38,838 nt of DNA, taken from Octopus bimaculoides. Its lineage: Eukaryota. The stretch's first letter is position 1. Each line of letters begins with the position of its first letter. The DNA is taken from the NCBI RefSeq assembly GCF_001194135.2, contig NC_068987.1:50005461-50044298 (forward strand). Direction: 5' to 3'. Positions 1 to 38,838 of the stretch are shown here, piece by piece. The notes below the pieces were generated by a model. The model saw only the letters and a program-made list of their open reading frames with translations. It was not told the origin of the DNA and searched no databases. A program made the position numbers and the translations under genes.

Positions 1-1388
1 AGAGAGAGAGGATTGTGCGCAGTTTCTGTCTGCCAGATTTCACTCATTTAAAGCACTGCAACATTTAGATTCCTTGCAATTTGCCTTGTCTTTTATTCAG
101 CTAATTTTGATAAAATAAGTACTAAACCTAAAATAACTACTTGTTATATAATGTCAGTGATTTTTAACTGACAACCTCATTTTATTTTTTAGTTGCTTAC
201 ATTGCCAATGCTTTTGTGAACTGCATAAAACATCATTCTCTCCTTCTTCTTCCTAGCTATATTTGTGACATTGTGCTGAAAAAAATCATTTATGTTAAAA
301 CATGTAAAAAAGAAAGAAAGGAATGAATAAATGAATGAAGACAATGTTGGGTAGAGAGAACTGTAAACTGTATAGTCTTTTCTAGAACAAGCTCTCTAGT
401 GCCAGTAACATGATGAATTGCATTCAGCCCAGACTCTAGAATAATAAAAAAAATGGCGTTAAACATAATGTATGCAACAACAGTCAGTTGTGTGTGTGTG
501 TGTTAAATGATGAACCATGGCAGGTGATGAGTTGAAGGGCCACAGTGTGCAGCAGGGTAAAGGGCCATAGTGGGTCACAAGATAAAGGGCTGTGCTAGGT
601 GGGGAAACATTGAGAGAGACTTCAACATAGAAAAATAAACATATATGATGGTGTGTGTGTGTGTCATGACATCATAAGAATTTATAAATGTTGGAGAGAA
701 TGTGAAATAATTATTTTTGGAACTGTGGGGTTTGTAACAGATGAAAAAGTTAAAGGCAACCTTCTACTTTTTCTGTCCAAAAGGGTTTTTCAACCCAATA
801 TAAATGTGCTATTATTTGTAGCTCTATTATCTGCTTCAAGAATCTCTATTCCAAAAAAGAATGATATGTGTGTGTGTTTGAGTTTGTTTACATCTTTGAT
901 CTGCTATCATTGTACAAAGATGTAGTGGGTGGTGTTGATGTTGCCCATTTCTCCTGGCAACAAATCATCTGCTTACTTCATGTCTTTGAAGCCATGTGGA
1001 ATAAGAGATGCTTTATTGAAAAGTTAGCATCAGAAAGGGTATCTTGTTGTGAAACAGTGCCTCAGCATATTCCATCTATGCAGGCATGGAAAAACAAATG
1101 TAAAACAAACTAACCAAATTCTTTTGTCTTTTTTGGCAATTTGAATCACTTTTAGTTTAAATGCAGCTGTACACTTAGCTTATGCAGGAGGCATTGTCTT
1201 ACAAAATGGTACAAGTATAAACTAAAACTATATGGTTATGTTCCTCAAGTACTGTTTGGGACCTAACATCAGCTGATTTGTCAAGTGAGATTGTGACCTG
1301 ACTTTCACTGACTTTTATGCAGTCTTTCGAATTACTGTAGCTGATAGAAATAATAAGACTGATATTGATAATTGTGATGTAATTATAG

Positions 1389-1560
1389 TAACCTTTTTGC
1401 TAACATATTTTTATCAAAATACACTGCCTTTGTTTCAGTTCATTTCAAAAATAATGAATTTAATAAACTATTTTTGTTGTTAATAATGTATGGAATGTAA
1501 ACTAATATGAAATTTGATGGAAGATGGCAAGCTCAGGTAGATGGGTATCAAAACATTTAA
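1389..1560 (+). mobile_element. MITE family C (piggyBac-like, about 220 bp)
   Basis: Shared body ATATTTCTGTTGAAATACACTGCCTTTGTTTC...TTTTGATGGAAGG...GGTATCAAAAGGGTTAA. The CCC...GGG ends with TTAA flanks seen across copies are piggyBac-like. This copy is internally deleted. Confidence 0.7.
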
Positions 1561-1749
1561 GAGTTATTACCTTTCATCACTTATCTGACAAAACCGGTTA
1601 CACTACTTAATAGCTGTTTGCATCTATGAACTGTAGTTTGGTGAAGCATTCTGTACTGACAAATAATACCATGTAATAAATAGATGTGCTTATATAAGAA
1701 ATAATAGTGTGATGTATTTTGTATGGTACTCATTAAACTATAGTAATTA

Positions 1750-2502
1750 TTGGGTCATCCCATAGATAATGCATGAACTAAAGGTTGAAGTGGGGGTGGA
1801 ATAAAATGACTGCATCAACTTGCTATAAAAGCAGGTAGTAATTTTACCTTGTGCTTATTTTTAGTGCAAGTTTTGAAGAGTGCAGTCTGATTTTAGCAGT
1901 TATTTTTTCAAAGCTATAATGGAAGTGAGAAAGGAACATATTCGGCATATTTTGATTTACGAGTTCAATAAAGGCAACAGTGCAACGGAAAGTGCGAGGA
2001 ATATTAATGTAGTATATGGGGAACGGACAAGCATAAGCCAGTGTCAGCGGTGGTTCCAGAAATTCTGAGCTGGAAACTACAGCCTAGAAGATTAGCCTCA
2101 TCTTGGAAGATCTGTAGAGCTCGACAAGGATGTCCTGCAAACCTTGGTGGAACAAATCCCATCGTAACTGTTGAGGAACTATCAGAGAAGCTTGGATTTG
2201 GTCGTTCAACCATTCATTGACACCTGCGTGTCATTGGAAAAGTTAGCAAATTGGGTCAATGGGTTCCTCACAAACTTTCCGAGTCTAATCATACGCAGAG
2301 AGTGAATGTGTACTCTTTGTTGTCACGTCTCATGAATGAACCTCTTTTGGACTGAATAGTGACTGGTAACAAGAAATGGGTTCTCTATAAAAATGTCAAG
2401 CACTGATGACAGTGGTTAGGGGAAAGAGAAACACTGGCACCTCAGGCTAAAGAAGGTCTTCACCCACATATGGTGTTGTTATTTGTTTGGTGGGATATGA
2501 AA
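1750..2502 (+). mobile_element. Mariner transposon relic (left TIR plus N-terminal half of transposase), 4E-BP intron 1
   Basis: TA then TTGGGTCATCCCATAGATAATGC terminus. ATG at 1919 reads MEVRKEHIRHILIYEFNKG...WVPHKL...VTGNKKW...LHP...VWWD with several stops and a frameshift, and is truncated after WWDMK. Confidence 0.92.
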
Positions 2503-2680
2503 CTTTCTCAGTGAATTATGCCTATCAAACATAGAAAAGTAGGTATTGGCTCATAAGGTAATATGCTGAAATGTGGCATAAAAATTAGGAGTTGTGAAAG
2601 TGAGGTGAGATAGATGAAGGACCTTTTTTTGTGTTGGAAAGTTCTGGTTAAATGTTAAGTAGCTTGCTTATTAACTTTAA

Positions 2681-2905
2681 AACCCTCTTGTTATCATATT
2701 TTTGTTGAAATACACTGCCTTTGTTTCAGTAAATTTTGAAAATTATGAAGAATTTGGTAAATAATTTAGTCATTATTAAACCAATGTTTGGAACATAAAT
2801 TAATGTGCAATTTTGATGGTAGGTTTTAATTTAGATCATTTTAAGGCAAAAACTTTATATTGCAGAACTAAAGAGCATCTTAAGCAGAATGGTATAAAAA
2901 AAAGT
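2681..2905 (+). mobile_element. MITE family C
   Basis: Collinear with the other C copies. Confidence 0.75.
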
Positions 2906-3051
2906 GGTAAGAAAATTATGAAGTATGTACCTATGTCATGCATTTATTGTAGGAATTTGCATGCTAGTGTCTAATCAGATTGACTATTATAATTTGACAT
3001 TAAACATTCTGTGATACGCAATTTACAATGTTAACTTTTTTTATCCTCTAG

Positions 3052-3219
3052 GTACTAGAATATTTTATGACCGAGCATTTTTACTGCAATGCCGTAATTC
3101 TCCATTGGCTAAAAGCCCTCCTGCAAATATGGCACAGATTCCTGGGATAACAATGCCCGGAGAAGTTGAAATGCCTTGTAATCCACATACAGCAGTTGAA
3201 GAAGAGAAAGGTACTAAAG
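3052..3219 (+). CDS. EIF4EBP: eIF4E-binding protein (4E-BP/Thor), internal coding exon (exon 2)
   Basis: Acceptor ttttttatcctctag|G at 3051/3052 and donor AAG|gtaggt at 3219/3220, both phase 1. Translates (G)[55 protein letters not shown]: canonical YxxxxLphi motif, SP/SPP sites equivalent to human S65/T70, and the IPG(V/I)T secondary eIF4E-binding motif. Exon 1 (TPGG/RAIP region) was not found in the window. Confidence 0.95.
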
Positions 3220-3324
3220 GTAGGTGGACTTATACACATCCACTTAATCTTGCTTGTGTCGTAGAAATTGTCCATCCCACCATCCATTTATCTATCTATT
3301 TATCTTTTTATCTGTGTGTGTGTA

Positions 3325-3728
3325 GGAGTGGCTGTGTTTAAGAGGTGAATTTCTCAACTAAATGGTTTCAGGGTTAGTTCCACTCTGTGTCACCTTGGGC
3401 AAATGCCTTCTACTATAGTCTCAAACTGGCTAAAGCCTTAAGTATATTTGATAGATGGAAACTGAAAGAAGCCCACAAATGTTTGTATGTTTGTGTCTTG
3501 TCTTGATATCACACAATAGCTGTAAGTAAGTAACTGTCATACAAGCAGTGTCATCAATTCCCAATATTTTGTAAAAACATGTCTGGCTATAAGAAATATT
3601 ACTTTGCTTGGAAACAGGTGAGTGTTGGCAATGGGAAGGGCACCTGGCTGTAGAAAATCTGTCTCAAACCCTGTCTTCCAGCCCATGATGCAAGCATAGA
3701 AAAGTGGACATTAAAATTATGATGATGA
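3325..3728 (+). mobile_element. SINE with family-A head and alternative tail F ending in (GAT)n
   Basis: The A head and core (3325-3475) are followed by a different tail ...GCTTGGAAACAGGTGAG...GGAAGGGCA...GAAAAGTGGACATTAAAATTATGATGATG. Confidence 0.75.
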
Positions 3729-3729
3729 A

Positions 3730-3869
3730 TATATATTATTTACATTTGATGGATATTTGTCCTCATCTTGTTTGTTGTTAACATGTTTCTGCTGATATAC
3801 CCTCCACCCTTCATCAGGTGTCTTGGGGAAATTTCAAACCTGGGTTCTCATTTCTAAGGTATTTTTTGA

Positions 3870-3913
<44 letters not shown>

Positions 3914-4030
3914 TCACTGCCTGGAATCGAACTTGGAATCAGTAGCCCGTGCTCTTAACCACTATGCCATATACCCGTGGGCAATTATAGAGTGAATTTT
4001 AGGGCTTATAAATCTAATATTTTCCTATCC
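3730..4030 (-). mobile_element. Element with internal Pol III A/B boxes, (AAT)n spacer and degenerate hammerhead ribozyme core (retrozyme-like)
   Basis: Minus strand: TGGCATAGTGG (A box) ... GTTCGATTCC (B box), (AAT)n, then gacac-CTGATGA-21 nt-GAAAC-atgttaac at 3822-3774. Confidence 0.6.
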
Positions 4031-4149
4031 TTCCTTAATACTGGTTCCCATATGCTATTCATATCTGCACTCAGTCTGCTTAGGAGGTTGTTGTGTCCTA
4101 GCATACGTGCTGCTTCTTTTACTAAAAGAAGCAGCACATATGCGAGGAC

Positions 4150-4430
4150 ACAACAAACCCCTAAGTAGACCGAGGACTGAGATATGTGGCACATTGCTGT
4201 ACTCAAGATCTGCTCACCACAACAGAATCGAGATCCTAAAACCAAGGTGCCCTGTAGAAAGCATCCAGTACACTCTGTAAAGTGGTTGGCATTAGGAAGG
4301 GCATCCATCTGTAGAAACCAAGCCAAATCAGACAATGGAACCTGATTCAGCATCTGACCTTGTCAGCTCCTGTCAAGCTCTCCAATCCAAACCAGCATGG
4401 AAAATAGAGGTTAAATGTTGATGATGATTG
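4150..4430 (+). mobile_element. Family B: variably 5'-truncated retroposon 3' end with (GAT)n tail (RTE-like LINE tail or SINE)
   Basis: GGTTGGCATTAGGAAGGGCATCC...GTAGAAACC...CCAGCATGGAAAA...GTTAAATGTTGATGATGAT. At least ten copies in the window, with different 5' extents. Confidence 0.75.
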
Positions 4431-4814
4431 TGTGTGTATTATAAAACAAATATTTGTATGGGAGCTCAGTTGAAGCTCAGAGCACAGAAACACTCCGTTG
4501 TATCATGTAACAACAAATAACCTCTACAACATTAGCTTTTAGATACATAATGCACATTGACAGATGTGAGATTCTTCATGGGAGTAATCTGTTACATATA
4601 TGTTATCACTGATAGTATTGTCACTTCCTTAATGACCTGAATGTCATCATGGGAAAAAATAGTCAAATTTGCCACAAAGCACAACTTTATTGTGTCAGGA
4701 AACAAAAAACAAAAAAAGAACCTAAATCATACACTCTTATCAAAATAAGAAAGGTGCTGATGGCTCATGAGGTATACAATATATATTTGTGCGTGTGTGT
4801 ATGTGAAAGCATAT

Positions 4815-5100
4815 TGCCTAGTGGGTGTTTAGTTCGGGTTCAATTCCTGGTCTGGGTGGCATGTTGTGTCCTTGAGCAAGGGCCTTCATTTCCCGTTGTT
4901 CAGTCTACTCCGCTGGAAATGAGTACTAGCTGAATGTTGGTACACCTCTCCTTCCTTCCAGTTGCCATATCCTGGATGTGTTGCTAGGCCAAACAGTGGG
5001 AGAGTCAGTCAAAGGTTGTCTTTGCTTGCAGCTTAATAGGCACTTGAAACAATTCACTGAAAGCTGATACATGTTACCCAACCGCATTTGTTTGCTGGCT
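4815..5100 (+). mobile_element. tRNA-derived SINE with V/CORE-like core (distinct family)
   Basis: CTAGTGG...GGGTTCAATTCC followed by GTGTCCTTGAGCAAGGGCCTT. Confidence 0.55.
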
Positions 5101-5473
5101 CCTCTGTGTGTGTGTGTGTGGAGGCTTCTAGAGTACTTTCAAATCACGTTTTATGAAAAACTTTATTTTTAAGGATGTGATATATTTTCATATTCTGTGT
5201 TTATTGGAAGATTGAAGTTCTGAACTATTTGTTTAAAAGTCACATGTTCATTATTGGGTCTCAGATATTATAATACAGTGAGCTACAAAACTTCATTGTT
5301 CAAGCAATTTAGTGAAGAACATGTAGGAGGTGGGGTATAATCTAAAAACTATTAGGAAGGGAGATAACTTCAATATGATTAGTTGACCTAAATTTATAGA
5401 CGATGTAAGTAAAGTGGAATAGGTCTGTCTTTAACCATTTTGTTACCCAATGAAATAAACTGTTTAGTTTTTA

Positions 5474-5694
5474 TTAACCTCTTTGTTACCATATTTCTGA
5501 TAAAATATGCTGCTTTCAGTTAATTTTGAAAATAATGAATTTTGTGAAATAGCTGTCACTATCAAGCTAATATTTAGAACACAATTTAACATAGAATTTT
5601 GATGGACATTTTTAATTTAGATCACTTTAAAACAGAAAGTTCGTTGTATCAAGGTATCAGGCAGGTTGGTATCAAAATGGATAAACATTTGCTT
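5474..5694 (+). mobile_element. MITE family C
   Basis: TTAACCTCTTTGTTACC...GGTTGGTATCAAAATGGATAA. Confidence 0.75.
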
Positions 5695-5829
5695 AAACAT
5701 GTAATGAAATTGTGCTATCTGTTCCCATAAAGTTTGAAAATAATCAAGATTTTTTTGGGTATATCTAATAAAATAGCTAAATCCTTTTTTGTTTAGTAAA
5801 ATAACTAATTTTGTTATTATTAAGCTGGT

Positions 5830-6300
5830 GTTTCAAATATAAGTTAAAAAGTATGTTGTCATCAGTGTACGTCTGCATTCCATTATAGTATGGGTTAGAC
5901 ATTTTTTATAATATCTAACAGATCAGAGGACTACATCTTACTCCAATGTCACACTTTTGGCATGATTTCTACAGCTGGATGCCCTTTCTGATACCAACTG
6001 GTCCTGGGTCTTTTTTTGGTTGTACCCACTCTAATGAGTTCAGCTTGTAACTTAAAAGACTGAAGATCATCCTCTACTGAAAGGGAGGGTAGGAGATTGG
6101 GTGGATGATAAGGTGTTGAGAAATTAAATTAAGATGCAAGGATCTGAAACAGGTATACTGTTTGTGGAAGGGATTCATGGTTACTTTGTATTTTATATGG
6201 GTGGATGGGGGAGGCTAGAGCTGGGCAAAAATGTAAAATATAAAGACATTGAAACAGATGGGTTAGGAGGCAGTTGAAACAGATGGGTTAGGAGGCAGTT
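5830..6300 (-). mobile_element. Family B copy
   Basis: Reverse complement of the B tail plus a longer upstream portion. Contains a perfect 25-nt tandem duplication at 6249-6298. Confidence 0.6.
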
Positions 6301-6405
6301 GCAGGCATGTTGCTAATCAAAAGGGTTAATCTCAGCTTTTCGTTTTATTAAACCTCCTCAGTGAATTATCGTATTTAGTTGGCAAGACATTGATCAATAT
6401 ATTTC

Positions 6406-6413
<8 letters not shown>

Positions 6414-6451
<38 letters not shown>
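6414..6451. repeat. (AG)n microsatellite
   Basis: Direct read. Confidence 0.95.
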
Positions 6452-6454
<3 letters not shown>

Positions 6455-6719
6455 GGGGGTGTAATGTAGTGACACTGATTATGAATAGCAACACTATGGT
6501 TGATGGAAAATACTTCAAAAGAGCATTCTATTTACTAAATACAGTTGTGACTGGGTCTTATGCATGTTAGATATGAGTCGAAAACTTCAATTATCTCATG
6601 TTTAGTCCTACTGTAATTGTTTTAATATGCAGAACATTCCTCTGTGGTATATTCTCTTAGTTATATTATCAAGTGTTTATTGTAGGTATTACTCTTAGTT
6701 TTCTAGATTCTAAATTCAT

Positions 6720-6890
6720 TGATGTCTGGGATGCATTGCCGAAATTTGACTGGTACTTTATATTATCAGCCTTGGAAAGATGAACATCAAAGTTGATTTG
6801 AAAAGACTTGTACTTGGAGCATAAAAACTATAATTCAGCAAGGCAGTTTGGTTGGTGCATAATGAATTTGTCAGTCCATCTCACCTTAGT
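6720..6890 (-). mobile_element. SINE family E, strongly decayed
   Basis: TTTGACTGGTACTTTATATTATC...GGAAAGATGAA...AAAGTTGA. Confidence 0.5.
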
Positions 6891-6939
6891 AGCATCATTT
6901 TACCCAAAGTAGTTTAGTTTAATCTAATCTTCTTCCTCC

Positions 6940-7290
6940 TTATCATCATCATTAATGACTGACTTCCATATTGGTTTGAGTTGAACAGCTTGACAGGATC
7001 TGCTGAATCAGAGGACTACATAAAACCTCAGATGTCTACTTTGGCATAGTTTCTATAGCTGGATACCCTTGCTAACACCAACCTTGTTACAGTGTGTATT
7101 GAGTGCTGCTTTTATGGCACCAGCACTAGAGAAGATTGCTTCATATTTTGCAAAGCTAAGGGCCTAAATTGGCCTCTATACTTAGGAAGGATTGAAGAGA
7201 GAGTGGGTGATGATCGATCTTCCCTCAGTTATAGGGGCCACTTTAAGCCCTTAATCTTACAAGTTACAAGGCAGTCATAATTAGTACCAG
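6940..7290 (-). mobile_element. Family B copy
   Basis: ATCATCATCATTAATG...TTTCTATAGCTGGATACCCTTGCTAACACCAACC...GGCACCAGCAC. Confidence 0.65.
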
Positions 7291-7481
7291 TACCTTTATG
7301 AGAATTGCCTCATAATTTGCAAGGCTAGCCCTATAACTCTGAAAAATGTTTCACTCCCATTTCATAATTGACTCGGTAGTTGACAAGAAAGTTAATCAAC
7401 ATTTAGTTTGTAAAATTAACATTACAAAACTTTTGAAACATTTAACCAAAATTTGTATAGAAAATTGATCTTAAAAAAGAA

Positions 7482-7702
7482 AACCTTTTTGTTACCAAAT
7501 TTCTGTTGAAATAAACTGCCTTCGTTTTTATTGATTTTGAAATAAATGAAGAGTTTAATAACATAAATTTGTCATTATTAAACTGGTGTTTGGAGCATAA
7601 ATTAGCACAAAATTTTGATGGAAGGTTTTGACTTAGATCACTTTAAAACAAGAAGTTTGTATCATAGAACTAGGACAGTTGCAGGTGCGTTAGTATCAAA
7701 AG
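7482..7702 (+). mobile_element. MITE family C
   Basis: AACCTTTTTGTTACC...TTAGATCACTTTAAAACAAGAAG...GTATCAAAAG. Confidence 0.75.
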
Positions 7703-8695
7703 ACAAAATGGAGAGAGAAAAAATATAACATTAGCTATGTGAAAATTGTATTAATAGTGAACAAATTGTCTAGAATTATGTCCAGTTTTCTGCTGGAGAA
7801 TTTGGATGATGACACAATTTGTTATCTTAGGTCATCCTTGATAATTTAAATATAGAATTAAGTAGCTGTGAGAGCTGTGATGGCTGAATGTAAAAAAAGA
7901 AAAATATTGGCCTGTTTAAATTTTGGGTCTAGTGTTCAAACCTCTAAGTTAGCATTTCTTTTTATCCCTGACCAATTGACTAACTTAATTTTTCTTAGCT
8001 GTTAGAAATCAGTTCCATAGCTATTGGACAGACTAATAGCATCACTTCAAGAGTTATTTACTTCTGTCTACTGTATCCTGGGAGCTGTAGGAAACATAGG
8101 TTGTGTTCAGATTTAAATCTGATTGAATACTAGTTCTGAAAGTAAATCTTCTGACTATGGAATAAAATATTTGCCTTTTTCCTAATAATTATGCAGCACA
8201 TAAATTGTAAATAGTCCAACTGAAGTTGACTTACCTAGATTCTAGATATGCAACAAAAGAATTAATTATTTTTTATTTGAGGAATTTTTAGACTTTTCTA
8301 AGCTAAGAGAGAGGTATAACTTAGGTTAGTTCCATTAATGTGGCAGACTGGTTGTCAAAAAAAAAATGTGGTCCAAGAATTCAAAAGGGTACAGGTCTGC
8401 AGAAAGGTTGAATATAGCAGTTAGTAAAAGCAATATTAAGCTGGAAAAGGGTGGGGAATGACATGTATTGGGTGGATGTTTTTAGTGAAGCAGAGGTTAG
8501 TAAGTCAACACTACAGGTTGTCATAAAACAAGAGATGTAGTGGTCATTGGCCTGATAATTGTTCTGGTAGATTTCTAGAGATAGTGGGGAGTTTGTTGAG
8601 TAAGTTTCCATTGTCATATTTAACATCTACACCAAAGCTTTTTTTTTTTGATAGTTCATGAGATAATAGTTTCTTGAAGCAAGCCAATCACTTAG

Positions 8696-8898
8696 CTCTT
8701 TAGCATTTAATCCGACCATATCCAACCCAAATATTCTACCTGTTTTATGTTAAAACTGACCAGATCCAACCTCTCATACCCACCCTACAATGTCAACATT
8801 GAAATCCTTAAGCTACAAAATAATGTGATTAATTCAAAGCAATGTGAATAAATAAGCAATACATTTGACAAAAAAAAAAAAATCTGAACACTAAAGGG
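8696..8898 (+). mobile_element. MITE family D (piggyBac-like)
   Basis: CTCTTTAGCATT...CACTAAAGGG|TTAA. The body matches the two halves of 27631-28232. Confidence 0.75.
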
Positions 8899-8914
8899 TT
8901 AAAGTGATATTTAT

Positions 8915-9143
8915 TTAACTCCTTTGATACCAGTGTGTTTGGAGCCACCTCAGGTCCTATGATACAAATTTACTGTTCTAAAGTGAACTAAATTAATTCA
9001 TCCATCACAATTTCATGTTAATTTATGTTCCAAATACCAGCATAGTAAATGATAAAGTTATTTTGATAAATTGTTAATTATTTTCAAAATTAACTGGAAC
9101 AAAGGCAGTGTATTTTAACAGAAACATTATAAGAAAAGAGTTG
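8915..9143 (-). mobile_element. MITE family C (reverse orientation)
   Basis: TTAACTCCTTTGATACC...AAAGGCAGTGTATTTTAACAGAAAC is the reverse complement of the C body. Confidence 0.8.
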
Positions 9144-9290
9144 AACTGTTTTGACAAGAAGAATGTGCAATATAACATAATCAGGATAAGAACTCATGAC
9201 TAATCAGCCATCAGTAATGCTTTTGGGATTTAAAACTTCTTACTTCCCAAAGAAAGACTTTTTCATTGATGAAACCCTGAAATGATTGTC

Positions 9291-9498
9291 ACCCTTTTGT
9301 TAACATATTTCTGTTGAAATGCACTGCCTTTGTATCAATTAATCTTGAAAATAATTAACAATTTATTAAAATAACAGTCATTATCATGCTAATGTTTGAA
9401 ACAAATCTAAATGGAAGTTTAGATCACACTCTTTAAACAAGGAATTTATATCATAGGTCTGGAGGTGGTCCCATGTGGGTTGGTATCAAAAGAATTAA
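9291..9498 (+). mobile_element. MITE family C
   Basis: ACCCTTTTGTTAACATATTTCTGTTGAAATGCACTGCC...GGTTGGTATCAAAAGAATTAA. Confidence 0.8.
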
Positions 9499-9732
9499 TT
9501 CACCATTCCTTCAAATGATGGCTTATTTCAAGAAATTATTATCTCATGAGCTCTCAAAGGAGCTTCTGTGTAGTGGCAGTCAAACTTGCTCAACAAACAC
9601 CCCACTATATTTATCAGTCTCCTACAACATCATTTTTCGAGACTACTGCTACTTTATAGCTGTAGCAGTTGTTTTATGAAGACCATTTAATAGTTAGAAC
9701 TTAGCTATGGTTTGGCTGATACAGTTAGGTGC

Positions 9733-10190
9733 CATCATCATCATAGTTTTGACATCCACTTTTCAATGCTTACATGGGTTAGATAGAATTTTTTGAGAGC
9801 AGATTTTCTACAGCTGGGATGCTCTTCCTATCACCAACCCTCACTTGTTTCCAAGCAAGATAATACTTCTCCATGCTCAGATGTTTTCCCACAGTGACAC
9901 TCATTTACAAATATCACATGGTCAAGACAAGGAGACACAAACATGCACCTGTACATATACATACATATAAGCTAAAACAGACAATGGAACCTGGTGTGGC
10001 CTTGGTCTTGCCAGTTCCTGTCAAGCAGTTCAACCCTTGCCAGCATGGAAAATGGATGTTTAATGTTGATGATGATGATAATGAGGACAGGCTTCTTTCA
10101 GTTTCCATCTACCAAATCCACTTCAAGGCTTTGGCTGGTCCAGAGCTATGGTAGAAGACACCTACCCAAGGTGCCACTCAGTGGATATAC
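9733..10190 (-). mobile_element. SINE A-head/F-tail copy, split by a family-B insertion at about 9972-10083
   Basis: Head at 10190-10085, central CA/TA repeat and F tail at 9970-9733, collinear with 25647-26068. Confidence 0.7.
9972..10083 (+). mobile_element. Family B short 3' fragment inside the A/F SINE
   Basis: GACAATGGAACCTGGTG...CCAGCATGGAAAATGGATGTTTAATGTTGATGATGAT. Confidence 0.7.
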
Positions 10191-10361
10191 TAATTAACTA
10201 ACATTTAAATCTCATCACTCATTGTTGTTTTCACATTCCACTTATACTTTTCACCTCTTCAGAGTTGATGAATATATATATGAGTAGACAAAACAAAACT
10301 ATAATTTGAATATTATAAATTGACATTTTTCTTTCTTTTCTTTTCTTTTTTCTTGTTACAG

Positions 10362-10399
10362 AAAATGACGAACAACCACAGTTTCAGATGGACATTTGA
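10362..10399 (+). CDS. EIF4EBP: 4E-BP terminal coding exon (exon 3) with TOS motif
   Basis: Long pyrimidine tract then cttgttacag| at 10361. The phase-1 join to exon 2 gives ...GTK-E-NDEQPQFQMDI*; FQMDI matches the raptor-binding TOS motif (human FEMDI) at the extreme C-terminus. Intron 3220-10361 (7142 nt). Confidence 0.93.
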
Positions 10400-10770
10400 A
10401 CTTTTCTTCAAACTTTTCGTGTGATTTTCTATGGTTCTTCTTGATGTTGTTTCTTCTGAACAGGCATTTAAAAAGAAAAAAACAAAAAAACGATACCTGC
10501 AAATTCACCATGCTGATGTTGGATTTTGTGTGCTGATAAATAATCTAAGTGCCAGATATTTCATTGTCCAGCATCTTGATGTTACCAGCGGCTCATTGTG
10601 AGGAAACTTACTTGGTCCATTTTCGTAAAGAAAAAGACAGAAAACAAAACAAAACAAAACAGAATGGAAACAGCAGTAGCAACAACTTAACATAGACAAA
10701 TCTCTTGAAATTAAATTTGTAAGGTGTGTACCTGGATGGATGTGAGTATGTATGTTTGTGCCAGTGCGTG

Positions 10771-11095
10771 TTAGTGTATGTATATGTATGTGTGTATATA
10801 TAAATATATACATATATATACGTGTATATATATAATATGTATATATGTACATACATATACATGTGTGTATGTATATAAATGTATATATGTATACGTGTAT
10901 GTATATATATGCATATATGTATAATATATATGTATACATGTATGTATATATATGCATATATATATAATATATATGTATATATGCACATGTATGTATATAT
11001 ATATATGTATATATACATATATATGTATACATGTATGTATATATGTGTATATATATGTATATGTATGTATATATATATATATATGTATATGTATG

Positions 11096-11189
<94 letters not shown>

Positions 11190-11233
11190 TATACTTATGT
11201 GTATGTGTGTGTATAAATATATATATATATATA
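10771..11233. repeat. Compound (AT)n/(GTAT)n microsatellite
   Basis: About 460 nt low-complexity tract with a pure (AT)n run at about 11100-11185. It explains the Y/I/H/M-rich spurious ORFs. Confidence 0.97.
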
Positions 11234-12841
11234 AATAATGTGGTGACTTGTATCTGCATATAAAGGGCAGCAGACAGCATTCTTTAAACTCTATAACAAA
11301 GCTGTATCTGAAAAAGGTAAAACTTAAATTAGAGCATATTGGCTAATCTTTATGATATTTATATATTTAATGTATATGTATATGGTGTATTATTTAATTT
11401 AGTTCAAAATTTAAATGCTGCTACATATGTACATCTGTTTTCTGTCCTATAGGAGATTACTTCAAGCTATTTTTGAATGGCTGCATGATGAACTCTCATA
11501 ACAGAGAAAACAGGTGTTCATGTATAGTAGTATTTAACTAAATTATGTAATCCACTCTGCTAGCCTGCATTGAGTCCTTTCTACGTTTGTGGTTTATCTT
11601 GTTCATCAGACAAGTATTAACCAAAAAAAAAAAAAGCGAATAAATAGTATTATCACCATTCTAAAGTATTCTTCTTAAGGATTTAAAAAAATATTTTCCT
11701 TATCTCCAACTTTGAAATTGATTCAAAGATAAAGGAGGAAAATTGTATTAAGAACATTTTAAATGATAAAGGAGAGATAGAAGAGAAAGCTCTTCTCACT
11801 TCTCTGTTATAAATGTGGTTTCACATAATTTTTGCTTTTGTCTTTGTAAGACATTAAAAAAAATCAATAAGAAAAAGTTTATTTTTTCTTCTATGGATCT
11901 CTATTTCTTAAAATGTAGTATCTACGAAAACCGAACACTTTCGTTTGTATTTTGGTTTAAGAGTTCAACTTTTTTTCCAATTTTTTCTTTTTATATATTT
12001 TAAAAAAAATTTTTTACTGGAATATTTTGAATGTGAAAAAAAAATTTCTATTCTTACTTCTGTGGTATTGAAAAGAGACAAAAAACTTAAAACAATTTTT
12101 AATTTCCATTTATTCACAAACAAATCAGATTGCCTTTTATTAGGTTTTTTTTTTAAGTTTCCTTCTTGCAATATTTTATTTTAAAAAGTTTTTTTTTTTT
12201 TTTTTAGAAAACAACGAAATATTTGAATATATGTTTATTTTCCTCCTTTTTCTTCTTTATTTCTTTAACCTTACAGAATATTAAGATTTTTGGGTTGGAA
12301 TTAATTCATTCTATACTGTTTCTGCTGTCAAACTTATTAAATATCAACATAGTCAATGAACAATGGGAAAAATATGCCACCAGTGTATGTTTGGAAGTTC
12401 ATGTTTCGTACATATTTATAAGCCCTTTATGCAAATTTTATATATCTTCAGCAAGATTTTCTACTTGTTTAAATCAGTCTGTCTTCCACTGATCTCTATA
12501 AAACCTAACTAGTTGCATTGATATTTATCTTCTTTCAGAATCCTGTGATATTTTTTAAAATCTATTCATTCTTAATAAGTTCTGGCAGATTAAAACATGA
12601 ATATCTAATCACTGTTGTTTTACATCATTAGAGAACACCTCTTCCCTTTAGGCAGTATAGGTTCATAACACACACACAGTTAATCAGAATGAGTGAATTT
12701 TGAAATAGTGTTTCAACCTCATTGTGTGTCTCATCAGTCAAAGTTAACGTGTCGGACTGATGACTGATGAATCTCACAAGAGCATGGAGTTCTTGTTTAT
12801 AACAATCAACAAATTATTTGCTAATGTCTGCCAGACAGATA

Positions 12842-13025
12842 ATAATTCATGGGGTTCATACAGAACAGCAAGAATCCAAACAATAATGTATCTATTCATT
12901 CTTAATACTTTCTGGAACATTCAAATGTAATTATATGACCACTCAAATCTACCAGAATGTATGAAAAATTAATTGATATGTTATTGTTTGGATTCTCATT
13001 ATTCTGCATATACCCCATGAATTAT
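12842..13025. repeat. Imperfect inverted repeat (74-nt arms, 36-nt spacer)
   Basis: 12842-12915 versus 12952-13025: 60/74 positions complementary, without gaps. Confidence 0.9.
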
Positions 13026-14664
13026 GTTTTTGATCTATTTCCAGTCAATTTGTTTTCTCTACTCAATTCAAGTTCACTGATTTCTTTCTTAGTCTGAGAC
13101 AAAATTGTCTCCATTATATATACCCTCATTCTTTATTCTATTCTTCTCTTTCTGTGTTTCTCTCCCTTTTGTTTTTTTGAAGGAATATCTTCTATAACTC
13201 TCAGTTGCTATCATGTATGTATAGTACTTCCATTTTGACTAGCAAGTGTAATTCCATGAAAACTGATCCTTCATTAGTTTACTTCCCTACTATTTTTTTT
13301 CTCTTCACTTAAAACACCTCTATTATTTAACCCTTTGCAAATTGAGCTCAGTTGAGTTTAGTTGTCATATTGTTAAAACTAGCAAAACTAAATATATTAA
13401 ATGAAGGTTTTATGATTGTATTTGTTTATATGAAATGTTTTTATTTAGATGTCTAGTTTTTTTTTAATGACAGTATTACAAGTAATACAGTCATATGTGT
13501 ATCTTTTGTGTGTTTATATGTATATTTTCATATATATGTGTGTGTGCGTGATCATACTCAAATTTATTGATTTTATAATGGTGCTGTATTGTTTGTTAGC
13601 ATTAGACTTATCTGATATTCTATTTTATTTTTGAATTCAAAGTCTCATTATTGTCTAGAGCTCTACTAGCTTTTGATTCTATACTGTCTGGTAATAATAT
13701 TATATAAACTGCTAGATTGTAGATTGGTGCTATGATAAATTTCAGTTTCTGGTGCTGTATTATCGCTTTAGATTTAGACTGGTGCTATATCACTATACAA
13801 ATTCTCTCTATCTCTTCTTATTGTCTTTACTTACATATACAATGCATACTGTCTCTACATTTTAGTATTAGATGTTAACCTTCTCTTTAGAGACCAAAAT
13901 GCATTTAACTTTAAAGTGTTTCTCATATCCTGGGATAGTGCAACTTTTTCATTCCTTATTTTTCTGAAACACATCTAAGAAAATATCAACTTTTCCAGTA
14001 CTGAAAGTGGTTTTCTGTTTTCTCCCCCCCGCCCCCCTCCAATGCTTTTAGATTAGCAGCAAATTTTAGATAGACTGTCTCGTGCAGGTTTATGTTGGTT
14101 ATCTGATGTTCTTAATTTCCAGAATATCATGTAAATTTAAGCATAATAAGGAAATTCAACACATTTTAGTAAAACTAGTACAGTCTGAGGAAACCAGTTG
14201 TTCTGCTTATGCAAAAGTAATGCAAACCAAAATTTATTTCACTGTTTGAACTGTTGTAAACGTTTTTGGGTGTGATTAGCTGGGTTTACTTACAGTTATC
14301 TTTTTTTTTTTCTTAGGAAATATACCCACCATGCCTAGTTTTTCTTTCTTTCTCCCACTTTCTGTATGTTCAGTAAAATGCTCTCTTATGAAAAGAACTT
14401 CAACTGCTTCATTTTAAATTATTAAGTCACATTACTATTAAAGTAAATGTGAATAGTTGTAAGTAGAATTTTTTAAACAAAATTTAAGAGCACTCTACAG
14501 CAAGTAGAGTACAAATTTCTTATGATGTAAAGTTGTCTGCTTTTCTATTATTTGAAGTTTCATGCTGATGTAGCAATCTTCAGAGTGATTATCAGCATCA
14601 TCTGATTATTTGGCAGGGAAATTTGGAGTAATGTAAATGTAGTCAACTTTAATTATAATATTGA

Positions 14665-14987
14665 ATGTGTGTGTGCACATGTATGCATATACTCATACAC
14701 ACTCACACATGTATGTGTATATATGTATGTATGTATGTATGTACGTACACATGCATGCACATATATATGTATATATATATATCTATGTACATATATATAT
14801 GTATATAAATATGTATGTATATGTGTGTATGTATGTAAAATAATTAATGTATGTATGTATATAAGGCTTGCTTTAATACATGTATCTGCCACTTTTACTG
14901 TTGATTCTTTCATTTTGGAAAGTCAACATATTGAAGGACTATTACTACTTTTTGTATATGTATGTATTGTATAGACAGACATATAGG

Positions 14988-15025
<38 letters not shown>

Positions 15026-15332
15026 NNNNNNNNNNNNNNNNNNNNNNNNNNNNNNNNNNNNNNNNNNNNNNNNNNNNNNNNNNNNNNNNNNNNNNNNNNN
15101 NNNNNNNNNNNNNNNNNNNNNNNNNNNNNNNNNNNNNNNNNNNNNNNNNNNNNNNNNNNNNNNNNNNNNNNNNNNNNNNATATATAATAGGAAGGGCATT
15201 CAGCTGTAGAAACCTTGCCAGATCAGATTGGAGCCTGGTGCAGCCTTCTGGCTTGCTAATTCTCAGTCAAACCGTCCAACCCATGACAGCATGGAAAGCG
15301 GATGTTAAACGATGACAGTAATGATATATATG

Positions 15333-15363
<31 letters not shown>
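14665..15363. repeat. Compound AT/GT microsatellites around an assembly gap (N at 15026-15179)
   Basis: (AT)n on both sides of 154 Ns, (GT)n at 15342-15363 and a mixed tract at 14665-14865. Confidence 0.95.
15185..15325 (+). mobile_element. Family B 3' fragment next to the assembly gap
   Basis: TAGGAAGGGCATTCAGCTGTAGAAACCTTGCCAGATCAGATTGGAGCC...GCATGGAAAGCGGATGTTAAACGATGA. Confidence 0.8.
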
Positions 15364-15365
<2 letters not shown>

Positions 15366-17038
15366 TTTTTTGTTTCTTCCTTAAAACATGTTTAATGTAA
15401 AATAACATGCCTCTCTGTTACATGCAGACATTTAGGTCATTTGTTGTATTTACAAGCCTAGTTTTATTCTAAGAATTGGCCTTAGCTGGGATCTTGTTAT
15501 TGTGTTGAATATAATAGAAATATAGAAATAAAATAGATAGTGGATCTGTTTGTATTTAAGTATGAATACTAGTATTTACCAATTCTAAAGAGTTGAGGGA
15601 CTGTTTGATAATGCTAAATAAGTAATTAATTTGTTTTCTGCTAACTTTAAATTTGACAGAATTGGAATATTATTTTGAAATATTAAAATTACAGAGCATT
15701 AAAAAAAAAAAAAGGAAAAAAAAAATTTCAACAAAAAATTTAATTTTTATAATTAACTTTTTACAAATTTAAAATAAGTACATCCTTTATTTGATATTTT
15801 TGTTCAGTATTAGTTTGATTTAACTTCCTAATTAAGATTAATCAAGTCTGGATTTCGTTTGTAGCCATGAAATGAAATAGAATCACTAGAATTGAAAGAA
15901 ACTAGTTGTGGTCTGTGTCAAGAAATGAGTGAAAAGCATGAAAAAGTTATTTTGGTGAAGCATGAGAAAAAGTATCTCTTATGTTTGGCAGGGGTTGTCA
16001 TCAAAGAGTTGCTCTTGAAGCACTCACTAAGTGTAAGATATTTCTTTTCATGCCATACTAACATACCTTGCATCTTTTTTTCTGTTTTTTTTTTGTTGTT
16101 TTTATTTTTTACAATTATTTTCATCTTTTAATAACTGTCACCATGTTTTTTCCTTCAAGCATTGACATACAGTTTCTCAGATTTCTTTGGATAGTTTATT
16201 GTATTTATGAACTTGAAAGTGCATCTCATATTTTTGCACTAAAACTTCCTCTCAGCTGTTACAAAATAATATTACACTGTCATGTTTCGGGGTATCATTT
16301 TCAATTTTATAGGTTATGATACCTTGATTTTCTTGGATTAAAACCGAAAGGCTCTTGAATAGAAAAGAACAACTCCACACAGTACATGTAATATTAATGT
16401 TAAATTGAATCAAGTTTCTTAGTGGTTCCATGAAAGATTTTAGAGAATTGGCTTCATATATTTTCTCTAAAATAATGGTCTAAAAAAATTGTTTGCAAAT
16501 GGCCTACATGAATGTTTCAAATAAACAAAGCTTTATCAATTTTCATAATTGTATTTGGTAAAGTACAGGATTTCCTACTAGTCAGCTGTCTTTGTTTGAA
16601 TGAATGTAGCCCACCATCTTTTGAGCTGAGCTTGTTTTGGATTAAATTTGGACAGCCATCATAATATTACTAGTGAAATCTGGCGAAGACTTTGTTCAAA
16701 GTTGTGGATGTATGTAATGTATTCATGTAAATATCCATTATGTATAAATATTTGGATGGATACAGAGACAGAAATAAAGATGTTAAACAAATGAACAGAA
16801 ATTAAAAATTTCAAATTCTAGAAACTCTAAATTCACATGTGACGTGAATCTTAATTCTTTCTCCATTTGAAATGATTTGCTGTAAAATGGCTTCATTATC
16901 TTAATCCTTTTTATAACAAATACCAAATGAACTGTTATTTCAAACTCAAACTTTAGACTTTTCAATCTGGAATAAACTGACCTTGAATGTTGTACAACCC
17001 TTAGTAAGATTATATGTGCTGTGTGCAGCTGTAGTGAG

Positions 17039-17075
<37 letters not shown>

Positions 17076-18109
17076 GTATGTAAATAGCTAGATAACAACA
17101 GTAATATATGTAGTCCTTGTAAATTATGCAATTTCAGCTTGCTGCTGCTCACCTTGATCTACAGCTCTTCGTTGCTTATATACCTCTTAACTGTTACTTT
17201 CTCTAAATGAAAATCTCATCTGTGACTTCAGCCTAGACACGGATTATTGCTTATTACACTCCTCATGTACTTTCTAATTTGTAAGTGTAAGCTTTTGTTT
17301 CATTATTATTATTAATCTTATATGTGTAGTTTTCAATGAGTTCTAAAATGGACTTGTGAAATTTCTTTTTAAACAAATGAAATCCAGCTTGACAAAAACA
17401 AAACAAACAAACAAACAAAAAAAAGAATTAACCATACATCTTTTCTTTTTGTGAATGGATGTTTTGATAATCATTTTTAAGTAGGAATCAAAATGAATAA
17501 AAATTTTTAACTTTTAAACTATTTTTTCTACAAGTTGTCTGATTTGGCAGTATATGTTTCTTAATTCAGGTATTTTACAGTGTTTTGTAGTCCTAAATAT
17601 ATATGTGTATGTACATGTGTGTGTTAATGCATATATATTATATATAGCAGGTGTATAGACTAATGCATATATAAAAATGCATTCATGTAAGAATGCATCA
17701 AGTAAATTACAACACTATTTTCATATAAGAAAAGTTAATTTTTCTTTTTGGTACCCTTAAGACCAAAAACCAGTAAAATAATTCAAATATTGTGACAACT
17801 TTGTAAACTTTTTTTATTACATCAGACCCTTTGCTCCAGTTACTGCAAGCCATGTCAGTATGAAAAAACAGGACACAATGAAAGATATTTTGAATCCTAT
17901 TTATTTTATTTTCAATAGATATCAATGGGTATAGAGTTAATATAAACTTGTTCCAGCTTTCTGAACAATAAAGCTCATCTGTAGTCTGTTGTTTTGTTCC
18001 ATATTTTTACAATCTTAAAATACCCTATTCCTACATTTTATGCACATACACATATATTCACACATACATACATACATGTATATATGTATATGCATGTGTG
18101 TGTGTGCGT

Positions 18110-18288
18110 GCAATCTGTGGAGAGATGTGCTTTCAGTTGGAGGATTGAAAATGCATGTCAAAAGATTTCACACTGTGGTACCTTTTCCTTCTGACAGCCA
18201 GCACAGGTGTGCATTATGCAATAGAATGTGCAAATCTTTGGCTGGGCTCAAGAGTCATATGAGGGCTTCACATTGCATCATTGCATAA
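18110..18288 (+). mobile_element. 3' end of an RTE-like LINE ORF (terminal CCHH motif)
   Basis: HRCALCNRMCKSLAGLKSHMRASH* (18208-18288) resembles the C-x2-C-R-x-C-x-S-x2-GL-x-SH-x-R tail of RTE ORFs. RIEN appears just upstream in a shifted frame. No TGEKP linker and no acceptor. Confidence 0.5.
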
Positions 18289-18335
18289 TTATTCTTTCTA
18301 GCAATAGCTTTGTTCATATATGAGAAAGCAGCTAC

Positions 18336-18377
<42 letters not shown>

Positions 18378-18583
18378 CACACATACACACGCACACATAT
18401 AAAATATGCAGGGGACTGGATTTAAAATTCAGGATTTTAAAGTTTTATGTTAACTATGCCATGAGTCTCTTCAAATGCTGTGCTATAGAAATAGAGCATG
18501 TCTCTATATTTAAAACCTAGATGACAGATTATCTGCAAACATATAAGTAGTGCACCTAACAATTATCAGAGAACAGACCAACT

Positions 18584-18618
<35 letters not shown>
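18336..18618. repeat. (TG)n/(TA)n/(CA)n microsatellites
   Basis: Compound tract at 18336-18400 and (AT)n at 18587-18618. Confidence 0.9.
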
Positions 18619-18622
<4 letters not shown>

Positions 18623-18974
18623 AAAAAGGCTGAACATTTTGAAATTGTATTTTCACCTTATGTTCATATGTTGAATTTAAGAACTTAATAACACTTGAAT
18701 AAGCAAATTGGTATGTAGTGTAGTTTGTAGAACACAAAAAGTGAAAACAGTAACAACACACTAATACTATAAGGTTTCTAATTCCAAATTAGTATTAGGG
18801 TAAAAAGATATGCAAAGAAAGCTGTTATCTCTTCTTTGCTACTAAGCTGCTGGAGATTTTATTTTTTAAAAATTACTTTTTAAAATAATTATATTTTTTT
18901 TCTTTTCTTTCTTTATAAAAAACAGAAACTTTATATTTTAATTCTTGCAACATGTATTGTGTGAAATACTTATA

Positions 18975-19340
18975 GGCGCAGGCATGGCTGTGTGGTTTTA
19001 AGATGGTCATTTCACAACCACATGGTTCTTGATAAAATCCACTGCACGGCACCTTGGGCAAGTGCCTTCTGCTATAGCCTTGGATTGATTAATACCTTGC
19101 AAGTGGAATTTGGTAGATGGAAACTGCAGAAGTCTGTCATGTGAAAATGTATGTGTGTGTGTTAGTGTCTCTCTGTTTACATTGTTTTATGTCATGTTCC
19201 TTTATGGTTTGTATCTTATTGGTTCAACGAATAAAGTTTGATTAAATAAGTACTGGGGTTGATAGGTTTTGACTATAAAAACCTTTTAAAAGCAGTGCTC
19301 CAGCATGGTCATTGTTCAGTGACTGAAAACAGTAAAAGAA
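18975..19340 (+). mobile_element. SINE family A, diverged copy
   Basis: Same head, core and tail order as 27751-28128. Confidence 0.8.
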
Positions 19341-19980
19341 TGTGCATTTATATTTGATTTTAGGGAGAAAAGAAATTTTAAAAGTTTTTTTTTGTTTTGG
19401 TTCTTTTTTTTTAATATTAGTATTTTTTGTTTGTTACTTACTGAAGAAAAAAAAACTTTAAAAATTCTTTTGTTTGGGGTAGGGGAAATGCTTTCCCCTC
19501 CCTTTCTTATTTTAAAATGTTTGTGTGTGTTTGTGTGAATGAGTGATCCCATGAAGAAGAAAACTATTACCTCTGTCTAAAATCATTGTGGGATGAAAAA
19601 TATTTGAAAAAAAAAAAATGAAATAAAAATGAATTAACTACAAAGATATGTTCTCTTTATTTTATTTATTTATTTTTTTGTTTAAAATAATTTACTTCGA
19701 TCTAAGGAAATCTAAAAAAATGAATCAAAAAGATTACTGAATATAATGTAAGCAATTTGTAAGGTCTTTGATTATTTTAATCTTTGTTCAATAATTATTT
19801 TGGTATTAATGACATCTAGGGATATGGTATTTCATTATGCAACCATAATATACTCTAAAGAAGTATATTAAACGTTTTTATAAGTCAGTACCATGTTCTA
19901 CTGTGTTAAAATTATTTTGGTGGTTGGTCAGTGCGTTGATAACATACAAGGTTATATATTTCATGAGCTGACAATTGTTA

Positions 19981-20098
19981 CAGGTTGGGTCAAAAGTCAC
20001 AAAGTCTGATTGCACATTGCAATCTGTGAACATAATCTGGTGGCTTTAGCTGTTGCACCAACTGCAATTTTATACTTTGTGACTTTTGGGCCACCCTA
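19981..20098. mobile_element. 118-bp TA-flanked Tc1/mariner-type MITE
   Basis: TA at 19979-80 and 20099-100. TIRs of about 25 bp: CAGGTTGGGTCAAAAGTCACAAAGT versus ACTTTGTGACTTTTGGGCCACCCTA. Confidence 0.75.
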
Positions 20099-20164
20099 TA
20101 CAGCTCAACTCTTAATTCCTCTTGAGTTTGATAAAACCAGTATATTGATTATCAAGTGACGACA

Positions 20165-20600
20165 GTATCATCATCATTTAATATCCATTTTCCATCTTGC
20201 ATAAGTTGAACAATTTGACAAGATCCAATGAGCTGAGATGTGGGTGGGTGGAGTCAAGCTAATCAATGGCTTCTACAGATGGATGCCTTTCTTAATGCCA
20301 ATCATTTTACAGTGTTGGGTGCTTTTTTTGTAACAACCAGCACGAGTAAGGCCACAAAGTAACTTGCATGACAAGGAAAAACTCCCCCTTAACTGAGTGG
20401 AGTTGTAGCAGAGAGGGAGGTAGCTTTATACCATGTGTTGAGAAGCCAAAGTATGGTAGAGGGATAGCCATAGGTATGGCTACACTGCATTACATAATGA
20501 TGTGTGAGAGTAGCTGGAAAGGTCAAGATGTTGGTGATGTAGCATTTATGAAGAAAGCAAACATGTAAAAGTGGATATTGAAACATGATGATGATGATGA
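20165..20600 (-). mobile_element. Family B copies (reverse), with a second tail near 20560-20600
   Basis: ATCATCATCATTTAA...TTCTACAGATGGATGCCTTTCTTAATGCCAA...CCAGCACGAG. Confidence 0.6.
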
Positions 20601-20639
20601 TTTTGACTTTCATTCATTTCTTTAGTATTCCAAGTTGCA

Positions 20640-21060
20640 AAAGCTGGAGATAGCCCAGTCAGTGAAGTTAGACTGAAAGGGCAAGAGTCACTGTTGATGA
20701 GTTGTGTCTTAGAATTAAGGTTGTAGGGAAATCAATTAGATCACAGATAAGCAGAAAATACTCCTTTGGTAGGACTGCATGTACAAATAAGACAAACCCT
20801 GGAATTAACTGTAAAATGAGAGATGTTGTTTATCAATTAAAATGTTTGGAAGGTAAATGTGGGAACTCAATCACTGCATATATTGGGGAAACTACCAGAA
20901 GCATAACAAAAAGAATGAAGAAACAGAACAAATGCTGTGATAAGAAACCTATGTGAGACTCTTCTCAGCATGCCAAGGATAACATAGACAAAGATCCTTT
21001 TGATATATCCATATGATGCATCTTTATGGCAGATATGGAAGATCGCACTAATAAATAAAT
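20640..21060 (+). mobile_element. Penelope-like retroelement fragment (GIY-YIG endonuclease)
   Basis: ORF 20702-20956 contains C-x7-C...VVYQLKC...C...YIGETTRSITKRM, the GIY-YIG signature of PLEs. Degraded downstream. Confidence 0.8.
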
Positions 21061-21639
21061 GGAAACTATCATTTACTAAAAAAAAAAAAATACTTAAAAT
21101 GTAGTGACCACTGTACCATACTGATGTATTTAAACACAGAGCTATTGTGCATGCACAGAACTGTTTTGCATGTCTGTGAGAATTGAAGTCAATCAGGTAT
21201 CATCCTTATTTCTTGGAGTTATTGGAATAAAGGATGAAATATCATTAAACTGTAATTCGATCTATACCATCCCATAAACAAATATCACAGCTGATCAATA
21301 TATGCACACACATGCACTGAAATCTACATATAATACATGCACACAAATGCAGTCTAGTCAAAAAGACAACCACTTGATAAAGATAAAGAAATATTTTACC
21401 ATCCATACTCTTCATAAATCCCATATCATACATATACACAAATGTGCACATGCAGACAGACGTTCTCTCTAATGCACTTACTCAGGAAATGAACTATTCA
21501 ACACAACCATACATTTGCATGCTCACATACACACACACCTGAGGGCAATGTATGAATGTGCACTCATGCACATGCACTCTTTCCATTCCCCTCTCATACA
21601 TTTTCACCAACATCCATACACCTACATAAATATAGAATC

Positions 21640-22225
21640 AAAACATGAAAAGATAGATCTGGATCCTTTGAAAAAAAAATTCAGGCGTGCATTGTTGTAC
21701 TACTCACTTCTTCACAGCCAGTTTCACTTCAACTACATCATCAAATTGTTTTCCCCCAAAGACTGTTCTTCTTTAGACCGAGCAAGTAGAAGCCAGAAAA
21801 TAACAGATCCTAGCTGTACAATAGATGGGGAACCACTGACCAGCCCAATTTGCTGCTTGTCTGATTTGTTGCCAATGATGTACGTCTTTGTGCATTTTCA
21901 TGGTGATTGTGGATCATTTTCAGTTTCTTGTTCAGTCTCTTCCTTCTAATGGCTTCTCTAAGCTGCACATTGCACTGCTCTTGAACTTATGCTTTGGAAA
22001 AAAGATGTGACACCTTTCCATGAACTGATCCTTCATTTTTGGATTGTAAAGATATATCTAGGTTTCATCCCCTGTCACCAGAACAGAAATAAAAAAAAAA
22101 ACTTGTCTTCATTCACTTCAGACATCTCCAGTTGATCAGAGCAGATCCCTAAATTTCTTTCCTTCAAATCAGGTCTCAACTCTAAGATATCCAAATTGCA
22201 CATGCTTTCTGATACCCTTCCAACA
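21640..22225 (-). mobile_element. Mariner transposase fragment (catalytic region, internally deleted)
   Basis: The minus strand reads across stops and frameshifts as ...ICSDQL...VTGDET*IYLYNP...HHENA...LGWSVVPHLLYS*DL...LWGKQFDD..EVKLAVKK...PEFF. No TIRs seen. Confidence 0.8.
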
Positions 22226-22369
22226 TCTGTAAAGAGACCAATAGAATAAGTACCAGACTGGGGTGATTTGTTCAACTAAACTCTTCAAGATGATGTTCCA
22301 GTAAGGCCACAGTCCAATGACTGGCACAAGTAAATATAAAAAAGAATACCATACCCCTTTCAATTGAGG

Positions 22370-22563
22370 GGTCTTGTCTTGCTAATACTTGGTGACCCTG
22401 CCAGTTCTGGTGCCATGAAAAAAACATTCAGTACATTCTGGTTAGTATTAGGAAGGGCATCAAGCACTCATTGGAGCTCAGCACATCCCTCTGGTTCATC
22501 AGTTCATGTTGACCCCTGTCACACATAGCATTATGGAGAAAGAGATGTTAAATGATGATGATA
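22370..22563 (+). mobile_element. Family B copy
   Basis: TACTTGGTGACCCTGCCAGTTCTGGTGCC...TATTAGGAAGGGCATC...GTTAAATGATGATGAT. Confidence 0.7.
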
Positions 22564-22659
22564 TAAGTTTATATGTTATATATATAAGGCTAAGTGTAAC
22601 TATGCATACAAAGAGCAGCAACTGCATTTTTATGTTCATTTTTTTCATACTCGCATAGG

Positions 22660-23300
22660 TCAGAAGAACATGTCTTGTTCCAGTGCTTCAGTTTTGGTGT
22701 AGCTTCTATGGTTGAATGCTCTTGCTAACACCAATTACTTTACATAATGTACAGGTTGCTTTTTTCATGGCACCAGCACTAGTGAGGGTTGTCTTGTAGC
22801 TTAAAGAGACCCATTATGTGAGAGGGAGGAAAGGGGATGGAGTAATTACTTTATATGAGTTGTTGAGAAGTTAATGCATAACTGGATGAATGAAGACTAG
22901 ATTTGTTGTGGAGAAGATTCACAGCTACCTCATATTTTATTTGGGTGACTAGAATGGTGCTACAGGGAGCAGTATGTCTATATGGTAATGAGGAACTGCA
23001 TGCATTTAAGGTGACCTCACCTTCCTAGACATGTCACGGAAGGTGAGAAGAAGAGATCATGGATACAAAAGAATCACTGGGAGTAGGTAATGCTGTATGA
23101 GTGAGAGATGGATATAATGATGGAGTGGAGGTGGTTAAATATATATAGTGGGGGAATGCAGTGAATGATAGCCAGAGATCAATGATAAATATGAGTGGGA
23201 GGAGGAACAATAAAAGTGATGGATGGATGTTATTTGTGAGTAGTTCAGATGAGAAGAAGTTGTGACTGGCAGTAAGAAATGGTGATATACTATGACTTGT
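22660..23300 (-). mobile_element. Family B longer reverse copy
   Basis: TTCTATGGTTGAATGCTCTTGCTAACACCAA...GGCACCAGCACTAG followed by a purine-rich body similar to 6060-6240. Confidence 0.5.
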
Positions 23301-23314
23301 AGTAACAGGTCCTA

Positions 23315-24572
23315 TTAGGGTGTAAGGAAATTAATTACATTTTACCAGAAAGGATATAAAAATGAATGCAAACTATGTTTATCTGAACAGTTTTAATCAA
23401 GAATGTATTCATCATAGTTTTCAATGATTACAGCCCAATAGGAAAGTAACTTTTTTTATGCCACATTCAAAGAAACCCATTTCTTTTCCTGAAAAATGTC
23501 TAAAAGACTGTTTTCAACTTCCTCTGTTTCTGAATGTTTTGCCTCTTATAAAATGTTCTAGTGATTGGAACAGATGGAAATCTGTAGGTGCTAAGTCAGG
23601 TGAGCATGAAGGATGTGGAAGAACTTCCCATCCTAATAATCTTATTTTTTCTTGGGTTTGTTTTGAAGAGTGTGACAGTGCATTGTTGTACTGCAGAATA
23701 ACATCTTTTCTGTTTACCAAAGCTGGCCACTTTCGATGTAATTTTTTATTTACACAATCAAGTTCTTGGCAATAGACATCTGCATTGCTGGTCCTCTTAT
23801 GTTTCAGTAGCTCATAATAGACGATACCTTTCATGTTCTACCAAACACAGAGCAAGGATTTTGTGGATAGAGTTCTGGTTTTGGTGTTGGCACTGGCCTC
23901 TCATTATGTGATAACCATTGTCTTTTTTGTTTTCTGTTGTGATGCAAACCCATTTTTCATCACCTGTAACAATGCACTGCAGAAATGACAGGTTGTTATT
24001 CCTGATTAGAAGACTGCTGCAGATAGTGGGATGTTATGTTCAGTTCTCAAGAATAAGCTCATGTAGAACCCAAATTCTTTCTTTGCATGTTTTCCCAATT
24101 TACTTGAGATGTTTGTGGATAGTTGAAGATGACATTAAATTTTTGTGCCAAATCTCTGGTGCTTTGACATGGATCTAATACAATAGTCTCATTCAAAAGG
24201 TTGTCATTCAGAGTGGGTTGTCTTCCAGAGCATGGCTTGTCAGATATGTTACAATTGCCATCTTTAAACCATAGCTGACACGAGTAAGCTTTCACTGTAT
24301 CTGGATACACTTCACAAATGATTTTCATTGCTTCTGTAGTGGTATTTTTCTTTCAAAAAACTCATACAGTAAGCAATGATAAATATGTTGTTTCATAAAG
24401 TTATTATCCTCCTTGGGATTAATTACTGAAATAACCATGACATACTGGTGGATAGAAAAGATGACATCCTATTTCTAGACAGTTCCCACCTATTCAACCT
24501 TGGCTCTTCCGTGATTAGTTGATTCATATATCATAGTGGTGAAAAAACGCAATTACTTTCCAAACACCCTAA
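23315..24572 (-). mobile_element. Full-length (1258 bp) decayed mariner element
   Basis: TA at 23313-14 and 24573-74. TIRs TTAGGGTGTAAGGAAATTAATTAC and the reverse complement of GCAATTACTTTCCAAACACCCTAA. Transposase fragments: HTH (YPDTV...QLWFKDGN), LQYNNA, WEVLPHPSCSPDLAPTDFHLF, ending IIENYDEYILD* at 23393. Frameshifted. Confidence 0.93.
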
Positions 24573-25646
24573 TAATTTCACTATTTTTAACATGATACGG
24601 TAAATAGGAATGGGATGGGAGAATTGAGTTATATAGAGATGTGGTACGGGTTTAAATGTTGTGTGGAAGAGTGTATGATTTGGATAAAACAAAGATAGGT
24701 GTGTGGATGATGGTAAACGTGTGTGTGTGTGGGGGGAAATGGGCCCGTCGGGAGGAACCCAGTTGTTTAGATGGGAGAAGGGGAAGTGAGAAAGAATAAA
24801 AATAGTTATATACATATAACAAGGCCATTAAGGGAAAGACCAAGTTGTGTGCATACACATTATACTTTCTAAACTTGTTACACCATGCTTGCAAAGCTGG
24901 ATATATATGCACACACAGATTTTCTTGATAGGGTCAGTGAAATAGTAGTTAAATCTAGCAAGAGACAAATATTTAATGAATGCAGGAGTTAAGTGGGTAC
25001 TACTTCAAGTTTCATGCTCAGGTATGATATGGTGATCGTTCAGGCTCAAATAACAACGTTACTCTGAGAAAATGCAAAAAAAAAAAAAGGTAAAACCACA
25101 AAAAGGGACAAAAAGTTAAAACGTTAAAGGTAAGAGGAATAATTCGGTTTATGGAATCTAGGTTATGTCCCTTTAATCCGATAACGAGGTGTGTTAATGT
25201 TGAGTGTTTTAATATGCTTTAACTAGGTGCCGTCTGTGCATAAAACTTCTGGTGAAGGAAGGCATCCTTCAGTTCAATAACTGTCTGAAAACTTTTATAG
25301 CTTATGACAGTATGTGACAGGGTAGGCGGTCTCAAGAGGAGGTAATTAGATACCTATACACCTGCATACTAAGGCATAAATACCAGAATCTACACATAGC
25401 ATACAGATAGTACACTCACCTGACACATCCATACACGTGCATATATGTATACATACATTTTAATGTACATGTATGCACTCGCAAAACTATACATTCATAT
25501 ATAATATAGACATATTCATGCTTACATGCAAAAACATTATTGTACAATACATGTTTATGAGTGCATGTTCTCAAATGCATAGGTATATGCATACTCATAC
25601 ACACACACACACATATATATATGCTCATCAAATACACACATATATA

Positions 25647-26068
25647 TCATCATTTTAACATTTACTTTTCAATGTTTGCATGGGTCAGATAAAATTTGTT
25701 GAGGCAAACTTCCAATGGCTAGATGCCCTCTCTGTCACTAAACCACACCTGTTTCCAAGCAAGATAACATTTTCCAGATATGTATGTTGTCTTGGAAGAC
25801 TGCAAATGAACAATGCTGCTTTTATGATAGTAATACTCATTTACAAATATCAAATGAAGTCAAGAACAGGGGATACAAATACTAACATATACCCATACAC
25901 ACATATATGTGATGGGCTTTTCAGTTTCTGTTTGCTTAACCTACACACAAGTCTTTGGTTGACCTGAGGCTACAGTAAAAGACAATTTCTCAAGGTCCCA
26001 CACAATAGCACTGAGGTCAGAGCCACAAGGTTGGGAAGCAAACTTCTTAATCAGACAACTATGCCTGT
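25647..26068 (-). mobile_element. SINE A-head/F-tail copy
   Basis: Reverse complement collinear with 3325-3728. Confidence 0.75.
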
Positions 26069-26495
26069 ACCAAACAAATTAATCTTTCATTTAGATGTAA
26101 TCAATGTTTTAATTATAATTATTATAGCTGAATTGAATTATCTATTTAAATTACTATTTGAATCGTAATTATTAATGACAAACAGAATTAACTATTTAAA
26201 TCTCTGTTTCAATTATAATCATTACAGATTAATAGAATGAACTATTCAAATACAAAGTTACAAATGTAAACTTCATATATAACACTAATATGGTAGTAGA
26301 TTAGCAGAATCATTAGAACATCAAACAAAATCCCTTGTGCTGTGCAAGTTTACATTCTGAGTTCAAAGCTAGTAATAAGTGGGTGAGGAGTCATAATTGA
26401 TTGTCTCTTCATCATAAAGAAATCAATAGGACTGAAATAATGTTGATGAATACTTTTGATCACTGAAAGTTCAAGCAATTGATGATTTATTGGCA

Positions 26496-26883
26496 TTAGC
26501 TGTTTTGTTACCATATTTCTGATAAAATACACAGCTTTTCATCATCATCAGCATTTAATGTCTGTCTTCCATGCTGGCATGGGTTGGATAGTTTGATGCT
26601 TTCTGATGCATCAGAGGACTGCATTGAACTCCAGTGCCTTCTTTGGCATGGGTTCTATAGCTAGATGCCCTTCCTAACCCAGCATACTGGGTGCTATTTT
26701 TGGACACCAGCTACTGTCTTGTTTCAATTAATTTTTGAAATCATGAAGAATTTAGTAAAATAACTGTCAGTATTAAGCTGGACTTTGGAACATAAATTAA
26801 CAAGAAATTTTGATAGGTTTAAATATTGGTTACTTTAAAGCAGGAAGCTTGTATAATAGGTTGGTTGGTATCAAAATAGTTAA
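26496..26883 (+). mobile_element. MITE family C, split by a family-B insertion
   Basis: 5' part 26496-26538 and remainder 26713-26883, ending GGTATCAAAATAGTTAA. Confidence 0.75.
26539..26712 (-). mobile_element. Family B copy inserted into MITE C
   Basis: TCATCATCATCAGCATTTAATGTCTGTCTTCCATGCTGGCATGGG... interrupts the MITE C motif AAATACACTGCCTTTGTTTC. Confidence 0.75.
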
Positions 26884-27059
26884 TGTATGAATAAACAAGC
26901 AGCAGATGTAAATAATAGTATAATACTAAAATAAGAATAGTAATATGTAAATTAAAAAAAATAAAAGGCTATACTGTACAATCAAGGCACAACATTGGTT
27001 GTTGGCATTTTGTTAATAGTGAGGATAATAAGACATAAAGACGTATTACCTATCACCTC

Positions 27060-27626
27060 CTCTGTGATCCACTCCTATTTCCTTCACCTTTTCCCCTATA
27101 AACTGATATTCACCAATGACCAGGCTTCCATTCATGTTCATTACATTCACTTCTAACCATCTGTCACTCTTACACACACTCAAGAACTTATGTACCCATC
27201 CACTCTTCCTGATCCTCTGTCCCTAAACTGTTACAGTCATCTTCTTGTACCTTGAGGGAACACTCCGACACCTTGTCATCATTTCTCCCTTTCCTGCTTG
27301 GATGGCCATGTATCTCTTATACAGCAAGACACCTGTTCCTGTCCCTCTATCATACTTTAGTCTCTCAACACTTTGCATAATGCCACCGTCTCAATACTAC
27401 ACCCTCCACTCAGTCAAGAGGTCTTATCTTGCTAGATACTTGGTGACCACACCAATACTGGTTACCATAAAAAAAAGCACCCTGTACACCCTATATAGCG
27501 ATTGGTATTAGGAAGGGCAGCTGTAGAAAGCATGCCAAAGAAGACATTGGAATTCAATGCAACCCTCTGGCTTGTCAGATTCTATTCAACCAACCAGCCC
27601 ACCCATGCCAGCATGGAAAACAGATT
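27060..27626 (+). mobile_element. Family B long copy; its tail continues at 28237-28270 after the MITE D insertion
   Basis: ...GATACTTGGTGACC...TATTAGGAAGGGC...CCCATGCCAGCATGGAAAACAGATT|TTAA. The (GAT)n tail resumes after 28236. Confidence 0.75.
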
Positions 27627-27630
27627 TTAA

Positions 27631-28232
27631 CCCTTTAATATTTAAACCAGCCATATCCAGCCAAAATATTCTACCTGTTTTATGTTCAAACTGGTCAGAT
27701 CTGGCCTTGCACAAGTATTCTACAATGTCATTCTAAAAATATATAAACACAGGAGTGGCTGTGTGGTATGTAGCTTGCTTACCAACCACATGGTTCCGGG
27801 TTCAGTTTCACTGCATGGCACATTGGGCAAGTGTCTTCTACTATAGCCTTGGGTTGACCAAAGCCTTGTGAGTGGATTTGGTAGATGGAAACTGAAAAAA
27901 GCCCATCGTACATATATATATGTATGTGTTTGTGTATGTTTGTCCCCCCAACATCGCTTGACAACCAAAGCTGGTGTGTTTACATCCCCATAACTTAGTG
28001 GTTCAGCAAACGAAACCGATAGAATAAGTACTAGGCTTACAAAGATTAAGTCCTGGGGTTGATTTGTTTGACTAAAGGCGGTGCTCCAGCATGGCTGCAG
28101 TCAAATGACTGAAACAAGTAAAAGAATAAAACACCATTGAAATCTTGAAACTACAACATAATGTGTGACTAATTCAAAACAATGTAAATAAATAAGCATC
28201 ACATTTGACAAAAAAATTTGAATGCTAAAGAG
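27631..28232 (+). mobile_element. MITE family D with TTAA duplication, carrying a nested SINE A
   Basis: TTAA at 27627-30 and 28233-36. TIRs CCCTTTAATATT and AATGCTAAAGAG. Confidence 0.85.
27751..28128 (+). mobile_element. tRNA-derived SINE family A (well preserved), nested in MITE D
   Basis: GGAGTGGCTGTGTGG head, GGTTCAGT B-box-like motif, CORE/V-like ttgggcaagtgtctt, central (TA/TG)n, tail ...GAAACAAGTAAAAGAATAAA. AAACAC is duplicated at 27745-50 and 28129-34. Confidence 0.85.
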
Positions 28233-29004
28233 TTAAATAATGATGAGGATGATTTTGAAGAAGATGATGATGCATTGGCCAGTGTGCTGCTTTGATGGAA
28301 TATATAAATAAGGTATCAGAAGGAATATATTCTCTACTAAAAGATAGCAAACGATAAAGAAACAACAAAATGATTAGAAAATGAGATATTAAACATTAAG
28401 AAAAAAAAAAAAGAAAAACACAACTGCACCAGCATGGCCACAGATTCTGGTAGAAACAAGTAAAAGTAAATAAAAGAAGAGTTCACAAGATGAGTTCTTA
28501 GTCATTATAAATAAAGACAAAGACAAAATAACACATATGTGTTAGAAAAATGTACAAAAAAATATTTTCTAGGTTATCACTTTTAATACATATAAATCTT
28601 ATAGCAAAACATTACTTAAAAAAAATATTCCAACAGCATCAAAATAAAATTTTAGCATTTGTTACATTCATTAAGTAAACTTAATGTTTAATCACAATTA
28701 TATTTATCTGTATTTTACAATTTATATAATGTTTCAGTCAGTTTGACTTCTGATTGTCTTCAGCTTTCTTGTTCACCAATTTGTACTTAGTTTTAAGTTG
28801 GGTTTGATTATAGAACTTCTTTTTGTTTTCTAAAAGAAAGATGTTTCTGTCCTATTCAAAACTAAACCATTATATCTTTATAAGAAATATCTTTGAAGCT
28901 AAAGGTAAGCTTTTGAAAAAAGAAAAAGAAAATACCAGAAGCAGGGAATTGATGAGAATAGCTGAATTAAGTGACTATTTTAATTATATGCACATCACTT
29001 CACT

Positions 29005-30906
29005 TCAACCTGTGTGTATTTTTATATGTCTGTTTAACCCAGTACTTTGAGAAAAACATTTTCCACATATTTGACAGTGAAATGGTTTCTCCCCTGTGTG
29101 TGTTCTTTTATGACAATTCAAACTAGAGCTTCGAGAAAAATATTTCCCACATATTTGACAACAAAATGGTTTCTCCCCTGTATGTGTTCTAACATGAACC
29201 TTTAGATCAGATGCCTTCAGGAAAGTTTTCCCACATGTTTCACAGCGAAAGGGTTTTATTCCAGCATGCATATAAGTATGTTTTTTAAGTTCACTTAAAA
29301 CAAAAAAAGATTTCCTACATATTTCACAAGCAAATGGTTTTTCATTATTATGGTTGTTTTGATGCAAATCTAACTCATAACTAGTTGTAAAAGTCTTACT
29401 ACAAATGATACAGTGGCATGAATTCTCTTCCAGATGAGCTATTGTATGAACTTTTAAATCAGAAGTTGTAAGGAATTTTTTATTACATATCTGACACTGA
29501 ATTTCTTTCTTGCTCTTCTCATGTCTTTTTTTATGTATAAGTAAATTATATTTTGTAGAAAACTTTCGGCTGCATATATCACATTGGTATGGTTTTTCTC
29601 CAGTGTGCAATCTGTTGTGTAACTTCAGAACAGAACTTCTAGTGAAATTTTTGCAACAGATTTTGCATTGAAATGGTTTCTCCCCCGTATGTGTTTGAGT
29701 GTGTAAGTTTAAATTACAACTGGTGGAAAAGCTTTTGCCACATATTTCACAGCGATATGGTTTCTCTCCTGTGTGAGTTCTTGTATGCACCTGTAAATGC
29801 GAACTTATAGAGAAGCTTTTCCCACAAATCTCACAAGAAAATGGTTTTTCTCCAGTGTGAGTTCGTTTATGTAATTTGAGGTTTTGGCTAGCAGAGAATC
29901 CTTTATTACATATATCACAATAAGATAGTTTTTCTCCAGTGTGTTTTCTTGTATGTAACCTTAGTACAGATTTAGAAGAAAAGTTTTTGTCGCAAGTAAG
30001 ACAGTGATAAGGTTTTTCTCCAGTGTGTGTTCGTGTATGAAGATTGAGATTGTAATTTGTTGAGAAACCTCTTCCACATATTTCACAGTGAAATTCTTTC
30101 TCACCAGTATGTATTTTCCTATGTACATCTAATTTATATACTGTGTAAAAACTTTTATTGCACACCTCACAGTTATATGACTTCTTACCACTATGAATTT
30201 GTATGTGTAACCTTAGTTCTGATTTTGTGGACAGTCCTTTTCCGCAAAGCTTGCACTGAAATGATTTTTCCCCAGTGTGCACTTTTATATGCAAGTTTAA
30301 CTTATAGTTTGTTGTAAAACTTTTACCACACATCTGACAAGGAAAAGGTTTCTCTCCTGTATGTGTTCTTGTGTGGATCTTCATTTCAAATTTCTCAGAA
30401 AAGCATTTCCCACATATTAAACAAAGAAAAGGTTTTTCCCCAGTGTGTGTCCTAATGTGTCTTTTCAGTACAAAACTACTGGAAAATTGCTTGTCACATA
30501 ACTTACAAGAGAAAGGTTTTTCACCTGTATGTGTCATCATGTGTCTTTTCAAATGTGAACAAGTTGGAAAACATTTCTTACATATTTCACAAGGAAAAGG
30601 TTTTTCTCCAGAGTGTGTTTTATTGTGTACCCTAAGTACTGATTTCCTTGAATATCGTTTATCACATATCTCACATTGAAATGGCTTCTCTCCTGTATGA
30701 GATCGCATATGTATCAGTAGTTCAGATTTTTTACAAAACTTCTTTTCACATAACTCACAGCATATTCGCTTTATTTTGTGTTTTCTTGTAGATGTCATCT
30801 TTTTGCTGTCTGTTAACTCTTTTGTTTTGGGACTTATTACTTTATTTTCATCCTGTTTATCTTGAGAAATATTAGCAGCCACACTCAATGTATTTGTCTC
30901 CATCAT
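29005..30906 (-). CDS. Poly-C2H2 (Kruppel-type) zinc finger protein, 633 aa, 21 fingers, no recognisable effector domain
   Basis: Intact ORF with 21 C-x2-C-x12-H-x3-H units, mostly TGEKP(F/Y) linkers, after a Lys-rich leader of about 48 aa. An in-frame TAA lies about 54 nt upstream of the ATG with no AG in between, so the CDS is most simply single-exon. Confidence 0.95.
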   Translation of the reverse strand: MMETNTLSVAANISQDKQDENKVISPKTKELTDSKKMTSTRKHKIKRICCELCEKKFCKKSELLIHMRSHTGEKPFQCEICDKRYSRKSVLRVHNKTHSGEKPFPCEICKKCFPTCSHLKRHMMTHTGEKPFSCKLCDKQFSSSFVLKRHIRTHTGEKPFLCLICGKCFSEKFEMKIHTRTHTGEKPFPCQMCGKSFTTNYKLNLHIKVHTGEKSFQCKLCGKGLSTKSELRLHIQIHSGKKSYNCEVCNKSFYTVYKLDVHRKIHTGEKEFHCEICGRGFSTNYNLNLHTRTHTGEKPYHCLTCDKNFSSKSVLRLHTRKHTGEKLSYCDICNKGFSASQNLKLHKRTHTGEKPFSCEICGKSFSISSHLQVHTRTHTGEKPYRCEICGKSFSTSCNLNLHTQTHTGEKPFQCKICCKNFTRSSVLKLHNRLHTGEKPYQCDICSRKFSTKYNLLIHKKRHEKSKKEIQCQICNKKFLTTSDLKVHTIAHLEENSCHCIICSKTFTTSYELDLHQNNHNNEKPFACEICRKSFFVLSELKKHTYMHAGIKPFRCETCGKTFLKASDLKVHVRTHTGEKPFCCQICGKYFSRSSSLNCHKRTHTGEKPFHCQICGKCFSQSTGLNRHIKIHTG

Positions 30907-31143
30907 GACAGTATACCAGCGAGAGACAGAATTTTGAATTTCAAGAGGTGAATGTTATACGCATGAAATGTGTATACGCATAGTGTCATAGTGTATCAAA
31001 AACTTTGCTATTATTTGATGTCATTTGGATAAAACTATTTTGGTTTTAAAATCACCAATTTATTGGATAAAATTGCTTCATTTAATGACATTATTCCATC
31101 ATCTGCATAGCTGATATGTCTCAACTGCTACTGCATTCGAATT
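30907..31143 (-). other. 5' UTR part of the zinc-finger coding exon
   Basis: The best acceptor upstream of the ATG on - is (tta)n-tattttcag|aattcg at 31144/31143. The interval contains several short uORFs. Confidence 0.55.
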
Positions 31144-31149
31144 CTGAAA

Positions 31150-31151
<2 letters not shown>

Positions 31152-31190
<39 letters not shown>
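31152..31190. repeat. (TAA)n microsatellite abutting the zinc-finger acceptor
   Basis: About 13 units, direct read. Confidence 0.95.
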
Positions 31191-31191
<1 letters not shown>

Positions 31192-31367
31192 ACCTACAAG
31201 TATATATAGCATACAGAAAATTGCACTACTTGGCACTGCACACATCCTACTCATAAGAGCATCACAGCAAACCACAGCACATACCCAAGGCACACAGAGC
31301 GCTGCGCTTAGTAGTGAAGTGAAAGCATGCTATAAAAATAAAACTACTGAATAATAATAATAATAAT
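31190..31367 (+). mobile_element. R4/Dong-type non-LTR retrotransposon, short 3' end inside a (TAA)n tract
   Basis: Reads IYSIQKIALLGTAHIL (the end of an REL-endonuclease ORF), then a short 3' UTR and an (AAT)n tail. (TAA)n also lies immediately 5'. Confidence 0.65.
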
Positions 31368-31775
31368 CCTTTCTACTATAGGCACAAGGCTTGAAATTAT
31401 TTTTTTTATGGGGGGGGGGTTAGTCGATTACATTGACCCCCAGCACTTGACTGGTATTTATTTCATCGACCCCAAAAGGATGAAAGCCAAAGTCAACCTT
31501 GGTGGAATTTGAACTCAGAACATAGCAACAGACGAAATACTGCTAAGCATTTTGCCTGGCATGCTAACAACTCTGCCAGTTCGCCACCCTAATAATAATA
31601 ATGCTTTCTATTGAATGCAAAAGGCCTGAAATTTTGGGGGAAGGACTAGTTGATTAAATCAACCTCAATGTTTCACTGGTACTTAATTTATCAACCCCAA
31701 AAGGACGAAAGGCAAAGTTGATCTTGACAGAATTTGAACTCAGAATGTAAAGACGGCCGAAATGCCACTAAGCAT
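31368..31775 (-). mobile_element. Two tandem copies of tRNA-derived SINE family E with (ATT)n tails
   Basis: Minus strand: GGCGAACTGGCAGAG...TTAGCA...GTTCTGAGTTCAAATTCC...CTTTCATCCTTTTGGGGTCGAT...GTGCCTATAGTAGAAAGGATTATT. Copy 1 at 31368-31590 and copy 2 at 31600-31775. Confidence 0.8.
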
Positions 31776-31789
31776 TATAACAACAACAA

Positions 31790-32605
31790 CAATTTAAAAA
31801 ATAGTATTGGCAACTAGATATCCCCCAAAACTTACATAAATAATAGAAGAATTCAAAAAGGGAAGGAAGAACAACAGAGCAGGCAGATGGAAAGAAAAGG
31901 AGTTATATGGCCAATTCATGCAACAAACTGAGAGTGTTGAAAGTAAAGAATGCTAGCTATGGCTGATAGACAAAAACTTGAAATGAGAGATCAAAGTGCT
32001 AATTATAGCTGCACAAGAACAAGCCATTAGGATGAATCTGACAAAGGTAAAGACTGACAAAACTCAGTCAGACAGCAAATGTAGAATCTGCAGGAAAGGA
32101 GACAAACATGTAGGTCATCTCTAGAGTGAGTGCAGTAAGCAAGCATCAAAAGAGTATAAGTACAGACATGACTTTACAGGTAAAAGAGTGCATAGGGATG
32201 TTAGCCAAGTGTGTGGCTTTGAAATAACAGGGAAGTGATATTGACATGAATCAGAGACTGTGACGAAGAATGAGAATTACACGATCTTATGGAACTTCCC
32301 TATAGGACAAAATAAACAGCGTAAGATCATAAACTTTGCAATTCCCTATGAAAACAGTATTGATTCCAAAGAAATTGAAAAAAAAAAAAAAAAAGAGAGA
32401 AGTGCCAGGATCTTGTCAGACAGCTAAAGAGACTGGAAGACTAAGACAACAATTATTTGTGGAGTAACTGGTGCACTTGACACAACACTCAAAATGCTAC
32501 CTTAAAGACTGAAAGATACTGGAATTGAGACTCACGTTGTTGACTTGCAGAAAAGTGCAGTTCTGTGTTCTGCAGGAATCTTAAGAAAGATTTGTTGTCA
32601 TTAAA
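31790..32605 (+). mobile_element. R4/Dong-type non-LTR retrotransposon C-terminal fragment (CCHC knuckle plus REL domain)
   Basis: Across stops: WKEKELYGQF...LWL...LIIAAQEQAI...SKCRICRK...HL*SEC...YKYRHD...ENYTILWNF...FAIPYE...EIEK...LQKSAVLCSAGILRK. Confidence 0.85.
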
Positions 32606-32667
32606 TCTCAGGATAAAATTCCTGCTAATTAAATTAGCATCTACTAGCTTGTTGTTGTTGATGATGA

Positions 32668-32785
32668 TCCTTTCTACTATAGGCACATGGTCTGAAATTT
32701 TGTGGGAAAGTGTTAGATAATTATGTTGACCACAGTGCTCAACTGGTACTTATTTTATCAACCCCAAAAGGATGAAAAGCAAATA
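32668..32785 (-). mobile_element. SINE family E, 3' half
   Basis: CCTTTCTACTATAGGCAC...CTGGTACTTATTTTATCAACCCCAAAAGGATGAAA. Confidence 0.75.
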
Positions 32786-32794
32786 ATAAGCTTT

Positions 32795-33660
32795 AATGTA
32801 CACAATGCTTAGCTGCATTACAACTAATCAAAAAGGGTTAAAGGAGGGGATAAAGGGCAAACATATTAGTCAAGTAAAGAAAGACAATGAAAGCTAGAAA
32901 TATATTCTCAGTACATGTAATAAAACACAAAATTAGAGTAAACTGAACATTTAAAATGTTATAAAGAATAAAGGAGCGTAAGCACATCAGGAGTGGTGTT
33001 GGTGAATTTTAGGAAGCATGGGATTTTTAAAGGATGCACTGTTCAGACAGCTACCAACAAATGTGGATAGTTTATCCGATGCTTCAACAATTCTGAGTGT
33101 GAAAAAATGTTCCTGAAAGTTATGGGTGCTGTGTTGCTTTTTGATTTTAATAGCATGTCCACAAGCACTAGAGATGCTGAATTCAAAAGGGTGGCCAAAA
33201 TTATTGCTAGTGGAAAACCTTGAGGGCTAGACCAAGTCAGCTGTAAAAATATTAAAGCATTAGATTGTTGATGCCCAGAGAAGCAATATATTCAAGATGT
33301 AGTAAGTGAATGACAGAGGGTATTCATTTGGTTGCACATCTCTCGATAGCTTCCAGCAAATCAATATTTTGGACAAGATGGGCATTTCAGACTAGATGTA
33401 TCATAACTATACACAACTTCAAATAGACAGCTGGTGAGCAGCTGGCAAAGGTCTTAATGAGTGATGTTAAGGCACCTTCAGTCTTTTTGATTATTTTAGA
33501 AATATGGTTTGTCAAATTCAGATCATTGTTGAATATATATAAGTCACATTCACAGCACACTCTTTATGGTTACCATTGTGCAAGGAGTAAGTAAATTCCT
33601 GGTTTTTCTCCTAAAGTATATAGCGGTGCACTTGTCTACTGCCAAAGAGCACATAAAAAT
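32795..33660 (-). mobile_element. CR1/L2-like LINE 3' fragment
   Basis: The minus strand reads DLNLTNHISKIIKK...LIKTF...VYLKL...NIDLLEA.ER.ATK*IPS..., typical of the post-RT region of CR1/L2 LINEs, followed by a 3' UTR. Many stops and frameshifts. Confidence 0.7.
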
Positions 33661-33849
33661 ATTACTTATTTTCCAATATGAATTTAATTCATTTATTCAT
33701 TTTCAAATGAAATTTAATGTTTACAGTGTTATGATTACAAAATCACAGACTAGTATCATGCTGGTTACAGTTGACCTTATAACATAAGTAATTGACTTGT
33801 GGTTCTTTGCATGAAAAATTAGTATAAACAGCTCGACTTTCCAAATGCA

Positions 33850-34060
33850 ATGAGATAGTTATAAATGAGTATAATTATCATACAAGCCAGAGTTCCTCAT
33901 TTTCAGTTTTGTGAAAATATGTCTGGTCATAGGGAAGTGCAAATTTGCTTAGAAATAGGTAAGGATTGGCAACAAGATGGATATCCAACCATAGAAAATC
34001 TGTGACAATGAAACCTATTTGACTCATACAAGCATGGAAAAGTGGACATCAAAATGATTA
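33850..34060 (+). mobile_element. F-type tail fragment
   Basis: TCATACAAGC...AGCATGGAAAAGTGGACATCAAAATGAT, similar to 3535-3728. Confidence 0.6.
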
Positions 34061-34625
34061 CACACACATATACATCCTCCTTATCATCATTCAACTTTCA
34101 TGTTTCATCCTGGATGGGTTGGATGGCTTGAAAGGATCTGACAGGTTCAAAGACTACACCATGTTTCAATGGATACTTTGGTATATATATAAAACATAAA
34201 CAAGATTCAGTTGAATAAGGTACTTAAAGTTGAGGCACCTAGTTAGGTTGGAATAAACTGCACACACAACAACAATCTTTAGATGAATATCAGCCTTGGT
34301 ACACAAGTACTGGCAGAATGATATTTGGGTACTGTATGCAGTTAATTTGACCCAACTGAGTATATAATCTGCTTTTGAGCTATTCAGGCATGTACACTTT
34401 ATTAGATATATAGTCCATAACATACTTCAGAAAACATGAGGGGCATGTTTTATGTATATATATATGTGTGTGTGTGTGTGTGCATGTTGTTCTTACAATA
34501 CATCTCAACGCTTCTAAAAGAGAACAAACTTTGTTTGTTTACTTTCATCGTAAAGTTGAATTTAATGTTAGCGTCTTATGAAGCTAAATTTATAAGTTCT
34601 AAAATTGCAGAAGAATTCGTTGCTG

Positions 34626-34697
34626 GGCAGTTTGGTTTAATGGTAAAACACTTGACATGTAATCACAGAGATGTGAGTTCAAGTCTCATGGCTGGCC
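34626..34697 (+). pseudogene. tRNA-like sequence (Thr-TGT-like loop), probably a tRNA pseudogene or SINE head
   Basis: 72 nt. Acceptor stem 6/7 pairs including G-U; D stem GTTT/AAAC; 7-nt loop CATGTAA; T arm GTGAG-TTCAAGT-CTCAT. The anticodon stem has only 3 pairs and position 33 is A, so it is unlikely to be a functional tRNA. Confidence 0.6.
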
Positions 34698-35528
34698 GGC
34701 AACGTATTTTTCTGCAATATATGGATAATTTATCCTGATCAAGCTATTTATAGCATTATCACGCGTTTGAGAAATAAATTTATTTCTGCATCTTACAATA
34801 CATCTCAACTTTGTTTGTTTACTTTCATCGTATATATATATATATATATATATACATGCACACACACACTAACATGTATGTAGCATCTTAGGAATGAGAG
34901 GTGGATGAATCCAGAGTTGTTAAATAACAACAAAATCACCCAGTTCAATATCCTCATGGCAAAAAGCACCATATGAAGCTAATTTCACAACTAGAATAAA
35001 TACATATAGATATGATAATGATGTTGATGATATCTATCTACACACACACATACTACTTTCTTTACCAGACAATCAGACATCCTTACACATCACTAGTCAC
35101 AACATGCTTTTATCCTTCCCTAGTTTGGGAAGCTGATGATAATGGTGATGATGACTATATTTAACAAAACAGAAATGTTTAATATTAATTTATTCATTCA
35201 GAGAGTAGACTCACAATCAATTTATCTTTTGGAGTGTAACTATAGATCAACTGCTGTATTATAGTTAACTGAGAAAGGGGTAAAAGATGAGTGGGTCATG
35301 ACTGGAATAACTTTGATCATAGTTCTGCTCATAAGAGCTGATTTGGGCTAAACAATAACAATTGGTAATTCTGAAACAACAGAGCTACTTATCAGCTAGA
35401 CAGCAGCTAAATCTTTCATTAATGGCATCTTACTGCCTTAGAAAATAATTGACACATTGGATAATGTAGTCTTAAGTACCCTTTGACTGAAAAAGAACTG
35501 GAAGGTCACAGGTGGACTACTCAATCAG

Positions 35529-35975
35529 GGTTAATCCTTTCATAATCATATTTGTCAAAATATGTTGTTTTTGTTTTCAACAAATTTTGAAAATAATAAT
35601 GAATTTAGTAAAATAACATTGTCATTAAGCTGGTGCATGGAACATAAATTAACATGATGGTTGGTTTTAATTTAAATCACTTTAGAGCAGGAAGGGTGGT
35701 CTCAAGCAGATTGGCATCAAATAACTGATAATTTTTATTGAACCCAGAAAGATCTCATTTCAGAATAGAATAACTTAATTGTTATTGAGCTGATGTTTGG
35801 AACAAAAATTAACATGGAATTTTGACAGTGTGTTTTAATTTAGATCACTTTAAAACAGCATGTGTTGATATAAAAAGAGTTAAACAACTGTAATTTTTAT
35901 TAAACCCAGAAGTATCTGAATTCTTTTATTGATTTTATTATTTATAATTTATTAATTATTTTATTAAACCCAGAA
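35529..35975 (+). mobile_element. MITE family C with local partial tandem duplication
   Basis: One near-complete copy (to about 35725), a second 3' half (35775-35885), and three copies of TTTTATTRAACCCAGAA. Confidence 0.6.
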
Positions 35976-35994
35976 GAATAGCAAAGAGTAAAGA

Positions 35995-36306
35995 CCCTCT
36001 TCAGTCATGACTGACCATGGGATTGCATCTAGAAAGTTCTCCCCCAAGGCACATGTCCAGGCATGGTTGTTTATGGAAGACCAGCAGTTGCCCATGCTTA
36101 CCAGCCTCCCCACACCATGCCACCGATGTTATAAAAGGGAAAGGCAAAGGCTGATACAACTGGGCACCAGTGACGTCACATCTCATTTCTACAGCTGAGT
36201 GAACTGGAGCAATTTGAAATTGTCTTCCTCAGGAACACAACACACAGCCCAATTTGGGAATCAAACTCACTACCTCATGATTGTGAGTCTGATGCTCTAA
36301 CCACTG
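35995..36306 (-). mobile_element. tRNA-derived SINE with RTE-like 3' tail
   Basis: Minus strand starts CCAGTGGTTAGAGCATCAGACTCACAATCATGAGGTAGTGAGTTTGATTCCC and ends CCCATGGTCAGTCATGACTGAAGAG. Confidence 0.7.
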
Positions 36307-36914
36307 GTCTCACATGTAATATAGTGAGTTGAGAAAAACTTCGATGACATCCCTTGATGTATTTCTTCTGTAGTGAGTGGTAGATACCCCCTTGTTACTT
36401 TCTGTGATGCACTGAAGTAGTGTTTGGCCTGCTGGAAGCCTGTAACCAATGACACTTGTTTGCTAATTATGGTTTGAATAAAAAAGTAAAATAAGCCATC
36501 ATCTTATCTCTCCTCCATGTACCACTCAACCTACCCATACATACCGTGAGGTAGCACTGCATTTCTTCTTTCTTAATCCATCTTATCGCCCTTCTATCAG
36601 TTTCTATTTTTCTCCCATTAATACTCTGACACAACTTGTTAATTCACACCCTTATCACTAGCACTGCAATCAATAAACAAAAACTCCCTCTGAAAAGGTT
36701 TGAATTTTTAAAAAAAATGAGAAAAACACATGGGAGGCTACTCTGATAGAATCTATCAAACGTAAGCTTCAGAAAATAAATATCCCTTAGTTATTTTCCG
36801 TCAGACCTCTTTTCGAGTAAAATACCGAGAATCTACGTTCTACGGTTTTTGTGAAGTATTGTCAAGTACAAACAAATATCCTTGATATAGTTTTATTGCT
36901 AAATGAGAAAGTAG

Positions 36915-37135
36915 CTGTTATATGATTGCTCAATTTGCTAAACATAGCAGCTAATCTGTCTCTCAAACCACATCCCACCGCCTTACACATTGTCTATAAT
37001 GTAATCCCTATGAGCACACACTGTCCTGGATAAATAAAACAAAAAACAAAACAAAAAAAAACGGATGGTCATGGTAGGAATGTCTTTGATTATATCTCTG
37101 TTCAATCAGGAATGATCTGGGGCTGCTCAACAACT
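36915..37135 (+). mobile_element. Repeat family G (related pieces at 35270-35520 on + and 37560-37650 on -)
   Basis: Shared TAGCAGCTAA(A)TCT, ACACATTG..TAATGTA.TCC and GGTCATG...GGAAT...CTTTGAT...TCTG...GGGCT motifs ending AACAAC. Confidence 0.5.
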
Positions 37136-38009
37136 AGAATATATCCAAGTGAAGAAGACGCACGTCGACGAACCGGTCTGTTAGCATTCCATCCTTTATT
37201 GCGGGGTCACGATAGATCAACATTAATATTTAATACTGGTGCACTGTCTGTTGCGCAGGATAAGAGACTGCATCGTCCCCTTCGCTGCTGTCTCACAAAA
37301 TTCCATGTATTTATCAATCATTCATTACATATGCGCACTGTCGCCAGTTAGGTAAACATGCCGTCACAAAAGAAACATTTGTTATTATCACGGCTTTATA
37401 ATACGAACCAAAACAAACCTTGTCTACACCGTCTTTTCAATGGTGCAGTCAATTTCACAAATCTAACAAATCCCTATATTGTAATTTAGCTCCATATCTA
37501 TATATTAAAGTGGTTCCAACCGTGACTACACCGTCCTCTTTTGTTTTCTTCGAGACTAATATATCTAGACTCTATTTTCCAATGTATCCTTCCTTTTTCA
37601 TTATAGTAGCATGTGATTTTAAGGAAATTTAGCAGCTACTTTTTGCAGAACTGTGTGTATACGTAAATAAACAATGCAAAACAACCCAGATCGGACGAAA
37701 TATGAAGACAGCGAAATACTTACATCATTTGTTTACCCCTTTTCCTTATAAAAATATCACCTATCTCAAATAAAGACTACATAATTGGACTTTATCGTTC
37801 GTTGTTAGTCAATATATATACTTTGTAATTAAATGAGATGTTCATTGCAATCGGCATTAAGAACTCTTCGGTTAAAAGAAGGAAATAATTTATATTTTTT
37901 CGGTGAACACCGAAAACAATCCATGATGGAAAGGAGAATAGAGAAAGAAAATATTTCAACTTAACAATTCAATAGATCTAAGATTACTTCAAATAAGGGT
38001 TTCTGATTT

Positions 38010-38580
38010 AGGTACAAGCTATTTTTAGGGGAAAGGGGGTACATCAAAACGTTGGACTCCAGTGTTTGACCGGTATTTTATTCTGATTCCCAAAAGACGA
38101 AAGGTAAAGTGGACCTCAGCGGGTTTTGAACTCGGAAAGTAAAGAGCTGAAATAAATAGCGCTGCTTTCATGTTATATTTTTTAATGGCTTCAGATTTCG
38201 GTACATGGTTAAGTATTTTGCATGTACATCGATACCATCGACCTCGGTACTTGACTGGTACTTTATTTTATCGACCTCGAAAAGATAAAGCGGGATTTGA
38301 ACTCTGAACAAATACTGCAAGGCAATATTTCCGATACCCTAACAATTCTGCCAGTTTACCGCTTTAAGATTACCTCTAATAAGTTCTACACTTATATTTT
38401 GTTGGAGGAAACAGTCGATTATATCGAACAAGTATTTGACTAGGACTTTATATATCCTGGAAGGATGGAAAGCGAACTTGACTGCGATGGGATTTGAACT
38501 CAGAACTAAAGGAACGTGTCTGAATGCCGCAAGGTATTTAGTGGGCCCTGACCATTCTGCCAATACACCATGTGCAATAA
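38010..38580 (-). mobile_element. Three decayed SINE E copies next to the putative first exon
   Basis: Recurrent CTGGTA(C/T)TT...ATCGACC...GGATTTGAACTC(A/G)GAA at about 38070-38135, 38235-38305 and 38430-38505. Confidence 0.65.
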
Positions 38581-38688
38581 CAATTCTTAACATAGCTACA
38601 AAGTTATAAATTTTGGAAGAGTAGTGTGGTGCGATGGAGGAAGAAGACAACAAGAAGCAAAAGGACAGAATGAAGCGTTGGACCTTAC

Positions 38689-38838
38689 CTTGCCGACCGC
38701 AGCGGGTTACACGATCGCTCCTAATCAGAACACGTCTTTCTCGTAACGTCGCTGTTTTCTCACTGGCCCCACGTCCTAGCCTTCGACCGCGTGTCACCGA
38801 CTTCCGATCTGGCTTCACCTCTGTTTGCCTCACCCCTC
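38689..38838 (-). other. Probable non-coding first exon (runs off the window), most likely of the zinc-finger gene
   Basis: GC/CpG-rich purine-rich segment ending in a strong donor CAAG|gtaagg at 38689/38688 on -. No other coding exon was seen between it and the acceptor at 31143, so linkage to the ZNF is inferred. Confidence 0.6.

Follow-up and report, generated by a model that had tools for sequence, protein, structure and literature searches.

Downstream of the stop codon in the gene encoding 4E-BP, the mTOR-controlled brake on cap-dependent translation, Octopus bimaculoides carries four clustered copies of the miR-29 seed match TGGTGCT, and these probably constitute a real miR-29 control point given that the tail of the cuttlefish 4E-BP mRNA contains extra copies of the same heptamer. 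We consider it rather likely that the four TGGTGCT(A) motifs act as functional miR-29 response elements within a long 3'UTR isoform of the O. bimaculoides 4E-BP mRNA. The motifs, their clustering, their complementarity to miR-29 and the enrichment of the heptamer in cuttlefish mRNA were all observed directly. Coordinates refer throughout to positions in the window, that is, the whole 38.8-kb stretch of O. bimaculoides DNA that was analysed.

The 4E-BP gene and its presumed 3'UTR

The assignment of the gene to 4E-BP, made in a preliminary description of the sequence, was confirmed by two coding exons on the forward strand. The first (3052-3210), which encodes the eIF4E-binding motif YDRAFLL and ends in EEEK, falls within Pfam family PF05456 and aligns with the CDS of the cuttlefish Sepia esculenta at 78% nucleotide identity; a second in-frame donor is possible after 3219. 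The final coding exon (10362-10399), encoding NDEQPQFQMDI (..ENDEQPQFQMDI, TOS-like) and closed by a TGA stop codon at 10397-10399, aligns with positions 606-702 of Sepia contig L001. The joined peptide matches PF05456 with E=1.1e-19 (70.9 bits), and its top database matches are PF05456 proteins throughout. YDRAFLL conforms to the YXXXXL-hydrophobic pattern of eIF4E-binding motifs, and the C-terminal TOS motif (FEMDI) is present as the variant FQMDI, a C-terminus common to the octopus protein and the cuttlefish-type proteins P0001, P0011 and P0012. No exon encoding TPGG or TTP (the TTPGG phosphorylation sites) was found upstream of 3052 within the window. This absence reflects the limit of the window and is not counter-evidence to the gene identity, because exon 1 presumably lies outside it.

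If the sites are part of the 4E-BP mRNA, its 3'UTR occupies at least 10400-13787 on the forward strand, an extent that we infer from the lack of an intervening gene, the length of the Sepia 3'UTR and base composition. No coding gene was found between 10.4 and 29 kb, nor any forward-strand ORF with family support between 10.4 and 18 kb. In Sepia, one continuous RNA-seq contig (L001) holds the 4E-BP CDS together with at least 5.3 kb of 3'UTR; the shorter contigs L002-L010, pieces either of this transcript or of its equivalents in 96-97% identical Sepia species, break at homopolymer runs and stop short of the sites. The octopus sequence beyond the stop codon shows the same T-rich base composition as the Sepia UTR. 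Within it, the block at 11811-11853 (forward strand), containing two small hairpins, is the only one to align well to the Sepia 3'UTR (86% over 43 nt, E=1.3e-8). It ties the octopus post-stop sequence by homology to a cuttlefish 3'UTR that is transcribed, as far as +1.45 kb. Save for this block and ~50 nt after the stop, the two regions were unalignable by BLAST, local alignment and collinear seed chaining, the score of the collinear chain not rising above that of block-shuffled controls.

Octopus 3'UTRs have a median length of just 350-380 nt. A (TATG/TATA)n microsatellite is found at about 10.7-11.3 kb of the presumed 3'UTR, no canonical AATAAA or ATTAAA occurs between 13787 and 14437, and an assembly gap is located at 15026-15179. 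The spurious ORFs lying over the sites (13449-13634 and 13732-13878) had no record in the public contig collection upon exact look-up, and a chimeric six-frame ORF query covering 12.9-14.5 kb gave no match at E<=1 in the protein database. The protein-database negative is silent on transcription because the octopus 4E-BP CDS is itself absent from that database.

Four TGGTGCT sites and their complementarity to miR-29

TGGTGCT occurs on the forward strand at 13579, 13725, 13750 and 13780, exactly as first described, with the copies at 13725 and 13780 extended to 8mers and the last three starting 25 and 30 nt apart (start-to-start spacing of the whole set: 146, 25 and 30 nt). The sites were likewise correctly placed downstream of the 4E-BP stop codon, from which they are separated by 3180-3381 nt on the sense strand; no antisense TGGTGCT was found in the region of the cluster. 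All four are canonical 7mer-m8 sites matching miRNA nt 2-8, the 8mers being two of these. Neighbouring miRNA sites some 8-40 nt apart act cooperatively, a range that both Grimson and Saetrom are said to have reported in 2007; the spacing of sites 2, 3 and 4 (25 and 30 nt) falls within it, and site 1, 146 nt upstream, falls outside. Sites deep in very long UTRs are generally of lower efficacy. The 8mer, TGGTGCTA, is identical to the response element of Ovu-Mir-29-P1_3p published in the supplement to PMC9699675, in agreement with the earlier identification of the heptamer as a miR-29 seed match.

No cephalopod mature miR-29 sequence was found in those literature full texts and supplements that were accessible. 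Beyond the seed, the miRNA was assumed to have the sequence of a table entry for the gastropod Biomphalaria, which shows 0 mismatches to miRBase cte-miR-29a and bfl-miR-29b-3p; the octopus 3' half may differ. On this assumption, site 1 (13566-13586, forward strand; 7mer-m8 at 13579-13585) displays near-complete pairing to miRNA nt 1-20, comprising 17 Watson-Crick and 3 G:U pairs and one bulged target U at 13576, with a duplex energy of -22.4 kcal/mol (P ~0.002-0.003 against grafted or shuffled flanks). Its pairing had been described as covering nt 2-10 and nt 13-18 with one bulge, which is correct and understated. At site 4 (13771-13787, forward strand; 8mer TGGTGCTA at 13780-13787), GATTT at 13771-13775 is indeed in exact register with nt 13-17. 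Supplementary 3' pairing had been attributed to these two sites only, and in this respect the count was too low: at site 3 (13739-13756, forward strand; 7mer-m8 at 13750-13756), ATTTCAG at 13739-13745 pairs with nt 16-10 across a 4-nt target loop, nt 11-16 being scored, and at site 2 (13715-13732, forward strand; 8mer TGGTGCTA at 13725-13732), GATT at 13715-13718 pairs with nt 14-17 at an offset of +1.

Pairing to the 3' half of the miRNA was scored in the manner of TargetScan. A 3'-supplementary site is one that offers a run of 3-4 or more contiguous pairs around nt 13-16 and only a small offset. Such pairing was found at all four octopus sites given the assumed mature sequence, with scores for sites 1 to 4 of 5.0 (nt 13-18), 3.5 (nt 14-17), 4.5 (nt 11-16) and 4.5 (nt 13-17), the mean of the null being 2.6. 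The summed score was significant both against grafted flanks (P=0.0003) and when the miRNA 3' half was shuffled 10,000 times (P=0.0012). The latter null leaves the paralogous flanks unchanged, so duplication does not account for how well they match the 3' half of miR-29. Duplex energy alone was not above the null at sites 2-4.

The flanks of the sites are 67-77% A+U and the region lacks stable structure (z=-0.5), and the context is thus favourable for miRNA sites. A structured RNA at the cluster was rejected (fold z-scores of -0.5 and -0.09; no Rfam match there), as was an opposite-strand miR-29 precursor, the only miR-29-like 17-mer being the antisense of site 4.

Local clustering, duplication and the cuttlefish 3'UTR

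Under an order-2 Markov model, 0.16 copies of TGGTGCT are expected in 10400-14940 and 0.28 in 10400-18000; scaling from window-wide dinucleotide shuffles gives ~0.46 per 7.6 kb per strand. The preliminary estimate of 0.1-0.2 was therefore somewhat low, but the four copies present are still far above expectation (Poisson P=2.6e-5 to 2e-4). In the window as a whole, counting both strands, seven copies were observed against 4.69 expected; the excess is purely local, because the whole window is not enriched. When all 7-mers in the 38.8-kb window were considered, only TGGTGCT and AATGCAT (17626-17692) had at least four copies within 215 nt outside microsatellites.

Sites 1 and 3 have in common TGGTGCTGTATT plus TTAG..TTAGACT at equal offset, and TAGATT(G)TAGA directly precedes both site 2 and site 4. 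Reading the sequence in the light of the paralogy of sites 1 and 3 further reveals, in the duplicated unit after site 1, an apparent decayed paralogue of the site-4 position (TTATCTGA, 13608-13615, forward strand). The four sites are thus not independent events, since they are partly paralogous (1 with 3, 2 with 4); there may have been only two independent origins, in which case P(>=2) becomes ~0.01-0.03. Identity of the flanks between site copies is ~60-70%, and the heptamers are intact in 4/4. Tandem Repeats Finder detected no array over the sites, and a tandem repeat was rejected on this ground; a dispersed repeat or transposon was rejected within the window, where 13560-13800 has no second copy.

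The Sepia 4E-BP 3'UTR contains three sense copies of TGGTGCT against 0.22 expected (P=1.4e-3, as a single test of one heptamer fixed in advance; ranked without prior hypothesis, TGGTGCT comes only 13th among observed Sepia 7-mers), and one GGTGCT 6mer besides. Among 7-mers enriched in the octopus and Sepia UTRs alike, low-complexity ones aside, TGGTGCT ranks first. The 3'-pairing scores of the three Sepia sites are 4.0, 3.0 and 2.0, the extended pairing typical of octopus site 1 being missing from all of them, and across all seven sites of the two species the heptamer is the only invariant part. Around the sites, local alignment scored below the shuffle mean, and positional orthology between the two species was not demonstrable by alignment; resemblances between Sepia 5391 and octopus site 1 (15/17 nt), or between Sepia 2990 and octopus site 3, are suggestive only of orthology. 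Octopus and cuttlefish appear to have in common that their 4E-BP 3'UTR carries several miR-29 sites, with individual sites turning over.

Predicted regulation, alternative readings and known systems

Were the sites to operate as we propose, AGO loaded with miR-29-3p would bind the seed matches, sites 2-4 being within cooperative spacing and each of the four gaining 3' pairing, most extensively at site 1. Binding would recruit GW182/CCR4-NOT and lower the stability and translation of the 4E-BP mRNA where miR-29 is expressed, so that eIF4E-dependent translation in such cells would be released from the 4E-BP brake. The cluster itself probably grew in part by local duplication of a two-site unit, with seeds kept and flanks decayed. 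In other animals, 4E-BP has been connected with growth, with the response to stress and with synaptic plasticity, and the vertical and frontal lobes are learning centres of the octopus. It is in these two lobes that Mir-29 expression is reported in O. vulgaris (PMC9699675), and in O. vulgaris terms repression would be situated there. If a brain-lobe miRNA has repressed 4E-BP in coleoids since the split of octopus and cuttlefish, the cephalopod miRNA system would be linked to local control of protein synthesis in the nervous system, and 4E-BP would rank among the strongest predicted octopus miR-29 targets by site count.

The same source lists Ovu-Mir-29-P1_3p as detected in O. vulgaris tissues with its seed classed as 'co-detected', and reports 38/53 occurrences of TGGTGCTA as conserved in aligned O. 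vulgaris and O. bimaculoides 3'UTRs; EIF4EBP is absent from the portion of its list of conserved octopus 8mer sites that was covered (PMC9699675). The editing table there gives the miRNA no more than 133-209 reads in each tissue, which hints at a modest abundance of Mir-29 in octopus tissues. In mammals, miR-29 has been tied to the PI3K/AKT/mTOR pathway with 4E-BP as a read-out (e.g. PMC4111545). A direct link between miR-29 and 4E-BP was found in none of the papers mentioning both, as judged by their titles and abstracts, and the only direct miRNA prediction met in this literature was that of miR-23a for EIF4EBP2; within these bounds, the link is undescribed.

An AT-rich unit that contained TGGTGCT by chance may have been duplicated locally as a neutral by-product, its copies lying in untranscribed intergenic DNA or idle in the UTR and the Sepia excess being coincidental. 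In its favour are the flanking sequence shared by sites 1 and 3 and by 2 and 4, the decayed copy at 13608-13615, an octopus probability of ~0.01-0.03 with two independent origins and the 13th rank of TGGTGCT in Sepia in the absence of a prior hypothesis. We nonetheless find it unlikely, for Tandem Repeats Finder detected no array, the flanks have drifted to ~60-70% identity yet 4/4 heptamers are intact, no second copy of the cluster exists within the window to mark it as a dispersed repeat there, the Sepia enrichment reaches P=1.4e-3 for a single heptamer fixed in advance, and flank complementarity to the miR-29 3' half holds at P=0.0012 with flanks fixed in the null. There is a smaller chance that the sites are functional miR-29 elements of another forward-strand transcript, such as an unannotated downstream ncRNA or gene. 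Their distance of 3.2 kb from the 4E-BP stop would suit this reading, as would the difficulty of annotating a locus that holds a long microsatellite and, at 15026-15179, an assembly gap; against it, the Sepia 4E-BP mRNA has such sites in one contig with the CDS, and 10.4-18 kb holds no family-supported forward-strand ORF. That UGGUGCU is read by another factor, either an RNA-binding protein or a small RNA with the same seed, is most improbable: nothing but the heptamer stays constant across the seven sites of octopus and Sepia, as such a factor would have it, but the flanks are specifically complementary to the 3' half of miR-29 and the motif is the exact octopus Mir-29 response element in the published supplement.

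The main effect might also fall on miR-29 rather than on 4E-BP, the cluster titrating the miRNA or site 1 triggering target-directed miRNA degradation (TDMD), which we hold to be quite improbable. At site 1, nt 1-10 and nt 11-20 are paired on either side of a one-nucleotide target bulge, given the assumed miRNA 3' end; this combination of seed and 3' pairing around a central bulge, the high local density (four sites in 208 nt) and the low octopus Mir-29 read coverage are compatible with such an effect. Known TDMD triggers, in contrast, typically have a larger central mismatch than the single target bulge of site 1, which also leaves miRNA nt 21-22 unpaired; the extended pairing is missing from all three Sepia sites (4.0, 3.0, 2.0), and the 3' end of octopus miR-29 is an assumed sequence. 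The narrower proposal that site 1 (13566-13586) is a miR-29 degradation trigger or high-affinity decoy within the 4E-BP 3'UTR has, from its predicted pairing, only a very slight probability. If true, the 4E-BP mRNA would set miR-29 levels in octopus brain lobes, as a convergent counterpart of vertebrate NREP/libra and miR-29b that couples miRNA turnover to translational control.

Taken as miR-29 response elements of 4E-BP, the sites form a clustered set of an entirely conventional kind. Classical examples of miRNA targets that combine several sites with 3' pairing are lin-4/lin-14 and let-7/lin-41; like them, the octopus gene has clustered sites for one miRNA in A/U-rich surroundings with cooperative spacing and 3' pairing, and unlike them, its cluster is partly the product of local duplication, is placed far into a presumed UTR of great length and is described from sequence. 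In vertebrates, a site in NREP/libra reportedly triggers the degradation of miR-29b, a finding ascribed to Bitetti et al. in 2018. Octopus site 1 resembles it in involving the same miRNA family and in combining a seed match with extensive 3' pairing around a central interruption, and differs in that its host gene is unrelated, its pairing ends at nt 20 around a one-nucleotide bulge and the extended pairing is not kept in cuttlefish. Also comparable are the elements of Zolotarov et al. 2022 (PMC9699675), which come from the same species group and use the same definition of an 8mer (the nt 2-8 match with an A added): in that work, 53 8mers are spread across roughly 8000 aligned 3'UTRs, whereas the octopus 4E-BP gene gathers two 8mers and two 7mers in 208 nt.

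The 4E-BP gene and its surroundings

Exon 1 of 4E-BP lies outside the window, and the remainder of the coding sequence was recovered on the plus strand as a coding exon at 3052-3210, whose peptide ends in ...EEEK, and a last exon at 10362-10399, preceded by an acceptor at 10361 and encoding (E)NDEQPQFQMDI followed by a TGA stop codon at 10397-10399. The joined peptide matched the Pfam family eIF_4EBP (PF05456; E=1.1e-19) and its database relatives were all 4E-BPs, bearing out the gene identity on which the preliminary description had relied when placing candidate miR-29 sites downstream of the 4E-BP stop. Three plus-strand copies of a dispersed repeat lie within the large 4E-BP intron or shortly before it (2813-2974, 5599-5730 and 7615-7728), each yielding a similar short ORF (MM.GF.LDHFK...). 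Mariner/Mos1-type transposase fragments with Pfam HTH_48 and Transposase_1 hits were found inside a 4E-BP intron (1880-2355, plus strand) and, as debris, downstream of the gene (23514-24328, minus strand).

Beyond the stop, no gene-like ORF was found as far as 29 kb. A (TATG/TATA)n microsatellite of ~600 nt starts after ~350 nt (10700-11300) and would belong to the 4E-BP mRNA if the long 3'UTR discussed below is real; similar tracts occur at 13490-13550 and 14650-14970. An assembly gap (N run, 15026-15179) falls within the presumed 3'UTR or intergenic stretch. A plus-strand C2H2-like ORF of 82 aa with a finger at its end (18040-18288) had weak Pfam matches, most of which did not rise above threshold, and may be a piece of a retroelement or of a zinc-finger pseudogene. 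No other gene was called within 10 kb to either side of a C2H2 zinc-finger gene (29005-30906, minus strand; a single 633-aa ORF with ~20 fingers), an interval that takes in the window from ~19 kb onward. The Rfam tRNA hit at 34626-34697 (plus strand, 34.9 bits) may mark either a tRNA gene or a SINE derived from a tRNA.

A heptamer cluster and its predicted pairing to miR-29

The heptamer TGGTGCT occurs on the plus strand of the window at 13579, 13725, 13750 and 13780 (sites 1 to 4), in the sense orientation 3180-3381 nt past the 4E-BP stop, with start-to-start distances of 146, 25 and 30 nt. Sites 2 and 4 are 8mers, an A coming next in both cases. All of this agrees with the preliminary description, whose chance expectation of 0.1-0.2 heptamers was of the right order, if slightly low: an order-2 Markov model gave 0.16 in 10400-14940 and 0.28 in 10400-18000, the Poisson probability of four copies being 2.6e-5 and 2e-4, respectively. 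Over the whole window and both strands, TGGTGCT was not enriched (7 observed vs 4.69 expected from dinucleotide shuffles), and the excess is therefore local. When all 7-mers of the window were scanned for at least four non-overlapping copies within 215 nt, the only non-microsatellite clusters were those of TGGTGCT and AATGCAT. The latter has four plus-strand copies in 66 nt (17626, 17662, 17676 and 17692) and is absent from the cuttlefish 3'UTR described below; we know of no reader of AATGCAT, and take AATGCA to be a 6mer match to miR-33, with nothing longer. The TGGTGCT cluster region was without stable structure on either strand (z=-0.5 and -0.09) and had no match in an Rfam search; the first canonical poly(A) hexamer past it is ATTAAA at 14437. 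Exact look-ups of ORFs overlapping the sites gave no match, and a chimeric six-frame query spanning 12.9-14.5 kb gave no protein hit; as the octopus 4E-BP CDS is itself absent from the protein database, these results do not bear on transcription.

Judging from their flanks, the four sites are not mutually independent. Sites 1 and 3 have TGGTGCTGTATT in common, followed at equal offset by TTAG(CA/AT)TTAGACT, while sites 2 and 4 are both preceded by TAGATT(G)TAGA and followed by AT. The stretch after site 1 reads TTAGACT-TATCTGA-TAT in place of the TTAGACT-GGTGCTA-TAT of the site 3-4 unit, and a decayed fifth copy thus lies at 13608-13615. Local duplication of a two-site unit is the likely history. 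Tandem Repeats Finder detected no array at the cluster, and no second copy of the cluster was found elsewhere in the window. Counting two independent origins, the probability of at least two is ~0.01-0.03. Flank identity among copies is only ~60-70%, and 4/4 heptamers are intact, a pattern that fits seed retention; the argument is post hoc, since the alignments were anchored on the seeds.

As regards the seed, TGGTGCT is indeed the miR-29 match in octopus: the supplementary data of Zolotarov et al. 2022 (PMC9699675) give TGGTGCTA as the response element of Ovu-Mir-29-P1_3p. There the miRNA is classed as 'Seed: Co-detected', its O. vulgaris expression entry reads 'Vertical lobe, Frontal lobe', and the element is conserved in 38/53 instances (0.717) in aligned O. 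vulgaris and O. bimaculoides 3'UTRs.

Searches of the literature and supplements for a cephalopod mature miR-29 beyond the seed returned none, and pairing was computed with uagcaccauuugaaaucaguuu from the gastropod Biomphalaria glabrata, assumed for octopus beyond the seed. Going by their names, we take cte-miR-29a and bfl-miR-29b-3p to be Capitella and amphioxus miRNAs. Both miRBase entries show 0 mismatches to uagcaccauuugaaaucaguuu (PMC7328434). With this assumed sequence, RNAduplex paired miRNA nt 1-20 at site 1 with one bulged target U at 13576 (-22.4 kcal/mol), an energy matched by 0.15-0.3% of grafted or shuffled flanks; sites 2-4 did not exceed the null on duplex energy alone. TargetScan-style 3'-pairing scores were 5.0 for site 1 (nt 13-18, offset 1), 3.5 for site 2 (nt 14-17, offset 1), 4.5 for site 3 (nt 11-16, offset 3) and 4.5 for site 4 (nt 13-17, offset 0), against a null mean of 2.6; the extended pairing earlier proposed for sites 1 and 4 was thus recovered. 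The four-site sum of 17.5 gave P=0.0003 against flanks drawn from the same region and P=0.0012 when the 3' half of the miRNA was shuffled 10,000 times and the real flanks were left in place; flank similarity does not inflate this second null. The site flanks are specifically complementary to miR-29, its mature sequence being assumed from Biomphalaria.

Comparison with a cuttlefish 4E-BP mRNA

The closest protein retrieved to octopus 4E-BP (76% identity) was encoded on Logan RNA-seq contigs, among them a 5943-nt contig from Sepia esculenta larvae (run SRR20545814; PMC9538352) and similar contigs in eight further samples. The Sepia contig carries an intronless CDS (369-647) followed by a 3'UTR of 5.3 kb; the cuttlefish 4E-BP mRNA therefore has a very long 3'UTR. 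Counting this one heptamer, fixed beforehand, we found three sense copies of TGGTGCT (2990, 5391 and 5569) where 0.22 were expected (P=1.4e-3), a 6mer at 5444, and one antisense copy. In a joint 7-mer ranking over the octopus and Sepia UTRs, TGGTGCT was the top non-low-complexity word. The octopus region past the stop is nearly identical in base composition to the Sepia UTR, both being T-rich on the sense strand.

The two 3'UTRs could be aligned over ~50 nt past the stop and over one block of 43 nt (octopus 11811-11853, plus strand; Sepia 1397-1439; 86%, E=1.3e-8), but not elsewhere. Homology with transcribed cuttlefish UTR thus extends to at least +1.45 kb in the octopus sequence. The block contains a pair of small hairpins, ATGTG..CACAT and TGTCTT..AAGACA, which no covariation is available to test. 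Around the sites, collinear chaining and local alignment did not exceed shuffled controls. Orthology of individual sites cannot be called, and the trait common to both species is the presence of several miR-29 matches. Sepia 5391-5407 and octopus site 1 (13579-13595) are identical at 15/17 nt (TGGTGCTG.ATTG.TTG), and an upstream A.TTTCAGT is common to Sepia site 2990 (2977-2996) and octopus site 3 (13734-13756). These likenesses lose significance once multiple comparisons are allowed for; they may stem from orthology or from shared constraints on pairing.

Predicted control of 4E-BP by miR-29

The best-supported reading, to which we give somewhat better than even chances, is that the partly duplicated cluster consists of functional miR-29 response elements and belongs to a long 3'UTR isoform of octopus 4E-BP. 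Sites 2-4 would lie at cooperative spacing, 3' pairing would strengthen all four sites, and several miR-29 sites in the 4E-BP 3'UTR would be common to octopus and cuttlefish. Octopus 3'UTRs have a median of 350-380 nt, and a 4E-BP UTR of >3.4 kb would therefore be an outlier. Neutral duplication plus coincidence ranks first among the rivals and is rather unlikely. A main role on the miRNA itself, as a decoy or degradation trigger acting through the extensively paired site 1, comes second and is improbable. Third, and about as improbable, the sites may be part of another transcript. Another reader of the UGGUGCU motif ranks fourth and is very unlikely, as the specific complementarity of the flanks to miR-29 argues against it.

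The seed match, sense-strand clustering, flank pairing and Sepia enrichment partly support the miR-29 control of 4E-BP that the preliminary description put forward as strong. No direct link between miR-29 and 4E-BP turned up in the literature searched, and the preliminary description knew of none either: in the passages retrieved, co-mentions concerned read-outs of the mTOR pathway, and the single direct EIF4EBP2 prediction involved miR-23a. As a type of element, such a clustered set of miRNA target sites is ordinary; what is new is the miRNA-target pair that it predicts, which is fairly well supported and biologically appealing.
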